This document shows positions 1-64,000 of a DNA stretch of 64,000 nucleotides, one piece after another. The DNA is from Candidatus Woesearchaeota archaeon (GTDB lineage: Archaea > Nanobdellota > Nanobdellia > Woesearchaeales > GW2011-AR15). Made by a program: the position numbers and the translations under genes. The notes under the pieces are model-generated. The model saw only the letters and a program-made list of their open reading frames with translations. It was not told the DNA's origin and searched no databases. Numbering within the stretch: position 1 is the stretch's first letter; each line of letters starts with the position of its first letter. The DNA lies in the NCBI GenBank assembly GCA_038874655.1, contig JAVZBY010000004.1:18645-82644 (forward strand), read 5' to 3'.

Positions 1-430
1 CAAAAGGCTTTTCTTGTCTTTGTTCTATTATTTCCCACATATGTTTTTTTCCTAAGCCAGGTAATAATTCTAAAACATGCATTCTTGTTGTAATTGGCTG
101 GCTTTTATTAATAAAATCCACAAATCTCTTTTCATTTTTCATAACTAAATCATTTACAACAAATTCTAATTCTGCTCTTGCTGTTGCTGTTAATTTACTA
201 GGATTTAGTCTACCATTTATATGATGAATCAAATCTCTTTTTCCTTCACCTATATAAATTTCTTGATGAATATTTAAAACAACATCTTTTTTTGGAACTA
301 ATTCTAACAATGTGAAATTATTAACTCCAATTGCTTGCACAATTGGTGTTTTTTTAAAACTAGGGCTATTATCAAAAGGATAACCATTTGGCAAAAAATC
401 TAAAACAATTGCTTTTTCTTCTTTATTCAT
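1..430 (-). CDS. DUF655 family putative RNA-binding protein (3' end runs off the window)
   Basis: Manual translation MNKEEKAIVLDFLPNGYP...QAIGVNNFTLLEL...YIGEGKRD...LTTRMHVLELLPGLGKK; conserved position after rpl21e-rpo4. Confidence 0.85.
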   Translation of the reverse strand, partial: MNKEEKAIVLDFLPNGYPFDNSPSFKKTPIVQAIGVNNFTLLELVPKKDVVLNIHQEIYIGEGKRDLIHHINGRLNPSKLTATARAELEFVVNDLVMKNEKRFVDFINKSQPITTRMHVLELLPGLGKKHMWEIIEQRQEKPF

Positions 431-558
431 TTTCATCCCCCATTAAAATATTCTAAAATTTTTTAAAAATTAAACTACATTACTTTTACTAAATATTAAA
501 TCAAAAAAGAATAAACTATTTAAATCTTTTTTTAATTAAACTTATTGAAGCTCTAAAT

Positions 559-906
559 TCAAGCTTTTTTATATTTGTTAATTGCTTCAATAATTTTATC
601 CATATTTTCTTTACTTATTGTTAAAGAATATCCCTGTAAAATAACTTTTAATTCTTCAACACTTCCTGGCAAAACATCTAATATCTTTTTTACAATAACT
701 TCCTTCATTCTAGGAATTTCTAATTTTAAAATTTCTTTTTCTAATTCTTCCGCATCCTTTTCTTTTAAAACAGAGACATTATTAACATATTCTTCTGTTT
801 TTCCTGCTCTTAAAGAAAGCTCAGTATCTCTTTTTTTTATATCTTTTAAGAATTTTTTCAAATCATAAATACTAATTGGCTCTTCAGAAATAACTTTTGG
901 ATTCAT
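559..906 (-). CDS. rpo4: DNA-directed RNA polymerase subunit Rpo4 (RpoF)
   Basis: KILDVLPGSVEELKVIL motif; synteny rpl21e-rpoF-DUF655. Confidence 0.85.
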   Translation of the reverse strand: MNPKVISEEPISIYDLKKFLKDIKKRDTELSLRAGKTEEYVNNVSVLKEKDAEELEKEILKLEIPRMKEVIVKKILDVLPGSVEELKVILQGYSLTISKENMDKIIEAINKYKKA

Positions 907-994
907 CTTTTCACCTTTTAAATAATGAATAATTTAATTATAAATAAAATTTATTAAACCATTCTAAAAATTAAACAAAACTTTCCTAACACTA

Positions 995-1285
995 CTAATT
1001 ACTTCTTACCAAATGAACTGGATGCACTATAATCATTTTATCCTTATTACCATCCTTGATCAAGACATTATAACATTCTCCTTGCTTTCCTGTAATATAA
1101 CCAATTTTACCATGAAATCTTGGATAATACCTTCCTTTATGATAAGAAGGCTCTACCTTTAATACAACTTTGTCCCCTTCTTTAAACTCTTGAAAAAACT
1201 TTCTAATTGAAAGTTTGCCTTTTGATCTATAATCCTTTCTAAATTTTTGTCTTGTTCCTCTTCCAAAACTATGATGATGTTGCAT
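995..1285 (-). CDS. rpl21e: 50S ribosomal protein eL21
   Basis: FKEGDKV...PRFHGKIG...IVHPVHL motifs. Confidence 0.95.
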   Translation of the reverse strand: MQHHHSFGRGTRQKFRKDYRSKGKLSIRKFFQEFKEGDKVVLKVEPSYHKGRYYPRFHGKIGYITGKQGECYNVLIKDGNKDKMIIVHPVHLVRSN

Positions 1286-1336
1286 ATTGCTATGAAAAAA
1301 ACAAATGTTTATAAAGATTACTATAAAACAAACCCT

Positions 1337-1591
1337 TTATTTTCTATAAATAGAAAAAACATTTCCAATTTCACTTACAAGAAGAGCTTTTGATTTTTGC
1401 AATACTTTTTCTATGATTTCTGATTTCTCCATAGGACAATTGTTTAAAATCTTTATTTTTATTAAATGCCTTTTTTTTAAAAGCTTTTCAACCTCATTAT
1501 AAACATTATTACTTAACCCAAATTTACCTATTCTTAAGATTGGTTCTAAATTTTTTGCTTTTTCTCTTAAATATTTTAAATTTTCTTCCAT
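1337..1591 (-). CDS. YhbY/CRM-domain RNA-binding protein
   Basis: LEPILRIGKFGL...LIKIKIL...IGNVFSIYR. Confidence 0.9.
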   Translation of the reverse strand: MEENLKYLREKAKNLEPILRIGKFGLSNNVYNEVEKLLKKRHLIKIKILNNCPMEKSEIIEKVLQKSKALLVSEIGNVFSIYRK

Positions 1592-1651
1592 TTTAAAAAA
1601 ATATATGATAAAATGATTAAAATAAATTATTAAAATATAGTATTTAAAAAA

Positions 1652-2446
1652 TCATTTTCCTATCTTACAACCTTGAGGCAATATTCTAATAATATCATCC
1701 AAACTACCAGAATAATTTAACTTAATTTTTATTTTTTTTGCAATATCCGAAGATTTTTCATTTCCCTGTAAAATCTCTAAAAATGATTTGCAGTTTTTTT
1801 TAATTGATGATTCAGGTGCTATCATTAATTTTCCCTCATACTTTAACTCAATATTCTCGTTCATAATACCAATAAAAATCTTTAAAACAGGTTTTAAAAA
1901 ATTCTTTTTACCATAAATCATAAAAGAACCTCTAGTAATATATTCTCCTGCTTTTGTTTCTTTTGTAACTTGCTCTGGATTAACATAAAAAACTTCTGTC
2001 ATTGTTCTACCTAACTTCCAGGCTTTTGAAAAAACAGCAGTAAAAATCGCTGTTTCTTCTAAGGATAAATCACTTGGTTTTTTGCCATTTGTTTTTAAAA
2101 CAACAAAAGGACTACCTGCCATCTCAGTGTGAAAAACTAAATCAGTTTTTTCAGTATACTTTTTTATAATTAACTCGTTTGTTCCTGCATCTCTACCAGC
2201 AATAACCAAAAAACCTTCACTTGTAAAAAACCACCTAAATTTTTCAAACCATTCTTTTTTAATACTTTTTATTTCTTCTTCTTTTTCTTGCTTTTTTAAT
2301 TCATCCTCTAATAGTTTTAATTTTTTTATTGTTTCTTCTAATGCAAGCTTAGCTCTTTCTGCTTTTTTTCTCTCTATCTTTGCTTGCTCAAAATAATGAG
2401 AAGCATTTTGGTCAATTGTTTTAGTTAAATCTAATGTAATACGCAT
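1652..2446 (-). CDS. NFACT RNA-binding domain protein (DUF814, truncated Rqc2/NEMF-like)
   Basis: WFEKFRWFFTSEGFLVIAGRDAGTNE; FHTEMAGSP; GSFMIYGKKN. Confidence 0.88.
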   Translation of the reverse strand: MRITLDLTKTIDQNASHYFEQAKIERKKAERAKLALEETIKKLKLLEDELKKQEKEEEIKSIKKEWFEKFRWFFTSEGFLVIAGRDAGTNELIIKKYTEKTDLVFHTEMAGSPFVVLKTNGKKPSDLSLEETAIFTAVFSKAWKLGRTMTEVFYVNPEQVTKETKAGEYITRGSFMIYGKKNFLKPVLKIFIGIMNENIELKYEGKLMIAPESSIKKNCKSFLEILQGNEKSSDIAKKIKIKLNYSGSLDDIIRILPQGCKIGK

Positions 2447-2503
2447 AAAATTTCAGAAATAAACTTATTTAATAAATTTGTTGAAATTATATTTATCAAA
2501 GAT

Positions 2504-3280
2504 TCACATAAAAGCATTTTTCATTGCTTCATTACATATACAATGCTTTTTATCGTCTATCAAAGGAATAACTTCTAAAATCAATTTTCTAACTTTTTCA
2601 ATATTATTTTTCATAACATTAATGACATCTATATTTGATACTGCATGTTCTTTCCAAGCATCATAATCTGTAATCATTGCAATATTTGCATAACAAATTT
2701 CCAATTCTCTAGCTAAGATAACTTCAGGAACTAAAGTCATATTAATTGTATCAGCTCCCCATGATTTAAACAAAAAAGATTCTGCTCTAGTTGAAAATCT
2801 TGGCCCTTCTATGACAACACATGTGCCTTTTTCATGAAAATCATAATTTAATTCCTTTGCTTTATTTATTAAAATACTTCTTAAATAATTGCAAAAAGGA
2901 TCTGCCATAGAAACATGTGCAACTTTTTCTGTTTCATAAAAACTATAATCTCTTTTCTTAGTCATATCAATAAATTGGGTTGTAAAAACAAAATCCCCAG
3001 GTTTTAATTCCTCTTTCAAAGAACCAACAGCATTAACAGAAATTATTTTTTTTACTCCTAATTCTTTAAAAGCCATTAAATTTGCTCTAAAAGGAACTTT
3101 ACTTGGACTAAAAAAATGATTTAAGCCATGTCTTGGTAATATTGCAACTTCTTTTCCTTTTATTTTACCAATTGTAATTAAATCTGATGGTTCTCCATAT
3201 TTGGTTGTAATTTTAACTTTCCTTGGACTTTCTAAAACATTTGGATCATAAACACCTGTTCCACCAATTAAACCTATCAT
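2504..3280 (-). CDS. mtnP: S-methyl-5'-thioadenosine phosphorylase
   Basis: IGLIGGTG, LPRHG, EGPRFSTRAES, MTLVPE, TDYDAW motifs. Confidence 0.93.
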   Translation of the reverse strand: MIGLIGGTGVYDPNVLESPRKVKITTKYGEPSDLITIGKIKGKEVAILPRHGLNHFFSPSKVPFRANLMAFKELGVKKIISVNAVGSLKEELKPGDFVFTTQFIDMTKKRDYSFYETEKVAHVSMADPFCNYLRSILINKAKELNYDFHEKGTCVVIEGPRFSTRAESFLFKSWGADTINMTLVPEVILARELEICYANIAMITDYDAWKEHAVSNIDVINVMKNNIEKVRKLILEVIPLIDDKKHCICNEAMKNAFM

Positions 3281-3448
3281 AATATCACCTTACTAAAATT
3301 TAAAATTTATTTACAACTAAAAAAATATTTCAAAAAATTAGAATGAAGTAATATTTATAATTCTTTTTAGTTAATAAAATTTACTATTATAAAATGAAAA
3401 GGTTTAAAAATAAAAAAAATAATTGATAAAATTAGAGGGGTGTAAAAA

Positions 3449-4876
3449 ATAGAAAATTTTATAGAAATCAAAAAAATTGTTGACCCTAGAATTTCTCTTT
3501 ATGATGATATTAATGTAAGACAATATTGTGTTGCAGATTTTTTGAGAATGCAAGAAAATGTTGATTTATTAGGTTTGGAAGGTTTAGGAAGAATTGCTCT
3601 TTTAGGATTATCAATAAGAGGACATTTACAACAAGGCCATATTGAAGGTGCATTAGGTTTTCTATCTAAAAATTTAAACCTTCTAAAACAATATCCGGAT
3701 TTCAAAAAATTCAAATTTTCTAGCTTTGATGAAAATTTTAAACCACCTTATGCAAATATTACACCTTTTGATATTTTATTTTCCTTATACTCAAACAACA
3801 TAATTCCTTATGAACCAAATCAAATTTTTAAAGAAATGCAAAGGCAAATAGATGAAGTTTTTATGTTTGTTTTAAAATTAGTAGATTCTATTTCAAATTA
3901 TGACAATTATAGAGGACAAAGAATAAAATTTCTTGAAAGCGATGGGAAAACACCTTTGTTTGGGCTAACTGATTTGTTAGAATATGAAATAACTCAACCT
4001 GAACAAGCAATGGCTTTTTTGACATGCTTTGGATGGGGTCTTGGAAAGATGGATTCTTTTGAGCATAGATATAATACAGGATTGCCTTTTGGCGGTGGCA
4101 TTAATCTACCTATTAATTTGGAAAATTTACCAAATGGAAAAAATAATATCTGGCATGATGTCATAACATTAAGCCTAATTCATTTGCCAGAAGAATTAGG
4201 GATAATACAACCACCTAATTTAGAAAAATTAATGAAACTTTTTAATTATAAAATTTTAAAACCACTTCAAGAGATTGGATTAATTCAAAACGAAGCTGTA
4301 CAAGGTCCTAATACTCTAGATGGCTATGTTAGAATATTAAGAGGTCCAGGAAGTGCTGATTTTATGTCATATGTTTTTTCTTGGATCATTTATGGCCCTT
4401 ATGGAGGGTTAGGAATGAGAGTTGCTGATTTTTGGGACACTGCTGAACAAATTTCATCAAAAATCGTCTATGGGGGTCAAGACAACCTAGCATATGAGGA
4501 ATTATTAAAATTACCAAAATTTAAAGAACTAATTGATTCTAATAAACCGTTAGATTTAGCACTTTCAAAATGGTCTTTTGAAGACCCAAAAGCTAGATTT
4601 AAACCAATTGAAAGTTGTAGTGAAAGATATTTTTTGCAGGGATATAATAGTATTAGAGGCCCATTTAATACAATAATCACACAATATAACTTTTTAAAAC
4701 ATTTACCTGAACAATTTAATAGAGGAAGCGTTGAAAGATCAATACCTCAATTCCCTGTTGGTTTTGGAAGAGCTTCCTCCAGAGGCTATTTTGATTATAT
4801 ACTACAAAGACTACATGAATTTAATAACTTAGGGATAATTCCAAATTGGTCATATTTTGCAAAAGTGCTTAATTAA
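3449..4876 (+). CDS. Orphan hypothetical protein (about 475 aa if it starts at ATA 3449; the ORF track starts it at TTG 3542)
   Basis: Frame is open from the in-frame TAA at 3443; SD-like GAGGGGTG lies just before ATA at 3449; no family recognised. Confidence 0.75.
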   Translation: MENFIEIKKIVDPRISLYDDINVRQYCVADFLRMQENVDLLGLEGLGRIALLGLSIRGHLQQGHIEGALGFLSKNLNLLKQYPDFKKFKFSSFDENFKPPYANITPFDILFSLYSNNIIPYEPNQIFKEMQRQIDEVFMFVLKLVDSISNYDNYRGQRIKFLESDGKTPLFGLTDLLEYEITQPEQAMAFLTCFGWGLGKMDSFEHRYNTGLPFGGGINLPINLENLPNGKNNIWHDVITLSLIHLPEELGIIQPPNLEKLMKLFNYKILKPLQEIGLIQNEAVQGPNTLDGYVRILRGPGSADFMSYVFSWIIYGPYGGLGMRVADFWDTAEQISSKIVYGGQDNLAYEELLKLPKFKELIDSNKPLDLALSKWSFEDPKARFKPIESCSERYFLQGYNSIRGPFNTIITQYNFLKHLPEQFNRGSVERSIPQFPVGFGRASSRGYFDYILQRLHEFNNLGIIPNWSYFAKVLN

Positions 4877-4903
4877 AAGAATTTCAAATTAAATATTATT
4901 ATA

Positions 4904-5575
4904 ATGGTAAAAAATTTTACTTATTTAGGAATTGATGAAACAACACTTGGCATAGAAACAGGTTGCATTGTTGTAGCAGCTGAAACTAAAAATCCTGAAT
5001 TAACAAAACCAAACTATTCCTTTTCTTTAAAAAAAGGTAAAGATTATCTTAGAGAAGCTGAAGCATTAGTTGATAATTATATAAACCCAAATAATCTTCC
5101 AAATTTACCTACACCAGAACAAATGATTAGAGTAGGTATGTCTAATTATCATTGGCTTCGTATTAATAATGGAAGATTCAATAGACAAGGAATAGAACAT
5201 GCTGGAGTAGCTCATTTAATCTCTTGTAATGGTTATTCTCCACAAGAATTAGTTGTCTTAATTGATGCTTTTCATGGAAACTTAGAAGAAAGTAAAGAAA
5301 TAATTTTAGAGATACTCAAAAAAAGAGAGTTTTATTTACCAAAACAAAATATAGATTTTTGGTTTTCAGGAGATAAAGCGATTCCAATTATAAATTTTGC
5401 AGATTTATTAGCACTTCAGATTGGTTTATACCTAAATGAAAAATACAGACCTTATTTTCCAGAAAGAAAAAGGTTTCCAATAAAACCACATGAAATTAGT
5501 TATGAGAAAAAAAGAATGCCCCCTATAGATACAAATTCCAGAAAAACGCTTGAAGAAATTTTAAAGAAAAACTAA
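4904..5575 (+). CDS. Divergent RNase HII-like (RNase H fold) nuclease
   Basis: YLGIDE...GCIVVAA, VLIDA and SGDK...ADLLA reproduce the DE-D-D acidic tetrad spacing; GRG and DSK motifs are absent. Confidence 0.6.
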   Translation: MVKNFTYLGIDETTLGIETGCIVVAAETKNPELTKPNYSFSLKKGKDYLREAEALVDNYINPNNLPNLPTPEQMIRVGMSNYHWLRINNGRFNRQGIEHAGVAHLISCNGYSPQELVVLIDAFHGNLEESKEIILEILKKREFYLPKQNIDFWFSGDKAIPIINFADLLALQIGLYLNEKYRPYFPERKRFPIKPHEISYEKKRMPPIDTNSRKTLEEILKKN

Positions 5576-5587
5576 ATTATAAAAAAA

Positions 5588-6193
5588 TTATTTCTTTCCA
5601 ATTTCTTTTTTCGCCTTTTCACTAACAATAGCAGAATTTCCACTAGGATCACTAATAATTAATGTTGCTTTTTCTCTTCCCCATAAAATTCTTTGTATTT
5701 TTTTCAACTGATTTTTTGCCTTTTTTTGAACACTTGGATCATCATCATCTTTTAAATCTTCAATTACTTTTTTAACTCTATTTAATATGCCTTCTACATT
5801 TGTGACATAACCATTTGAAATTGGTCCAGGAGTTATTTCTATTAAATGTGGAATTTTTATAGTTGCTTGACTTGATTTAACCACTCTTATATTTAAATCA
5901 TTTTCTGATTCAATTTCTAAAGTATATTTAACTGGTTTTCCGTCATTATCTGTTTCAACATCAGCCATATGATAATTACAATTTGAGCAATCCATTGAAA
6001 ATAGATAACACTTACCAAAATAGGGAATTTCTCTTTCCATTTCTCTTAATGTCAATGTTTCTTTATGACACATAGGGCATGGTTGATTTTCTAAAACATC
6101 CATTCCCATATTTTCATTTGAAATATTCTTTGTATTTTGAGATTTTTCTAATTCTGAGTTTTCATCATTTTTATCATAATCCTTATTTACCAT
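5588..6193 (-). CDS. ZPR1 zinc-finger protein
   Basis: CPMC...IPYFG...CSNC; TNVEGIL; DPSGNSAI. Confidence 0.93.
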   Translation of the reverse strand: MVNKDYDKNDENSELEKSQNTKNISNENMGMDVLENQPCPMCHKETLTLREMEREIPYFGKCYLFSMDCSNCNYHMADVETDNDGKPVKYTLEIESENDLNIRVVKSSQATIKIPHLIEITPGPISNGYVTNVEGILNRVKKVIEDLKDDDDPSVQKKAKNQLKKIQRILWGREKATLIISDPSGNSAIVSEKAKKEIGKK

Positions 6194-6277
6194 ACCTAAC
6201 CCAAATTAAATCCTATTTTTAAACTTTTTTATTAATCAATCAAAATCTTTTTAAATGTCTGCTAAATTCAAATTGCT

Positions 6278-7003
6278 ATGGCATCAGAAACAGTTCAAGT
6301 CATGGTTGAAGGTGGAAAAGCTACTGCTGCTCCTCCATTAGGGCCTGCATTAGGGCCATTAGGCGTAAACATTGGTCAAGTTGTCTCTGAAATAAACAAA
6401 AAAACACAGGACTTTAAAGGAATGCAAGTCCCTGTTAAGGTTACTGTTGATAGAGACACAAAACAATTTACAATAACTATTGGAACACCTCCTGCTTCTC
6501 AATTAATATTAAAAGAAGCAAAAATCCAAAAAGGAAGTGGAAATCCAAAAACAGAATTAGTTGCAGATTTAAAGATAGAGCAAATAATTAAAATAGCAAA
6601 GATGAAATCTGATTCATTGTTAGGAAAAACATTAAAAGAAAGAGTAAAAGAAATATTAGGAACATGTAGATCTATGGGTATAATGGTAGAAGGCAAATTA
6701 GCAGATGAAACAATAAAAGAAGTTAATGAGGGAAAATATGATGAACAAATAAGATTAGAGAAAACAGAATTATCTGCAGAAGAATTAAGAAAACTAGAAG
6801 AAGAAAAGAAAAAATTACAAGAAGAATTAAAAGCAAGAAGAGAAGAATTCTTAGCAAAAGCAAAACAAATACAAGCACAAATGTCTGGTAAAGACAACAA
6901 AGCAATAAAAACAGCAATGGTTGCAGCAGGAATTCCAAATGAAATAATAAAAGAATTAATCCCTGATGAAAAACCTGCACAAGCTGGAGCTAAGAAAAAA
7001 TAA
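6278..7003 (+). CDS. rpl11: 50S ribosomal protein uL11 with C-terminal extension
   Basis: GGKATAAPPLGPALGPLGVN; GTCRSMGIMVEG. Confidence 0.96.
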   Translation: MASETVQVMVEGGKATAAPPLGPALGPLGVNIGQVVSEINKKTQDFKGMQVPVKVTVDRDTKQFTITIGTPPASQLILKEAKIQKGSGNPKTELVADLKIEQIIKIAKMKSDSLLGKTLKERVKEILGTCRSMGIMVEGKLADETIKEVNEGKYDEQIRLEKTELSAEELRKLEEEKKKLQEELKARREEFLAKAKQIQAQMSGKDNKAIKTAMVAAGIPNEIIKELIPDEKPAQAGAKKK

Positions 7004-7087
7004 AATTAACAACTTTTTTTAATTTTTTTTAACTCATATTATACTTTTAAATTTTTTAAGAAAATAAATTTCAAGAAGATAAAAAAA

Positions 7088-7420
7088 TTACTCATTATAA
7101 ATAAAAACACTTTCTCTCTCTTCACTGGAAATTTGATTAAATCTCATAAGCAAGATATCATAAATAAAAGTTATATGTGTAGAAAAAACTAATTTTAAAA
7201 TCTCTTCATACATGTCTTTTTTATATTCAACTATTATTTTTTCCTCACCATTTTTAAATAAAAAACTTCTAAAAGTTTCGTCTGAGTCTGTTATAGACAA
7301 TAAAAGAATTTTATCAAAGCCTAATGTTTCTAAATATTTATGTGCTTCCTCATACATAGACAACAAAGATTTATTCTCTTTTAAAGATTTAACATAAATC
7401 TGTTTTATTTGTTTTAACAT
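7088..7420 (-). CDS. Hypothetical protein
   Basis: 110-aa ATG ORF with plausible composition. Confidence 0.5.
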   Translation of the reverse strand: MLKQIKQIYVKSLKENKSLLSMYEEAHKYLETLGFDKILLLSITDSDETFRSFLFKNGEEKIIVEYKKDMYEEILKLVFSTHITFIYDILLMRFNQISSEERESVFIYNE

Positions 7421-7605
7421 GATAGTAGTAAATAAATATGGAATATTTAAATCTTTCGTTTTTTACTACTAAATAGTAGTTTAAAAATCTTTGAAAAAAT
7501 AAAAAGGTATTAGAAAAAATTAAATACTTAATATTATGATATATATCAATAAATAAACAATAAATAAATAATATAAAAGATAACATAATTTTTAAGGAGG
7601 TTAAA

Positions 7606-7965
7606 ATGGCAAAATCCCAAAAACATAAAAAAGAAGAAAAAAAAATTGAAGAAAAAAAATCAGAAAATCAAAATCATGCTTTAAATGAACACTTACATTG
7701 TTGTTCTTTAAATCCAAGCAAATTAGGAATTTCTTTTGGTATTTTATTAGCATTAAAAACCTCTGTTTTAGTTATACTTAATTTACTATTTAATGGTTGG
7801 GGTAATGCTATAATCAACTTATTAAGCAATTTATTTTTAGGATATGAAGCCTCCTTAAAAGGTTTAATATTTGGTTTAATTTGGGGATTTTTTGATGGCT
7901 TTGTATTAGGTTATTTATTTGCAATAATCTACAATTTTGTCAGAAAACAAGAATGCTGTAAATAA
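7606..7965 (+). CDS. Small membrane protein of the putative 'bacteriophage holin' family
   Basis: AAGGAGG SD; GWG...LLSNLFLGY...GLIWGFFDGFVLGYLFAIIYN pattern. Confidence 0.65.
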   Translation: MAKSQKHKKEEKKIEEKKSENQNHALNEHLHCCSLNPSKLGISFGILLALKTSVLVILNLLFNGWGNAIINLLSNLFLGYEASLKGLIFGLIWGFFDGFVLGYLFAIIYNFVRKQECCK

Positions 7966-8005
7966 ATAATTTTAAAATTTTTATTTTTTAGTTATTTTAT
8001 CATTT

Positions 8006-8527
8006 TTATTTTATCATAATTCTTAGTTTTGAAAAAAAATTTTTTTTATAAATTATATCAGAAAAAGTCCATTTAAATTCTTTCCAATCATTATTTTCAT
8101 AAACTAACTGCAAATCTGCATAAACACCTTTACTTAAATAAATTCTGTGTGCTCTTTCCTTAAAAGAAGCAAAGACAACAGCATTACTTTTAACATAACC
8201 AACATCTACATTAAATAATCTCTTATCATTGATTAAAAAACTTTTTTCAATATCATAACACATTAATTTTAATTTGGGTAATTTTTCTATACCAAAACTT
8301 CCAAAAAAATCAAAACAAATGTATTTTTTTATTAAATTTTTACCAAATTCCTTCTCATAAAAATTAGTAAAATCAAAATCAAAAAAACCATCTTCTAAAA
8401 TAATATTTCCAAAATTTCTGTTTAAAGTTTCAATTAATAATCGATATTTTTCACTATTTAATAAAAATTTAGAAAACATTATTGAAATAACTAAATTTGC
8501 TTTTGGTTTTTCCTTTGGAACGGACAT
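8006..8527 (-). CDS. DUF4416 family protein
   Basis: FDFTNFYEKEFG; RLFNVDVGY; HRIYLSKGVYADL; FKWTFSD. Confidence 0.85.
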   Translation of the reverse strand: MSVPKEKPKANLVISIMFSKFLLNSEKYRLLIETLNRNFGNIILEDGFFDFDFTNFYEKEFGKNLIKKYICFDFFGSFGIEKLPKLKLMCYDIEKSFLINDKRLFNVDVGYVKSNAVVFASFKERAHRIYLSKGVYADLQLVYENNDWKEFKWTFSDIIYKKNFFSKLRIMIK

Positions 8528-8637
8528 AATATTTTTAGAATATTTAGAAATAAAAAAAATTAACTAATTTTAAAAATCAAAATTTAAAACATAAAAAATG
8601 CTTAAAATAAAAAATAATTCTTATAAATTATATTTCT

Positions 8638-9132
8638 TCAAAATAAATCTTTCTTTTTTTTGAAAGACAAATATAGAATAAAAATTAAGGAGATGGTAAG
8701 ATAAGAATCTGCAAGATTAAAAACTGGCCAAAACCTAAAATCTATAAAATCAACAACATAACCTAAGAAAATTCTATCTATTAAATTACCTAATATACCT
8801 GATAATAAAATTATTAAGGGTATCCTAAAAATATTTTGATTATAATTTAAAGAAAAAAATTTATGTAAAAAAAAAAGAAAAGCCACAATTGAGATTATAA
8901 TAAAAAGTAAATTATTGTTTTTAAACATACCAAAAGAAACACCTGTATTTTCTAAATAAGTTATATTAAAAAATAAAAATTTATGACTCTCACTAATTAA
9001 AAAATTCTTTCTCACTAAATATTTAGAAATCTGGTCTAAAAAAATCAATAAAAAAAATAAAAAAAAATAAAAGAAATGATTTAAATTACACTTAAACCCA
9101 TTCTTTAAAAGCAAAGAATTTTTTTTTTTCAT
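8638..9132 (-). CDS. lspA: Lipoprotein signal peptidase II (bacterial-type)
   Basis: LDQISK, NTGVSFG, GNLIDR, VVDFID and WPVFNLAD catalytic motifs. Confidence 0.92.
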   Translation of the reverse strand: MKKKNSLLLKNGFKCNLNHFFYFFLFFLLIFLDQISKYLVRKNFLISESHKFLFFNITYLENTGVSFGMFKNNNLLFIIISIVAFLFFLHKFFSLNYNQNIFRIPLIILLSGILGNLIDRIFLGYVVDFIDFRFWPVFNLADSYLTISLIFILYLSFKKKKDLF

Positions 9133-9153
9133 GTTATGCCTTTTTCTTAAATT

Positions 9154-9339
9154 TTATTCTTCATTTTCAAACAGACTCATATAGTTTTTAGCTTCGCTTT
9201 CATCATTAAAAACTTTTAGTATCTTTAAATTATCAAAATTAACACAACATTCATCATACTCTAAAAATTCTAGCTTCATTAGAACCATTTTTTTACAATT
9301 TAAACATTTTCCAACATAAAACTTTTCCATACATCTCAC
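9154..9339 (-). CDS. Small Cys-containing hypothetical protein
   Basis: CxxC...CC; co-oriented between the aldolase and lspA. Confidence 0.5.
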   Translation of the reverse strand: MRCMEKFYVGKCLNCKKMVLMKLEFLEYDECCVNFDNLKILKVFNDESEAKNYMSLFENEE

Positions 9340-9358
9340 TTTTTATTTTAATGTAAAT

Positions 9359-10324
9359 TTAAAGTTTAAACTCTTTTTTTCCTAAATAAACATCATAAGC
9401 AAAATCTACTGATTTGTTTCCATAAGTTATTGAAGAGATTGCATTACACATTCTAATTGCTTCTTTTAATGTTTTTTGATGAATATTTCTTCCTGTTGCA
9501 TTTCCGCTAGCCCCACTAATATGGATTTGCTCATATAATTCTTGTAAAAATAATTTTGGATCTTTTGAGGAACCTCCTGCTGTAATTACTTTTGTTTTTC
9601 CTGCTGCTTTTATTGCCTCTTTAAATGACTCTGCTCTATCTTTTGAAGAAAAGCCGTCTTTATTAGGATAATTTACTTTTACAAAATCACTTCCTAAACA
9701 TAAGGCAACACCAGCTGCTCCTGCAATCAAATGCGGATCTTTTTCATCTTTAATTGCTTTTCCTCTCGGATAAATCCATAAAATAGTAATTAAGCCATGT
9801 TGATGTGCTAATGAAACTAATCTTCCTGCTTCTCCAACCATTTCTGCTTCATATTCACTACCTAAAAAAATAGTATAGCCAATTCCTACAATATTAACTC
9901 TTTTTTTTAAATCTAAAATGCTTTCAAAATCAACCAAAGATAAGCTTAAAGGATCCTTTTGTTTTGTTTTAACAATATTAGTTTTTGAATTAACTTTAAC
10001 AATATAATTAATCTTTGGATAATATCTAGCATATTTAGATATTAAACCAAATTGTGCTGCAAAAGCACCTATTATTCCTTGAGAAGCAATTCTAAATAAA
10101 TGCTCAGGATCATTATCTTCCTCAGGAATGAGAAAATCCTCATTAGTTTTTCCATTAAAGTCATCATTTAGATGCTCAAATTTTTGGTCGCCTGCAAAAA
10201 GCATTAATCTATCTGTGTTTTTTGTTATTAAAGAATAATTTTTCAAATACTCTTTTTCTGCTTTTTTCGGAACATCCATCGGAACAATATTACTTTTTTT
10301 TACCTTTTTCAAGATAATCACCAC
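9359..10324 (-). CDS. Class I fructose-bisphosphate aldolase (DhnA family)
   Basis: FAGDQKFEH; LWIYPRG; LGSDFVKVNYP (Schiff-base Lys); ATGRNIHQ. Confidence 0.9.
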   Translation of the reverse strand: MVIILKKVKKSNIVPMDVPKKAEKEYLKNYSLITKNTDRLMLFAGDQKFEHLNDDFNGKTNEDFLIPEEDNDPEHLFRIASQGIIGAFAAQFGLISKYARYYPKINYIVKVNSKTNIVKTKQKDPLSLSLVDFESILDLKKRVNIVGIGYTIFLGSEYEAEMVGEAGRLVSLAHQHGLITILWIYPRGKAIKDEKDPHLIAGAAGVALCLGSDFVKVNYPNKDGFSSKDRAESFKEAIKAAGKTKVITAGGSSKDPKLFLQELYEQIHISGASGNATGRNIHQKTLKEAIRMCNAISSITYGNKSVDFAYDVYLGKKEFKL

Positions 10325-10416
10325 ATAAAATTAAAAACTAATAGAATATAAATATTTCTATAAAGATTTAGTTATAATAACTTCATCATGATTAGTCCTT
10401 ATCTTTATATAGTAAT

Positions 10417-10454
10417 TGGAAAAATTTATAAACAATTGTCAATTTTTATTTCCA
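10417..10454. promoter_or_regulatory. Dyad-symmetric operator candidate over the TATA box of the MNT-HEPN operon
   Basis: TGGAAA-N9-ACAATTGT-N9-TTTCCA, symmetric about 10435.5 and overlapping TTTATAAA. Confidence 0.5.
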
Positions 10455-10455
10455 T

Positions 10456-10998
10456 GTGGAAAAATATTTAACCATTTTGAGCCCTTTTTTTGAAAACCCA
10501 AATGAGAAATATTCTATAAGAGAACTTTCTAGGCTCTTACAAATTAACCATACAACTGTGCGACAATATCTTGAAATTTTAGCAAAAGAAAACTATTTAA
10601 CATTCAAAAAAGAAGGGATTTATATTTTTTATAACTTAATTTTATCTAAAAAAACTTTGAATCTAAAACTTTACTATAATTTAGAAAAATTAAGAAAATC
10701 TAACTTAGTTGAGGATTTAGAAAAATTTTATGATTATCCTGTGATTGTTTTATTTGGTAGTTATGCATTTGCTATGGATGATATTACAAGTGATATTGAT
10801 ATTTGTATAATTACAAACATTAAAAAAGAATTTATTTATGAAAACAATTTGGAAAAATACGAACATATAATTAATAGAAAGATAAGCATACATAAATTTT
10901 CAAAAGAATCTTTTGAAAAAACAAAAAAAGTGAATCCAAATTTAATAAATAATATTTGCAATGGGATTGTGTTGTCAGGAGAATTGGTGATTGTATGA
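10456..10998 (+). CDS. HTH + minimal nucleotidyltransferase (MNT) antitoxin-like protein
   Basis: N-terminal wHTH (SIRELSRLLQINHTTVRQYL); LFGSYA...SDIDI. Confidence 0.88.
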   Translation: MEKYLTILSPFFENPNEKYSIRELSRLLQINHTTVRQYLEILAKENYLTFKKEGIYIFYNLILSKKTLNLKLYYNLEKLRKSNLVEDLEKFYDYPVIVLFGSYAFAMDDITSDIDICIITNIKKEFIYENNLEKYEHIINRKISIHKFSKESFEKTKKVNPNLINNICNGIVLSGELVIV

Positions 10999-11408
10999 AT
11001 TTTGATACATTATTAGAAAAAGGCATTGTAAAAAAGATTATTCCAAATAAATTAAGAGCCAATAGTTTAATTATTGCTTCAAAACAAGCAATTGAAACAG
11101 CAAAATTAATTGAGATTAATAATAATACCTTAAAATCAATATTAAGAGAATTATATGAAGGATTGAGACAATATTGTGAGGCACTTGGTTATTTAAGAGG
11201 ATATAAATTTTTAGACCATGAATCCATAACTTATTTTTTAAAAGATATTTTAAAAGAAGAGAGTTTATCAAAAAGATTTGATAAATATAGAAAATTAAGA
11301 AATGGGATTAATTATTATGGCGATGATATAGATATAGAAACAATTAAAGAAGCTTTAATAGAAATTCCAAAAATAATAAAAGATTTAGAAAAACATAAAA
11401 AAACATAA
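10995..11408 (+). CDS. HEPN-domain protein (partner of MNT)
   Basis: GGTGA SD and ATGA overlap with the MNT stop; FDKYRKLRNGINYYG (RN-x3-Y variant of Rx4H). Confidence 0.8.
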   Translation: MNFDTLLEKGIVKKIIPNKLRANSLIIASKQAIETAKLIEINNNTLKSILRELYEGLRQYCEALGYLRGYKFLDHESITYFLKDILKEESLSKRFDKYRKLRNGINYYGDDIDIETIKEALIEIPKIIKDLEKHKKT

Positions 11409-11469
11409 TAAATTATTAATCTCGTAAATTAAAAAAAAGAATAAACTTAATGCAACTTAATGCAAAAAA

Positions 11470-12594
11470 TTAATCTACAAACTCTATTCCTAATTCTGAT
11501 TCAATGTCCTTTTTCTTTTTCTCTGCCAACTTTTTACTAGAACCAAAGATTTGTGAGCTTTTTACTCCTGTAATTATTAAAATTGTTCTTATAGTGCCTT
11601 CTAAATCTTCTGAAATTTGCGCTCCCCATATAACTCTTGCATCTTCATCTAATTTTGTTGAAACAGTTTCTACAACTTTTCTTGCTTCTTCTAAGGTCAT
11701 ATCTGGTCCGCCTGCAACATTTATTAAGGCTCCAGTTGCACCGCTAATATCAACATCCAATAATGGATTTTCAATTGCTTTTTGCACTGCTTCAATAGCC
11801 CTATTTTCAGAATCAGATTCACCTACACCAATCAAAGCAACTCCACCAGAGCCCATTATTGCTCTTATATCTGCAAAATCCAAATTAACTAAACCTGTTT
11901 TTGTTACTAATTCTGCAATACCTTTAACTGCATTTGTTAAGATTTCATCAGCAACCTTAAATGCTGTATGTAATGGTAAATCTGGTGCTAATTCTAATAA
12001 TTTATCATTTGGAATAACAATTAAAGTATCAACATTTTTTTCTAATTTTTCTAAACCTAAAACAGCATTTTCATATCTTCTATTTCCTTCCATGGAAAAA
12101 GGCATTGTTACTATGCCTACAACCAAGGCACCTAATTTTTTAGCAACTTCGGCAACAACAGGCGCGGATCCAGTTCCTGTTCCTCCACCTAAACCACATG
12201 TAATAAAAACCATATCTGCTCCTTGTAAAGCGTTTTTTATCTCTGCTTCTTGTTCTCTAGCAGCTTCTTCACCAATTTTTGGAATACTTCCTGCACCTAA
12301 TCCTTTTGTCAATTCTTTTCCAATCAAAATTTTTTTATCTGCTGCTGTATACAATAAATCTTGTGCATCTGTATTTATAGCAATTGTCTCTGCTCCAGTA
12401 ACACCCACTTCTGTAATTCTATTAATAGTATTATTACCTCCACCACCACAACCAACTACCTTTATAGTTGCTCTTTGTTTTGCCAATAATTCTTCTAATT
12501 CTTTATCAATAGCACTTTGTTTCATATGCTCAATAGAAACACCTTTTGGTGATAAAGAAGCCCTTTGTGTTCCTGATTTTATTATACTATCCAA
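11470..12594 (-). CDS. ftsZ: Cell division protein FtsZ
   Basis: GLGGGTGTG tubulin signature; NLDFAD; likely TTG start at 12594 after GGAGGTG. Confidence 0.98.
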
Positions 12595-12772
12595 TATAAA
12601 CACCTCCACCCATTAAAATAAAAATTTACTAATAAAAAATTTATAATTACTTAATTGTAGTGCTAATATTTAAACTTTTATATTTCAAACTATATTCAAA
12701 ACCTCTTTTTTAATAAAAATGAAAGATTAATAACAAATTAATAGTTAAACAAAATATTTATTTAATTATTTT

Positions 12773-13504
12773 TTAATTATTTTTTTTTTCGCTTGTTGTT
12801 TCTATTGCCTTTTCATTATGTGCTTCACTATGCTTTTTAGAAACATCTTTTATCTCTGGAATTAATTTTAAAATTCTCTCTTTAATTGCGTTTAAAACTT
12901 CATCAGGAATCTTTTCATCAATAACTAAAATTTCATTTTCTATCTTCATCTCTGGTAAAAAATTAAACTCGTTTTTCAAAACAGCTTTTGCTTTTTCTAA
13001 TGGCTCATCTATTTTTTTATTGACTTTTATGTGATATTTTACTCTTTTTCCAGCTAATGGATGGTTAAAATCAACTATTACTCTACCGCCTGAAACACTT
13101 CTAACAACACCATACATATTATCAACATTAACCTCTAATCCTGGAAAAGGATTTATCTTTTCTTTTAAAAAAACTTTCATTGGTAATAATTTTAATAATT
13201 GTGCATTTTTCTTTCCAAATGCATTTTCAGGTTCTAGTTCAATATCAAATGTTGAAATACCTTTTTCCTGTATTGCTTTATCTAGTGAATTTAAGATATG
13301 ATTTTCACCTAAACAAATTACTACTGGCCCAAAATTTCCTTGTCTTGTTAATCCAGAAGATTTTGCTAAATTTTCATCAGTAGTATCAAACAAAGTATTA
13401 TCTTCTAATCTTCCTGTGTATTCAATTTCAACAAAATCATGAACTTTTAATTTTAAATCTGAGATTGATTCAGATTTTTCTTCAGTATGGTTTGTTTTTG
13501 TCAT
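12773..13504 (-). CDS. FKBP-type peptidyl-prolyl isomerase (SlyD-like, long archaeal form)
   Basis: IEYTGRL...FDTT; PENAFG; VDFNHPLAGK. Confidence 0.92.
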   Translation of the reverse strand: MTKTNHTEEKSESISDLKLKVHDFVEIEYTGRLEDNTLFDTTDENLAKSSGLTRQGNFGPVVICLGENHILNSLDKAIQEKGISTFDIELEPENAFGKKNAQLLKLLPMKVFLKEKINPFPGLEVNVDNMYGVVRSVSGGRVIVDFNHPLAGKRVKYHIKVNKKIDEPLEKAKAVLKNEFNFLPEMKIENEILVIDEKIPDEVLNAIKERILKLIPEIKDVSKKHSEAHNEKAIETTSEKKNN

Positions 13505-13618
13505 TCTTTTAAAGTAGATTAGATGTATATTTAAATAATTTACTTAAAAAGGGAACAAATTAAAAATACAAAAAATACAGAAAAATTAATAAAACTTAAA
13601 AATTTTAATATTATAATT

Positions 13619-15427
13619 TTGGATGAAAAATTGAATAAAAAAAAAGAAACTTCACTCTTGTATTTAGTTGGATTTATATTTTTATTAGATATAAATATAG
13701 TTTTAGCACAATCATCTGGACAAAGTTTTGTTAGAGCATTAAATCCTTTCTGGAATTTAATTTCATATATATTTAAAGATTTACTACAACCCTCTACAAG
13801 GTACATATTTTTTAAATTTTTAGTTTGGATGCTATTATGGATTTTTTTAATGCTACTAGCTCCAAAAGCATTAGAATCTTTAAAAGCTGACAATGACACA
13901 GCAAAAAAACAAGCAAACATAATTACATTTATTCTAGCTTTAATAATGACAATTGGAATTCCTAATGCTGCATTAGAGTTAATTTTTAGTTCTTATGCTT
14001 TTTTAGGTTTTCTTTTTATTATGTTTATAGGACCAGCACTTTTTATAGGTGGTAAAACGCCACAAAATAACTTTGCTAGAGGAGGAATTTTTATATTAAT
14101 TGGAATAATAATATATGCTTATGATAGTTTTGCTTCAAATTTAAGTGATATTTTTATCTTAGGAGCAACTTTATCTATAATATATGGGATAATAATGTGG
14201 ATTAATGGCTTATCCATAGGTGGATCTTTAACAGGAATAAGTAAAAAAGAGCCCAGTAATCCAAAAGATCCAATAACAAATAAAGAAATAGAACAAGAAA
14301 AAGACTCTGAATTAAAAAAATTAAAACAAGAGATTAAAGCACTTTTTGAGTTAAATAGGGAATTTTCAAAAGATGTTGAGGTAATTCAAAATAATGTTTC
14401 AGATTTAAGAAAGAAAAATATATTATCATTAAAAAGAGAATTAAATCTAGAGCAAAAGAAACAAAGATTAAATAATGTAGAAGCTCAATTTTCTGTTCCT
14501 TTAGAAAAGGTTAATCCTATTATTCAAATTATACAAAACATAAAACAAAATCCAAAATTTTCACAATTAGGCTTTTTTGACAAAAAAAAACCTATGTCCG
14601 GGTTTGATAATGTCGTAAAGTCATTTATAATTAATTATAAAATTCTTATTAGCTTATTAAGAGATTATGCACTTTATAAAGGCGAGTTATTAAGTGAAAA
14701 AGAAGAAAATTTACATAACATATTAAAAGAACATATTGATAAATTAAAAAAAACTTTTGAGATTGTTGGAAAAACAGCTGATTCTGAAACATTAAAATTA
14801 GAAGCACAAATAAATAATTTAGAAAATGAGATTGTTGCGGCAATACAAAAAGGAAAAAAGCAGAAAAAAGAGAAATTGCTGAAATTAATAAGTGATTTAG
14901 AAAATGATTTCAATAATATGGACACAGAATTAAAAAATTATGGCTCTTTAATTGATAGTGAAATCAAAAAGATTAATGAATATATTAATGCTGATGATTT
15001 AAGAAAAAACCAGATCATATCCGAAATAAAAAATAATTTAAGTAAATTCCAAAATGCTTTTAACTCTGGTTTGAGATATTTAAGAAATATGACAAGAAAA
15101 GGCATTAAAGAAGAAAAAAAATTTCATCAGAAAATTATCGAAATAAAAGATTATGCTAATTATTTAGAAAATGATGATTTAAAAATTGAAAATGCTTACA
15201 ACACTTGGATTGCATGGGTTAAAGAAATAGAAGAAGAGCTAAAAAAATTAGATGAAATAAATAAAAAAATTAAAACAATAAACTATGAAGCAGATCTTAT
15301 AAATTTATTTAAGCAAGAAGAACAATTATTATCAAAATTTTATCAATCAATCCAAAAGTCAGAAAGTGTATGCAAAGCATTATTAGAAGGCTATAGAAAA
15401 TTAGCCAATGAAGTTCAAAATTTATAA
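13619..15427 (+). CDS. Polytopic membrane protein with long C-terminal coiled coil (paralog A)
   Basis: About 6 hydrophobic segments then a K/E heptad region; N-terminal domain shared with 15448-17019. Confidence 0.8.
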   Translation: MDEKLNKKKETSLLYLVGFIFLLDINIVLAQSSGQSFVRALNPFWNLISYIFKDLLQPSTRYIFFKFLVWMLLWIFLMLLAPKALESLKADNDTAKKQANIITFILALIMTIGIPNAALELIFSSYAFLGFLFIMFIGPALFIGGKTPQNNFARGGIFILIGIIIYAYDSFASNLSDIFILGATLSIIYGIIMWINGLSIGGSLTGISKKEPSNPKDPITNKEIEQEKDSELKKLKQEIKALFELNREFSKDVEVIQNNVSDLRKKNILSLKRELNLEQKKQRLNNVEAQFSVPLEKVNPIIQIIQNIKQNPKFSQLGFFDKKKPMSGFDNVVKSFIINYKILISLLRDYALYKGELLSEKEENLHNILKEHIDKLKKTFEIVGKTADSETLKLEAQINNLENEIVAAIQKGKKQKKEKLLKLISDLENDFNNMDTELKNYGSLIDSEIKKINEYINADDLRKNQIISEIKNNLSKFQNAFNSGLRYLRNMTRKGIKEEKKFHQKIIEIKDYANYLENDDLKIENAYNTWIAWVKEIEEELKKLDEINKKIKTINYEADLINLFKQEEQLLSKFYQSIQKSESVCKALLEGYRKLANEVQNL

Positions 15428-15447
15428 ATACATTTATGTGAATAAAA

Positions 15448-17019
15448 ATGCTAAAAGAACAAAAAAAGATTTTAAAATTTTCATTTTTATTATTGGTTGG
15501 TTTCTTAATTATAGATTTTGTCAGTGCTCAAACCACATATAGAGCATTAAAACCTTTTTGGGATTTTATTGCTTATATATTCAGTGTTTTACCTAGTGGC
15601 ACAACAAAGTATGTCTTTTATAAATTTATTATTTGGATGTTATTAGCTTCTGTTTTAATATTACTAGTTCCAAATTCATTAGCTTTTTTGAGATCAGAAG
15701 ATCCAACAGTAAAAAAGAATGCAAAAATTATTGCTTGGATTTTATCATTAATGATGTCAATTGGAATTCCAAATTCTATATTAGATTTAATTTTCAATTC
15801 TTATTCCCTTATTGGTGCATTTTTATTGTTAGCTGTTGGTCCTGCTTTAATATTTGCACTCACAAACAAAAGTAATAGAAGATTAAGAGGAATTGCTTTT
15901 TTAGTTTCTGGTGTTTTATTAATGATATTCGCTACTACAGGAACAGTTAATGAATGGCTAAATTTATGGGATTTACTAGACTGGATTAATCTTGGTGGTT
16001 TCATAATGATGATTATAGGATTAGTAATGATAATACAAGGTGATGAAAAAACTATTACTAATGATGAACTAAATAGTTCTAATTCCTCAAATAATGATTA
16101 TAATCAAAATCCAATTCAAAATCATGAAACATTTGAAAAAGAAAAAGCAAAAAACTCTTTGCATCTGATTGATGAAATATTAAATGAGATTAATGAATTT
16201 AATAATAAATTAGTTGAGAAAATTAGCTTAATTGAAAATGAAATTAACGATTATAGAAATGAAATAAAAATATTAGAAGAATTACTCCAAAAAATAAAAG
16301 AATTAAAAGAAAGAATATCACATGTTTCAATTATAAATGATCACCTTTCTGATGAAAAAGCAATAAAGGGATTGAAAGAAGAAATAGAAAATAAATTAAA
16401 TTTAGGTTCTGGACACAATATAACAACTGCTATTAGAGATTTAAAAACATTAGAAAAACATTTATCAACAATAGATCAACATATTGTTGAATTACAAAGA
16501 AAACAAAATACATTGATAACAAAATCTAAAAATAATTTATGGAATGTTGATAATTCATTAGAAGGACAAACTTCAAATCAAGATTTAGCTAATCTAATAC
16601 AAGAAACAAGACACTTAATTAGAGATATAGTATCAAAAATTGATCAAATAAAAAAAATAGAGCATTTGAATGAAAGAGCAGAATCCCAAATAATAGAACA
16701 AAATAGAAATGAGATTATACAAGGGAGTAATATAGATAGTTTAATTAATGCTATAAAAACATTATGTGATGAAGTTATAAATAAGAAAAATAATAATAAA
16801 TTAAATTCATTAAAAACAAATATAACCCATTTACTACATTTTTTAGAAACACAACCAAATCATAGTTCTCCTGGAGGTAAAATAGCACATAAATTAAGAA
16901 TACATGAAACCTTACAACAAATATCAAGAAATATAAATGAAGAAGGTAAAATATCAGATGAAATAATAAATGAACTAAATCAATTAAAGCAACAACTACA
17001 AGTAATTTCTAAGGAATAA
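15448..17019 (+). CDS. Polytopic membrane protein with long C-terminal coiled coil (paralog B)
   Basis: Shared RALxPFW, KFxxWMLL and IGIPNxxLxLIFxSY motifs with paralog A. Confidence 0.8.
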   Translation: MLKEQKKILKFSFLLLVGFLIIDFVSAQTTYRALKPFWDFIAYIFSVLPSGTTKYVFYKFIIWMLLASVLILLVPNSLAFLRSEDPTVKKNAKIIAWILSLMMSIGIPNSILDLIFNSYSLIGAFLLLAVGPALIFALTNKSNRRLRGIAFLVSGVLLMIFATTGTVNEWLNLWDLLDWINLGGFIMMIIGLVMIIQGDEKTITNDELNSSNSSNNDYNQNPIQNHETFEKEKAKNSLHLIDEILNEINEFNNKLVEKISLIENEINDYRNEIKILEELLQKIKELKERISHVSIINDHLSDEKAIKGLKEEIENKLNLGSGHNITTAIRDLKTLEKHLSTIDQHIVELQRKQNTLITKSKNNLWNVDNSLEGQTSNQDLANLIQETRHLIRDIVSKIDQIKKIEHLNERAESQIIEQNRNEIIQGSNIDSLINAIKTLCDEVINKKNNNKLNSLKTNITHLLHFLETQPNHSSPGGKIAHKLRIHETLQQISRNINEEGKISDEIINELNQLKQQLQVISKE

Positions 17020-17131
17020 GAAGAAAATATTTTTTAAAAACCCAAACTTTTATAAACTCTAATTTTCTTAAAAAAATATAAAATAAAAATTTAAAATCAA
17101 ATCAAAGATTAAATCATAAAAGAGGTGCAAA

Positions 17132-17839
17132 ATGGAAATTCAAATTTCTAAAAAAATAACAAAACCAAAAATAATCCAAGGTTTTCCTGGATTTGGATTA
17201 ATTGGAACAATAGCAACTGAATTTTTAATTGAACATTTAAATGCTGAAAAAATTGGCTCTTTTATTTATGACGAGTTGCCTGCTACAGTGGCAATCCACA
17301 AAGAAAAATTAGTTGATCCTATGGGTATATTTTATGATAAAGAATATAACTTGATTATACTTCACACAATATTAAATTCCAATGGATTAGAATGGAAACT
17401 AGCAGAAAATATATTAAAATTAGCAGATGATACTAACACAACAGAAATCATTTCATTAGAAGGTGTTTCTAGTCCTACTGTTAACGGTTCTGAAAAAGTT
17501 TTTTTCTATACTGAAAACGAAAAAACAAAATCAAAACTAAAAGAAATTGGATTAGAACCATTAAAAGAATCCATTATTGTCGGTGTATCTGGTGCATTAA
17601 TGCTAAGATCAAAAATACCTTTAACTTGTTTATTTGCAGAAACAAAAAGCGAAATTCCTGATAGTAAAGCTGCTTCTAACATAATTAAAGCATTAGACGA
17701 TTATCTAGGGTTAAAAGTTGATTATCAACCATTATTAAAACAAGCAGAGGAATTTGAGCAAAAATTCAAGACAATATTAAAACAAAGCTCTTCTGCAATA
17801 AAAGAGAGAGACAGAAAACAGATGAGCTATTTCGGATAA
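17132..17839 (+). CDS. PAC2 family proteasome assembly chaperone
   Basis: GFPGFGLIGTIA; IVGVSGAL; PDSKAAS; C-terminal SYFG. Confidence 0.9.
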   Translation: MEIQISKKITKPKIIQGFPGFGLIGTIATEFLIEHLNAEKIGSFIYDELPATVAIHKEKLVDPMGIFYDKEYNLIILHTILNSNGLEWKLAENILKLADDTNTTEIISLEGVSSPTVNGSEKVFFYTENEKTKSKLKEIGLEPLKESIIVGVSGALMLRSKIPLTCLFAETKSEIPDSKAASNIIKALDDYLGLKVDYQPLLKQAEEFEQKFKTILKQSSSAIKERDRKQMSYFG

Positions 17840-17863
17840 AACTTTAAAATTAAATTTTTTGAA

Positions 17864-18568
17864 TTATTTTTTATCTTTATTATTTTTCTTTTTAACTTCT
17901 CTTTTAATTTCTTTTTTAATAAAATTTACTTTATTAAACTCTTCTTTGCTTTTTTTATTCTTAATTAATTTTTCATCTAAACTCTCTTCATCATTAATCT
18001 CTTTATTCAATTTTTTTATATCCTTTTCAACATTTTCCAAAAATTTTTGCATTTCTTCATAGGATCTTGGCTCTAAATAAGAATACAAAAACCTTATAAC
18101 AACTATCATAAAAAAGAATAATATTACAGCAAAAAAGACACTTAACAAATGAAAGAAGCTTTCATTATTTAATAAATCACTATAAACTAAAACAATTGTT
18201 ATATAAGTAAAAAAAGCAATAACAGATTTAGAAGACATCTTAAAAATTGTTTTTAATGGTAATTTATGGAAAAAATCATATACAGATACTATTAAAGTAA
18301 AAATTAAAAATATAAAAATAACTAATGCCTTTGCTAAATTTAAATCATAGTTTATTAAATATCTGATTAAATCAAAATAAACAAAAATAAGAAAAATAGA
18401 GCTCTCTAAACTTTTATGATGCCCAAACCCTTCTCTTGGATATTTATAAAAATAGATTTCCATTAATGCAATCGCAAAAAATAAAGGCAATAATATCCAA
18501 AGCATTTCTTTATAAATTAAAGGTGCATATAAAAATTCTAAAAAAGTACTAAACAAATCATTAAACAT
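17864..18568 (-). CDS. Hypothetical membrane protein
   Basis: Multiple TM segments; GAGGT SD. Confidence 0.7.
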   Translation of the reverse strand: MFNDLFSTFLEFLYAPLIYKEMLWILLPLFFAIALMEIYFYKYPREGFGHHKSLESSIFLIFVYFDLIRYLINYDLNLAKALVIFIFLIFTLIVSVYDFFHKLPLKTIFKMSSKSVIAFFTYITIVLVYSDLLNNESFFHLLSVFFAVILFFFMIVVIRFLYSYLEPRSYEEMQKFLENVEKDIKKLNKEINDEESLDEKLIKNKKSKEEFNKVNFIKKEIKREVKKKNNKDKK

Positions 18569-18671
18569 AAAACTACCTCTTTTTTAAAATTGATAAAATT
18601 TTAAAAATTTATAAAAAATAAATTAAATTAGATTATAAATTTTTTGATAAGTCTATTATTAAATATAATAA

Positions 18672-19877
18672 TCATACCAAATAAAATAAAACAGGAATTA
18701 ATAAACAACCCATTGCATGATTTCTAGCAACACCCTTTAAAGGTGCCAATAATCCTATTGATGTAGCACATATTAAAATTAAAATTCCTATCAATCCATT
18801 TAAAATAAAAGACCTAAAGACAATAAATAAAATAACAAATAAAACCATTATTTGATAATTTATCCTTATAATTAAACTAGAAAATATTTTAGAAAAATAA
18901 CAAACCAAAAAAACAGAAAAACTCCCAGAAAAAAGCATAGCAAAAATTAAAATTAAAAAAATATCAAAATCTAATTTAATCAATTTAGATAATACCACAA
19001 TAGAACCATCTTTAGCTTTACCTAAAACATAGAAAGTAACTAATGAAAAAACAACACTCATTGTGCCTTGTGCTCCAACTAAAGCTAAATAAGTTTTATC
19101 TTTAATATTTTTTACAAACTGAGAAGCTATTACAGCTCCTTGAGCAGGCCCTAATCCAGGAAAAAATTGGATCAAAAAAACACCTATTGAACTACCAAAA
19201 ATAGAAGAAAAAACTTCTCTAAAAGATATATCTATTTTTTTATCTATTTTCTGCTCAGGAATTTTAGTATTTTCATTGAAACTTATAATTAACCCTGAAA
19301 CACCAAATAATCCTGATAAAATTGGAAACAAAGGCTCTTTTAAATTCATAGAAAAAACAATTAAACCTAAGCATCCAGAAATCAAAAAAATAAAAAAAGC
19401 AAGAAAAAAATTTTTTTCTCTTATAATCATATAAAAGATAATTAAACTTAAAAAATAAATAACATAGGGCTTAAAAAGAGGGTAAAAATTTTTAGCAATA
19501 AAAAAAAATAAAGGAATTAATAAAACAGCAAAAATCATTCCTAAAAATGTGCCTAATATTGTTATTTTTACTGCCATATAAGCTTCACCTTTTAAAAGCA
19601 TTTTTTGTCCTGGCAATACACTTAAAGCATTTTCATTTTCTGGTGCTCCTAAATAAACACTTGGAATAGTGTCTAAAAAAGAATGTGTTATTGAAAGCGA
19701 GATAATAAAAACTGCTAATGACAAAGGTTGCAAGTAATTTAACAAAAAAGGAGATAATGCTAACAAAGTAGTTGCAACTAAATTTACATGTATTCCTGGC
19801 ATTAATCCTGTAAAAATTCCAATGAAAATTCCTAAAAACATTAAAAAAATAACCTCAATAAATAAAATTTTAAACAT
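18672..19877 (-). CDS. TctA/DUF112 tripartite tricarboxylate transporter-like membrane protein
   Basis: TGLMPGIHVN; HSFLDTIPSVYLGAP; SVLPG; MGCLLIP. Confidence 0.88.
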   Translation of the reverse strand: MFKILFIEVIFLMFLGIFIGIFTGLMPGIHVNLVATTLLALSPFLLNYLQPLSLAVFIISLSITHSFLDTIPSVYLGAPENENALSVLPGQKMLLKGEAYMAVKITILGTFLGMIFAVLLIPLFFFIAKNFYPLFKPYVIYFLSLIIFYMIIREKNFFLAFFIFLISGCLGLIVFSMNLKEPLFPILSGLFGVSGLIISFNENTKIPEQKIDKKIDISFREVFSSIFGSSIGVFLIQFFPGLGPAQGAVIASQFVKNIKDKTYLALVGAQGTMSVVFSLVTFYVLGKAKDGSIVVLSKLIKLDFDIFLILIFAMLFSGSFSVFLVCYFSKIFSSLIIRINYQIMVLFVILFIVFRSFILNGLIGILILICATSIGLLAPLKGVARNHAMGCLLIPVLFYLV

Positions 19878-20112
19878 TAATATATTAGTAAAATAATAGT
19901 ATTTATATTTTTTATTAAAGATAAGAAAATCTTAATTAAAAGTTCAAATATAACAAAAAATAAAAACTCTTCAATTTAAATAAAAAAATAAATTAAAAAA
20001 GACAAAAGCATCACAATAAAAACATATATTTCAATAAAAAAGCATATATTTAAATATTTAAACTACAATTTAAAATTTGATTATTTTTAATTTAAGTTAT
20101 AGAGGTGTAAAA

Positions 20113-20529
20113 ATGAAACACTTTTTTAACAAAATAAAAGAAAAAGTTAAAAAATGGGGCTTTGATGACGAAGCTAATGAAGATGTTGAAGAAGAATATT
20201 TAGAATTAGATGCTGCTGTTAAAAAATCTGCATCACAAAAGATTATAGTAAGACCTTTTGTTTTAGATGATTTCTCAGATGTAAAAGAAGTTGTTGATAC
20301 AATAAGAGAAGGTTATTCTATTGCTTTAGTAAATATAAAAGCTTTAAGAGAAAAAGACATGGTTGAATTAAGAAGAGCAATAAACAAATTAAAGAAAACA
20401 TGCGATGCAATTGGCGGTGATATTGCAGGATTTGGAGAAGATTATATTGTAGTAACCCCAAGTTTTGCAGAAATATATAGAACAAAAGAAAATCAAACAT
20501 CAGAAGTTAAAGAAGAAAAAGAAGAATAA
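20113..20529 (+). CDS. sepF: Cell division protein SepF (archaeal DUF552)
   Basis: IREGYSIALVNI; GGDIAGFGEDYIVVTP; GAGGTG SD before ATG 20113. Confidence 0.9.
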   Translation: MKHFFNKIKEKVKKWGFDDEANEDVEEEYLELDAAVKKSASQKIIVRPFVLDDFSDVKEVVDTIREGYSIALVNIKALREKDMVELRRAINKLKKTCDAIGGDIAGFGEDYIVVTPSFAEIYRTKENQTSEVKEEKEE

Positions 20530-20623
20530 TTCATTACTCTTTTAATTCTTTTTTTTCATTATTATTTATTTTTTTTAATTAACTTTAATAAACTTTTTTA
20601 AGATACAATTATTTTAAGAATTC

Positions 20624-21859
20624 ATGAATTTTAAATGCTCTTATTGTGGTCAATCTAGAATACAACATTTAAGAAGTTGTCCAAAAGTCTATTCTATAAT
20701 AAATCAAATTCAATTTAACAAAAAAGCAAAACAAGAATATTTTGGAAAATCACCTAATGTGTTTATTGGACATAATAATTACCCTAATGTAAATATAGGT
20801 TTTTTCTCAAATGAAGAAATTCCTGAAAACTCAGACAAACCAAATGAATGGGCTGAAAAAAATTTTAATATTCCTAATGTAATAGAAATCAGAAGCAATT
20901 TAATAAATTCAAAGTTTAAAGCAAATGTAAAACTCAATGAATTAACAAAAAACAAAGCAATTGCAAAAACATTTGATCAAAAATTTTTAGAAATAACCCA
21001 AGAAATTTCAATCTCTGAAAAACCTGTTGATGTTGAAGTTTCTTTAGAAAAAAAACCTTCTTTCAATATATTTTATGAACAAGAAATAACACCTTTTGGA
21101 CCAAGTGTGAATTTAAAAAAAGCAAACATTACTGAAAATCCTCATATAAAAAAACCTGTTGAGAAAGTTGTAAATGACACTGATTTAAAAGCTAATGAAG
21201 CAATAAACTATTTATACAAAAAAGGATATGATAATTATTTTTTAACAAAAGTATTTTCATTAGGAAATATTGGTTTAAAAGAAAACAGAAAAATTGTTCC
21301 AACAAAATGGAGCATAACTGCTATTGATGATTCAATTGGAAAAAGCATTATTAATGAAATAAGAGATTATAATTATTATGATTATGTTTCTCACTTTGGT
21401 TATTATCTAGGGAATTATTATCTAATTTTATTTTTTCCTGAACCTTGGGCTTATGAATTATTTGAAACATATATAGGAGATTTAAATAATCCTATTCCTG
21501 AACAAACTATGAGTGATTATGAATTGTATAATGGAAGAAAAGATTACGCTGAAAACACAGTTGGCGGATATTATGCTGCACGGCTTTCTATTTTAGAATA
21601 CCTAAAAGAAAAAAAAAGACAAGCCTCTGTTTTAGTTTTCAGATTTATCTCTGATGAATATTATCTTCCTTTAGGTGTTTGGGTTGTTAGGGAAGCAGTA
21701 AAAAAAGCATTAAAAAACAATCCACTAAAATTTAGCTCAAAAGAATTAATGCTAAAATATGCTGAAATTTTTCTGAAAAAGAAATTCAATTATGACAAAT
21801 TAAACAACAGCATACTTTTAAGAGAAATAAAAGAGCAAAAAAGATTATTTGATTATTAA
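20624..21859 (+). CDS. nreA: Nre family DNA repair protein
   Basis: SPNVFIGHNNYP; VPTKWSITAID; GGYYAARL; PLGVWVVRE; C-terminal PIP box QKRLFDY. Confidence 0.92.
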   Translation: MNFKCSYCGQSRIQHLRSCPKVYSIINQIQFNKKAKQEYFGKSPNVFIGHNNYPNVNIGFFSNEEIPENSDKPNEWAEKNFNIPNVIEIRSNLINSKFKANVKLNELTKNKAIAKTFDQKFLEITQEISISEKPVDVEVSLEKKPSFNIFYEQEITPFGPSVNLKKANITENPHIKKPVEKVVNDTDLKANEAINYLYKKGYDNYFLTKVFSLGNIGLKENRKIVPTKWSITAIDDSIGKSIINEIRDYNYYDYVSHFGYYLGNYYLILFFPEPWAYELFETYIGDLNNPIPEQTMSDYELYNGRKDYAENTVGGYYAARLSILEYLKEKKRQASVLVFRFISDEYYLPLGVWVVREAVKKALKNNPLKFSSKELMLKYAEIFLKKKFNYDKLNNSILLREIKEQKRLFDY

Positions 21860-21871
21860 TTAAAAATATTA

Positions 21872-22186
21872 TTATTTCCCACTTCTCCATACTTTTTTAC
21901 ACTTTTTACATTTATAAAACCTAGTAGGGGGTTCATCTGCTCTTCTCATTTGAACCATCCAAAAATAAACACCTTCATTTCCGCAATTCCAGCACTTAAT
22001 TGGCAAAACATCATCTCCAATATGCTCATTTTCCTCATCAATAATTTCAATCTCTTTGTGTTCTATTTTTTCTTTTATAACTATTTTCTCATCATTATCA
22101 TCAATTTTTTTTTTGTAGCCACAGCTACAAATAAAATAACCCTTTTTCGGGATTAAAATAGACTGACAATTAGGGCAAAATTGCAT
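21872..22186 (-). CDS. tfs: Transcription factor S (TFS)
   Basis: Two Zn ribbons; QMRRADEPPTRFYKC with the catalytic DE. Confidence 0.92.
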   Translation of the reverse strand: MQFCPNCQSILIPKKGYFICSCGYKKKIDDNDEKIVIKEKIEHKEIEIIDEENEHIGDDVLPIKCWNCGNEGVYFWMVQMRRADEPPTRFYKCKKCKKVWRSGK

Positions 22187-22211
22187 AGAAATTTAAAATT
22201 AATATAATTAT

Positions 22212-23003
22212 TTAATTTTTTAGTTTATTTTCAACTAACTTTATTTCAATATCCCCAAACTGAACCTCTTGTAATAAATCAATTTTTCTTTGAAAATCCA
22301 AATGCAATAAAGGAATAAAAGTAAATACTTTTTCCTCTTTTGTATTATCTGGTAATAAATGCTCAAATTTTAATTTTGCCTCTTTATTATTTTTTTTGAA
22401 AAAAGAAATGATCTTATTATATACATCTTTTATAACTAAGCTAATATCTCTCGGTTTTTCAGGAGCTTTTACTTCAGGCTGATTCACAATTTTAGCAGGT
22501 CTTCTTTGATAAACTTCTAAAGCCTTTTCTAATGCCTTAACTAAATCAAAAACACTTACTTTTCTTTTTCTTGGCTGAGGTGTTCTTGGATACAATGTTG
22601 GTTTTTCACTTAATTCATTAAAATTATAACTACTTATATCAATAGCACCATTCTCATAATTAACCAATTCTTCAAAAGGAACCTCATCATTAGAATTTGC
22701 ACTTGCTATTAAAGCATCTAACGCACTAATATCCTCTTCTAAAAACCTATATGACTTAACTCTTAGCATTATTGCTGCAGCCAATAAAACTTTTCCAGAA
22801 ATCTTTAAATCCATTTCTTTTAATTTTTTTAATCTCTCTAAAAACTTATTTGCCAATAAAGAAACATCAATATCCCAAGGATCCATTTTCTCAGAACTTA
22901 CTAAATCATAAATCATAGATTGCCATGTAATCTCATCATTATTAAAAAGAATATTAAAAATCTGCTCATTTGATTTTAACTCTGGATTAATGGCTTCTAA
23001 CAT
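22212..23003 (-). CDS. scpA: Segregation/condensation protein ScpA (kleisin)
   Basis: MDPWDIDV; FIPLLHL; Q..FGDI. Confidence 0.9.
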   Translation of the reverse strand: MLEAINPELKSNEQIFNILFNNDEITWQSMIYDLVSSEKMDPWDIDVSLLANKFLERLKKLKEMDLKISGKVLLAAAIMLRVKSYRFLEEDISALDALIASANSNDEVPFEELVNYENGAIDISSYNFNELSEKPTLYPRTPQPRKRKVSVFDLVKALEKALEVYQRRPAKIVNQPEVKAPEKPRDISLVIKDVYNKIISFFKKNNKEAKLKFEHLLPDNTKEEKVFTFIPLLHLDFQRKIDLLQEVQFGDIEIKLVENKLKN

Positions 23004-23125
23004 TTTTTTTTAATTTTTATGAATACTTAAATAATTAACTCAAATAACACTACAATGATATTATAAATTTGTATACTAGTATATAAATTTTGCGAAAAAT
23101 ATTTAAATAAAAAAATATTAAAATT

Positions 23126-24703
23126 ATGTTAATGGCAAATTATTTTAAAAAATTTGTATCTTTTAAGATTAAAAGCAGAAATGTAAATTTATATTTTTCC
23201 ATTCCAAAAAATAGTTCTGAATTTAATGAAGACTTACTAAATAAAGAATTTGAATTTTTTAAATCCATTTTATTAAAACAGCATCCTTTTTTTCAAGATA
23301 ATAAATTTAAAAATAATTTTGACTTAGCAACTTTGCCTAGAGATAATGAAGCTGAAGAAGAAGAAAGACTATTAGCAAAGGATATTTTGCAACTAAAATT
23401 AAATTTTAAATATGTAAAAAATATAAATGAAATTAAAGCACCTTCAATAAAATATTTTGAAGAAAAAACTATCATGCTTTTAGCACCTTTAATTGGACAA
23501 ATATTAAAGAGTGATAATAATGTTATTCCTGATGGAGAAGGGGATTTCACAGTAAAAGTTAAAATTGGTAAAGCTATGGATTTAGGTGAAGAAAATTTAG
23601 CTATTGTTTATGAAACGCTCTCTGATTTAGAAACCTTATATCTAGGCTTTCATTATCAATTAATTGCAAGATATCTAGTTTTTCCCTATTATCTTAGTGG
23701 TGAAAAAACATTTTTTAGTGCCTTTCCTATAAAATGTATAATACATGAGATTCAACATTATAAACAAATGACTTTTACTAATTGGGAAAGAAAAGTAAAA
23801 AATGCCATAGAAGAAAAATTTACTACTCCTTCTAAATTAAGTCCAAATTCATTATTATTATTTTGGGCCTTATGTGAATTATACAAAGAAGCTGAAGCAT
23901 ATTTCATGGATTCAAAAAAAAATCAAAGAAGAAAAATAGACATGAATTGGATCTATAATTTCAGAAAAAATTTATTCACTATGGTCTCTCTTCCCAAAAA
24001 TGAAAAAGAATTATGGGAATTTTATAACAAATATATCGATGAAAACACCTCTTTATATGTTAATGCTCTATTAATGATGGCTACAATCTCTTTTGCTGAA
24101 GCAAAAAAAGATGGTCATCCTGAACAAATAATCTTATATAAAGATGTCAATCCAGAAATAAAAAAATTAGTTAATGAAATTGAAGTTATGATAAATGTTC
24201 TTTTAAATAATAATAGTGAGAATCTAAATCTTTTAAAAAATAAGATAATTGAATTATACAAATTACTAAAACCTTACCTTCCTTATCTAATCGCTAACAA
24301 ATTAAGAGAAAATATAAATAATCTCTATAATAATAATTTAACAATAATAAAAAAAGGATGCTTAATTATTAAAAATGAAGTTTTACCTTTTTATGATAGA
24401 TTTGATTTGTCTAAATTAAATGAGATCATGACAAAAGAAAAAATATTTTATTATGGCCAAGTTCCTGAAATTTATGTTAATAGAAGTTTTAATTTTGTAA
24501 AAAATTATGTTACATCTACTGGTAAATTATCTCCTGCAACACATTTCGGTTTTATAAAGAAATATGAAGATGCATGCAACATTTTAAGAATAGACAGAAA
24601 CAATAGAGTAATTGATTTATTTTTTTATAAAGAATTAAAAAAATTGACTCTCGAAAAAGATAAAAAAATGTCAGAACAAAAAGAGGCATATTTATTAGGA
24701 TAA
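23126..24703 (+). CDS. Hypothetical protein with zincin HExxH motif
   Basis: IIHEIQH followed by a downstream ELYKEAEA possible third ligand. Confidence 0.6.
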   Translation: MLMANYFKKFVSFKIKSRNVNLYFSIPKNSSEFNEDLLNKEFEFFKSILLKQHPFFQDNKFKNNFDLATLPRDNEAEEEERLLAKDILQLKLNFKYVKNINEIKAPSIKYFEEKTIMLLAPLIGQILKSDNNVIPDGEGDFTVKVKIGKAMDLGEENLAIVYETLSDLETLYLGFHYQLIARYLVFPYYLSGEKTFFSAFPIKCIIHEIQHYKQMTFTNWERKVKNAIEEKFTTPSKLSPNSLLLFWALCELYKEAEAYFMDSKKNQRRKIDMNWIYNFRKNLFTMVSLPKNEKELWEFYNKYIDENTSLYVNALLMMATISFAEAKKDGHPEQIILYKDVNPEIKKLVNEIEVMINVLLNNNSENLNLLKNKIIELYKLLKPYLPYLIANKLRENINNLYNNNLTIIKKGCLIIKNEVLPFYDRFDLSKLNEIMTKEKIFYYGQVPEIYVNRSFNFVKNYVTSTGKLSPATHFGFIKKYEDACNILRIDRNNRVIDLFFYKELKKLTLEKDKKMSEQKEAYLLG

Positions 24704-24736
24704 TAATAAAATACAAAAATTATAAAATTCTTTAAT

Positions 24737-26113
24737 TTAATTTTTTAGTTCATCTTCAAATATCTTATATAATCTCTTCTTGAATTTCAAAGGTATTGTT
24801 CTAGAATCATGAATTCCGTAATATTTCTTTTTTAATTCCTCTGCTCTTGGTTCTACACTTTTTAATAATTCTCTTTTAAATTTATCTATTAGTTCTCCTT
24901 TAAAACCATTCTTATAAGCCAAGTAAAATGCATATAATTGCTCTTCTGAACCACAACCTGAAGCATCATAACCGACAGAACAACCTTCTTTTTTTTCAAC
25001 ACCAAAACAAGAAAATAAATGCTCGTTTTCTTTAACTAACATGTCAGTCCTAAACCCAATACTTTTCGGATCTAGATTATTAGCTAACATAAAAATATAA
25101 ATTCTAGCACACTTAGAGCAATGCTCACACCAATAATGCTTTTTTCCATATTCATTTTCATCTGGAAAACAAGACATTTGATATTTACCAATTTCTTTAT
25201 ATCTCTTGTGAAGAATTTTCATAATAGCTAACTCATACAAAGGTTCAATAAAACTTGACACATTCATTCCTGTTAATAAAAAAGCCATATTATCCATTTC
25301 TTTTACCCAAAAACTTGTTTGATCATATACAGGATAACTTAAATATCCATCTTTATTAATATAAGTATCATCGCAACTTTTTTCATCACCAAATAAAATA
25401 TATTTTGCTTTTTCATAATAAGCTATGGGCATTATATCAAAGAAAAGTTCTGTCATTAAATGACCATATCCTAACTCTGTTCTAGGTAATTTCCAAAACC
25501 TATAATCATGAATTACACCTGTACTATTTTCAAAAGTATAAACCTTGACATTAAATTCTTTGGAAAATTTTTTAATTAATTCCTTTTTATATTCATTTTC
25601 TAATTTAACTGCATTATCTAACATAAAAACAGGAATTGGCTCTAAACCTAATTCTTTTGCTAGTGCAAATGTCAATAAACTATCTTTACCAAAAGACATA
25701 TTTACTATTACTTTTTCTTTCAGATCAATCTTTTCTTTTGGATACTTTATTTCATAATTAGCAAAAGAAACCTTCAAATTCAAAAAATTTTTAATTTGTA
25801 ATTCTGTTGAAACATTATCTACATCAGCACAAAAACTTAAATTGTTTAAATGTGCATTAAATATTTGTTGTTTAAATAAAGGATAAGAAGTTTTAAATTC
25901 AATCTCTTTTAAATTTGAATTAGAAAATTTCCAATTTTGACTTAACATCTGTGGTAAGTGCAAAACTTTTAGATATGCATAATTATCAATAAAAATATCT
26001 TTGAGATATTCTGGATAATTATCCCATATATCTTTAGAATAAACTAAAAAAAAATCTTTTTCATCTATTGTTAATTTTAAACCATTATCTGTTTTTTTAC
26101 AATCAACTTTCAT
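24737..26113 (-). CDS. MurL-like PP-loop ATPase (paralog 1)
   Basis: SFGKDS PP-loop; GDEKS; SFIEPLYEL; YQMSC; WCEHCSKC; motif order matches MurL (GGKDS, SNERS, SLLRPLSEL, SSC, WCxxCPKC). Confidence 0.7.
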   Translation of the reverse strand: MKVDCKKTDNGLKLTIDEKDFFLVYSKDIWDNYPEYLKDIFIDNYAYLKVLHLPQMLSQNWKFSNSNLKEIEFKTSYPLFKQQIFNAHLNNLSFCADVDNVSTELQIKNFLNLKVSFANYEIKYPKEKIDLKEKVIVNMSFGKDSLLTFALAKELGLEPIPVFMLDNAVKLENEYKKELIKKFSKEFNVKVYTFENSTGVIHDYRFWKLPRTELGYGHLMTELFFDIMPIAYYEKAKYILFGDEKSCDDTYINKDGYLSYPVYDQTSFWVKEMDNMAFLLTGMNVSSFIEPLYELAIMKILHKRYKEIGKYQMSCFPDENEYGKKHYWCEHCSKCARIYIFMLANNLDPKSIGFRTDMLVKENEHLFSCFGVEKKEGCSVGYDASGCGSEEQLYAFYLAYKNGFKGELIDKFKRELLKSVEPRAEELKKKYYGIHDSRTIPLKFKKRLYKIFEDELKN

Positions 26114-26175
26114 TTTCACAACACTCTATACATTGCTTATCTTTATCATTATTTTTATTTCTTAAATTCTAATTA

Positions 26176-27258
26176 CTACCTTCTCAACAAATTATCATTT
26201 CTTAACTCAGCACTTAATTCTTTTAATAATCCATATCTTTTCATTGCTTCATATAGAATGCTTAAAATAATATCATCATAACTCATTCCTGCTGTAAAAC
26301 ATGCTTTTGGAAATCTTGAATTTTCCAAAGGATCTGGCATCAATCCAGGCAATGCATTAATCTCTAAAACATTCGGAATTCCATTTTTATCCAATCTTAT
26401 ATCTAATCTTGCTAAATCCACACATCCTAAAACTTTAAATGTTTTCAAAGAAACAGCTTTTATCATTCTTTCTAATTCTTTTGAAATTTGTGCTGGACAA
26501 ACTACAGGATCAACTGGATTATTTGGATTATCCCAAATCCATTTAACCTCATAAGAATCAAACTTATTAACATGTTCTGGTAAATAATCAAAAGTCACTT
26601 CTACAATTGGCATTACTTTTGGAGGATTATTTCCCAATATTGCTACTGTAAATTCTCTACCCTCTAAATATTCTTCAACTAAAGCTTCTTGATGATAATT
26701 ATTTATAACAAATCTTAATTGTCTTCTTAATTCCTCTTCGTTCTTTACTAATGAATCATTTCTTATTCCTTTTGATGAACCTTCTGCATTTGGTTTTACA
26801 AAAAGAGGAAAATTTAACTCTGGATTTAATTTTTGATTCCAATTACTAAAAATCTGAAATTTTGGTGTTGGAACTCCATAATATTGTAAAATTTCCTTTG
26901 TTCTTCTTTTGTCCAAAGTTAAAGCTTGAGTAAAAACACCACTTCCAGTATAAGGTATTCCGAGCATATCTAAAATAGCAGGAACTTGACTTTCTCGAGA
27001 ACCTCCATTTAAACCTTCAGCTATATTAAAAACAAAATCATAATTACCATATTTAATTTTTTCAAAAAAATCTTCATTTGCCTCAACAATTTCAGCAATA
27101 AAACCCTTTTTTTCTAATGCATTTTTAATTGCAGTTGGAACTGCCAAATTATCATACTCAGCATAATAATCTTCTGGCATATTTGCAGGTGGCTCTTTTT
27201 TTAAATTAAAAGCAACTGCAATTCTTGGTATAGGGTTTTTAAAAACAAACTTTTTCAT
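26176..27258 (-). CDS. ATP-grasp ligase, D-Ala-D-Ala ligase-like family
   Basis: FNIAEG; IPYTGS; FVKPNAEGSSKGI; VEEYLEGREFTV; ARLDIR; LEINALPGL; GGAGGT SD. Confidence 0.9.
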   Translation of the reverse strand: MKKFVFKNPIPRIAVAFNLKKEPPANMPEDYYAEYDNLAVPTAIKNALEKKGFIAEIVEANEDFFEKIKYGNYDFVFNIAEGLNGGSRESQVPAILDMLGIPYTGSGVFTQALTLDKRRTKEILQYYGVPTPKFQIFSNWNQKLNPELNFPLFVKPNAEGSSKGIRNDSLVKNEEELRRQLRFVINNYHQEALVEEYLEGREFTVAILGNNPPKVMPIVEVTFDYLPEHVNKFDSYEVKWIWDNPNNPVDPVVCPAQISKELERMIKAVSLKTFKVLGCVDLARLDIRLDKNGIPNVLEINALPGLMPDPLENSRFPKACFTAGMSYDDIILSILYEAMKRYGLLKELSAELRNDNLLRR

Positions 27259-27813
27259 TTATATAGACCTCCATTTTTATTTTTTAAAAATACTTATCCT
27301 CTATTTTAGTATTATTTATAATAGCATTAATTATTAAAAAAAATCTTTTAAAATGAGAATAAAAAACAAAAAATAAAATCAAAATAATTGTAAAAAGAAA
27401 AAAAATCTCTAACAAAATAGGATTAAACCCTTTATTAAGGATACTCAATCTATCTCTAAAAAACTGATTAACAAAAAATTGACTATAAAAAAGATTTAAA
27501 TTTAATAAAATTAGAAAATTATAAAATAGACTTGAATTTAAAAATCTAGAATTTAAACTAAACTTTATCAAACCTTTTTTAAAAGAATCAATCCTGAAAG
27601 ACAAACTCAATTGCCTATTTATCATTTAGCTTTTATCACTTCCTTTTTTATTTTTATATTTTGAGTTTATCTTTGAAATTTTCACAATAGTTATATTTCA
27701 AAAAATTATTTTTAACAAAAAAATAAAAGAAAAAGTGGTATATAAATTTATTCATTTTTTTTATCACTTAGCAAAAAAAATTATTTCTTTCATTAATCTA
27801 AAATTGTAAAAAT

Positions 27814-28014
27814 TTAATACTTATCCTCATCATCTTCATAATCTTCGTAATCTTCGTCATCATAGTCTTCATCATCATAGTCTTCATCATTATAGTCTTC
27901 ATCATCATAGTCTTCATCATAATCTTCATCGCTATACTCTTCGTCATCATATTCTTCGTCATCATATTCTTCAACAAAATCTTCATCTTCATAATCTTCT
28001 TCGTGTCTAGCCAT
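27814..28014 (-). CDS. 66-aa Asp/Glu/Tyr-repeat peptide (candidate precursor or substrate)
   Basis: GGAGG SD 5 nt before ATG 28014; MARHEEDYEDEDFVEEY(DDEEY)2SDEDYDEDY(xDEDY)4EDYEDDEDKY; synonymous variation between repeat units. Confidence 0.8.
   Translation of the reverse strand: MARHEEDYEDEDFVEEYDDEEYDDEEYSDEDYDEDYDDEDYNDEDYDDEDYDDEDYEDYEDDEDKY
27850..27975. repeat. Imperfect 15-bp tandem repeat (coding strand GATGAAGACTATGAT-like) encoding xDEDY/DDEEY units
   Basis: Repeated tcatcatagtcttca units on the + strand. Confidence 0.85.
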
Positions 28015-28256
28015 TTTAACCTCCATCCACACAAATAACTGAAATTTTAGTAAAATCAAATCTATTTAAATCTTATTTTTTTTTAGAAACTAAAAAAAAT
28101 TTAAAACAAAATTTATAATTTGCAAAAAATAATTTACAAATAATTAAAAAAATAGAAACTTATTTAAAGAGAACCTTTAATAAATAATATTAAAAATATA
28201 TTTTAAAAAATAGTAAAAAAATTAAGAATAAAAATTATAATTAAAAAAATTAAAAA

Positions 28257-29654
28257 ATGGATGAGCTTTCTATAAAATACAGCATATCAAAAAAAGGATT
28301 TAATGTAAGAATAAATAATAAAACCTATTCAATAAAATATCCGCAAATAATTTGGGAAACTTTCCCAAAAAAAATTAAAAAAATAACAATTGAAAATTTT
28401 GTTTTTTTAACTACATTTACATTACCAATGCTCTTAAATAAAAGAAAAGCATTTTTTCACATGAATTCTCCTTTATTAGGAAGTTTTTTTGTTAAACCAA
28501 TTTTATATTATATCCCTGCATGTGCTGATGAATATAACAGAGATAGCTTTACATTACTAAAAAGGTTTATAAACTCCACTTATGATTTTAAATCTTATAA
28601 CCCAACTTTTTTTGATTATAATCCTAAAGTTAATTACAGAAGTGTTCATTTATTCACATTTGGAAAAGATAGCTTGCTTTCTTATTGCTTAGCAGAAGAA
28701 TTGAAATTAAATCCTATTTTATTATATGTCGAAGAGCCTGACACAGCATATAAAGATAAAAATGGAAAAATAAAAAAAACATATGAAAACAAGCACAAAG
28801 ACATATTAATAAAAAAATTTAGTGAAGAATTTAAAAAACCTATTTATAAGATAAAACATCAATTAAGCTTAACAAGAGAAGCTCCTCACTTAGGTGTTGA
28901 TGAACCTGAATTACCTTATGGCTCTCAATTAACTGAATATGCTCTATTAACTATTCCCTTTAACCATTACTTTAAAGCAAAATACATGGTATATGGGAAT
29001 GAAGCAAGCTGTTCAAGTACTTATGTAAATAAAGAAGGCTTTATAACAAACCCTGTTTATGATCAATCCGGTGAATGGGTAGTTGAAATTTCTAAGGTTT
29101 TGAAAGTATTGACAAAAAAAATGTCAGCAATTTCTTTAATAGAACCAATCCATGAATTATTAATCACAAAAATTTTACACACTAGATATCCAAAGCATGC
29201 TAAATATCAGATGTCTTGTATGGCAGCAAACAATTATGCAAAATATTCAAGATGGTGTCATAATTGTTCAAAATGCGCTAGAATGTATGTTTTTTTAAAA
29301 GCATTTAATATTGATGTTAAATCCGTAGGTTTTAAAGAAGATATGTTCAAAAAAGAAAAAATGCATTTTTACACTTTATTTGGTAAACCTGAAGAAAATG
29401 CATTACCTTATGATTTAGCAGGAGTTGGCAGAGATGAAATGTTATTAGCTTTTTATTTATCTTACAAAAATGGTTCAAAAGGTTATTTGATTAAAGAATT
29501 TGAAAGAAAATTTTTAAAAGAAGCTGAACAAAGAAAAAATGAACTTTATAAAGAATTTTTCAGCATTCATGAATCTTTAACAATACCAAAAAGAATGCAC
29601 AAAAAAATAATTAACATATTTAAAGAAGAAATAGAAAAACTAAATTTACCATAA
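28257..29654 (+). CDS. MurL-like PP-loop ATPase (paralog 2)
   Basis: TFGKDS; GNEASC; NPVYDQS; SLIEPIHEL; YQMSC; RWCHNCSKC; PYDLAGVGRDE; collinear with paralog 1. Confidence 0.7.
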   Translation: MDELSIKYSISKKGFNVRINNKTYSIKYPQIIWETFPKKIKKITIENFVFLTTFTLPMLLNKRKAFFHMNSPLLGSFFVKPILYYIPACADEYNRDSFTLLKRFINSTYDFKSYNPTFFDYNPKVNYRSVHLFTFGKDSLLSYCLAEELKLNPILLYVEEPDTAYKDKNGKIKKTYENKHKDILIKKFSEEFKKPIYKIKHQLSLTREAPHLGVDEPELPYGSQLTEYALLTIPFNHYFKAKYMVYGNEASCSSTYVNKEGFITNPVYDQSGEWVVEISKVLKVLTKKMSAISLIEPIHELLITKILHTRYPKHAKYQMSCMAANNYAKYSRWCHNCSKCARMYVFLKAFNIDVKSVGFKEDMFKKEKMHFYTLFGKPEENALPYDLAGVGRDEMLLAFYLSYKNGSKGYLIKEFERKFLKEAEQRKNELYKEFFSIHESLTIPKRMHKKIINIFKEEIEKLNLP

Positions 29655-29747
29655 TAATCTAAAAATCAACTAAAAAAACTTGAAAAAGCATAATTACTTA
29701 AAAATTACACAAAAAGAGATATAAAGAACTACCTTTTTTTTATATTA

Positions 29748-30761
29748 ATGAAATTAATCAAAGTAAAAGGGACTAATTATCAAATTGGTTATAAATTAGG
29801 CCACATATTTTCCTCTGCAATAAAATATAGAATAAAAAAATTTAAAATAACTAAAAGATTAATTGATTCTAAAAAAGATTATTTAGAAAAAACTTTAAAA
29901 CTCTGTGAAATATACCCTAATTACTTACTTGAATTAAAAGGAATTTCTGATGGCTCTAATACAAATATTTATGAAATTTTAATGCTTAATTTACTAGGAT
30001 TACTTGATATAAAAAGATGTAGCACAATAGCATATAAAGGAAAAAATAGTTTTATTGCTCATAATGAAGATGGGGACACTTTTGAAAGAAAAAAAGATTT
30101 TGCATTAATAAAATATGAAAAAATAATTAATGAAATAGAATACAAAAATAAAAATAATAAAAAAAACAAAAAATTTTATTTTTACTCATACTTTTATCCT
30201 GGTGAACTTTTAGGAGCAACATTTTCATGGAATTCTTATGGTTTAATAATAACTGTTAATTCAATAAGGTCTAGATTAAGCAATATTCCAAAACTGCCAA
30301 GAGTTTTTGTAGCAAGAGCACTATTAGAAGCAAAAACAATAAATCAAGCAATTAAAATAATAAAAAATTCAAAAAGCTCTGGTGGCTTGCATTATCTTAT
30401 AATGAAAAAAACAAATAAAAAATCAAACAATGTAAAAGAAATAGTTTCAATAGAAAGATATCAGAATTCTACTAGTATTGAAAAAATAAATAACATTTAT
30501 ATTCATACTAATCACTATATTCACAAAAAATTTCTAAATAAAACAAAGCCACATAAAAATTCTGTAATAAGATATGAAAGATTAAAAGAATTAATAGAAC
30601 TGCATAGAGATAAAATAATAAATGCAGATAAAGAAATTCTTTTAAAAATTATGAGAGATAGAAAAACAAAGCCAAACTCAATATACAACAAAAAAAATGA
30701 TACCAATCAAACTCTTGCTACTTTTATAGCTTTGAAAAATAAAAAATATGTATTTTTATAA
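29748..30761 (+). CDS. C45 family Ntn-hydrolase/acyltransferase
   Basis: G..YQIGYKLG; ELKGISDG; R-CST nucleophile; AHNED; HTNHY; SVIRYERL. Confidence 0.88.
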   Translation: MKLIKVKGTNYQIGYKLGHIFSSAIKYRIKKFKITKRLIDSKKDYLEKTLKLCEIYPNYLLELKGISDGSNTNIYEILMLNLLGLLDIKRCSTIAYKGKNSFIAHNEDGDTFERKKDFALIKYEKIINEIEYKNKNNKKNKKFYFYSYFYPGELLGATFSWNSYGLIITVNSIRSRLSNIPKLPRVFVARALLEAKTINQAIKIIKNSKSSGGLHYLIMKKTNKKSNNVKEIVSIERYQNSTSIEKINNIYIHTNHYIHKKFLNKTKPHKNSVIRYERLKELIELHRDKIINADKEILLKIMRDRKTKPNSIYNKKNDTNQTLATFIALKNKKYVFL

Positions 30762-30797
30762 AATAAATCAAAAATAAAAAAATAAAAAAAATTTTTA

Positions 30798-32552
30798 TTA
30801 AAAATTAATTAAAGGTATTATATCTGAAATTTTTAACTTTTTTCTTGTAATTAATAATCTAGCAAAAAAGAACAACAAAAAAAAGAAAAATATTATCAAA
30901 GTTTCTTTTACTAAAAACATTAAATTTAGTTCATTCAATAAAATTAAATCTCTTAACAAAGAGATTCCATGTGTCATTGGCATAAAAGGTGATATAAATT
31001 GAAAAAACCCTGGAGAAGTTTCAATTGGAAAAGTTCCTGCTCCAGAAGTAAGTTGAAGCATCAATAAAATTATAGCAATGATTTGTCCTATTTTTCCAAA
31101 TAAAACCATAACAAATTGAATTATAGCTAAAAATGTCCATGATAAAAATACTGTATAAATTAAAAAAAGTAAAATATTTTTAGGTTGTAATCCTATAAAA
31201 AGAATTAATGAAAAATCCAAAATTAATGCTTGTAATAAAGCCAAAATTGCTGGAAAAATTGATTTGCCTAATGTAATAGAAAAATCTGAAAATTTTGAAA
31301 TAATTAAACTATTATCTCTCTGATTTACAAATATCATAATAATTAACGCACCAACCCACAATGCAAGTAATATAAAATAAGGAGATAATGCTTCTCCATA
31401 AGTTTCTGCATTATCTTTACTTACATCAATGACAATAACAGGATTAAACAACATTTCTGATTTTTCCCTTATTTTCTGTTCAGAAAAATCCTTTTTCAAA
31501 TTATCACTTGCTTTTGCTAATTCTGAACTCAACTCATTTGAACCGTAATAAGACAACTTTATTCCATTTTCTAAAGTTGAAATACCTCTTTCTAATTTTC
31601 TAGAACCCTCTCTTAATTTTTGGCTTCCTTCATAAATCTTCTCTAAATTTTCACTTAACTTATATGAGCTTAAATAAACCTCATTATGCGCATTAACAAA
31701 AACAGAATTTTGTTTTTTCAAAAATTCCATTTTTAATTTATAACTAGGATCTATTACACCTTTATCTGCCAATGAAGAGATTAAAACAGATAATTCATCT
31801 ATATTTGAAGAAAATTGTTTGCTTCCTTCATATAATCTTTTATTTGCCTCTGCTAATTTTTCTGAACCATCTTTTACTTTATTTAAATAAAAACTTATAT
31901 CTTCAATCCCTTCACTTAATTGATTACTTCCTTCTTTTAAAAGATTGCTTCCTGACTTTAATTTTTTAATTCCATTGCTTAAATCAGTTGAAACATCAGA
32001 AGCTTCAGACATATTATTTAGTAAAGATTCTGAAATTGGAATAATTTCATCTACATACTTATCTCTTATTTTTTCCTTCAAAGAATTATTTAACTCTTTA
32101 ACTATTTCAAAACTTATTCTAGAACCTAAAAAATTATTAACATCTCTTTTCTCAAAAAATATTTCTGCTTTAACTGGCTCTTCTTTTATAGAAAAAACAT
32201 TTTTAGTAAAATCTTTTGGTATAATTATAATTCCATAATATTTCTTATTATATAATCCGCTCATAGCTTCATCATAATTAATAAAATAAAAATTAAAGTC
32301 CTTATTTTTCATTTCATCAATTAGCTCATCACCTAAATTTCTGTAATCACCATTATAAATATAACCTAAATCTTGATTAACAACTGCTATTGGTAAATTT
32401 TTAACATTTCCATAAGGATCCCAAAAAGCCCATAAATAAAGAAAACCATAAATTAAAGGAATAAGTAAAATAACAATTATAGCCAAAATCTTAAAAGGAT
32501 CTCTTAAATATTTTTTAATTTCTGAAATTGCAATAAATAAGCTATCTTTCAT
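30798..32552 (-). CDS. YhgE/Pip family ABC-2 type membrane protein
   Basis: YLWAFWDPYG; LPIAVVNQD; YGEALSPYF; LQLTSGAGTFPIE; AGGTG SD before ATG 32552. Confidence 0.9.
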   Translation of the reverse strand: MKDSLFIAISEIKKYLRDPFKILAIIVILLIPLIYGFLYLWAFWDPYGNVKNLPIAVVNQDLGYIYNGDYRNLGDELIDEMKNKDFNFYFINYDEAMSGLYNKKYYGIIIIPKDFTKNVFSIKEEPVKAEIFFEKRDVNNFLGSRISFEIVKELNNSLKEKIRDKYVDEIIPISESLLNNMSEASDVSTDLSNGIKKLKSGSNLLKEGSNQLSEGIEDISFYLNKVKDGSEKLAEANKRLYEGSKQFSSNIDELSVLISSLADKGVIDPSYKLKMEFLKKQNSVFVNAHNEVYLSSYKLSENLEKIYEGSQKLREGSRKLERGISTLENGIKLSYYGSNELSSELAKASDNLKKDFSEQKIREKSEMLFNPVIVIDVSKDNAETYGEALSPYFILLALWVGALIIMIFVNQRDNSLIISKFSDFSITLGKSIFPAILALLQALILDFSLILFIGLQPKNILLFLIYTVFLSWTFLAIIQFVMVLFGKIGQIIAIILLMLQLTSGAGTFPIETSPGFFQFISPFMPMTHGISLLRDLILLNELNLMFLVKETLIIFFFFLLFFFARLLITRKKLKISDIIPLINF

Positions 32553-32591
32553 TATAAACACCTAATTTATACCTTTTGTTTATGTTTAATT

Positions 32592-33281
32592 TTAAATTAT
32601 GTTTAATTCTCCTTTTTCAATAAAAAGTACTCTATTAGCAATCATTAACTCTTGTTTTCTTTTTGTCGTGAAAATAAGAGTTTTTTCTTTAATTAAAGGT
32701 TCTATCTTTTTCCAAAAAAATATCATATTATCTTCACTCAATTCTTTTGTAATTTCGTCTAATAACAAAACTTCTGGATCAGAAATATATGCTATCAAAA
32801 AAGATATGAATGCTTTTTCAACAGCACTTAAATCTTTAATACTTTTATTTGATATTTCAAACAATTTCAAAAAATTTTTTATCTTATCATTAGAAAAGGA
32901 AAGTTTTAAGCTTTTAGCATAATATTCAAGAATTTCAAAAATATCAAAATCCTCAAAAATAGGTTTAATATTTTCTATAGCTGAAACTCCTATCTTAAGT
33001 TTAATATCTGCTTTTTCATAAAAAATAATCTCTCCTTTATGTTCTAAAAAACCTGCCATGCATAAAATTAATAAGGTTTTTCCACTCCCAGAATCACCAT
33101 AAATTGCAATTTTTTCTTTTTCAAAAACTTCAAATGAAATACCCTTTAGTAGTGGTTTATTAAAAAAATATAAACTTAGATTATTTACTTGTAAAATTCT
33201 TTTTCTAGTTAAGTTATCTTTTTTAAAATTGAAATAATACTTTGATTTATTCTCTATATTTAACATAATAAAAGAGAACAA
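32592..33281 (-). CDS. ABC transporter ATP-binding protein (degenerate signature and H-loop)
   Basis: Walker A GDSGSGKT; Walker B LLLDE; LSAVE signature; TTKR in place of the H-loop. Confidence 0.8.
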   Translation of the reverse strand: MFSFIMLNIENKSKYYFNFKKDNLTRKRILQVNNLSLYFFNKPLLKGISFEVFEKEKIAIYGDSGSGKTLLILCMAGFLEHKGEIIFYEKADIKLKIGVSAIENIKPIFEDFDIFEILEYYAKSLKLSFSNDKIKNFLKLFEISNKSIKDLSAVEKAFISFLIAYISDPEVLLLDEITKELSEDNMIFFWKKIEPLIKEKTLIFTTKRKQELMIANRVLFIEKGELNII

Positions 33282-33360
33282 AAAACCTATTTATAAAATT
33301 AACCACTTTATAGTAGTTTTAAAACTATTTATAGTATTTTTAAAAGTTTGAAAGTTAAAA

Positions 33361-33433
33361 TGGGCCCGCCCAGACTCGAACTGGGGACCTACTCCGTGTA
33401 AGGGAGTTGTCATAGCCACTAGACCACGAGCCC
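33361..33433 (-). tRNA. tRNA-Val(TAC)
   Basis: GGGCTCG...ACTCC CTTACAC GGAGT...CCCAG TTCGAGT CTGGG CGGGCCC A cloverleaf. Confidence 0.95.
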
Positions 33434-33473
33434 AAAACTAAAAAAATTAAAAAATAAAATAATAAAAACATAT

Positions 33474-34067
33474 CTAAATTTGGTTTTGTTTATTTAATTT
33501 AGAGTTATTTGCATTTCTACTAGGTCTTATTTTTTCTGCTCCTTTTCCTTTATTTCTTAAACCTCTTGATTTTTTTGCTGATGAAGTTAATCCACGATAA
33601 ACTCTACCTTTATTAGCTGGATTTTTTAACCATTCAAAATAATGTCTTGATAAAACCTCTGGATGATTTCTATCTACCATAATAATTTCATACCAAAGAT
33701 ATCTACCATCCTCTCCAACCCAATAAGAATTTAAAACCTCGCAATTGGGATATTTTTTATTTGCTCTTTGTTCTGCAACTGTTTGATAATTCATCTCTAA
33801 AATTTTTCTTTGTCTTTGTGTTTTAGGTCTTCTTGCTTTTCTTATTGTTGGTCTCATTCGACCTCCTCTAGAAACTCTTTGCCTAACAATAAAAACTCCT
33901 TGAATTGCTTTATAACCTAATTCTCTTGCCTTATCTATTCTTGTTGGTTTTTCAATCCTGACTGTTACAGGTTCATTTCTCCATTGTATTAATCTTTGTT
34001 TCCAGAGCTCAGAAAGATTTTCTCTAGGTTTTTTCCACAAATTTTTCACATATTTATATAAACCCAT
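33474..34067 (-). CDS. rpl15e: 50S ribosomal protein eL15
   Basis: PTRIDKARELGYKA; EVLNSYWVGEDG; RGLTSS; ATG 34067 after GAAGGTGA. Confidence 0.97.
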   Translation of the reverse strand: MGLYKYVKNLWKKPRENLSELWKQRLIQWRNEPVTVRIEKPTRIDKARELGYKAIQGVFIVRQRVSRGGRMRPTIRKARRPKTQRQRKILEMNYQTVAEQRANKKYPNCEVLNSYWVGEDGRYLWYEIIMVDRNHPEVLSRHYFEWLKNPANKGRVYRGLTSSAKKSRGLRNKGKGAEKIRPSRNANNSKLNKQNQI

Positions 34068-34079
34068 TTTATTCACCTT

Positions 34080-34114
34080 CCAGATTCAGGAGCCTTTTGG
34101 CTTATCCCACATCT
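34080..34114 (-). promoter_or_regulatory. Structured 5' leader of rpl15e
   Basis: AGAT..GGA..AGCC AAAA GGCT CC..ATCT hairpin abutting the SD. Confidence 0.45.
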
Positions 34115-34187
34115 CTTTTCATTTGAAAAAAGAAATACTTTATAAATTTTAGGTAAATTTTTAAATAAACATTAAATCTAAAATAAT

Positions 34188-34250
34188 GCTGAGGCTAAAA
34201 GCCTTGGGTTTCATCATTAATATGATGATTAAAGACTTTCTAGCTTCAGC
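34188..34250 (+). ncRNA. 63-nt hairpin at the predicted start of the rps6e transcript (leader or small RNA)
   Basis: GCTGAGGCTA/TAGCTTCAGC stem; AAAG.CTT/AAG.CTTT middle; TCATCAT TAAT ATGATGA apex; about 20 nt after TTTTTAAATA. Confidence 0.5.
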
Positions 34251-34304
34251 CAGGAAATTTTAAAAAAATTAGAAAAACTTAACAAAATAAATTAAGGTGA
34301 AAGA

Positions 34305-34706
34305 ATGGCTGAATTTAAATTAGTTATAGGAGATCCTAAAACAGGAAAATCTTTACAAATTGTTGTATCTGGCGATAATGCAAAAGCATTTATTGGAAAA
34401 AAGATTGGAGATAAAATAAATGGCGAATCTTTTGACATGCCAGGCTATGAATTTGAAATTAGAGGTGGAGCAGATTATTGCGGTTTTCCAATGAGAAAAG
34501 ATATTGAAGGTCCAATAAGAAAAAAGATTTTTATCACAAGTGGAATTGGAATAAGAAACAAAAACAAAGGAAATAAATACAAAAAAACAGTGTGTGGAAA
34601 CACAATTCACGAAAAAATAACTCAGATTTCAATGAAAGTTATTAAATATGGAAAAAAACCATTATTCCCAGAAGCAGAACAAAAAACAGAACAACAAAAT
34701 TCTTAA
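34305..34706 (+). CDS. rps6e: 30S ribosomal protein eS6
   Basis: FKLVIGDPKTGKS; IRGGADYCGFPMRKD. Confidence 0.96.
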   Translation: MAEFKLVIGDPKTGKSLQIVVSGDNAKAFIGKKIGDKINGESFDMPGYEFEIRGGADYCGFPMRKDIEGPIRKKIFITSGIGIRNKNKGNKYKKTVCGNTIHEKITQISMKVIKYGKKPLFPEAEQKTEQQNS

Positions 34707-34820
34707 TTTTTTTCAATTCTTTTTTCAATTCTATTTTTTTTTATTATATGATTTTTTAAATAAGATCTATAGCAAATTTTAAACTAAATTAGGATGTTAG
34801 TTAAACATATTTATTAGGGT

Positions 34821-35531
34821 TTAACCATTAAAATATGTAGAAAGTTCTTCTAAATCTCTTAAACTTGTAAAATTATTATTTCCTATTATAACATGATCTA
34901 AAAGAGGAATTGAAACTAGTTTACATGCATTCGCTATTATTTTTGTAATTTCAATATCCTCTAAACTTGGTGTTGAATCTCCAGATGGATGATTATGCAC
35001 TAAAATAATTGCAGAAGCAGATTCCATAATCGCACTTTTTAAAATCTCTCTTGGATGAATTAAGCTACTATCCAATGTTCCAATAAACATAATCTCTTTT
35101 TTTATTAATCTTTTTTTCACATCCAAAAACAAACATAAGAAATGCTCTTTCTTTTCAATAGAAAATCTAGCATGTAATAAATTAAAAACATCATTCGGCT
35201 CTTTAATCAAGGGTTTTTCATCATCCTTAAAAGAAGCTAATCTTCTTGATAATTCAAAACAAGCAACAATTTGACAAGCTTTTGCAAAACCAATTCCTTT
35301 AATTTTTAACAACTCATTTATTGATTTAATTGATAATTGCTTTAAATTATAAATAGACAATATCTCATTAGCTAAATCTAATACATTCTTTTCCTTTGTG
35401 CCTTTATTAAGGATAATTGCTAATAACTCAGCATTACTTAATGAGTTTACTCCATATTTAAACAATCTTTCTCTAGGTTTACTTTCAAATGGAAACTCCT
35501 TTATTGTTAATTTTTTATTAAGTTTATTCAT
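34821..35531 (-). CDS. radC: RadC/JAB-domain protein
   Basis: PRERL; AELLAIIL; HPREI; HNHPSGD..PS.ED; LLDHVIIG. Confidence 0.93.
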   Translation of the reverse strand: MNKLNKKLTIKEFPFESKPRERLFKYGVNSLSNAELLAIILNKGTKEKNVLDLANEILSIYNLKQLSIKSINELLKIKGIGFAKACQIVACFELSRRLASFKDDEKPLIKEPNDVFNLLHARFSIEKKEHFLCLFLDVKKRLIKKEIMFIGTLDSSLIHPREILKSAIMESASAIILVHNHPSGDSTPSLEDIEITKIIANACKLVSIPLLDHVIIGNNNFTSLRDLEELSTYFNG

Positions 35532-35743
35532 TTTACCCTTTTATTAGTAAAAAAATAATAAAATTAAATAATTTTTGTTTTTGAATTAGATTTTTACATA
35601 AAAGGAATAAATAATTACTCATTAATTAAAAATAAAAATGCCCTAGATTTTCTATAAAACTATTAAGAAATAAAATTAAAAAAACATTAAAAAAATTAAA
35701 AAGTAGTTAATTTTATAAAGGATTTATTTTTCTTAAAAAATTT

Positions 35744-36265
35744 ATGGCAAGATTAAGAAAATTTGTATGTTATAGGCGCTTAGAAAGGCCAAATACAAGA
35801 AAATCTAAGTATAGAAAAAAATCATTTGTTAGAGGTAATCCTGTTTGTAAAGTTGTAAAATTCAATATTGGTAATTTAAGTGGTAATTTTTCTCATAGAG
35901 TTGACTTATATGTAAAAGAAGCTTTACAAATAAGAGATAATGCCTTAGAATCTGGAAGAACAACAGCAACAAGATTATTAGAAAAAACATTAGGAAAAAA
36001 CGGATTTAGATTACAAGTAAGAACATATCCTCATCACATTTTAAGAGAACACGCATTGGCAGCTGGTGCAGGTGCAGACAGATTTAGTTCTGGAATGGCA
36101 CACTCTTTTGGAAAACCAATAGGAAATGCAGTTCAACTAAAAGAAAAACAAGTAATAATTTCTGTTTATGTAAATGAACAAAACATTCCAGTTGCTAGAG
36201 AAGCATTAAAAAAAGCTAACTATAAATTACCAACAACTTGTGGTATTTCTGTAAATAAAATTTAA
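35744..36265 (+). CDS. rpl10e: 50S ribosomal protein uL16 (L10e)
   Basis: YPHHILRE; GAGADRFSSGMAHSFGKP. Confidence 0.97.
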   Translation: MARLRKFVCYRRLERPNTRKSKYRKKSFVRGNPVCKVVKFNIGNLSGNFSHRVDLYVKEALQIRDNALESGRTTATRLLEKTLGKNGFRLQVRTYPHHILREHALAAGAGADRFSSGMAHSFGKPIGNAVQLKEKQVIISVYVNEQNIPVAREALKKANYKLPTTCGISVNKI

Positions 36266-36312
36266 TAAACAAAAAATTAAATTTATTTTTTGTTTTTAAT
36301 TTAAATTTTTTT

Positions 36313-37299
36313 TCAAACACTCTTATTGTTATAATTGTTTAAAATTAAATTTTTTAATGTCTCTACATCTATAAAAATTTGAAAATTTTTTTCATAATTG
36401 TCTTCTATTAACTTAACAGATTCTTGTATTTCTTCATCTCTTAAATCTGTTTTACTTATATAAATAACAAATGGTTTATGAAACTTCCTTAAAGCATATA
36501 ATAATTTATCTTGTTTTTCAAATTCATCTGTTGGATCAAAAACAAAAACAACCAAATCTGCAACATATTTTAAAGCCAAATATGCTTGTAATTCTATATT
36601 ATTCATTTTTTCTGGTCTATTTAATGTTCCTGGCGTATCTATTACTTGAACTGTTTTTCCACCTTCTTTAATATAACCTAAATTTAATGACTTTGTTGTA
36701 AAAGGATAAGAATTTATTTCTGGTTTAGAACTAGTTAATCTTGATAACAAAGTTGTTTTTCCAACATTTGGAAAACCAAACAAACAAACAGAATAAACCG
36801 AAGTTTTAATAACTGGAAATTCTTTAAAAACCTTTCTTGCTTCTTCTAAATAAATTAAATGTTTTTTTATTTGTTTAACCACACTAGAAATTCTACCATA
36901 AAATTCTCTTGAATGATTTTTTATTGATAAATACTCCTTATCCTGTTTTATTTTATTCTTGTAAAAATTGAAAAAATAATCAAATTTTTCATTAGCCCAT
37001 GATAAGCTAGCTAATGATTTTTTTAAATAAACATAATCTAATGTACATTTTACTAATTCTTTATAAAACTCATTCAAACTATCAATATTAGGAAAATTAT
37101 GTATAATTTTTTTAAATTCATCTTTTAAAAATGTTCTTACAAAATCTATTTTTTGTATTTCAATTTCTCTCAACTTTTTTAATTCGTCATTTATCTTTAA
37201 TGATTTTTTTAATCCTGATGAAAATTTTTTTGCTTTTCTAAAAGCTAAATCTAAATAAAAATCAGAAGATTCTATCTTTTTTATATCTTGAAAGCTCAT
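36313..37299 (-). CDS. NOG1-family GTPase
   Basis: GFPNVGKT; YPFTTK; DTPG; MNNIELQA; SKTD. Confidence 0.92.
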   Translation of the reverse strand: MSFQDIKKIESSDFYLDLAFRKAKKFSSGLKKSLKINDELKKLREIEIQKIDFVRTFLKDEFKKIIHNFPNIDSLNEFYKELVKCTLDYVYLKKSLASLSWANEKFDYFFNFYKNKIKQDKEYLSIKNHSREFYGRISSVVKQIKKHLIYLEEARKVFKEFPVIKTSVYSVCLFGFPNVGKTTLLSRLTSSKPEINSYPFTTKSLNLGYIKEGGKTVQVIDTPGTLNRPEKMNNIELQAYLALKYVADLVVFVFDPTDEFEKQDKLLYALRKFHKPFVIYISKTDLRDEEIQESVKLIEDNYEKNFQIFIDVETLKNLILNNYNNKSV

Positions 37300-37385
37300 A
37301 AAACAAAAGAAAGAGATTTCATTTATAAAAGTTTATAATATAAAAGGTTCTAATGCAATAATCTAATAATAAAAAATAAAAAAAA

Positions 37386-37961
37386 TTAAACAAATGGCTT
37401 TATAATTTCATATAACAAACTCAAAATCGGCAAATAAATAATCAAATTAGAAATAAACTGAGTAACTTGATGCATTGTAACTTCAACTGGATCGTATAAC
37501 TTAATAAAAACTACAAATGCCAAGATTGTTCTTAAAATTAATGTCAAAAAAAAGAATTGCACAAAACTTAAATGCATTGTTGGATTTATTAAACCAATTA
37601 AAAAAGCAGAAATTCCTGCTACTATTGGTGCTAAAATATAGCCTGGTGAAATAAAACTGTTTAAAGCATAACAACTAATTCCAACTATAGGACCATATAT
37701 TAAACCATATTTTGCTCCAAAAACATAACCTATAAAAAAAGTAAAAGCTGTATTACTTTCTATAGAAATATTTGGTATCATTTTACTATATCTAATTGTA
37801 AGAAAAGTAAACGGCAAAAAAATAGCTAAAAGTGCTATACCAATAACATATTTAGCCCATATAAGAAAAGCAACAAGAACAAGAACGGAAATTAAAAGAA
37901 CTCTTATATTGAGATATTTTTGTACTTTTTTTTTAAACTCTTCTCTATTAAATCTATCCAT
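37386..37961 (-). CDS. Hypothetical membrane protein (possibly ECF S-component-like)
   Basis: About 6 TM segments; GYVFGAKYG. Confidence 0.6.
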   Translation of the reverse strand: MDRFNREEFKKKVQKYLNIRVLLISVLVLVAFLIWAKYVIGIALLAIFLPFTFLTIRYSKMIPNISIESNTAFTFFIGYVFGAKYGLIYGPIVGISCYALNSFISPGYILAPIVAGISAFLIGLINPTMHLSFVQFFFLTLILRTILAFVVFIKLYDPVEVTMHQVTQFISNLIIYLPILSLLYEIIKPFV

Positions 37962-38071
37962 TAAAATTATAAGATAATATCAAATGTTTTTAAATCTTTG
38001 GAATTAATGAAATCTTTAATTAATAACTATTTGAATTAAATAATTTTAAATAAATTAAAATACTCTAAAAA

Positions 38072-39118
38072 ATGATGATTAAAAATATGAACAACAACAC
38101 TATTAATTCAAATACTAATAATTCAAATAAAACCAATAAATATTTACTACCTTTTGAAACTATAAAAAGAAGTGTCTTAATAAGAAAAATTTCTGAGACA
38201 AGTGAAAAATTTGGTTGCTATCCTGAAAACAGAAAAATTGAAGAGCACATAAAATTAGGAATAGTTAATATTGATAAACCACAAGGTCCTACGAGTCATC
38301 AAGTAAGTGCTTATGTGCAAAAAATTCTAAACATAAACAAAAGTGGTCATGCTGGAACACTAGATCCTAATGTAACAGGTGTTCTACCAATTGCTTTAGA
38401 AAAAAGCACTAAAATAGTACAAACACTACTTTTAGCAGGAAAAGAATATGTTTGTTTAATGCATCTTCACAAAAAAGTTGAGGAATATGAATTATATAAA
38501 GTTTTAGACAAATTTACTGGGAAAATAAATCAATTACCACCTGTAAAAAGTGCAGTCAAAAGACAATTACGAGAAAGAGAAATTTATTATATAGAGGTTT
38601 TAGAGATTAAAGACCAAGATGTTTTATTCAAAGTTGGTTGTCAAGCAGGAACTTATATAAGAAAATTAGTGCATGATATTGGTAAAGAATTAAATTGTGG
38701 TGCTCATATGGCTGAACTAAGAAGAACAAAAGCAGGACCTTTTAATGAAACAACTTTAACTACACTACAAGATTTAACAGATGCTTATTATTACTATAAA
38801 CAAGGAAATGAAAAATTTTTGAGAAAAATCATTCTTCCTATTGAATACGGAGTATCACATTTACCAAAAATTTGGGTTATGGATACAACAGTTGATACAT
38901 TATGTCATGGCGCTTCTTTAGCTGTTCCAGGAGTATCAAAGCTAGAAACAGGCATTAATAAAGGTGATATTGTCGCTATATTCACTTTAAAAAATGAACT
39001 TATTTGTTTTGGTGAAGCTTTATTAAGCTCTAAAGAGATGATGGGTGAAAAAGGTTTAGCAGTAAAAACTGATAAAGTTGTAATGGAACCTGGTGTTTAT
39101 CCTAAAATAAATAAATAA
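38072..39118 (+). CDS. cbf5: RNA-guided pseudouridine synthase Cbf5
   Basis: IDKPQGPTSHQV; GHAGTLDP; GTYIRKL; C-terminal PUA domain. Confidence 0.96.
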   Translation: MMIKNMNNNTINSNTNNSNKTNKYLLPFETIKRSVLIRKISETSEKFGCYPENRKIEEHIKLGIVNIDKPQGPTSHQVSAYVQKILNINKSGHAGTLDPNVTGVLPIALEKSTKIVQTLLLAGKEYVCLMHLHKKVEEYELYKVLDKFTGKINQLPPVKSAVKRQLREREIYYIEVLEIKDQDVLFKVGCQAGTYIRKLVHDIGKELNCGAHMAELRRTKAGPFNETTLTTLQDLTDAYYYYKQGNEKFLRKIILPIEYGVSHLPKIWVMDTTVDTLCHGASLAVPGVSKLETGINKGDIVAIFTLKNELICFGEALLSSKEMMGEKGLAVKTDKVVMEPGVYPKINK

Positions 39119-39218
39119 CTTAAAAAATTTTATAAAATTTTTTTAATAACTTCAACCAAACTTGAAATTAACACAAAGTATATTAAAAAGGTTTTCTTAC
39201 ATAATTTTGGTGATAATA

Positions 39219-41423
39219 ATGAAAAATAAATTTATGAAAACAACATTACTAGGATTATTTTTAATTTTTTTAGTATTTAGCTTAATAAGTTGTACTGAAA
39301 TAAATTTAAATAAACCTGGGCAGAATACCAATCAAAATAATAACAATTTAAAATTTGACTCAGGAGAATTAAAAAAATTCAATTCAAAGCAAGAAATTAT
39401 TGAATTCCTAAATAAGAATCAAATTGCCAGTTATGGGCTATATGCTACTAATTTTAGAACAGCTACTATGGAAACAATGGCAAAGTCAACTGATTCTTCA
39501 ATAATGTCTAGTGTTTCACAAGGGGCTTCTGATTATAGCACTACAAACATACAAATACAAGGTGTTGATGAAGCTGATTTTATAAAAAACGATAACAAAT
39601 ATATTTATTTAATAAGTGGAAACAAATTAGTTATTATAGATGCTTATCCTGCTGAAAATGCAAAAATTCTCTCTGAGACATATATAGACGGAAATCCAAG
39701 AGAATTATTCTTAAATGGAAACAAACTTATTGTATTTACAGAAACAAATGAAGAAGTTTATACTTTTATGCAATATGAAATAATTCCAGTGCCTATTTAT
39801 AAACAAAAAACACATGTTTTAATTTTTGACATTAGTGATAGAGAAAAACCAAAAAAAATTAGAGATTATGATGTAAAAGGATATTATCTTACATCAAGAA
39901 TGATTGATAACTATGTTTACATAATAGCACAAGATTATGTTTATTACTATAATAATTATATTGATATGCCTGTTATTAGAGAAACAAATTCAAAAATTGC
40001 AATAAATCCAAACATATATTATATTGATGAGCCTGACAACAACTATAATTTTAACACAATATTATCAATTGACTTAAACAATCTTGATTCTGAAGATAGC
40101 ATAAAAGCAGAGACATTTATGATGGGTTATTCTAATGTAATATTTGTTAGTGAAAACAACATTTACATATCATATATGAAAAATAATCCAATTATATGGG
40201 GAAGATGGAATCCTTACTATAATAACTATAATGAATACCTAAAACAAAGATTTTATGATGTAATTGTTCCATTATTACCAACAGAAACAAAGGAAAAAAT
40301 AAAAGAAATAGAAAGCAGCAATTTAAAAGATAATGAAAAATGGGAAAAAATTGCAAATGAAATTGAAGAAATGTATAATAAAATGTCAAAATCAGAAAAA
40401 ACTGAATTTATGGAAAAAGTAGAGGAAGCAATAACACAATATGAATTAAAAAGAGAAGAAGAGTTGAAAAGAACAATCATTCATAAGATACAAATAAAAG
40501 ATGGAAATTTAAAATATATAGCAAAAGGTGAAGTAAAAGGATATTTATTAAATCAATTTTCAATGGATGAACATAATGAAAATTTAAGAGTTGCAACAAC
40601 ATTTGATGCATGGACATCTGGGAAATCAATTACTTACAATAATATCTATGTATTAAATAAAGATATGAAAGTAATTGGAAAATTAGAGAAAATTGCTCCT
40701 GATGAAAGAATTTATTCAACAAGATTTTTAGGAGATAGATTATACATGGTAACTTTCCAAAGAATTGATCCATTTTTTGTAATTGACTTATCAAATCCAG
40801 AAAAACCAGAAATCTTAGGTGAATTAAAAATCCCTGGATTTTCAGATTACTTACATCCTTATGATGAAAATACAATAATTGGCTTAGGTAAAGACACAAA
40901 AGAAAATGAATGGAATACTATTTCAACTAATGGAATTAAATTAGCATTATTTGATGTTAAAGATGTTAATAATCCAAAGCTTATTGACCAATATATAATT
41001 GGAAAAGAAGGAACAGACTCAGAAGCATTATACAATCATAAGGCATTTTTATTCAGCAAAGATAAAAACTTACTAGTAATTCCAGTAAGAGAAACAAAAG
41101 GAAAAGAGATATATGATTCAAGATGGGGTTTTTATAAACAAAAAGTATGGCAAGGTGCTTATGTATTTGATATCACAAAACAAGGATTTAAATTAAAAGG
41201 AAAAGTAAGTCATGCTGAAACAGAAGAATACCCCTATTGGTATTATGGCAGTCCAAATGCTATAAAGAGATCTTTATTTATGGATGATGTTTTATATACT
41301 ATCTCTCAGAAAAAAATAGAGATGAATAATTTAGATGACTTAGAAACAATAAATAGTATAACTCTTCCTTATTCCGAGGTATATTATCCAAATCCATATA
41401 AAGGAGGAGTTGCAATAGAATAA
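39219..41423 (+). CDS. Secreted beta-propeller domain lipoprotein
   Basis: YSTTNIQIQGVDEAD; LLNQFSMDE; ERIYSTRF; GELKIPGFSDYLHP; lipobox-like LISC after the h-region; GGTGA SD before ATG 39219. Confidence 0.88.
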   Translation: MKNKFMKTTLLGLFLIFLVFSLISCTEINLNKPGQNTNQNNNNLKFDSGELKKFNSKQEIIEFLNKNQIASYGLYATNFRTATMETMAKSTDSSIMSSVSQGASDYSTTNIQIQGVDEADFIKNDNKYIYLISGNKLVIIDAYPAENAKILSETYIDGNPRELFLNGNKLIVFTETNEEVYTFMQYEIIPVPIYKQKTHVLIFDISDREKPKKIRDYDVKGYYLTSRMIDNYVYIIAQDYVYYYNNYIDMPVIRETNSKIAINPNIYYIDEPDNNYNFNTILSIDLNNLDSEDSIKAETFMMGYSNVIFVSENNIYISYMKNNPIIWGRWNPYYNNYNEYLKQRFYDVIVPLLPTETKEKIKEIESSNLKDNEKWEKIANEIEEMYNKMSKSEKTEFMEKVEEAITQYELKREEELKRTIIHKIQIKDGNLKYIAKGEVKGYLLNQFSMDEHNENLRVATTFDAWTSGKSITYNNIYVLNKDMKVIGKLEKIAPDERIYSTRFLGDRLYMVTFQRIDPFFVIDLSNPEKPEILGELKIPGFSDYLHPYDENTIIGLGKDTKENEWNTISTNGIKLALFDVKDVNNPKLIDQYIIGKEGTDSEALYNHKAFLFSKDKNLLVIPVRETKGKEIYDSRWGFYKQKVWQGAYVFDITKQGFKLKGKVSHAETEEYPYWYYGSPNAIKRSLFMDDVLYTISQKKIEMNNLDDLETINSITLPYSEVYYPNPYKGGVAIE

Positions 41424-41474
41424 AAATTAAAAAAATAAATAAAAAATTTAAATAAACTTTTTTTTATTTTTATT

Positions 41475-42023
41475 ATGAAATTACCAACAAGAGAACAATG
41501 TTTACAATTTTATAAAGAATTAGAAACACCAGAAAACATAATAAATCATGTAAAAAAAGTAAATGAAGTTGCTAATTTTCTCGCACTAAAATTAAAGGAA
41601 AAAGGAATAAATATTAACCTAGAATTAGTAGACAGAGCGTCCTTAATTCATGATTTAGATAAGTGGTATACCTTAAATCATAAAGAAGTATTACATGGAG
41701 ATTATACAAAAAAAATTTTAGAGCAAAAAGGTTACCCTGAATTAGGTTTTTATGCAAAACAACATATTATTGAAGGGGCAATATTGCCTTATAAAACCTG
41801 GGAAGAAAAAATAATAGCCTATGCAGATAAAAGAGTTAATGGAGACAAAATTATTTCTTTAAAAGAAAGATGGGATTACATAAATAAAAGATATACTGCT
41901 ATTGATTCTGAAAAAAGAAAATTTGCTGAAAAATTGACTTATGAAATTGAAAAAGAAATTTTTGACATTATTAAATTAGATCCTAATAAATTAGAAGAAG
42001 AAATAAAAAAAGAAAAAATCTAA
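41475..42023 (+). CDS. HD-domain phosphohydrolase
   Basis: H...LIHDLDK...H...YADKR. Confidence 0.88.
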   Translation: MKLPTREQCLQFYKELETPENIINHVKKVNEVANFLALKLKEKGININLELVDRASLIHDLDKWYTLNHKEVLHGDYTKKILEQKGYPELGFYAKQHIIEGAILPYKTWEEKIIAYADKRVNGDKIISLKERWDYINKRYTAIDSEKRKFAEKLTYEIEKEIFDIIKLDPNKLEEEIKKEKI

Positions 42024-42157
42024 GAATAAAGTAAAATTTGTGTTTTAATTTAATAACAAATAATTTAATACTTTTTTGTATAGTAAAATTTATATAATCT
42101 AATAAATACATTCTTAATAAAGAATTTTTCAATAGCTATTTTTTGGGGGGTGGAAAA

Positions 42158-42427
42158 ATGAAATGCAATGTTGGAAAATTTGAAAGAGTATTAAGAATAA
42201 TAGTTGGGTTAATAATTTTAGGACTTGGTTATAACTATAAAAATGTCTTTGGTTTAATTGGTTTAATTCCATTATTAACAGGAATTATCGGTTTTTGCCC
42301 AGCATATTTAATATTAAAAAGAGATAAAGAAAAAATAGATAGTAAAAAAGAAAACAAAGAAGAAAAATTTGAAGATAAAAAAGAATTAAAAAAAACAGAA
42401 AAAAAATCAAAAAAAGGTAAAAACTAA
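42158..42427 (+). CDS. DUF2892 membrane protein
   Basis: NVGKFERVLRIIVG...TGIIGFCPAY. Confidence 0.88.
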   Translation: MKCNVGKFERVLRIIVGLIILGLGYNYKNVFGLIGLIPLLTGIIGFCPAYLILKRDKEKIDSKKENKEEKFEDKKELKKTEKKSKKGKN

Positions 42428-42442
42428 AAAAAGGTGAAATAA

Positions 42443-43303
42443 ATGTTTTGGTGGATTTTAATAGGAATAATTTTTTTCTTAAGTGGAGTAAGAATAGTAA
42501 GACCTACTCATAGAGGTGTTATAGAATTTTTAGGAAAATATCATAAATTTGCTGAGCCAGGTTTTCATTGGATTATTCCAATAATAATGAAAATGTATCA
42601 AGTTAATATCACTGAACAAATGGTTGATGCAGAACCACAAGAAATTATTACTAATGATAATTTAAATGCTAGAGTTGATGCTCAAGTCTATTTTAGAGTC
42701 AAACCCGATGAACAATCTGTAAAAGCTTCTTTATATAATGTTTATGATTATCAAGTACAAATAGTAAGTTTAGCAAGAACAACATTAAGAAACATAATTG
42801 GAACAATGACATTAAAATCTGCTAATAGTGAAAGAGACAAAATTAATTCTGAATTAATGAAAACATTAAAAGAAGAAACACATAATTGGGGTATTGAAGT
42901 TGTTAGAACTGAATTAAAAGAAATAGAGCCACCTAAAGATGTACAAGAAACAATGAATAAGGTTGTTAAAGCAGAAAACGAAAAAATTGCAGCAAGAGAT
43001 TATGCATTAGCAGCAGAAACACAAGCAGATGGTTTAAGAAGAGCAAAAATAAAAGAAGCTGAAGGTATTAAAGAAGCAAAGATATTAGAAGCAGAAGGAG
43101 AAGCACAAGCAATAAAATTAGTCAATGAAGCAGCCAACAAATATTTTGTAGGAAATGCACAATTATTAAGAAGACTAGAAGCTGTTGAAAAAGCATTAGC
43201 TAATAATGCAAAAGTAGTAGTTCCAACTGACACAGAGTTAATTAATGTAATCGGTGATTTAGCAGGAGTTCCTATTGAAGTTAAAAAATCAGAGAAAAAA
43301 TAA
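42443..43303 (+). CDS. SPFH/band 7 (stomatin-like) protein
   Basis: PGFHWIIP; QEIITNDN; TTLRNIIG; WGIEV. Confidence 0.93.
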   Translation: MFWWILIGIIFFLSGVRIVRPTHRGVIEFLGKYHKFAEPGFHWIIPIIMKMYQVNITEQMVDAEPQEIITNDNLNARVDAQVYFRVKPDEQSVKASLYNVYDYQVQIVSLARTTLRNIIGTMTLKSANSERDKINSELMKTLKEETHNWGIEVVRTELKEIEPPKDVQETMNKVVKAENEKIAARDYALAAETQADGLRRAKIKEAEGIKEAKILEAEGEAQAIKLVNEAANKYFVGNAQLLRRLEAVEKALANNAKVVVPTDTELINVIGDLAGVPIEVKKSEKK

Positions 43304-43356
43304 GCAAAAATAAAATTTCTTCACTTATTTTTTTAATTTTTTTATTTTTTATGTAA

Positions 43357-43608
43357 TTATTTACTAAATTTTTCTTTAAAATATTTATTAAAAAAACTTA
43401 AATATAATTCTTCCTTTAACTTTATTTCTTTTTTATTCCATGCTTTCATATTCTCTTTATCATATTCTAAAGCAAATAAAATTATTGTAATAAAAAAAAG
43501 AACTAAAACAATAACAAGCAAAAACATTCTATAAAAAAGAGATTCATTCATAGTAAGAAATGTAAGAAAAACAGAGAATAAAATAGAACTAATAAAATAA
43601 GATTTCAT
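43357..43608 (-). CDS. Small hypothetical membrane protein
   Basis: Two TM segments and a charged tail. Confidence 0.45.
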   Translation of the reverse strand: MKSYFISSILFSVFLTFLTMNESLFYRMFLLVIVLVLFFITIILFALEYDKENMKAWNKKEIKLKEELYLSFFNKYFKEKFSK

Positions 43609-43877
43609 AAAAAGTCGTTTTTATAACAAGATTTTAAAAACATTTAAAATAAAATATTTACTAATTTATTCAATATATATAGGATTATTTAATAAATAGA
43701 AATATAAACCTCTTAAATAAAATTCTATAATTAAAAAAGTAAAAGAGAAGTTTCAGTTAAATAATAAATTTATAAATAAATAGATTTTATTTAAAAACAT
43801 ATATTGTATATACATAAAAAAAATAAATATATATAAAAATTAAAAATAAAATAATAAAAAAATAAAAGTTGAGAAAA

Positions 43878-44855
43878 ATGGAAACAAGAAAAATACAAAA
43901 AACAGGAATTGCTACTTACATAGTTAGTTTACCAAAAACATGGATTGTAAAAAAAGGTTTAAAAGCCGGTGATAAAGTAAATATCATAGAAGAGAAAGAT
44001 CAAAGTTTAAGGATATGCTTGGATTATAAAGATCCTTTAAAAAAAGAAGTTGAAATAAAATTGAATAAAGATATTTCTTTGGAAGAATTTTTAAGAAAAT
44101 TCACAGCACATTACTTAGATGGCGCAACTAAAATTACTATACTAATTAACGATAAAAAAAACATTTTTAAAGAAATTACACTAAATCTAAAAAGATTTAT
44201 GGGGTATGAAATTGTAGAACAAAGCTCATCAAAACTAATAATACAAGACTTCTTTACCTCAGAAAATTTATCATTAACTAAAACAATAAGAAGAGAATTT
44301 AACATATCAAAAATGGTTATTGAAGAAAGTAGAGGCATTTTAAATAAAGAAATAAATAATTTGAATAATATTGAACTTTGGGAAGAAGAAGTTGATAAAT
44401 TATATCTTTTTTTAAGAAGACAAATAAATTTTGCAATTCATAATAGTAGTATTTTAAAAAATTTTGAAGTAACTTTAAAAGAATGTCAAGATTATTTATT
44501 ATTAATTGATGCTATAGAAAAAATAACAGATTCTTTTTATACAATCTCTCAAAATGCTTTACAAATAGAAGCAATATCAGAAAAAAGCTTAAAAAGATTA
44601 AACACAATTTATGACAGAATTTTAGAATCTTATGAAATTGCATTTTCAAGTATATTTAAAAAAAGTTTCAAAGATTCAAACACCAATTATGAAAAAATAA
44701 AAGAAATACTTAATTACAATATAACTATTCATGAAGAAAACTTAAATGAGAAATCAAAAGAAAATTTATATATGATTCTAGCAAATTTACACACTATAAT
44801 AAATTATTTAGAGGAAATTGCAGAAATTGGCTTAGGTGTAGATGAAGAAAATTAA
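43878..44855 (+). CDS. AbrB-PhoU phosphate uptake regulator
   Basis: METRKIQKTG..YIVSLPKTW AbrB domain; EEEVDKLY and EKITD PhoU repeats. Confidence 0.88.
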   Translation: METRKIQKTGIATYIVSLPKTWIVKKGLKAGDKVNIIEEKDQSLRICLDYKDPLKKEVEIKLNKDISLEEFLRKFTAHYLDGATKITILINDKKNIFKEITLNLKRFMGYEIVEQSSSKLIIQDFFTSENLSLTKTIRREFNISKMVIEESRGILNKEINNLNNIELWEEEVDKLYLFLRRQINFAIHNSSILKNFEVTLKECQDYLLLIDAIEKITDSFYTISQNALQIEAISEKSLKRLNTIYDRILESYEIAFSSIFKKSFKDSNTNYEKIKEILNYNITIHEENLNEKSKENLYMILANLHTIINYLEEIAEIGLGVDEEN

Positions 44856-45021
44856 GTCTCTTGTTTTTCTTGGCTTTTTTGGTTTATTATTTTAAAATTT
44901 TATTTAAATAGTATGAATTTAGTTTAGTAATTAATTAAAAATTAGTTTATTATTAAATATTAACTTCAAAAAGAATTTTAAAACTTAAAAATAGAGATAA
45001 TTAAAATTAAAAACTAGAAAA

Positions 45022-45333
45022 TTATGCATCAACCATTTCAATTTCAATGTTTAATCCATCTGGAATCGGCACTCTCATTACTAATCTTAATGCTCTTTCA
45101 TCAACTCCTAAATCTATTAATCTCTTATGAACTCTCATCTCATATCTTTCCCAAGTTTCTGTTCCCTCACCATCAGGACTTTTTCTTGTTGTGACTCTTA
45201 ATTTTTTTGTTGGCAAGGGTATTGGCCCTTTCATATCAACTCCTGTTTTTTCTGCTATTTCTTTAATACTTGCACAAACTTGATTTATTTTATCTATATC
45301 TGTGCTTGCTAATTTTATTCTTGCTTTCTGCAT
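45022..45333 (-). CDS. rps10: 30S ribosomal protein uS10
   Basis: GPIPLPTK; RKSPDGEG; [10 protein letters not shown]. Confidence 0.98.
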
Positions 45334-45412
45334 TTTCCTACCTCATGATAATTTTTAAGTTTACCATGAAAAAATAAGATAAAAAATAAAAAAATTTATC
45401 TTATTCATGGAT

Positions 45413-46705
45413 TTATTTCATTGGTTTTGCAACCAAATCTATACACATACCAGCTGCAACTGTTTGACCTGAGTCTCTGATTGCAAATCTGGATAATTGT
45501 GGTATCTCTTTGAATCTTTCAATTACTAATGGTGTTGTTGGCTTAACTTTTACAATTGCAGCATCTCCATTTTTAATAAAATCTGGATGCTCTTGTAATG
45601 CTTGTCCTGTTCTTGGATCTAATTTTTTAACTATTTCAGTTATTTGACAAGCAACTTGTGCTGTGTGAATATGGAACACTGGTGTATAACCTACTGTAAT
45701 AACTGTTGGATGATTTAATACTATTATTTGTGCTGTAAATTCTGTTGCTACTGTTGGTGGTGTTTCTGGATGTCCTACAACATCTCCTCTAGCAATATCT
45801 TTTTTACCAATTCCACCTACTGAAAAACCAATATTATCTCCTGGTTCTGCTCTATCCAATTGTTCATGGTGCATTTCTATTGTTTTACATTCTCCTAAAA
45901 CACCTTTTCCTTCTCTTCCAGGAACAGCTATTATTTTATCTTTTGGTTTTAAAACACCTGTTTCAACTCTACCTACTGGAACAACTCCAATTCCAGTAAT
46001 GTTATAAACATCTTGGATTGGCAACCTTAATGGCAAATTTATTGGTTTTTCAGGAACTCTGAAATTATCAAATGCTTCTACCAATGTTGGACCATTCCAC
46101 CATGGCATTTTATCTGTTTTTTTAACTACATTATCTCCTTGTAATCCAGAAATTGGAACAAATTGAATGTCTGTATCTAATTTATAACCAACTGTTTTCA
46201 ATAATCCTTCTACTTGTGCTTTTACAGATTCAAACTTTGCTTTGTCATAATTAACCATGTCCATCTTGTTAATTGCAATAACTAATTGATTAACTCCTAA
46301 TGTTTTTGCTAAGAAAACATGTTCTTTTGTTTGTGCCATAACACCATCTGTTGCTGCTACAACTAAACAACCAACATCTGCTTGTGAAGCTCCTGTAATC
46401 ATATTTTTAACGAAATCTCTATGACCTGGTGCATCAATTATTGTGAAAAAGTATTTAGGTGTTTCAAATTTCTTATGTGCTAAATCTATTGTAATACCTC
46501 TTTCTCTTTCTTCTTTTAAATTGTCCATAACATATGCAAACTCAAAACCACCTTTTCCTAATGATTCAGCCAATTCTTTTAATTTTCTCATCTCTTGTTC
46601 TGGAATAGCGCCAGAATCATACATTAATCTACCAACTGTTGTTGATTTTCCATGGTCAATGTGACCAATAACAACTAAATTCAAATGTTCTTTTCCTTTT
46701 GCCAT
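45413..46705 (-). CDS. tuf: Translation elongation factor aEF-1A
   Basis: GHIDHGKST; ERERGITI; DAPGHRDF; NKMD; RFAIRD. Confidence 0.98.
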
Positions 46706-46813
46706 TTTTTATTCCTCCGTACAAAATAATAAAAATGTTTTTTATAAAATTAATATTTTATTGGAAATAACATCCCTTTATAAGTGTTTCTATGACTATA
46801 AAATAAAAAATTT

Positions 46814-49012
46814 TTATTGTGATGTATCTGGAACACCCATATCTTCTTCTTTTAATCCTTTTCTATTTCTAATTTGCATGATTATTTTTTGTTGTAATTC
46901 TTCTGGCAATTTCTCGAATGTCTGATCTAAAACTGAAAATGTTGCTCTACCTTCTGTTGCACTTCTTAATTCATTGCTTAAACCAAACATTTCAGCTACT
47001 GGCAATTTTCCTTTAATTGTTGTAAATTCATCTTCACTTTCCATTTCTAATAATTGTCCTCTCTTTGATGATAATAATTTTGAAATTTCTCCTAAAAATG
47101 CTGTTGGTGTATCAAATTGTAATATTTGTATTGGTTCAAACAAAACAGCATTTCCATCAATCATTGCTGCTCTTATACTATCTCTGACTGCTGGATAAAC
47201 TTGAGCTGGTCCTCTGTGAATTGAATCTTCGTGCAACACCATGTCTGCTAAAATAACTTTTACACCAATACAAGGTTCTTTTGCCAATGGACCTGCTGCC
47301 ATAACATCTTCAAACATATCCATTATTAATTCAATAACTTCTCCTATATGAACTTGTCCTCTTGTTGCATTAACTAACATATTTCCCTTAAATATATCTT
47401 TTACTTCTCTTGCTTCTTTGCTATCCATTCCTAAATTAGCTAATTTCTCCCATAAATCTTGCATTTTTTTTCTAATCCTCATTTCTGGAATTTCTCCTGA
47501 CTTTATTGCTGCTACTATTTTTGGATCCAAAGGCTCAACTTTAAAATAAAATTTATTATGTTTATTTGGAGATTTTCCTTCAAATTCTCTTGATGGCTTT
47601 AACACAGTTTCTCTATAAACTACAATAGGTGGTGTTGTTCTTACATCTAAACCTTTTTCTGTTTTAATTCTATTTTCAATAATCTCCAAATGAAGTTCTC
47701 CCATTCCTGACATTAAATGTTCTCCTGTCTCTTCATTAATTTGAATTGTAATGGAAGGATCTTCTTTTGCAACTTTTCTTAATACATCAACTAATTTTGG
47801 CAAATCACTTGGCTTTGTTGCTTCAATAGCTTTTGTAACAACAGGTTCAAATAAATGTTTTATTTGCTCAAAAGGTTCTTGTGGTTGTATTGTAACTGTT
47901 TCTCCTGCAAAACCATTTTTCAAACCAGCAATTCCTATTATGTTTCCTGCTGGCACTTCATCTACAACCTCTCTTTTTGGACCATTATATATATAAACTT
48001 GTTGTATTCTTGCATTTTCTTTTGCGCCATTACAATAAACTTGTAATCCTCTTTTCATTGTTCCTGAAAATAATCTACCTGCACAAATCTCTCCTGCTAA
48101 TGGATCTACTACTATTTTTGTTATAACAAAAGCAACTTCCCCATTAGGATCACAATTAACTAAAGATTTACCAAATTCACTTTCAAGGTCTCCATGCCAT
48201 ATCTTAGGAATTCTGTATTTTTGTGCTTCAATTGGATTTGGTAAATGTCTAACTACTGCATCTAGAACTACCTCGTGTAAAGGTGCTCTTTTCTTTAATG
48301 CTTTTTGAGCTTCTTGATCATCAGTTTCATAAGCTTTTATTATATCTGAAAAATTAATTCCTTTTTTTTGCATATATGGAATACTCATAGCCCAATTATG
48401 AAATGCACTTCCAAAACAAACTGAACCATTTTGTACATTAACAAGCCACTTACCCTTAAATTCTGGAGGACTAATACTATCAATGAATTTATTTACTCCT
48501 GCAATTATTTTTACAAATCTTTCTTGCATTTGTTGTGGATTCAATTTTAACTCTTTTATTAATCTATCAACTTTGTTTATAAATAAAATAGGTTTTACTC
48601 TCTCTCTTAATGCTTGCCTTAATACTGTTTCTGTTTGCGGCATCATTCCTTCTACAGCACAAACTAAAACAATTGTTCCATCTGCAGCTCTCATTGCTCT
48701 AGTAACATCACCACCAAAATCAACGTGTCCAGGTGTATCCAATAAATTAACTAAATATTCATCATCATTCAAAGTATGTACCATACTAACTGCAGAAGTA
48801 TCTATTGTAATACCTCTCTCTTGCTCATCTTGATGAAAATCTAATACACATAATTTTCCTGCTAAATCTTCAGAAATCATACCTGCGCCAGAAAGCAAAT
48901 TATCTGAAAAAGTTGTTTTACCATGATCTATATGTGCACAAATAGCAATATTTCTAATATTTGTTGGTTTATTCATAATTTTTTTAACCCTATCAACCAT
49001 CTTTTCAGCCAT
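46814..49012 (-). CDS. fusA: Translation elongation factor aEF-2
   Basis: AHIDHGKTT; DTPGHVDF; NKVD; diphthamide loop HEDSIHRGPAQ. Confidence 0.98.
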   Translation of the reverse strand: MAEKMVDRVKKIMNKPTNIRNIAICAHIDHGKTTFSDNLLSGAGMISEDLAGKLCVLDFHQDEQERGITIDTSAVSMVHTLNDDEYLVNLLDTPGHVDFGGDVTRAMRAADGTIVLVCAVEGMMPQTETVLRQALRERVKPILFINKVDRLIKELKLNPQQMQERFVKIIAGVNKFIDSISPPEFKGKWLVNVQNGSVCFGSAFHNWAMSIPYMQKKGINFSDIIKAYETDDQEAQKALKKRAPLHEVVLDAVVRHLPNPIEAQKYRIPKIWHGDLESEFGKSLVNCDPNGEVAFVITKIVVDPLAGEICAGRLFSGTMKRGLQVYCNGAKENARIQQVYIYNGPKREVVDEVPAGNIIGIAGLKNGFAGETVTIQPQEPFEQIKHLFEPVVTKAIEATKPSDLPKLVDVLRKVAKEDPSITIQINEETGEHLMSGMGELHLEIIENRIKTEKGLDVRTTPPIVVYRETVLKPSREFEGKSPNKHNKFYFKVEPLDPKIVAAIKSGEIPEMRIRKKMQDLWEKLANLGMDSKEAREVKDIFKGNMLVNATRGQVHIGEVIELIMDMFEDVMAAGPLAKEPCIGVKVILADMVLHEDSIHRGPAQVYPAVRDSIRAAMIDGNAVLFEPIQILQFDTPTAFLGEISKLLSSKRGQLLEMESEDEFTTIKGKLPVAEMFGLSNELRSATEGRATFSVLDQTFEKLPEELQQKIIMQIRNRKGLKEEDMGVPDTSQ

Positions 49013-49067
49013 AAACTTTCACCTTCATTATTTTTCTTCAAAATTTTTTAAAGCTTGTCTTAAAATC

Positions 49068-49559
49068 TTAAAAGACATGTATTTCATGTACTGTTTTATA
49101 ACTATGTAATTCATCATCATTAAACCACAAGGAAATTTCTTTCTTTGCATTTTCAATTGTATCTGAAGCATGAATTAAATTCTTAATTGCAATTCCTTTT
49201 TTGTCAGCATATTCATAAGAATGATGAGCAAAATCCCCCCTTATTGTTCCAGGCAATGCTTTTCTTGGCTCTGTTGAACCAACCATTTTTCTAACAACTT
49301 CAACTGCATGAATGCCTTCTAAAACCATTGCAATTACTGGGCCTTCTGTAATAAATGCCTCTAATGGCTTATAAAAAGGTTTATTTATATGCTCAGAATA
49401 ATGTTTTTTTGAAAAATCTTCATCAACCCAAACCATTTTCATGCCAACTATCTTTAAACCTGCATTTTCAAATCTTGTAATAATATTACCAATTATTCCT
49501 CTTTGTACTGCATCTGGCTTTAATAAAACTAAGGTTCTTTCAATTAAACTTTGTGGCAT
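49068..49559 (-). CDS. ndk: Nucleoside diphosphate kinase
   Basis: LKPDAVQRG; PGTIRGDF; NLIHASD. Confidence 0.97.
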   Translation of the reverse strand: MPQSLIERTLVLLKPDAVQRGIIGNIITRFENAGLKIVGMKMVWVDEDFSKKHYSEHINKPFYKPLEAFITEGPVIAMVLEGIHAVEVVRKMVGSTEPRKALPGTIRGDFAHHSYEYADKKGIAIKNLIHASDTIENAKKEISLWFNDDELHSYKTVHEIHVF

Positions 49560-49643
49560 TTTTTAGCACCTTTTTTATTTTTTATTAAACATTAGGGTAA
49601 GGATATTATTATAAATTTTATTCAAAATTTTATTCCTTTTTTT

Positions 49644-49832
49644 CTAATTTTCCTTTTTAACAGATTTTGAATATTCTCTTGTCCACTTTAAATTTCTTGA
49701 TTTTCTCTCTAGTTTCAACATATTTTTCTCACACTTTGTTGAACAAAAATAAAAAACACGAGCATCTGTTTTTATATACATTTTACCAGTTCCTTTTTTT
49801 ATTGTATTACCACAAAAACTGCATTTTACCAT
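49644..49832 (-). CDS. rpl24e: 50S ribosomal protein eL24
   Basis: CSFCG...GTGKMY...FCSTKC...LKWT. Confidence 0.96.
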   Translation of the reverse strand: MVKCSFCGNTIKKGTGKMYIKTDARVFYFCSTKCEKNMLKLERKSRNLKWTREYSKSVKKEN

Positions 49833-49927
49833 TTTAACAACCTCTATATTTTATAATAATTATAATTTGGATAATTCTTTTCGGATGGTTTGTTATATAA
49901 GCAAATTAAAGGAAATTAAAGATATAA

Positions 49928-50218
49928 TTATCCTTGACCTCTTCCTGTCTTATTTAGTGGCCTTGCTTCAATTTCTGTTTCTCTTAACATTAATATATCA
50001 CCTATTTGCACTGGCCCTCTAACATTTCTTCTTAAAATTTTATTTGCATCTCTACCTTCTAAAACCTTACATCTAACTTGAGTAACATCTCCTCTTGTTC
50101 CTGTTCTACCTATTATTTCTTCAACTCTAGCTTGCCATGCTTGACTAAAATTAACTTGACCTTTAACTTCAAGCTCAGCTTCTTTTTTTTCTTTACTATG
50201 CATCTTTTTTAAAGCCAT
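49928..50218 (-). CDS. rps28e: 30S ribosomal protein eS28 (N-terminally extended)
   Basis: IGRTGTRG; [17 protein letters not shown]; AAGGTG SD before ATG 50218. Confidence 0.95.
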
Positions 50219-50295
50219 ATTAAACACCTTTGATTAATTTTTTAAAAATTGATTAACAAATTAATAATTTAATTAATAAGACAAAATTAATTATC

Positions 50296-50607
50296 TTAAT
50301 TTGATTTTAATTCCTTTAATAAATTTGCTGCTTCACCTAACTCTATAATAGCAACACTACTTGTTCCTAAAGGTAATCCTGCTGCTGCACCTAATTCATC
50401 TTTACTTGGAACTTCAACACAAGGAATATTTTTTTCTTTACAAAGTAAAGGAATATGCATTATTATCTCTGGTGGATTTACATCCTTTGCATAAACAACT
50501 AACTTTGCTGATCCTCTTTCTATTGCTTTTGTAACTTCATTTGTACCTTTTTTAATTTTTCCAGTTGTTCTTGCCAATTCAACTGCTTCATATGCTTTTT
50601 CAGACAT
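50296..50607 (-). CDS. rpl7ae: 50S ribosomal protein L7Ae
   Basis: [14 protein letters not shown]; DVNPPEI; ELGAAAG; GAGGGTGA SD before ATG 50607. Confidence 0.97.
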
Positions 50608-50664
50608 TTTTTCACCCTCGTTCAAAATTTTTACTTTTATATTTTTTTCTTTTTTTATAAAATT

Positions 50665-50730
50665 TCATCCAAATAACTGGTAATCAGAAAGATTACCTTC
50701 ATTCAGGCATATGCCCTCATAATTCATTAG
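50665..50730 (-). promoter_or_regulatory. Structured rpl7ae leader with K-turn-like element
   Basis: GA GGGC ATAT GCCT GA (tandem GA flanking a hairpin) followed by a GGTAATC/GATTACC hairpin. Confidence 0.45.
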
Positions 50731-50999
50731 GTATATTTTTGGAAATAGCTCTCTTTTATAAAGATTTTGAATTTTTCGCATTAATGTGTTATCTGCAAAA
50801 TATTTCGCATTAAAGTAAATTAATTTAAGGTATTAATTAATTTATCTATATTTTAACTTTTTTAAATTTTAATAAATTATACCTTATTATTTTTTAAATA
50901 ATAAAATAGTAAATTAGTAAATAATTAGATAGTAAAAAACATCACCAATTAAATATCAATCTATAATAAATTAAAATAAAATCATAAAAATAATAAAAA

Positions 51000-52304
51000 T
51001 CAAATTATCAACTTACAGACTCTGTTTTCATCTAATGATTTAAATTTTCTAAATTCATCTAAAAAATATAAAGCTAAACTACGCAGTTTAAGAATATCTA
51101 AAAGCAAATTAGTATGTTTCTCTTTTAATAATTTGTTAATATCTAATATTAAAAACTTAGGTGATGAGTCTTTATAGCGATTTATTCGATATTCTATATA
51201 GTTTTTTAATTCTGATTCATCAATTCCTTCATCATTAGGAATTTCTAAAAGATTCAATATTTCCTCAAGATTTTTAATTCCAATACCACATAACTTCCCA
51301 TATAAAGAACTCAACTCTACTGTATCCATGCCTAACCATTTTTCTTTTACTTTTTCAGAACTTTTAGAAAGAACGATTTTCATTCTCCTATTAAAACGAA
51401 ATAAAAAATAGTCAATAGTTTGAATTATTAATAAAAGTTTAAACGCATCCTTACATATATTAAATCTAGCTTTTTTTATTTCTTCAGCAGTCCCATATTT
51501 TGGTTTTGAATTTGTATTATCCCATTTATCATATCCCTTGATTAAAATTAGATAATACCCTGAAAAATCATTTATATTTAACTTCTTTGATGCAGAACAT
51601 AACATCCTTATAATATACTTATTATAACCCACATAGCCTCTATGTGTTAAAGCGTTTAAATAAAATCTTAAGATTTCTTTCTTCTTTTCTTCCATAATAC
51701 CTAAATTTTTAATATAGGTATCTATAAATTCTATTAATAATTTATCATAAACTTTTTTTCTTTCACTTCTCTTTGGATTTAAATCCGAGTCTGTCAATCC
51801 CACGAGATCAATTTCTTCTTTAGTTAATTCTTTCCCTTTATAATATTTAATTAAAATTTTATGTTGCGGGGAGTCTTCAATAGTATCATGACTTAATGCT
51901 GCTAAGATTACTAAAAAGTCAGTTGTTCCTAACATTGCTGCTACAGTAATTGGATGAGAAACTACTAAAGCAGGTCCGTATTTTCTTTTTTTTGGTGAAC
52001 ATTCCTTAAAATCCCAAGAAATTGTAAGTGCTGCACAAGCACTTCTAGCAAGTATAATTTTTTCTAAATCACTTAAATGTCTTATATCTATTATTGCATT
52101 TAATTGTTCAATAACCTCTTGTAAATCCTCATAACCTAAGTCACTTAAACTTTTAATAGTTCCATTAATTTGATAATTAAAATTTTTAGAATAGGGTTTA
52201 GGCCATAAATCTATATTCAAATGTGATGAAATTAGAAATTTAACTATTTCATAATTTCTCTCAACATTAATTCCATAGTTTTGTTTTTGGGAGTAAATAT
52301 TCAC
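51000..52304 (-). CDS. RelA/SpoT-type HD-domain (alarmone hydrolase-like) protein
   Basis: RKYG...SHPITVA...AALSHDTIED...IKGYDKWDN. Confidence 0.65.
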   Translation of the reverse strand: MNIYSQKQNYGINVERNYEIVKFLISSHLNIDLWPKPYSKNFNYQINGTIKSLSDLGYEDLQEVIEQLNAIIDIRHLSDLEKIILARSACAALTISWDFKECSPKKRKYGPALVVSHPITVAAMLGTTDFLVILAALSHDTIEDSPQHKILIKYYKGKELTKEEIDLVGLTDSDLNPKRSERKKVYDKLLIEFIDTYIKNLGIMEEKKKEILRFYLNALTHRGYVGYNKYIIRMLCSASKKLNINDFSGYYLILIKGYDKWDNTNSKPKYGTAEEIKKARFNICKDAFKLLLIIQTIDYFLFRFNRRMKIVLSKSSEKVKEKWLGMDTVELSSLYGKLCGIGIKNLEEILNLLEIPNDEGIDESELKNYIEYRINRYKDSSPKFLILDINKLLKEKHTNLLLDILKLRSLALYFLDEFRKFKSLDENRVCKLII

Positions 52305-52474
52305 AAATTAGTTGTAAAAAAAAGTTATATTTATTTCTTCCTAAATTTATCATTTATAAATTTTTCTATTTAAAAAAATTTTATAATTTAGTAACTCATA
52401 ATTAAGATAATTGTAAATTACAAAAAGTAGCTTATAACAAAACTTATAAACATTTTATCTTTTCATGTTATAAA

Positions 52475-53932
52475 ATGCCTAAGAAAAAACAAGATTCAAA
52501 AGAAGATAATGATATACAAAATAAAAAAGAAATTTCCTCTCATAATTCTATAGAAAAAGATAAATTAAAAAAATCAAAAAAAATCTCAAAAAAAGAAAAA
52601 AATGATGAAAAACAGAAAGAAAACATTGCTGAGATAAAAAATGAGAATTTAGAAAAAACAAATGAACTAACAACAGAAAAAATATCTCAAAAAAAAGAAG
52701 AAAAAGAGAATTTACAACCAGAATTAAACATAGGCTTAGTAGGTCATGTTGATCATGGAAAAACTACATTAACAGAAAAATTAACTGGGAAATGGACAGA
52801 CACACATTCTGAAGAAATAAAAAGAGGTATTACAATAAGATTAGGTTATGCTGATGCAACTTTTAGAAAATGTAATGAATGTCCTGAGCCAGATTGTTAT
52901 ACAACAAAAGAAACATGTAAAAAAGGGCATAAAGCAAACTTTTTAAGAAAAGTTTCATTTGTAGATGCTCCTGGTCATGAATCATTAATGGCAACAATGT
53001 TATCTGGAGCAACCTTAATGGATGGCGCTCTTTTGTTAATTGCTGCAAATGAAGAATGTCCACAACCTCAAACAAGAGAGCATTTAATGGCTTTAAAAAT
53101 AATGGGTATTAAAAACATTGTTATTGTACAAAACAAAATTGATTTAGTAAGTGAGGAACAAGCCTTAAAAAACTATAATCAAATAAAAGAATTTTTAAAA
53201 AATACTGAATATGAAAATGCTCCTATAATTCCTGTTTCTGCTCAGCATAATATAAATGTAGATGCCATAATAGAAGCAATCCAAAAATATATTCCTACTC
53301 CAGAAAGAAATGAAAACTCAAATCCTATAATGTTTGTTGCAAGGTCTTTTGATATAAACAAACCTGGAACTTTACCAAAAGACATGAAAGGTGGTGTTCT
53401 AGGAGGTGCTTTACAACAGGGAATTTTGAAAGTGGGTGATGAAATAGAAATAAGACCAGGCAGAGTCTATGAAGAAGCAAATAAAAAAGTTTGGAAACCT
53501 ATAAAAACAAAAATATTAAGTTTAATGACAGGAAATACTAAAGTTGATTCTGTAAAACCCGGTGGCTCAATTGCTGTAATGACACCTTTAGATCCTAGCA
53601 TTGTCAAATCTGATAGTTTAACTGGTAATATTGTTGGATTACCTGATAAATTACCTCCTGTATGGGACACACTAAAACTAGAAGTCCATTTATTGGAAAG
53701 AGTTGTTGGTTCAAAAGAAGATTTAAAAGTAGATTCTATAAAAATGTCAGAAGTTTTAATGTTGAATGTCAATTCTGCTGCAACAGTCGGTTTTGTAACA
53801 AAACTTAGTAAAAACATTATTGAATGTAAATTAAAACTGCCTGTTTGTGCTGAAAAAGAATCAAGAGTCACAATTTCTAGAAGAATGGGCACAAGATTTA
53901 GGTTAATTGGTTATGGTATTATTAAAGAGTGA
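52475..53932 (+). CDS. eif2g: Translation initiation factor aIF2 gamma (with a K/E-rich N-terminal extension)
   Basis: GHVDHGKTT; RGITIRLGY; DAPGHE; PQPQTREH; NKID; RLIGYG. Confidence 0.97.
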
Positions 53933-53981
53933 TTCTTCTTAAAAGAATAAAAATATAAACTACTTAATTATTTTTCTCTTT

Positions 53982-54596
53982 ATGGATTTGTCTAATTTAT
54001 CACCTGAAGAAATTATTGAACTACAAAAAAAGAATTGTATATTCTGTAAAATAATTAAAAGAGAGATTCCAAGTTATGAAATTTATAGAGATGATAAAGT
54101 AATTGTAATTTTGGATATAAACCCTGCTAATGAGGGACATTGTTTAATATTACCTATACAACATTATCAAATATTACCACAAATTCCTGAAAATATTATT
54201 TCTCATATGGCCATTATAGCAAAAAGAACCTCTAAATTAATGTTAAAATCCTTAGGTATAAAAGGCACAAGTGTTTTTATTGCAAATGGTGCAATTGCAG
54301 GTCAAAAATCACCTCATTTTATGATCCATTTAATTCCGAGAAAACCTAATGATATGCTATTTCAGTTAAATAAAAAAAATGTGGATATAAAAAAATTAGA
54401 AGAAATAAAAACAAAATTATTTGTAAAAATGTCTCAATTAAGTGGAAAACAAATACAAATAGAGCATAACTCTGAAGAAAATGAAAACAGTAAAGAAAGC
54501 ATAAAAGATAATGACAAAGAAAGTAGTGTTCAAAAAAATAATGTGAGAAATGAAAAAATAGATATTGATAAAATTTCAAAATTATTTGGGCAATAA
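53982..54596 (+). CDS. HIT-family protein with degenerate triad (HFMIH)
   Basis: CIFCKI; LDINPANEGHCLILP; AGQKSPHFMIHLIPR. Confidence 0.85.
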   Translation: MDLSNLSPEEIIELQKKNCIFCKIIKREIPSYEIYRDDKVIVILDINPANEGHCLILPIQHYQILPQIPENIISHMAIIAKRTSKLMLKSLGIKGTSVFIANGAIAGQKSPHFMIHLIPRKPNDMLFQLNKKNVDIKKLEEIKTKLFVKMSQLSGKQIQIEHNSEENENSKESIKDNDKESSVQKNNVRNEKIDIDKISKLFGQ

Positions 54597-54612
54597 AATA
54601 AAAAGGTGAAAA

Positions 54613-55128
54613 ATGAGCTGTGATGTTTGTAAGATTTTAGAAAATAAAAAAGAATTTCAATTAATTTATGAAGATGAGGTATGTTTTGCTATATTACATG
54701 AAAGTCCAGCTATTGAAGGTCATACTTTAGTAATTCCAAAAAAACATACCCCTATTTTAGAAGAAGCCGATGATCAAACAATTGCTCATTTATTTAATAT
54801 TGCAAATAAAATTTCTACTGCTATATTTGAAACACTTGGTTCTTTTGGAACAAACATTTTAATAAACAATGGTCTCTCTGCTGGTCAGGATTTACCACAT
54901 CTTATATTAAATGTTTTACCAAGAAAAGAAAATGATAACATCAATTTAGAATGGAATGCTAAAAAAGCATCTGAAAATGAACTAAAAACAATTCAATCAA
55001 TACTTAAAACTTATAGTGATTATATCTATTCTGGACAAGAAAAAAAAACAGAAGTAAAAATAAAAGAAGAATCGAATAATGAAAAAAAAGAAGATTATTC
55101 AATAAAATCTTTAAGAAGAATGCCTTAA
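54613..55128 (+). CDS. HIT-family protein with degenerate triad (HLILN)
   Basis: CDVCKI; EGHTLVIPKKH; AGQDLPHLILNVLPR. Confidence 0.85.
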   Translation: MSCDVCKILENKKEFQLIYEDEVCFAILHESPAIEGHTLVIPKKHTPILEEADDQTIAHLFNIANKISTAIFETLGSFGTNILINNGLSAGQDLPHLILNVLPRKENDNINLEWNAKKASENELKTIQSILKTYSDYIYSGQEKKTEVKIKEESNNEKKEDYSIKSLRRMP

Positions 55129-55159
55129 TAAAAAATTAAAAAAGTTTTAATTAATAAAA

Positions 55160-55702
55160 TTAAGGTCCTAATATTTGTATATTATCATCCCAAGTAGTGG
55201 TATTGCAATTACTAAAGTATTTTATTTGTTCTTTTGTCCATTCTAAATTTGGCTCATCACAAGAAATTATTTGAGATCCAGCATTTCCTGGAATTTTTGG
55301 ATATAATTTTATTTTCTCAATTTTTGAGTAATTATTTATTGAAGAGATATCATATTTTAGATCTACAAAACTATTTTTGCTTACACCTGCTGTTTTTCCA
55401 TCAATTGTAATGATATTATCTGCAAAAAAGACTATTCTAAAATCTGAAATATCTTGTCCTTTATTTTCTAAAGATATTGCAAAGACAGAATCATTAATAC
55501 ATATTCTATATTTATTACCCAAAGTTATTGGAGTTAACTCTACATCACTAGTACATCTCAAAATGCCTTGTTGTTTTGTTGTAGCATCAATACTTTCTTG
55601 ATTTATACCTTGAATTAAAACCATAACAGCAGCACCAATAGAAACAACAATCATAACTAATAATACAGTAGCAATTAAAGGAGAAACACCTCTTTTATTC
55701 AT
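55160..55702 (-). CDS. Archaeal type IV pilin-like protein (class III signal peptide)
   Basis: MNKRG/VSPLIATVLLVMIVV. Confidence 0.88.
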   Translation of the reverse strand: MNKRGVSPLIATVLLVMIVVSIGAAVMVLIQGINQESIDATTKQQGILRCTSDVELTPITLGNKYRICINDSVFAISLENKGQDISDFRIVFFADNIITIDGKTAGVSKNSFVDLKYDISSINNYSKIEKIKLYPKIPGNAGSQIISCDEPNLEWTKEQIKYFSNCNTTTWDDNIQILGP

Positions 55703-55887
55703 ATTTTCACCTATTCAAATCATTTTTTTAATATTTAATTATAATAAAAGAGTATAATTTCTTATATAAATATTTCGAATTTAAAAAACAAATCTGAATA
55801 ACTGAACACATCATTTTCTAAGATAACTAACCTATTTAAAATAGATTATCCGCAATCTTTTTAAATATTTTGACTTTCCAAAACATT

Positions 55888-56145
55888 ATGGAAGCAACAA
55901 TTTTAAGTTATAGAAGAGGAAGAAAAACTCAAACAACAAATCAAGTAATATTAAAAATTGATAACATTGATTCTAAAGAAAAAGCAGAAAAATTAATCGG
56001 CAAAGAAGTTGTTTATGAGACTGAAACAAAGAAACAAATAAAAGGAAAAATTACTTCTGTTCATGGAAGAAAAGGAAATTTAAGAGCATTATTTGAAAAA
56101 GGTTTGCCTGGACAAGCAATCACACAAAAAGTAAAAATAATTTAG
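55888..56145 (+). CDS. rpl35ae: 50S ribosomal protein eL33 (L35Ae)
   Basis: YRRGRKTQ; GKITSVHGRKG..RA.F..GLPGQA. Confidence 0.93.
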   Translation: MEATILSYRRGRKTQTTNQVILKIDNIDSKEKAEKLIGKEVVYETETKKQIKGKITSVHGRKGNLRALFEKGLPGQAITQKVKII

Positions 56146-56199
56146 TTATAGTTTCTCATTTTTATAAATAATTTTTAATTAATTTATTTGGTTTTGATA

Positions 56200-56973
56200 T
56201 TATACCTTTATTAATTCTGTAGTTGAGTATTGCTTTGAAATATAAGTTTTATATTTTTCATTAGTGAGATTCATGAAAGTATTAAAAGCTAATTCATGTG
56301 TATTATTTATTTTACTTAAATGAGATAATACAACTTTCTCTAAATTTTCAGTTGCATTATTTTTAACAAAAAGTGAAGCATCAATATTAGATAAATGTCC
56401 CTTATTACTTAAAATTCTCTGTTTTAAATTATATGGATATGGTCCATTTATTAACATATCAATGTCATGATTTGATTCTATAATAATTGCATTAGAGTTT
56501 TTTATTGCATTAATATTATTTTCATTTGGCTTTCCTAAGTCTGTCATTATAGAAACAACTTTTTTTGTTTTAATATCTTCAATTGTAAATCCACATGGCT
56601 CAATAGCATCATGTTCCTGTCTAAAAGGCAATATTTCAAAATCACTTATTAAAAATTTTTTGTTTGTTTCAAAAAGAGTTGGTTTTATCCTTAAATCAGA
56701 AAATTCATAAGTTGCTCTGTTCATAAAAATTGGAATTTCCTCTCTAAATAATTTTTCAACACCTTTTATGTGATCTGTATGCTCATGTGAAATTATAACA
56801 GCTTTTATTTCATTTATTTCTTTACCTATTTTGGATAATCTTTTTTTTAATTCTTTATATGAAAATCCTGCATCAACTAAAATAGAAATTTCATCATTTT
56901 CAATCAAAAACGAATTACCACTACTTCCGCTACCAATTACACAAATATTCATAGATATTTCAAAAAAATACAA
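56200..56973 (-). CDS. MBL-fold hydrolase, YycJ/WalJ-like
   Basis: GSGSSGN; SHEHTDH; TDLG; ESNHD; GHLSN; LSHLS. Confidence 0.9.
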   Translation of the reverse strand: MYFFEISMNICVIGSGSSGNSFLIENDEISILVDAGFSYKELKKRLSKIGKEINEIKAVIISHEHTDHIKGVEKLFREEIPIFMNRATYEFSDLRIKPTLFETNKKFLISDFEILPFRQEHDAIEPCGFTIEDIKTKKVVSIMTDLGKPNENNINAIKNSNAIIIESNHDIDMLINGPYPYNLKQRILSNKGHLSNIDASLFVKNNATENLEKVVLSHLSKINNTHELAFNTFMNLTNEKYKTYISKQYSTTELIKV

Positions 56974-57045
56974 TAATATAAATTTTTTTAAAAAAAAATT
57001 TTTAATTTAAAAAAATGAAAACTAATTTGCGAAAAAATTCATTAA

Positions 57046-57459
57046 TCAAAATCTCAATGTTGAGGGTAATAAAGGTAATATTATAGAAGCTATTGGTCTA
57101 GCTAATATACCTAATACAAAGATTATTGCTCCGATCATTAAAGTATGTTCAAATCTTTCTCCAACTCTACCTGCAATAGCAGCAGCTGCAGAAATTTTTA
57201 ACATTGCTATTATTGAAACAACTGCAATAGCACCATAGTGAATAAAAATATTTGAAGTTCCAATTTTAATAAAGTGCAATGCCCAATCAATATTCATACT
57301 AACAAAAGTAAATAATATAGCAAAGGGAAATGCATGTAATCCATGACTAAACCAACCCATTCCTATTTCATCAGAGTGTACAAAAAACATTTCAATAATA
57401 CCAACTACAACACCTAATATAAAAGCAGGCATTATAATCAAAGATGCTTCTGTTGCCAT
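57046..57459 (-). CDS. Hypothetical membrane protein
   Basis: About 4 TM segments with His-containing loops (FFVHSDE, HGLHA). Confidence 0.75.
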   Translation of the reverse strand: MATEASLIIMPAFILGVVVGIIEMFFVHSDEIGMGWFSHGLHAFPFAILFTFVSMNIDWALHFIKIGTSNIFIHYGAIAVVSIIAMLKISAAAAIAGRVGERFEHTLMIGAIIFVLGILARPIASIILPLLPSTLRF

Positions 57460-57549
57460 ATTTAAATTAATTAATATCTCCTATTTAAATTTTTGTTTTT
57501 TTAAAAAAATTTTTAAAAAGAATTATAAAAAAAGTATTAAAGAGAATTT

Positions 57550-58155
57550 TCATATTTCTATAATCTTTCCATGTCTACCAACATTTAATATTTTTGTTTT
57601 ACCAATTATTTCTTCTATACCCTCTGCTTCATGGACATGACTACAAATCATAATATCTGGTTTAAATGCTTCAATTGCTTTTTTTACACCTTCACTTCCT
57701 GGAACAAATTGAGAAAGTTTCTCCATCTTTGTATTAGTTGGATGCACATGTGTGACCATTATTTTTTTATCCAAATATTTTATTTTTTCATATCCCTGTT
57801 TTAATAAGTCATAAATTTCTTTATCTGTCATTTTATTTTTTGGCCCTATATTAGCACCACCACAACCAAAAATACCAATATTCTCATATCTAACTGAATA
57901 ACCATGTATATTTTTTACACCATACATCTCTGCTAAAAAATCAATAGTAGCAACAGTCTCATGATTACCTGGGATTAATAAAACCTTTTTATTTCTCTTT
58001 ACAAAGGGACCAATGATATTATCTGTATTCATCTCATGAAAAGTTAAATCACCACACAATATAACTAAATCAACATTTTCTTTTTCAGCTTTTTGAGCTA
58101 GTTTCTCAGCTAGTGTTTGATCACTATGAATATCACCTGCAGCGAGTATTTTCAT
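57550..58155 (-). CDS. Calcineurin-like metallophosphoesterase
   Basis: GDIH; CGDL; PGNHE; THVHP; SHVHE. Confidence 0.92.
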   Translation of the reverse strand: MKILAAGDIHSDQTLAEKLAQKAEKENVDLVILCGDLTFHEMNTDNIIGPFVKRNKKVLLIPGNHETVATIDFLAEMYGVKNIHGYSVRYENIGIFGCGGANIGPKNKMTDKEIYDLLKQGYEKIKYLDKKIMVTHVHPTNTKMEKLSQFVPGSEGVKKAIEAFKPDIMICSHVHEAEGIEEIIGKTKILNVGRHGKIIEI

Positions 58156-58505
58156 TTATATCACCTTATAAATTAATTATAATTCATTAAAAATTTAACT
58201 AAATAAACATAATAAATTAATTAAAATAAAATATTTATGTTTTTAAAAATATATATTTGAAATATAAAAAACTTTCACATTTAAAAATTAAAAAAATTCT
58301 TCATATATAATCACCAAAAAATATTTAAACACTAATTAAATTATAATAATCAACACAAAGACCAAGGGTTTTTTTGGAAACTTTTATGTTTCCTTATTTC
58401 TTTTTTAAAAATGATAAAAAAAGCAAAAATTATAATCTAAACAAGCAATCTTTATAAATCATTCTTTTTTCTAACTAGAATATTATAATTTTGGAGGTAA
58501 TTATA

Positions 58506-58685
58506 ATGAGAAAAGAACCTAATTCAAAATTCATAAAAGTAAGATGTCCTAAATGTAAAAATGAACAAATAATCTTTGGAAAAGCATCACAAAAAGTAAA
58601 ATGCTTAGTTTGTGAAAGAGAAATTGCAGAACCTACAGGTGGAAAAATAAGAGTAAAAGCAAGAATCCTAGAGGTTTTAGAGTAA
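58506..58685 (+). CDS. rps27e: 30S ribosomal protein eS27
   Basis: CPKCKNEQ...CLVC...PTGGK; GGAGGT SD. Confidence 0.96.
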   Translation: MRKEPNSKFIKVRCPKCKNEQIIFGKASQKVKCLVCEREIAEPTGGKIRVKARILEVLE

Positions 58686-58734
58686 ATTAAATTTTCCATT
58701 TATTATAAAAATAAAAACTAACAAAAATAAAAAA

Positions 58735-59502
58735 ATGTACTATAGAAAAAAAGGATTTCCAGAAGAATCTGAGATTGTAATGTGCACTGTAACTAGCGTT
58801 CAATTTAGTTCTGTTTTCGTAAATATTGATGAATATGATCTTCAAGGAATGATACACATTTCTGAGATTGCAGCAGGTAGAATTAGAAACATAAGAGATT
58901 ATGTAAAAGAAGGAAAAAAAATTGTTTGTAAAGTTTTAAGAGTTAATAAAGAAAAAAAACAAGTTGATTTATCTTTAAGAAGAGTTAATGAAAAAGAAAG
59001 AAAAGAAAAAGTTAATCAAATAAAATTAGAACAAAAAGCAGAAGCAATCCTAGACCATGTAGCAAAAGAAAATAAAATAGAAACAAAAAAATTATACGAT
59101 GAACTTTCAACTATTTTATTAAATGATTATGAATACTTACATAATGCTTTTGAAGATATTGTAGTTGGTAATTTAAAATTAAAGGAATTAAAATTAAAAA
59201 TAGATGAAAAAGTATTAAATGAAATTGAAGAATTAGTTAATTTAAGATTTAAACCACAACATATTGAGATTAAAGGAGTCATAACTTTAACCTCTTATGA
59301 AAGTAATGGCGTTGAAATAATAAAAGAGGCTTTGTTAGAGGCAGAAAAAACAGGTTGTGAAATAAAATATTTAGGCGGCGGAAAATATGAGATTTCAGTA
59401 AAAAGCACAGATTATAAAGAAGCTGAGACAACATTAAAAAAAGCAACTGAAATTATAGAACAAAAAGTAAAAAACAAAGCTTACTATGAATTCAAAAGAT
59501 AA
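58735..59502 (+). CDS. eif2a: Translation initiation factor aIF2 alpha
   Basis: S1 domain GMIHISEIA.GRIRNIRD; DLSLRRV; synteny with rps27e and nop10. Confidence 0.95.
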   Translation: MYYRKKGFPEESEIVMCTVTSVQFSSVFVNIDEYDLQGMIHISEIAAGRIRNIRDYVKEGKKIVCKVLRVNKEKKQVDLSLRRVNEKERKEKVNQIKLEQKAEAILDHVAKENKIETKKLYDELSTILLNDYEYLHNAFEDIVVGNLKLKELKLKIDEKVLNEIEELVNLRFKPQHIEIKGVITLTSYESNGVEIIKEALLEAEKTGCEIKYLGGGKYEISVKSTDYKEAETTLKKATEIIEQKVKNKAYYEFKR

Positions 59503-59509
59503 TAGAAAA

Positions 59510-59686
59510 ATGAAACATATAAAAAAATGCATAAACTGCAATATTTATACTCTTTCTGATACATGTGAAAAATGCAATACAAAAACAATAATTCCAAAAC
59601 CACCAAAATACTCTCCAGAAGATAAATATGGTGATTATAGAAGACAAGCAAAAGAAACAGAAAGAAAAGAAAAAGATTTAATATAG
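59510..59686 (+). CDS. nop10: H/ACA RNP protein Nop10
   Basis: CxxC...YTL...CxxC...PPKYSPEDKYGDYRR. Confidence 0.95.
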   Translation: MKHIKKCINCNIYTLSDTCEKCNTKTIIPKPPKYSPEDKYGDYRRQAKETERKEKDLI

Positions 59687-59759
59687 GATTCTACTTTTAT
59701 ACAAAAAAATAAAGTAAAAAAAATTAGAATAAGAAACTTTTTCAAAAAATAATTTTTTA

Positions 59760-59831
59760 GGGCTCATAGCTCAATGGTAGAGCGTTCCTTTCGCTGAGGA
59801 AAGGCTGTGGGTTCAAATCCCACTGAGTCCA
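59760..59831 (+). tRNA. tRNA-Ala(CGC)
   Basis: GGGCTCA/TGAGTCC acceptor stem with G3:U70; anticodon arm TTCCT TTCGCTG AGGAA; T-loop TTCAAAT. Confidence 0.93.
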
Positions 59832-59904
59832 TAAAAAATATTTTTGATACTAACGAGTTAAATGATTTTAGAAAAGTTCAAATCCCACTGAGTCCATAAA
59901 AAAT
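59811..59904 (+). repeat. 29-bp direct repeat of the tRNA-Ala 3' end (59811-59839 and 59876-59904), att-like scar
   Basis: GTTCAAATCCCACTGAGTCCATAAAAAAT occurs twice, separated by 36 bp. Confidence 0.9.
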
Positions 59905-59955
59905 TTAAAAAAATAAAAAATTAAGACAAAATAATTTTTAGAAAAAAATTAAAAA

Positions 59956-61071
59956 TTACTCATTCAAATAATAAACCTTGTATTCTGTTTTTTCCTCTTC
60001 TTTTTCACTAATTGCTCCCAATGTGTTTTTATTGCCATCAGGAATCAATTTATTAACTTTAAATTTTTTCTCTTTAACCTCTTTATCTATTTTTTCTTTC
60101 TTGTTTTTTTTTAAATTTTCTTTACTTTGCTTAGATTTTTTTTCAACAATTGATTCAACTACAATTGAAGGATTATTCATTTTAACAATAGTTTCTTCTT
60201 TTTTTTGTGATAATTCATAGTTTTGGATTTCATTATTTTTGAATCCACTATCTTGTAATTCACTATTTACAATTTGTTTTGAAATTTCTTCTTCAACAGT
60301 AGTCTCTTTAAATTCTGCTTTTTTAGATTTTAGTTTTTTCATTCTTTTTTGTTCTTTTATAGCTTCCTTTAAAACTTCCTCAATATGATAATCACTAACT
60401 TTGTCATCCCCAATTTCCACAGTAAATCTTAAAACATCTTCGCAATACTCTAATAGTCTTCTTGGATTTTTATTTGCTATTTCAAATATTTTTATTATGG
60501 ATTTATCATCTAATATTTTTATATTTCCTATTCTTTTTCTTACTAAAGCAATAGCTTCTTTATTATTTAATTCCACAGTCTTGATTATATTGTTTTTCAA
60601 AAGTTTGTTTATTTCTTCTGGAAAGGTTACTGCATCATAATCATGTGTCACAAAAACTATACTCTTAATAACACCATCTTTATATGGTTTAATTAAAGAT
60701 TTTGCTTCACTTGATTTCATTAAATGAACTTCATCTAATAAAAAGATTATATTTTTTTCTTGTAGCCCTACTATTTTTTTAAAAAAGGTTTTTGCACCCT
60801 CTAACAAAGTATTCACATCAAAAGAATTATCTGCTAAATTAAAACTATAATAAATAATCTTATTTTTTCCTCTGTAATTTGAAATTATGTTTTTTAAAAT
60901 TGTTGTTTTTCCAGTTCCATATTCTCCTTCTATAAAAACTAATTCGCCTTTATCAATTAATTTAAATATTGATGATAAATCATATGCAATTAAATCTGTA
61001 TCATACATTCCTGGTTTAATGCTAAAAGGATTTGCATAAAATCCTAACTTTTTATACCATAAATCTGTCAT
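59956..61071 (-). CDS. AAA+ ATPase (ExeA/Cdc6-like) with charged C-terminal tail
   Basis: WYKKLGFYANPF; GEYGTGKT; FLLDEVH; NPRRLL. Confidence 0.8.
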   Translation of the reverse strand: MTDLWYKKLGFYANPFSIKPGMYDTDLIAYDLSSIFKLIDKGELVFIEGEYGTGKTTILKNIISNYRGKNKIIYYSFNLADNSFDVNTLLEGAKTFFKKIVGLQEKNIIFLLDEVHLMKSSEAKSLIKPYKDGVIKSIVFVTHDYDAVTFPEEINKLLKNNIIKTVELNNKEAIALVRKRIGNIKILDDKSIIKIFEIANKNPRRLLEYCEDVLRFTVEIGDDKVSDYHIEEVLKEAIKEQKRMKKLKSKKAEFKETTVEEEISKQIVNSELQDSGFKNNEIQNYELSQKKEETIVKMNNPSIVVESIVEKKSKQSKENLKKNKKEKIDKEVKEKKFKVNKLIPDGNKNTLGAISEKEEEKTEYKVYYLNE

Positions 61072-61080
61072 TTTCTCACC

Positions 61081-61875
61081 TTAATTTTCTTCTACAGAAA
61101 CTTCTTCATTTTTATCAGATACTTTAATATCTTTATCCTGACTTTTTTTGTCAGAAACATTTTCTTGTGAAGTTGATAATACCTTAAAATCAACTAATTG
61201 AACTCTTTTTCTTCCTTTTTTAACAGCTGCTTCTGCAACCTTTTCACAATTTTCTAAAAATAATTTTGGACTATTATTAGACAATTTAAACAATTTTTTA
61301 ATTAATTCTTCATTGAATAAATCTGAGTTTTCTCCAATTCTTTTTTTCACAATTTCTATTGCATCAAATTCATCTAATTCTGGAATTTTTAAAACTCTTT
61401 TTCCAATTCTATCTCTTAAGCTTTCAGAAAATTTTGCTTTAGAATATTTCTCAGTTGTAAAAATTATTGACTTGATATTGTTTTGATCAAAATAATATTT
61501 TATTCTTTCTGTATTTTTTTTTGATAATTCTTGGACATTATCTAAAAGAAGTATCATCTCTTTTGGTTTCTTGTTTAATATTCTACCTAAAAAACCATAT
61601 TTGTCTTGTAAAACATGAGTAATATTAAGATTTTTATCCAAAATTTTACAATCAACATAAGCAACATTTTTATTCCCGCCAAACTTTTTTGCTGCTATCA
61701 TCATCAAAGTTGTTTTACAACTTCCTTGAGGACCTTCAATAACTAACATGCTTCCAGATTCTATTCTATAAAACATTTCATCAATAATTTCATCCATTCT
61801 AACTAATTTATCGTGATTTTTTTTTGGATTTGTTGTAAATGGATTTTCCCTAAATCCTAACTTTTCATACCACAT
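61081..61875 (-). CDS. AAA+ ATPase paralog with degenerate Walker motifs
   Basis: WYEKLGFRENPF; GPQGSCKT; LLLDNVQ; SLRDRIG; AAGGTGA SD before ATG 61875. Confidence 0.8.
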   Translation of the reverse strand: MWYEKLGFRENPFTTNPKKNHDKLVRMDEIIDEMFYRIESGSMLVIEGPQGSCKTTLMMIAAKKFGGNKNVAYVDCKILDKNLNITHVLQDKYGFLGRILNKKPKEMILLLDNVQELSKKNTERIKYYFDQNNIKSIIFTTEKYSKAKFSESLRDRIGKRVLKIPELDEFDAIEIVKKRIGENSDLFNEELIKKLFKLSNNSPKLFLENCEKVAEAAVKKGRKRVQLVDFKVLSTSQENVSDKKSQDKDIKVSDKNEEVSVEEN

Positions 61876-61912
61876 ATTACTCACCTTTAACATGCTCTTA
61901 TTTTTATAAAAC

Positions 61913-62116
61913 TTATTTTTTTGATTTTTCTCTATAAAATTTAGATATTTCTAAATGTAATTTTGCTTTTTCATAATCACCTTTTTCTGCAAACAATATA
62001 GATTTTTTATGATGATAAATTGCTTTTTTATGATTTGATTTCAAAAGAGAAAATAAAAGATACATAACTACAAAAAAAGAGACAATTGAAAAAAATAACA
62101 TAATAAGTATTAACAT
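61913..62116 (-). CDS. Small membrane-anchored protein (single TPR-like helix pair)
   Basis: N-terminal TM; AEKGDYEKAKLH; GGGAGGGG SD. Confidence 0.6.
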   Translation of the reverse strand: MLILIMLFFSIVSFFVVMYLLFSLLKSNHKKAIYHHKKSILFAEKGDYEKAKLHLEISKFYREKSKK

Positions 62117-62251
62117 AAAACCCCTCCCTTTGTATACACTTACAAATAGTAATAATATTTAAATATTTCTATATACTATAATTAACCAAATTATAGTTTT
62201 AATTAATAAATTTCAAATAATTTAGTCTGGCTGAATAATAGATCTTCAAAA

Positions 62252-62324
62252 TGGGCCCGCCCAGATTCGAACTGGGGAACTCTCCCGAGTCAGGGGAGCG
62301 TCATAGCCACTAGACCACGAGCCC
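62252..62324 (-). tRNA. tRNA-Val(GAC)
   Basis: GGGCTCG...CTCCC CTGACTC GGGAG...CCCAG TTCGAAT CTGGG CGGGCCC A. Confidence 0.93.
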
Positions 62325-62572
62325 TTGTAAATCATAAAAAATAAAGTAATTGGATTAAATATATTATTAAAAAGGTTTCTATTTTATTTTGTAAACCTTT
62401 TTATTTTACAATTTAAATTGAAAAATAAACTCGCTAAGTACACTAGACACACTAGACATTCTGTTGTGAAGTATTTAAAGAAAATTAACTATCAAATTTC
62501 TAAATAAGTGAAAAAAAATTGAATTGTATAAGTCGAAAAATAAAAAATAAAAAAATTAAAAAAGGTGAAAAA

Positions 62573-62689
62573 ATGGAAGACATTAAAAAAATTGAAGAAA
62601 TTTTTTTCAATCAAATAAAACAATTAACACTAAAAAATTTTGATATGTATCACAAAAAAAGATTATTGTTAAAACAAATTGAATTTTAA
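62573..62689 (+). CDS. 38-aa microprotein A (below the ORF-track cutoff)
   Basis: AAGGTGA SD; MEDIKKIEEIFFNQIKQLTLKNFDMYHKKRLLLKQIEF. Confidence 0.6.
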   Translation: MEDIKKIEEIFFNQIKQLTLKNFDMYHKKRLLLKQIEF

Positions 62690-62767
62690 TAAAAAATAAA
62701 CTGTTATTTAAGAGTATTTAAAATAAAATAATAAAAAAAATTAAAAAATTAAAAAAAGGGTGAAAAA

Positions 62768-62884
62768 ATGATAAGACAAAGAAACATTGTAAAAGAAATT
62801 GAAGAAGAACTCTTAAACGAGGTTTATAGCCAAATCTTTATAGAAAATTTTGAAAAAGAATTAAATGCTTATTTTGAAGAATAA
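62768..62884 (+). CDS. 38-aa microprotein B, similar to A
   Basis: GGGTGA SD; MIRQRNIVKEIEEELLNEVYSQIFIENFEKELNAYFEE. Confidence 0.6.
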   Translation: MIRQRNIVKEIEEELLNEVYSQIFIENFEKELNAYFEE

Positions 62885-62976
62885 TCTTAAAGAAAAAAAT
62901 TGAAAAAAATTTTTTTATTTTAAAAATTTTTATTTAAAAGAAAATTAGATTATTGTAAGTAAAAAATAAAAAAAAT

Positions 62977-63600
62977 TCATAAAATCTTATACAAAGCTTT
63001 TGTATTATAAGGATTATCTGAAACATTCTTAAAATCAATTAAAAACTCTGCATTTAAAACAAAATCTTGATAGAATTCGTTTAAATTATAATTAAAGCTA
63101 TTTGATTTTAGAGAATATAAAACCTCAAAATTTTCATTATTTCTATGTTTAAATTCTTGTGTTTCTTCATTGCTAACAGATCTACTAAAACTAGAAAAAA
63201 ATTCTTTTTCTATTACTTCTGTCAAATTTGAATTAACATTTGAAAAATCAAAAACAATATTATTTAAACCTAATGGATTGTTTGATAAATTTTTTGTTGA
63301 AATCCATTTATTAAACAAAATCAATAATTGGTCTAATGTCCATTTATCTAAAGTATTTAAAAAATTTTGATCCTTTATTCTCACAAATGAATCTAAAACA
63401 TCATTAAAACTAGAATCATCTGATTTACTTGGATCAAAATAGATTTTTTGCTGATTTTTTTTATCTAATGAACTCAAAAAATTTGCTATATCTTCTATAT
63501 TTTTCTTTAAAGAATCTACCTCTGCAAATTTCATAATTTCTCTATAACTTTTTGTATCTAAAAAAATTGAATTAATTAGTTCTAAAGTTATAGTATCCAT
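62977..63600 (-). CDS. Hypothetical protein
   Basis: 207-aa ATG ORF downstream of a TATA-like TTTATATA; no family recognised. Confidence 0.6.
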   Translation of the reverse strand: MDTITLELINSIFLDTKSYREIMKFAEVDSLKKNIEDIANFLSSLDKKNQQKIYFDPSKSDDSSFNDVLDSFVRIKDQNFLNTLDKWTLDQLLILFNKWISTKNLSNNPLGLNNIVFDFSNVNSNLTEVIEKEFFSSFSRSVSNEETQEFKHRNNENFEVLYSLKSNSFNYNLNEFYQDFVLNAEFLIDFKNVSDNPYNTKALYKIL

Positions 63601-64000
63601 AGAATATTATATGCCCTTTTGATATATAAACTTTAAGAAGTTTCATTAAAAGTTTTTTAAAATAAAAAAATAAAATTTACAATAGAAAAATAAAATATTT
63701 AATAATTAAAGATATAGTAAAATATTTTTTCAATATTGTAAATAAAAAAATAAAATTATAATAAAATATAATAATTTATAAAAATATATAATCAAAAAAA
63801 TATATAAAAAATTAATAAAAAATTAAAATATTTAATAAATTTTTATAAAAAATTTCAATATTGAAAAATAATAAAAATTAGAAAAAATTTGTGCAAAAAA
63901 AAAATTAAAAAAACAAAAAAAATAAGAATAATTATCAAAAAATTGAACTAATATTTATACAAAAATAAAATAAAAATCAAAAGATTCTTTTTCTTACAAA

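Follow-up and report, generated by a model that had tools for sequence, protein, structure and literature searches.

The genome of this hot-spring DPANN archaeon carries an uncharacterised set of enzymes (a Ddl-like ATP-grasp ligase, two MurL-like PP-loop enzymes, and a KamA-type aminomutase) whose product is probably a small peptide containing beta-lysine. The conserved unit is one or more Ddl-like ligases together with one or more MurL-like enzymes, with a KamA-type partner, and it appears to be undescribed in the literature searched. The ligase and two MurL-like genes lie in the window (i.e., the whole 64,000-nucleotide stretch of DNA analysed), in two divergent arms that also hold the gene for a very acidic peptide. 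The reading that we prefer, held as a whole at about even confidence, is that these sequences specify a pathway in which a ligase builds a beta-lysyl peptide whose C-terminus is then activated at the expense of ATP, with no dependence on the acidic peptide. The two arms would then be what is left of a single conserved enzyme module after it was split, the acidic peptide a separate conserved microprotein that lies inside the gene island by chance rather than a dedicated precursor, and the flanking HExxH ORF and YhgE/ABC pair bystanders. By analogy with MurL, the activation step probably includes epimerisation. The genes are as follows:

23126-24703, plus strand: ORF with an HEIQH motif, 525 aa, no family match
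24737-26119, minus strand: MurL-like PP-loop enzyme 1, 460 aa with the GTG start, 458 aa with the ATG at 26113
26176-27258, minus strand: Ddl-like ATP-grasp ligase, 360 aa (PF07478)
27284-27625, minus strand: doubtful ORF between peptide and ligase, 113 aa, hydrophobic and of low complexity
27814-28014, minus strand: acidic microprotein gene, 66 aa, 45 D/E, 13 aromatic residues, ending ...DEDKY
28257-29654, plus strand: MurL-like PP-loop enzyme 2, 465 aa (NCBIfam MurL)
29748-30761, plus strand: C45 Ntn-type acyltransferase/hydrolase, 337 aa (PF03417, NF040521)
30798-32561, minus strand: YhgE/Pip family membrane protein, 587 aa (TIGR03061, TIGR03062)
32592-33281, minus strand: ABC ATPase paired with the YhgE/Pip gene, 229 aa (PF00005)

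Profile searches upheld the families named in the preliminary description (Ddl-like ATP-grasp, two distant MurL homologues, C45, and YhgE/Pip-ABC), and a recount again gave 45 Asp/Glu among the 66 peptide residues. Its ORF coordinates also stood, apart from the start of MurL-like 1, which had been placed at 26113; this is an internal ATG, and the GTG start gives 26119. Ddl-like and MurL-like genes are widely found together, which bears out their grouping. Among the 80 genome_contigs loci with MurL-like homologues, 35 have a Ddl/KamA homologue no more than three genes from the MurL-like gene, and the ligase is absent from 45. In the loci of 16 relatives a Ddl-like gene occurs in 11, mostly adjoining or overlapping the MurL-like gene. 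A KamA/Ddl match (E <= 1e-20) was found in 12 of the 16 MurL-positive genomes (and was absent from the remaining four) vs. 6 of the 45 MurL-negative genomes, although these are related genomes and not independent samples. Because many of its members lack the ligase, the MurL-like family has other contexts as well (DUF1611 with a DAP-epimerase; ThiF), and neighbours outside the core are heterogeneous across loci; both points tell against the pathway reading given below.

What the preliminary description left out of its enzyme set was a KamA-type aminomutase, the fusion partner of the ligase in relatives. Three loci (L015, L016, and L027) encode the ligase ortholog as a fusion with a KamA domain, and LAM_C, Radical_SAM, and Dala_Dala_lig_C occur together in 83 of the best 120 "longer" homologues of the window ligase. 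The closest orthologs of the window ligase (71% identity) and of the stand-alone KamA of the source genome (72%) overlap by 20 nt in G010, and in G017 a KamA with the active-site motifs of that stand-alone enzyme comes after a MurL-like gene. In the source genome itself KamA (G000:C3:189168-190439) sits on a separate contig from the ligase, which counts against the pathway reading. It scored 326 bits against TIGR00238 (cut-off 199) and passed no equivalog cut-off (AblA equivalog, 438.7 vs. 525.4). All 16 of the KamA sequences and fusions checked retain Asp at the two positions that align with D293 and D330 in PDB 2a5h, a pair that we take to bind the lysine side chain. Known lysine 2,3-aminomutase pathways include AblA/AblB, which makes N-epsilon-acetyl-beta-lysine, and EpmB/EpmA, for the beta-lysylation of EF-P. 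As in those pathways, a KamA-family enzyme with the lysine-binding Asp pair would provide a beta-amino acid for one dedicated enzyme acting after it, but that enzyme is here a Ddl-type ligase, and neither a GNAT acetyltransferase nor a LysRS paralogue; the source genome's KamA has no acetyltransferase neighbour.

In the pathway proposed, the KamA-type radical-SAM/PLP 2,3-aminomutase would turn lysine into beta-lysine. The Ddl-like ligase, judging from its conserved catalytic residues, would couple beta-lysine and a second amino acid via an acyl-phosphate to give a small beta-lysyl peptide; the product may be longer in relatives, as these carry two to three Ddl-like ligases. Both MurL-like enzymes, by homology to MurL, would activate the product by adenylating its free C-terminal alpha-carboxylate, and the lineage-specific C45 Ntn hydrolase might conceivably cleave or transfer an amide bond.

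The acidic peptide is encoded by a real gene. A perfect GGAGGT Shine-Dalgarno sequence stands 4 nt before its ATG, and no other ORF of the 1.26-Mb genome reaches 60% D/E over any 30 aa. It is one of 12 related microproteins from 11 genomes, which are punctuated by Tyr and mostly terminate in Trp; 11 of these 12 peptides end in an aromatic residue (Trp or Tyr), and three have the ligase as a neighbour. Near the core, just one of the 80 MurL-like loci contains a short acidic ORF. Two near-complete genomes, G011 at 97% completeness and G016 as one 1.16-Mb contig, have the peptide and neither a MurL-like nor a KamA/Ddl match, and a count inside the family of genomes finds it in 4/10 MurL-positive vs. 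6/10 MurL-negative members. G010 carries the peptide and the two enzyme clusters on different contigs, and in G001, of the same genus, a 291-aa ORF takes the place of the peptide upstream of MurL-like 2. A RiPP or graspetide precursor gene would travel with its modifying enzymes, and most members of this family do not. The write/epimerise/erase cycle earlier suggested to act on the peptide is thus weakened on a point that its proposers had themselves named, since in most cases homologues of the enzymes have no acidic neighbour; a C45 gene is found in none of the other loci.

The peptide gene and the module are nevertheless less than 700 nt apart and co-directional in three of the four genomes shown to have both; in the source genome (G000), G004, and G015 the peptide gene lies upstream, with 298-606 nt between it and the (KamA-)Ddl gene. 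Its surroundings are ScpA/L15e in G000 and MarR-like and CorA genes in G004, and both contexts also occur with the peptide alone in other genomes. The difference in flanking synteny suggests more than one juxtaposition of peptide and module, and with three of four cases close and co-directional, in two different native peptide contexts, pure coincidence is an uncomfortable explanation. An oligo-T run follows the stop codon of the window peptide, as it does in G004 and G015, and in each of the three genomes a gap of at least 298 nt comes after it.

That the microprotein is instead a substrate or a LysW-like carrier, in a RiPP or carrier-peptide scheme, we judge to be unlikely but well short of negligible. 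The ligase would put beta-lysine or another amino acid on the C-terminal Trp/Tyr carboxylate or on Asp/Glu side chains, the MurL-like enzymes would adenylate and epimerise the new C-terminus, and an Ntn hydrolase (C45 here, S58 in G015) would free the product or trim the peptide. The close, co-directional arrangement, the signs of repeated juxtaposition, and the retained C-terminal aromatic residue all speak for this scheme, as do the hydrolases of three families that recur at cluster edges. RimK/S6 and the ATP-grasp RiPPs (graspetides) pair an ATP-grasp ligase with an acidic polypeptide. ATP-grasp enzymes that load a small, very acidic carrier, AmCP/LysW, appear in excerpts of PMC11726168, and excerpts of PMC5808125 and PMC8788868 have MurL working on a peptide C-terminus. 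Against the scheme stand the peptide-bearing genomes G011 and G016, the distribution within the family, the G010 and G001 arrangements, the 79 of 80 loci without an acidic ORF, and the oligo-T run and gap after each peptide gene. Unlike LysW/AmCP and graspetide systems, moreover, there are genomes with the peptide but not the enzymes, and loci with the enzymes but not the peptide. A LysW-type carrier has a zinc-ribbon domain with an acidic tail and a LysX/RimK-type ligase, whereas the window, G015, and G004 peptides matched neither LysW nor any other family at E <= 10, and the ligase is of the Ddl type, which also sets it apart from RimK/S6 and the graspetides. A more specific version, by analogy with LysW or PEARL scaffold peptides, strikes us as improbable: the microprotein would be a new carrier or scaffold on whose C-terminus the Ddl-type ligase loads beta-lysine, the MurL-type enzymes activating and epimerising the growing end and the Ntn hydrolase releasing a D-configured beta-peptide. 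If that were true, the microprotein would serve other enzymes in genomes without the module.

For the beta-lysyl peptide pathway without a carrier, C-terminal activation depends on the identity of the MurL-like enzymes. Their sole profile match was NCBIfam MurL_Xanthmoales, at 25.2 bits (E 5.4e-6) for the 460-aa protein and 24.8 bits (E 7.1e-6) for the 465-aa protein; both fall far under the equivalog cut-off of 700 bits. The same model was the only match in 24/24 aligned family members (best E among these relatives, 4.3e-12), and the match is collinear between proteins of similar length (residues 283-451 vs. profile positions 276-444 of 447). The nearest Atlas clusters are MurL epimerase (score 0.97), and PF26298/PF26299 are found on 27 of the 30 Atlas hits. 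A direct Pfam scan of both window proteins gave nothing at E <= 0.01, and PF26298 was precomputed on two of their relatives. Collinear homology and the lack of a match to another family place both proteins in the MurL superfamily (PF26298 MurL_epimerase_C / PF26299 MurL_N). MurL-like 1 contains an SFGKDS PP-loop, a GNEKSC motif, and an SC...WCxxCSKCAR cysteine cluster; the Cys/Glu pair of GNEKSC is invariant and could act as acid/base for epimerisation. MurL-like 2 is 38% identical to MurL-like 1 (BLASTP). In the tree, MurL-like 1 falls in a clade located directly after Ddl or KamA-Ddl, and MurL-like 2 clusters with the second of the two MurL-like genes in L034 (fusion-MurL-MurL) and in L050 (KamA-Ddl-Ddl-MurL-MurL); the tree and gene order together show both paralogue clades sharing one operon in relatives.

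MurL converts a terminal L-Glu to D-Glu, in that direction only, by a reaction that requires ATP and Mg and liberates AMP, its substrate site being the peptide C-terminus (excerpts of PMC5808125 and PMC8788868). The pathway outlined in those excerpts resembles the one proposed here in that a ligase adds an L-amino acid and a MurL-family enzyme then acts with ATP on the new C-terminal residue. It differs in that MurL's partner is the Mur-ligase-fold MurD2 rather than an ATP-grasp ligase of the Ddl type, and in having one MurL rather than two paralogues; here a KamA aminomutase belongs to the module, and the genome has neither MurD2 nor the other Mur ligases. Epimerisation by the window enzymes is an extrapolation, because the homology to MurL is remote (about 25 bits vs. 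700).

The fold points elsewhere. The AF2 model of MurL-like 1 (pLDDT 93.6) found its best PDB neighbours in QatC (E 3.2e-5), QueC (TM 0.74 normalised to target), and Cap9, which share the PP-loop ATP pyrophosphatase core at about 13-19% identity but do not have the extra N-terminal domain and the C-terminal helical domain of the window proteins. All three are amide-forming or protein-modifying enzymes, and they count against the epimerisation reading. The module might then be the same and the MurL-like enzymes not epimerases; as in QueC/Cap9/QatC, an acyl-adenylate would become an amide, either to amidate the carboxylate of the product or to couple it to an amine or a protein N-terminus. The conserved Cys cluster, which we presume to resemble a QueC-type metal site, and the low MurL score would fit such chemistry, and QatB may be a substrate of QatC, according to PMC13376578. 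We find this rather improbable, given that MurL is the sole and collinear sequence family and holds the nearest Atlas clusters, that no glutaminase or amine-donor gene recurs beside the MurL-like genes, and that the Cys/Glu pair would suit an epimerase. Neither were QatABCD or CBASS partners found nearby among the window ORFs or in the family scans. The preliminary description had named modelling as QueC as an outcome adverse to its proposal; the fold did prove QueC/QatC-like, whereas the sequence family match was to MurL only.

The ligase matched PF07478 at 6.9e-38 and lay below all curated Ddl cut-offs (NF002378, 199.7 vs. 243 bits; TIGR01205, 167.7 vs. 245.65). It shares 68% identity with the L016 fusion over residues 340-683 of the latter, and it is an ortholog of the ligase portion of the KamA-Ddl fusion proteins. 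Aligned with 1iov (DdlB numbering), it retains K144, S150/S151, K215, R255, D257, E270, N272, G276, and S281. K144, K215, R255, D257, E270, and N272 are presumably the catalytic, ATP, and Mg residues, so that domain and catalysis are as in DdlB/VanA. Relative to E. coli DdlB, however, Y216 is W and L282 is R, both of which we take to be substrate-site (specificity) positions, and there is a four-residue insertion; unlike DdlB/VanA, the ligase gene in relatives overlaps, or is fused with, one for a lysine-type 2,3-aminomutase. The absence of Mur ligases earlier noted for the window extends to the whole 97%-complete genome, which has no Mur_ligase_M match (12 of 14 control genomes were positive). 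This and the Ddl/MurL-like co-occurrence agree with the fallback idea of the preliminary description, namely that an archaeon lacking Mur ligases has a pathway to a D-amino-acid peptide. The genome had no match for an Asp/Glu racemase or a class-IV aminotransferase, and its only Ala_racemase_N match is a 228-aa ORF, presumably YggS-sized; no full-length alanine racemase or free D-Ala source was found, nor any D-amino-acid source besides the MurL-like pair. A true D-Ala-D-Ala (or D-Ala-D-X) ligase, supplying dipeptides of the murein type to an envelope polymer or to a bacterial host without involving beta-lysine, is very improbable in view of the scores, the altered specificity positions, the missing Mur ligase, the failure to find a full-length alanine racemase, and the widespread KamA fusion of the orthologous ligase, even though its best matches are all Ddl or Van ligases and CPR bacteria have a Ddl homologue beside MurL-like genes.

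The remaining genes of the island are poorly conserved around the module. The C45 protein (PF03417, 5.1e-29; NF040521, 154.2 bits vs. a cut-off of 85) is encoded 94 nt downstream of MurL-like 2 and is a lineage-specific neighbour, homologues occurring in none of the 80 MurL-like or 16 relatives' loci. The HExxH ORF had no Pfam or NCBIfam family, so its "protease-like" label rests on the HEIQH motif and sub-threshold Atlas leads (<=0.88); it recurs in none of the other loci examined, an unrelated 349-aa ORF standing in its place in G001 and G002 having no counterpart. The 113-aa ORF had no family at a meaningful E-value and no homologue in other loci. YhgE/Pip (TIGR03061, 160.2 vs. 96 bits; TIGR03062, 181.3 vs. 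102) likewise had no homologue in the 16 relatives' and 80 MurL-like loci, and its ABC partner (PF00005, 2.5e-15) had hits in two of the 80 only (L068 and L078). Elsewhere, KamA-Ddl is followed in G040, which has no MurL-like gene, by a 472-aa strongly hydrophobic, multi-span-looking ORF that reads as MFS-like by appearance, G015 has an S58 peptidase after its MurL-like gene, and L041 has an M20 peptidase ahead of its ligases; all three are hints of a small-molecule product.

The KamA–Ddl-like–MurL-like module of DPANN archaea and some bacteria, which by homology and gene order would link an aminomutase (2,3-, lysine-type) to a ligase of the Ddl type, with one or two MurL-type enzymes after them, appears to be undescribed as a combination in the literature searched, its component families all being known. 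By title and abstract, nothing relevant was found for aminomutase, ATP-grasp or beta-lysine in DPANN, and supplementary cluster lists could bear on novelty; terms searched for in the text of PMC8939145 and PMC11915815 yielded nothing relevant to the module. The genome containing the window (G000) is 1.26 Mb in 17 contigs, 97% complete and ~25% G+C, and Woesearchaeota/Nanoarchaeota MAGs are its closest named relatives. The sequencing runs that contain this DNA are hot-spring metagenomes, of which one may be the sample of origin, with no RNA run among those listed. All eight ORFs named in the preliminary description were found in place:

23126-24703, plus strand: HExxH ORF
24737-26119, minus strand: MurL-like 1, 460 aa
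26176-27258, minus strand: Ddl-like ligase
27814-28014, minus strand: acidic peptide, 66 aa
28257-29654, plus strand: MurL-like 2, 465 aa
29748-30761, plus strand: C45 protein
30798-32561, minus strand: YhgE/Pip protein
32592-33281, minus strand: ABC ATPase

Its enzyme assignments (Ddl-like, MurL-like, C45, YhgE/Pip, ABC) were also correct when compared with Pfam and NCBIfam. The ligase is a Ddl-like ATP-grasp protein (PF07478, 6.9e-38; NF002378, 199.7 bits, under the cut-off of 243), the C45 proenzyme call scored 154 bits against a cut-off of 85, YhgE/Pip matched two domain models, each exceeding its cut-off, and the ABC ATPase call was confirmed. The HExxH ORF has its motif but no family match in Pfam or NCBIfam, and its Atlas leads are sub-threshold.

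A Ddl-like gene shares the locus with a MurL-like gene in 11 of 16 loci of related genomes, in those 11 usually adjacent to or overlapping it and often in two or three copies; in a collection of species-representative genomes, 35 of 80 loci have a Ddl or KamA homologue no more than three genes from the MurL-like gene. Genome-wide, KamA/Ddl matches (E <= 1e-20) occur in 12/16 MurL-positive relatives versus 6/45 MurL-negative ones, a co-occurrence that is descriptive only because related genomes are not independent. The ortholog of the window ligase (68% identity) forms the C-terminal half of KamA-Ddl fusions of 685-700 aa, and this architecture was found in 83 of the 120 best longer ligase homologues. 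The KamA of G000 is a separate gene on contig C3 (189168-190439; the window is C4 18645-82644), with no adjoining acetyltransferase. The closest KamA ortholog (72%) and the closest ligase ortholog (71%) overlap by 20 nt in the related genome G010, and in G017 KamA lies directly 3' of a MurL-like gene and has the same active-site motifs as the stand-alone KamA of G000. Two Asp residues, which align with D293 and D330 in the structure of lysine 2,3-aminomutase, are kept in 16/16 sequences checked. These are presumably the residues holding the lysine side chain; in glutamate 2,3-aminomutase the pair is replaced.

In a tree of 100 MurL-like sequences, copy 1 of the window falls in the clade of genes that follow Ddl or KamA-Ddl, and copy 2 groups with the second MurL-like genes of the same operons (e.g., fusion-MurL-MurL in G009); the two divergent arms of the window are thus probably a single ancestral operon, rearranged. 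Genome-reduced DPANN archaea carry the module widely, and CPR and other bacteria have it too. A metagenome scan with the ligase gave one short locus at 42% identity, which was left aside. Two larger clusters (L041 579-10952 and L021 6813-16485) have two to three Ddl-like and one to two MurL-like genes, together with an extra ATP-grasp_3/4 protein, an Orn/DAP/Arg-type PLP decarboxylase and KamA. In G015 (L014 1242-3328), the KamA-Ddl fusion is broken into 541-aa and 168-aa ORFs, and a TGA lies within the match; the gene is frameshifted or a pseudogene, or else the assembly is wrong here.

The best reading, to which as a whole we give an even chance, is a four-step beta-lysyl pathway. KamA would turn lysine into beta-lysine, the Ddl-type ligase would make an amide bond, the MurL-like enzymes would adenylate the C-terminal residue of the product, with L to D inversion probable, and C45 would act as a lineage-specific amide hydrolase or transferase. 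The pathway fits the G000 genome, in which no Mur ligase, Asp/Glu racemase or class-IV aminotransferase was matched and the only Ala_racemase_N match is a 228-aa ORF. G040 agrees with it as well: the ORF after its KamA-Ddl fusion (L119, C5, 6559-10130) has 472 aa, is strongly hydrophobic, looks multi-span and is putatively MFS-like; no MurL-like gene was found in that genome (100% complete).

The preliminary description had suggested a RiPP-like write/epimerise/erase pathway around the acidic peptide, or else a D-amino-acid peptide/polymer pathway. The ORF has 45 Asp or Glu among its 66 residues, GGAGGT 4 nt upstream of its ATG, an oligo-T run 3' of the stop codon and a repeat periodicity of 15/30/42 nt, and is the only one in G000 with at least 60% D/E in a 30-aa window. 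An "MMKT"-repeat ORF of 78 aa (27798-28034, minus strand) is an artefact that arises when the acidic repeat is translated in a different frame. Protein-query searches missed the peptide even in the known carriers G004 and G015, so their blank results were uninformative and a degenerate DNA pattern was used instead. It matched 11 of the 20 genomes of the family, and a reversed control pattern matched none. Matches in G040 (C3; antisense to a membrane-protein ORF), G003 (within a 218-aa ORF) and G118 (a peptide at a contig end, in a genome matching neither enzyme) were set aside. Inspection left 12 peptides from 11 genomes, 22-66 aa long and 61-78% D/E, with Tyr or Phe at intervals of a few residues; the last residue is Trp in nine, Tyr in two and Asp in one, and GGAGG lies shortly 5' of the chosen ATG in 9/12 genes. 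They form a genuine conserved microprotein family. A leader-peptide (attenuation) role was rejected, because the peptide also precedes the unrelated ScpA and CorA genes, with its conserved termini intact.

A RiPP reading centred on the peptide finds little support: the microprotein adjoins the ligase in only 3 of the 12 cases (G000, G004 and G015), and two genomes with the peptide, G011 (97% complete) and G016 (a single contig), gave no MurL-like or KamA/Ddl match. Within the family, it was found in 4/10 MurL-positive versus 6/10 MurL-negative genomes, and in G010 the peptide and two enzyme clusters are on three separate contigs. In G011 (L139, C3, 2967-4875), the microprotein stands alone between L15e and ScpA, whereas in the window (22212-34076) these anchors are ~10 kb apart with nine extra ORFs between them, an insertion/deletion polymorphism around the gene of the microprotein. 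Upstream of MurL-like 2 in G001, which belongs to the same genus, lies a 291-aa ORF. Elsewhere, the neighbours are CorA (three genomes), MoxR and a MarR-like gene, with MoxR AAA and DUF58/vWA genes nearby in G010, and the CorA neighbourhood may hint at a cation-related role. Loci beside the peptide are:

L142 8413-9896 (G010): microprotein beside CorA Mg2+ transporter gene
L141 1478-2915 (G019): microprotein beside CorA Mg2+ transporter gene
L027 12704-14664 (G004): microprotein beside CorA Mg2+ transporter gene
L014 898-1050 (G015), plus strand: 50-aa zinc-ribbon ORF, CxxC...CxxC, adjoining the peptide, acidic tail at end
L027 12807-12944 (G004), minus strand: 45-aa zinc-ribbon ORF, CxxC...CxxC, adjoining the peptide

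Only generic zinc-ribbon models matched the last two, below cut-off, and LysW identity was rejected. The three peptide-ligase juxtapositions span two different native peptide contexts, which keeps a functional link between peptide and module alive, if doubtful; a carrier or substrate role of the peptide we consider unlikely. A predicted complex of ligase, MurL-like 1 and peptide scored 0.00, run without controls, and counts neither for nor against.

The sole match of both MurL-like proteins in Pfam and NCBIfam was MurL_Xanthmoales, at ~25 bits where the cut-off is 700. A homologue search returned 244 proteins, mostly without a name, from DPANN archaea, Bathyarchaeia, Gammaproteobacteria and Omnitrophica, and a profile run against 1.84 billion cluster representatives gave 436 clusters (50% identity) at E <= 1e-10; no publication on the family or on MurL homologs was found in the literature searched. 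Conserved in the alignment are the PP-loop SFGKDS, the motif GNEKSC, which is invariant, and a cysteine cluster, SC...WCxxCSKCAR. The MurL model matched all 24 aligned members, and other families were not matched consistently; in the ESM Atlas the query adjoins clusters called MurL epimerase with PF26298/PF26299 (score 0.97). The confident AlphaFold model (pLDDT 93.6) is closest among solved folds to QatC, QueC and Cap9, then TtuA, MnmA and TilS. Together, these results argue that both proteins are remote MurL superfamily members with a predicted QueC-like PP-loop core. That the MurL-like enzymes form amides rather than epimerise seems to us quite improbable. As for the ligase, its catalytic residues are conserved but Y216 is replaced by W and L282 by R, and we think it very improbable that it is a true D-Ala-D-Ala ligase. 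In L042 (167-7327), L045 and L046, MurL-like genes stand in tandem pairs with no ligase, and after them come DUF1611, genes resembling DAP epimerase and MgtE, and Nramp, another and likewise uncharacterised context of the family.

None of the 16 and 80 other loci has a homologue of C45, of the HExxH ORF or of YhgE, and ABC ATPases occur in 2 of the 80. No universal fourth component was present among 137 flanking genes of 35 loci, the most frequent families being ThiF (6), NDK (6), SecA (5), spermine-synthase-like (5) and Orn/Arg decarboxylase (3). Peptidases of other families lie at cluster edges, M20 before the ligases in L041 and, in G015, S58 3' of the MurL-like gene, possibly a natural context for a beta-aminopeptidase:

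L014 4657-5805, plus strand: Peptidase_S58 (DmpA/BapA family), overlapping the MurL-like gene end, downstream of the KamA-Ddl fusion

If true, the beta-lysyl pathway would let murein-free archaea make beta-lysyl/D-amino-acid peptides independently of ribosomes and NRPSs, the MurL family would gain a second physiological role, and beta-aminopeptidases would, through the S58 gene of G015, have a candidate for their natural substrate. The acidic, Trp-terminated microprotein family appears undescribed in the literature searched and would be new in its own right. At the right end of the window (62001-64000), G+C falls to 18%, versus ~25% elsewhere.

What the first reader, a model, noticed from the sequence alone, without database searches (positions are those of the whole stretch)
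27814..28014. 66-aa gene that is almost all Asp/Glu/Tyr pentapeptide repeats
Seen: strong GGAGG SD; 45 D/E and 12 Y residues with mostly 5-residue Tyr spacing (DDEEY, SDEDY, DDEDY, NDEDY), ending in KY. Repeat units differ at synonymous positions (GAT/GAC, GAA/GAG, TAT/TAC), which suggests selection on the protein. There is no long leader. Inference: a multi-core precursor or scaffold for the neighbouring ligase/epimerases. EEY-like units recall tubulin C-terminal tails, which ATP-grasp TTL/TTLL enzymes modify. Alternatives are a DNA-mimic inhibitor or a cation-binding/biomineralisation peptide.
Basis: partly seen in the sequence, partly recalled or inferred. Interest (0 to 1): 0.78.

Follow-up and report, generated by a model that had tools for sequence, protein, structure and literature searches.

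The report
Ultra-acidic mini-protein gene, not a ligase substrate
This is very probably a real gene for a tiny, disordered, extremely acidic protein of a so far unnamed family in Woesearchaeota-type archaea, and its position beside the ligase and epimerase genes looks like local gene order, not a shared pathway.

Summary
Window 27814-28014 (minus strand) encodes a 66-aa peptide with 45 Asp/Glu and 12 Tyr. It has a GGAGGT ribosome-binding site 5 nt before the ATG and is the most acidic frame in the 1.26-Mb genome.

The main interpretation, a precursor or scaffold for the neighbouring Ddl-like ligase and MurL-like epimerases, is not supported. Similar mini-ORFs (15-66 aa, Asp/Glu with spaced Tyr/Trp/Phe, last residue Tyr or Trp, nearly always behind GGAGG-type sites) occur in about 17 of 401 genomes of the same order. 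Only three (G000, G004, G015) lie next to these enzymes. G011 (97% complete) has one between L15e and ScpA, and no Ddl-like or MurL-like gene was found in that genome. The window's ORF also lies between L15e and ScpA, with the enzyme genes in between.

The Ddl-like/MurL-like pair is widespread without any such ORF: 79 of 80 genome loci and 80 of 80 metagenome loci lack one.

Best reading: an unannotated family of free-standing polyanionic proteins. They probably bind basic, nucleic-acid-binding proteins through their acidic-aromatic units and C-terminal aromatic residue. That function is inferred, not shown. No expression data could be obtained.

The parts
27814..28014 (-). 66-aa ultra-acidic ORF (45 D/E, 12 Tyr, ends KY), including the stop codon
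   Evidence: It is unique in the genome by acidity. The Atlas's own model has pLDDT 0.22, i.e. disordered.
28019..28024 (-). Shine-Dalgarno-like GGAGGT, 4-5 nt upstream of the ATG
   Evidence: The same GGAGG motif precedes all 6 acidic mini-ORFs of the family-level relatives and an SD-like motif precedes 12 of 13 in the wider set. In this genome an SD-like motif precedes 156 of 728 long ORFs.
27773..27812 (-). T5 (1 nt after the stop) and T8 (34 nt after the stop) on the coding strand; a possible archaeal oligo-T terminator
   Evidence: Read directly. Weak evidence, because the spacer is about 17% GC.
27284..27625 (-). 113-aa F/L/I/N-rich ORF in the spacer between the acidic ORF and the ligase gene; probably not a gene
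   Evidence: GC is 0.165-0.185, like intergenic DNA. No Pfam hit. No tblastn hit in relatives' loci, although the same-genus contigs hold under 250 nt upstream of Ddl.
26176..27258 (-). Context, not part of the feature: Ddl-like ATP-grasp ligase, 555 nt downstream of the acidic ORF
   Evidence: Pfam Dala_Dala_lig_C E 6.9e-38. NCBIfam D-Ala-D-Ala ligase subfamily 199.7 bits, below the 243 cut-off.
24737..26119 (-). Context: distant MurL-like protein a (PP-loop SFGKDS motif, CxxCxxC)
   Evidence: NCBIfam MurL_Xanthmoales 25.2 bits against a cut-off of 700. Alignment A1.
28257..29654 (+). Context: distant MurL-like protein b, divergent from the acidic ORF
   Evidence: It is 40% identical to paralogue a.
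29748..30761 (+). Context: C45-family Ntn hydrolase/acyltransferase
33474..34076 (-). Positional anchor: ribosomal protein L15e. In G011 it lies directly upstream of the acidic ORF.
   Evidence: Pfam Ribosomal_L15e E 1e-67. G011 order is L15e - acidic ORF - ScpA.
22212..23003 (-). Positional anchor: ScpA. In G011 it lies 120 nt downstream of the acidic ORF.
   Evidence: tblastn finds 67% identity to the G011 gene next to that genome's acidic ORF.

Best explanation
The ORF is a real, efficiently translated gene for a 66-aa intrinsically disordered polyanion. It belongs to an unannotated family of acidic mini-proteins in this archaeal order (record titles of relatives read Woesearchaeota/Nanoarchaeota). 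Members are 15-66 aa long. They start at an ATG behind a GGAGG-type ribosome-binding site, consist of Asp/Glu runs punctuated by Tyr/Trp/Phe, and end in Tyr or Trp directly before the stop codon. Length varies by gain and loss of short D/E-aromatic units; the window's copy is the longest seen, with about ten 15-nt units.

The gene sits in a housekeeping neighbourhood (L15e ... ScpA-TFS-Nre). Its position next to the Ddl-like and MurL-like genes reflects local gene order, not a shared pathway.

Inferred mechanism, not shown: it acts in trans as a nucleic-acid-like polyanion. It would dock on basic surfaces of DNA- or RNA-binding proteins through its acidic-aromatic units and its C-terminal aromatic carboxylate. 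This is how the acidic tails of SSB, T7 gp2.5, the RNA polymerase delta subunit or DSS1 work (recalled knowledge). The effect would be to chaperone such proteins or compete with them.

My odds by step: real gene about 0.85; family independent of the ligase/epimerase genes about 0.75; the stated mechanism about 0.3.
For: Coding:
- The frame is open with an ATG 5 nt after GGAGGT.
- GGAGG precedes 6 of 6 family-level homologues, and an SD-like motif precedes 12 of 13 in the wider set. No search pattern included that motif.
- GC is coding-like inside an AT-rich spacer.
- The mRNA folds worse than all 100 shuffles.
- The close pair G357/G143 is 93% identical in the ORF with all 6 differences at third positions, against 69% identity in both flanks. 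The pair G218/G140 is 94% identical in the ORF against 87-89% in the flanks.

A family independent of the enzymes:
- A composition scan and the Tyr-spacing pattern found small acidic ORFs in G004, G015 and G118. All end in W or Y, although that was not required by the search.
- The tail pattern found 7 matches in 6 of 20 family genomes (1 control match), 6 of them mini-ORFs. At order level it gave 40 matches in 37 of 401 genomes against about 20 control matches. By my count, 24 of the 40 end in Y or W plus a stop, and about 17 are small acidic ORFs.
- G011 has no MurL-like or Ddl-like match. G012 has only weak partial matches, and G118 has none.
- None of the 17 loci L280-L296 has a Ddl-, MurL- or KamA-like hit.
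- Only 1 of 80 MurL-like genome loci (L044, the G015 contig) and 0 of 80 Ddl-like metagenome loci hold such an ORF.

Position:
- G011 reads L15e - acidic ORF - ScpA.
- The window has L15e, the acidic ORF and ScpA on one strand in that order, with other genes in between.
- In G311 the ORF is next to TFS, and in G379 next to Nre.

Disorder: Atlas model pLDDT 0.22. Its structural neighbours include proteins with SSB, Rpb6/omega and delta-factor labels, all under that tool's bar.
Against: - There is no evidence of transcription or translation.
- Homology among the mini-ORFs cannot be shown by alignment statistics, because they are low-complexity. HMMER-based searches return nothing even for known relatives.
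- The tail pattern required an acidic tail and Y/W/C before a stop. The terminal aromatic residue is therefore partly built into that set; only 4 ORFs were found without that requirement.
- The order-level signal is only about twice the control count.
- Adjacency to a Ddl-type ligase recurs in 3 of the 5 family-level mini-ORFs whose downstream side is visible. That is more than chance if the loci were independent. A local functional link therefore remains possible.
- G012 is a 190-contig bin, and one of its acidic ORFs lies 145 nt from a contig end, so its lack of the enzymes is weak evidence.
- No binding partner is identified. Neighbours differ between families (ribosomal proteins, TFS, Nre, Rpo6, CorA, D-aminoacyl-tRNA deacylase, thiolase).
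- No bacterial-type SSB was found in 5 genomes. Archaeal RPA was not examined.
Confidence: 0.4

Rival explanations
1. Carrier, scaffold or substrate of the neighbouring enzymes, in this family of genomes only. The Ddl-like ligase would add an amino acid to the C-terminal Tyr/Trp carboxylate or to a side chain. The MurL-like enzyme would epimerise the new C-terminal residue by adenylation. An Ntn hydrolase (C45 here, S58 in G015) would release a product. This would work like LysW/LysX or like tubulin tyrosination.
For: - An acidic mini-ORF lies 300-600 nt upstream of, and co-oriented with, a Ddl-type ligase followed by a MurL-like gene in three genera: G000, G004 and G015.
- In the 20 family genomes the Tyr-spacing pattern found small ORFs only at these three loci.
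- MurL acts on the C-terminal residue of a peptide with ATP (PMC8788868, passages read).
- In G004 and G015 a 45-aa zinc-ribbon ORF directly precedes the acidic ORF, which recalls LysW's zinc ribbon plus acidic tail.
Against: - The same kind of ORF exists where the enzymes were not found (G011, G012, G118) and at 17 loci without them.
- The enzyme pair is adjacent in 57 of 80 loci from Asgard, Bathyarchaeia, CPR and Woesearchaeota, and 79 of those 80 have no acidic ORF.
- Close Ddl orthologues (67-72% identity) in G009, G017, L122 and L123 have none upstream.
- Gaps of 300-600 nt suggest separate transcription units.
- The peptide has no Cys, and one Lys and one Ser only.
- No LysW or other family model matches it.
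Confidence: 0.1
2. Divalent-cation (Mg2+/Ca2+) buffer, or part of cation homeostasis: a low-affinity, high-capacity carboxylate-rich binder.
For: - About 45 carboxylates in 66 residues.
- In G004 the HTH - Zn-ribbon - acidic ORF row directly follows CorA, a Na/Ca exchanger and a Na/H exchanger.
- In G379 a CorA gene is convergent with the acidic ORF.
Against: - Cation transporters are neighbours in only 2 of about 17 loci.
- Cation binding does not explain the spaced aromatic residues or the conserved aromatic last residue.
- No transporter of this kind is near the ORF in the window.
Confidence: 0.15
3. A cis-acting leader peptide. Translating a long Asp/Glu run directly after the start codon would destabilise the ribosome. 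This could couple expression of the downstream gene to Mg2+ or to Asp/Glu/Tyr-tRNA supply, as described for mgtL and acidic nascent chains in bacteria (recalled, not read here).
For: - The acidic run starts 4-5 codons after the ATG.
- A downstream co-oriented gene follows at 12-600 nt in several genomes: Rpo6 in G364, ScpA in G011, the ligase in G000, G004 and G015.
Against: - In family f54 the acidic ORF is the last gene before a convergent MFS gene, so there is nothing downstream to regulate.
- Downstream genes are unrelated between genomes.
- The terminal aromatic residue and the N-terminal motif are conserved in the f54 trio.
- Changes in a close pair are third-position only, which points to a selected product.
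- 66 codons is far longer than known leaders.
Confidence: 0.08
4. Not a gene: a non-coding 15-nt tandem repeat, or a small RNA gene, that happens to be open in one frame.
For: - It is a tandem repeat at the DNA level.
- A second sense frame (Lys/Met-rich) and antisense frames are also open.
- There is a sub-threshold Rfam hit to the C/D-box sRNA family sR5 at 27859-27908, 26 bits against a gathering score of 40.
- The exact sequence is absent from the 15-billion-protein collection.
Against: - Only the acidic frame has an ATG placed behind GGAGG, and this holds in 6 of 6 relatives whose DNA differs.
- The stop codon follows the aromatic codon in every case.
- Coding-type conservation is seen in close pairs.
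- The sR5 hit rests on UGAUGA repeats made by Tyr-Asp-Asp codons, and the ORF contains no CUGA D box (read).
- The RNA is less structured than its shuffles.
- The ESM Atlas holds the sequence letter for letter, so one gene caller did predict it.
Confidence: 0.1

Closest known systems
Acidic C-terminal tails that end in an aromatic residue (bacterial SSB ...DDDIPF, T7 gp2.5) and polyanionic disordered proteins or regions (RNA polymerase delta C-terminal region, DSS1/Sem1, prothymosin alpha). All recalled from memory, not from a call.
   Same: Extreme Asp/Glu content, disorder, aromatic residues set among acidic ones, and a free aromatic C-terminus. The Atlas structural neighbours carried SSB, Rpb6/omega and delta-factor labels, all under that tool's bar.
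   Different: Here the acidic stretch is the whole protein (15-66 aa), not a tail on a folded domain. It is archaeal, shows no sequence homology, and has no known partner.
LysW/ArgW amino-group carrier proteins with LysX/ArgX ATP-grasp ligases (recalled)
   Same: A small acidic protein with an aromatic residue near the C-terminus, encoded next to an ATP-grasp ligase. In G004 and G015 a zinc-ribbon ORF lies directly upstream.
   Different: There is no zinc ribbon in the same chain and no Cys at all. It ends in Tyr/Trp, not Glu. The ligase is Ddl-type, not RimK/LysX-type. No LysZ/Y/J/K-like genes were seen. No model hit. The family also occurs without any ligase.
Tubulin C-terminal tails and TTL/TTLL ligases
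   Same: EEY-like endings and an ATP-grasp ligase nearby.
   Different: The Tyr or Trp is genetically encoded. The ligase's Pfam hits are Dala_Dala_lig_C, GARS_A and ATP-grasp_3/4, with no TTL family among them. The association is not general.
RiPP precursors modified by ATP-grasp enzymes (graspetides) or multi-core precursors (recalled)
   Same: A short peptide gene near an ATP-grasp gene, with a repeated unit.
   Different: No leader. Only one Ser and one Lys, and no Thr, to pair with Asp/Glu side chains. Unit number and sequence drift freely between relatives. The enzyme is absent from several genomes that carry the peptide.
Pfam PF28156 'Highly_acidic'
   Same: It is the nearest Atlas cluster that carries a Pfam family, by language-model features (score 0.76).
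   Different: hmmscan gives no hit even at E up to 10 for this ORF and six relatives.

Membership tests
LysW/ArgW carrier protein | Zinc-ribbon (CxxC...CxxC) domain in the same polypeptide | tested here: not met
   The 66-aa sequence has no Cys. Zinc-ribbon ORFs in G004 and G015 are separate genes and are absent near the window's ORF.
LysW/ArgW carrier protein | Match to a curated family model | tested here: not met
   No Pfam or NCBIfam family for the peptide. The zinc-ribbon ORFs gave only sub-threshold generic zinc-ribbon hits.
LysW/ArgW carrier protein | Consistent pairing with its ATP-grasp ligase and downstream pathway enzymes | tested here: not met
   The ligase is adjacent in 3 genomes only. 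It was not found in G011 or G118, and only weak partial ATP-grasp matches were found in G012. It is absent from 17 further loci.
RiPP precursor (graspetide or multi-core) | Leader region plus core(s) with the residues the enzyme cross-links (Thr/Ser/Lys with Asp/Glu) | tested here: not met
   No leader. There is 1 Ser, 1 Lys and 0 Thr.
RiPP precursor (graspetide or multi-core) | Co-occurrence of precursor and modifying enzyme across genomes | tested here: not met
TTL/TTLL substrate system | Neighbouring ligase belongs to the TTL family | tested here: not met
   Pfam hits of the ligase are Dala_Dala_lig_C, GARS_A, ATP-grasp_3 and ATP-grasp_4 only.
Pfam PF28156 Highly_acidic | Profile match | tested here: not met
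   No hit at E up to 10.
C/D-box sRNA (Rfam RF01304 sR5) | Score at or above the gathering threshold, with C (RUGAUGA) and D (CUGA) boxes | tested here: not met
   26 bits against 40. UGAUGA is present many times, but there is no CUGA in the ORF (sequence).
D-Ala-D-Ala ligase (neighbour 26176-27258) | Pfam domain and NCBIfam subfamily cut-off | tested here: inconclusive
   PF07478 E 6.9e-38 is met. NF002378 gives 199.7 bits against a cut-off of 243, so that is not reached. Ddl-like fold family; substrate unknown.
MurL epimerase (neighbours 24737-26119 and 28257-29654) | NCBIfam equivalog NF041275 cut-off | tested here: not met
   25.2 and 24.8 bits against a cut-off of 700. These are distant relatives only.
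Acidic mini-protein family proposed here | ATG behind a GGAGG-type site; at most about 66 aa; Asp/Glu-rich with spaced aromatic residues; last residue Tyr or Trp | tested here: met

The most novel reading that the evidence does not exclude
In this one family of Woesearchaeota-like archaea, the acidic mini-protein has been recruited as a ribosomally made carrier or substrate. The Ddl-type ligase (fused to a KamA-type aminomutase in G004 and G015) would extend its C-terminal aromatic residue. The MurL-like enzyme would then epimerise the new C-terminal residue with ATP. That would be an archaeal, LysW-like or tubulin-tyrosination-like system producing a D-amino-acid end on a protein.
Probability: 0.08. 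Interest if true: 0.85.

Novelty: new variant of a known kind. Interest (0 to 1): 0.45.

Why it matters
If the best reading is right, small-genome DPANN archaea carry a conserved microprotein that is nothing but an acidic tail. Gene callers and sequence searches both miss it: none of 10 exact sequences is in a 15-billion-protein collection, and HMMER-type searches are blind to it. It would be a simple natural model of a free-standing polyanionic regulator or chaperone of nucleic-acid-binding proteins.

The result also has a practical lesson. Assemblies of several relatives break at or near this gene, so it is under-counted.

For the original claim, the result removes a tempting but unsupported peptide-natural-product story. 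It leaves a separate open question: what the widespread Ddl-like/MurL-like gene pair does in archaea.

Tried and rejected
- HMMER-type searches with the peptide found nothing beyond itself. The relatives' genomes gave only E 0.2-0.8 chance hits and missed the known G004 and G015 copies. The 5.8-billion-protein search had 620 candidates and none scored. The f54-type peptide gave none. The G004 zinc-ribbon ORF found only itself. These blanks reflect low complexity, not absence.
- Exact look-up of 10 mini-ORFs: none is in the collection.
- Pfam and NCBIfam gave no family for any acidic ORF.
- Sequencing runs: two tries were unanswered. There are therefore no expression data and no strain comparison of repeat number.
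- Complex prediction, Ddl-like alignment A2 with the 66-aa peptide: no verdict, score 0.00, controls not run. This is not evidence either way.
- PF00436 (bacterial SSB) in 5 genomes: none found. Archaeal RPA was not examined, so the idea of a tail split off from an SSB was not tested.
- ScpA upstream regions in 15 family genomes: an acidic ORF only in G011. G014 has a tRNA-like sequence between L15e and ScpA instead.
- Outside the order (34 same-class genomes) there were only marginal cases, L318 and L319.
- The sR5 C/D-box hit was rejected.
- An acidic stretch on the opposite strand in L023 has no start codon. One acidic frame without an aromatic end in L056 was not followed up.
- Literature. 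Searches were for MurL; passages of PMC8788868 were read. Searches were for acidic small archaeal proteins and DNA mimics, and search 72 for Woesearchaeota Ddl; only the listings and abstract openings were seen. None described this peptide family or the archaeal Ddl-like/MurL-like pair. Supplements were not consulted.
- Genome G261 was flagged unpublished.
Full report
**What is there.** Window 27814-28014 on the minus strand translates to a 66-residue peptide, MARHEEDY...EDDEDKY. It has 26 Asp, 19 Glu, 12 Tyr and 1 Phe.
- Split after each aromatic residue, it gives 13 units, 8 of them five residues long.
- GGAGGT lies at 28019-28024, so the GGAGG core ends 5 nt before the ATG.
- Tandem Repeats Finder sees a 15-nt period with 10.3 copies at 80% identity.
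- The ORF is a GC island: 0.295 against 0.165-0.175 in the two flanking 200-nt bins of an AT-rich spacer about 1 kb long.
- In the whole 1.26-Mb genome (17 contigs, 97% complete), it is the only one of 28,311 frames with at least 80% Asp/Glu in a 20-residue window.
- T5 and T8 runs follow the stop codon.
- The 113-aa ORF at 27284-27625, between it and the ligase gene, has intergenic composition and no family. It is probably spurious.

**The organism and the neighbours.** The window carries archaeal markers: Nre and a TFS-type zinc ribbon. Record titles of close relatives read Candidatus Woesearchaeota or Nanoarchaeota. Genes around the ORF are:
- a Ddl-like ATP-grasp ligase at 26176-27258 (PF07478, E 6.9e-38; NCBIfam 199.7 bits, below the 243 cut-off);
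- two 40%-identical paralogues at 24737-26119 and 28257-29654, which are only distant relatives of the ATP-dependent peptide epimerase MurL (25 bits against a cut-off of 700);
- a C45-family hydrolase at 29748-30761.

**Evidence for the idea.** In 16 wider loci around MurL-like genes of relatives, a composition scan found two further small acidic ORFs.
- G015: ...MDYDEEYEDYDDEEEDKYDDDEEDKW.
- G004: MAYEEEYEEYEDEEEYDSGDDDDEDDW.
- Both lie 300-600 nt upstream of, and co-oriented with, a KamA-type aminomutase fused to a Ddl-like domain, followed by a MurL-like gene.
- Both are preceded by a homologous 45-aa zinc-ribbon ORF, 49-51% identical between the two genomes.
- A Tyr-spacing DNA pattern run over the 20 genomes of the family hit small ORFs only at these three loci. 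The matches in G014 and G016 lie inside 586- and 196-aa proteins.

**Evidence against the idea.**
1. The enzyme pair is far more widespread than the peptide.
   - A Ddl-like gene lies within 6 kb of the MurL-like gene in 57 of 80 loci, from Asgard archaea, Bathyarchaeia, CPR bacteria and Woesearchaeota.
   - Only one of those 80 loci (L044, the G015 contig again) has such an ORF.
   - None of 80 metagenome loci around close Ddl-like relatives (632 kb in all) has one.
   - Close Ddl orthologues (67-72% identity) with upstream sequence available in G009, G017, L122 and L123 also lack it.
2. The peptide occurs without the enzymes.
   - A second pattern describes only the acidic tail, one Tyr/Trp/Cys codon and a stop. 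It gave 7 matches in 6 of the 20 family genomes, against 1 control match.
   - New mini-ORFs from that pattern are MVYYDDDEDYEEEDYDDDDDDDDDDDEDW in G011, MEYEDYDDDDDEDYDDDEDEDW in G012, and a 46-48-aa one ending DYDDEDDDW, also in G012.
   - G011 (97% complete) gave no match to the MurL-like protein or profile, or to the Ddl profile.
   - G012 (94% complete, 190 contigs) gave only weak partial hits of 23.4-30.4 bits.
   - G118 has MREWDELESYEEDYDDYDEEDEY and gave no match.
3. The same holds across the order.
   - The tail pattern matched 40 times in 37 of 401 genomes, against about 20 control matches.
   - By my count of the listed matches, 24 end in Tyr or Trp plus a stop, and about 17 are small acidic ORFs of 15-61 aa.
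   - One clearly homologous trio has a conserved N-terminus: MKKDWKKLFAMGEDD...EDW and its relatives in G302, G072 and G247.
   - None of the 17 wider loci fetched around such ORFs has a Ddl-, MurL- or KamA-like hit at E 1e-4.

**Where the gene belongs.**
- In G011 the order is Nre ... S6e, L15e, acidic ORF, ScpA. The gaps are 298 and 120 nt, and its ScpA is 67% identical to the window's.
- In the window, L15e (33474-34076), the acidic ORF and ScpA (22212-23003) lie on the same strand in the same order. An ABC transporter pair, C45 and MurL-like b sit on one side. Ddl-like, MurL-like a and a 525-aa ORF of no family sit on the other. TFS, Nre and SepF follow ScpA.
- In G311 the acidic ORF follows TFS (40% identity). 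In G379 it is divergent from Nre (42% identity).

The ORF thus keeps an old position in a housekeeping block. The enzyme genes were either inserted around it in this genus or lost in G011; I cannot tell which. Elsewhere the neighbours differ:
- a Lrp-type regulator, zinc ribbon and a 58-63-aa coiled-coil protein in G004, G015 and G012;
- CorA and two cation exchangers in G004, and CorA in G379;
- a D-aminoacyl-tRNA deacylase in the f54 trio;
- Rpo6 in G364;
- a thiolase in G012.

**Is it a gene?** No expression data could be had. The sequence evidence is nevertheless good.
- All 6 mini-ORFs of the family have GGAGG 5-10 nt before an ATG in the acidic frame. An SD-like motif precedes 12 of 13 in the wider set. 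This motif was in no search pattern. In this genome such motifs precede 156 of 728 long ORFs.
- The other open frames lack a start in that position.
- The pair G357/G143 is 93% identical in the ORF, with all 6 changes at third positions (3 synonymous; 2 Asp/Glu and 1 Leu/Phe). Both 150-nt flanks are 69% identical.
- The mRNA is less structured than all 100 shuffles.
- A sub-threshold hit to a C/D-box sRNA family comes from UGAUGA repeats made by Tyr-Asp-Asp codons. There is no D box.

One caveat: the terminal aromatic residue was required by the tail pattern. It was not required for the four ORFs found by composition or Tyr spacing, and all four end in Tyr or Trp.

**What it does.** This part is inference.
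- The peptide is predicted disordered; the Atlas's own model has pLDDT 0.22.
- It matches no Pfam or NCBIfam model, even at E up to 10.
- Its length drifts between 15 and 66 aa, so the composition and the ending are what is kept.
- Acidic runs punctuated by aromatic residues, with a free aromatic C-terminus, are how SSB and T7 gp2.5 tails, DSS1 and similar polyanions dock on basic nucleic-acid-binding surfaces (recalled knowledge).
- The neighbours are mostly information-processing genes.

I therefore commit, at about 0.3, to a trans-acting nucleic-acid-like polyanion that chaperones or competes with basic DNA- or RNA-binding proteins. Rivals are:
- a cation buffer (0.15; CorA neighbours in 2 loci);
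- a lineage-specific carrier or substrate of the ligase and epimerase (0.1);
- a cis-acting leader peptide (0.08; contradicted where nothing lies downstream);
- no gene at all (0.1).

A complex prediction of the peptide with the Ddl-like protein gave no verdict and counts for nothing.

**Novelty.** No family model, named protein or paper found here describes these mini-proteins. Polyanionic disordered proteins are a known kind.

Noticed in passing
window 24737-27258 and 28257-29654; loci L042-L121: A Ddl-like ATP-grasp gene and a distant MurL-like gene (PP-loop SFGKDS motif, CxxCxxC) are adjacent in 57 of 80 loci from Asgard archaea, Bathyarchaeia, CPR bacteria and Woesearchaeota. This suggests a widespread 'ligate, then epimerise the C-terminal residue' module of unknown substrate in organisms without murein. 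My literature searches found no description of it.
   Followed up: partly
L036 11822-13906, L023 6642-8699, L027 10530-12623, L122 4951-7047, L123 4843-7071: A KamA-type radical-SAM 2,3-aminomutase is fused to the Ddl-like domain in one 685-742-aa protein. It scores 456 bits to lysine 2,3-aminomutase and 441 bits to glutamate 2,3-aminomutase, both below their cut-offs. This hints at a beta-amino-acid-containing peptide product.
   Followed up: no
L036 14204-18455 (G004); L286 4298-5621 (G379): In G004 a Na/H exchanger, a Na/Ca exchanger, CorA, a Lrp-like regulator, a zinc ribbon and the acidic ORF lie in one row. In G379 a CorA gene is convergent with the acidic ORF.
   Followed up: partly
L280 3747-3854, L281 1952-2071, L282 4209-4331: Three 35-40-aa acidic ORFs share an N-terminus (MxK[DE]WxK..MG) and the ending EDW. 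Each lies two genes downstream of a D-aminoacyl-tRNA deacylase (PF04414). As I recall, that enzyme's classic substrates include D-Tyr-, D-Trp- and D-Asp-tRNA, which are the residues these peptides are made of.
   Followed up: no
L253/L254 1339-1524; L260 1504-1668: Acidic ORFs of 55-61 aa carry an internal AAFLRG or QAFMQG motif. From memory, this resembles the conserved C-terminal peptide of FtsZ. A SepF-like ORF lies in the window at 20077-20529; that name is my reading of its sequence, with no family search.
   Followed up: no
L287 4605-4658 and 4670-4918 (G364): A 17-aa acidic ORF (MKLFDDEWDGDDDEEEY) ends 12 nt before the Rpo6 gene (PF01192). Eukaryotic Rpb6 carries an acidic N-terminal tail (recalled).
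   Followed up: no
G118:C15, G012:C37, G012:C118, G001:C32, G002:C63, G003:C144, G006:C71: Contigs of several assemblies end at the acidic ORF, or within a few hundred bases of where it is expected. The repeat and its AT-rich spacer probably break short-read assemblies, so the gene is under-detected.
   Followed up: no
window 23126-24703 (+): A 525-aa ORF with no Pfam or NCBIfam family sits between MurL-like a and ScpA on the opposite strand. It is absent between MurL-like a and ScpA in G002.
   Followed up: no
L028 4657-5805 (G015); window 29748-30761: An Ntn-type hydrolase follows the MurL-like gene in two genomes, but of different families: peptidase S58 (DmpA-like) in G015 and C45 in the window.
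   Followed up: no
window 33360-33434 (-); L306 (G014): A tRNA-Val gene lies next to L15e in the window. In G014 the L15e-ScpA spacer holds a tRNA-like sequence that looks interrupted.
   Followed up: no
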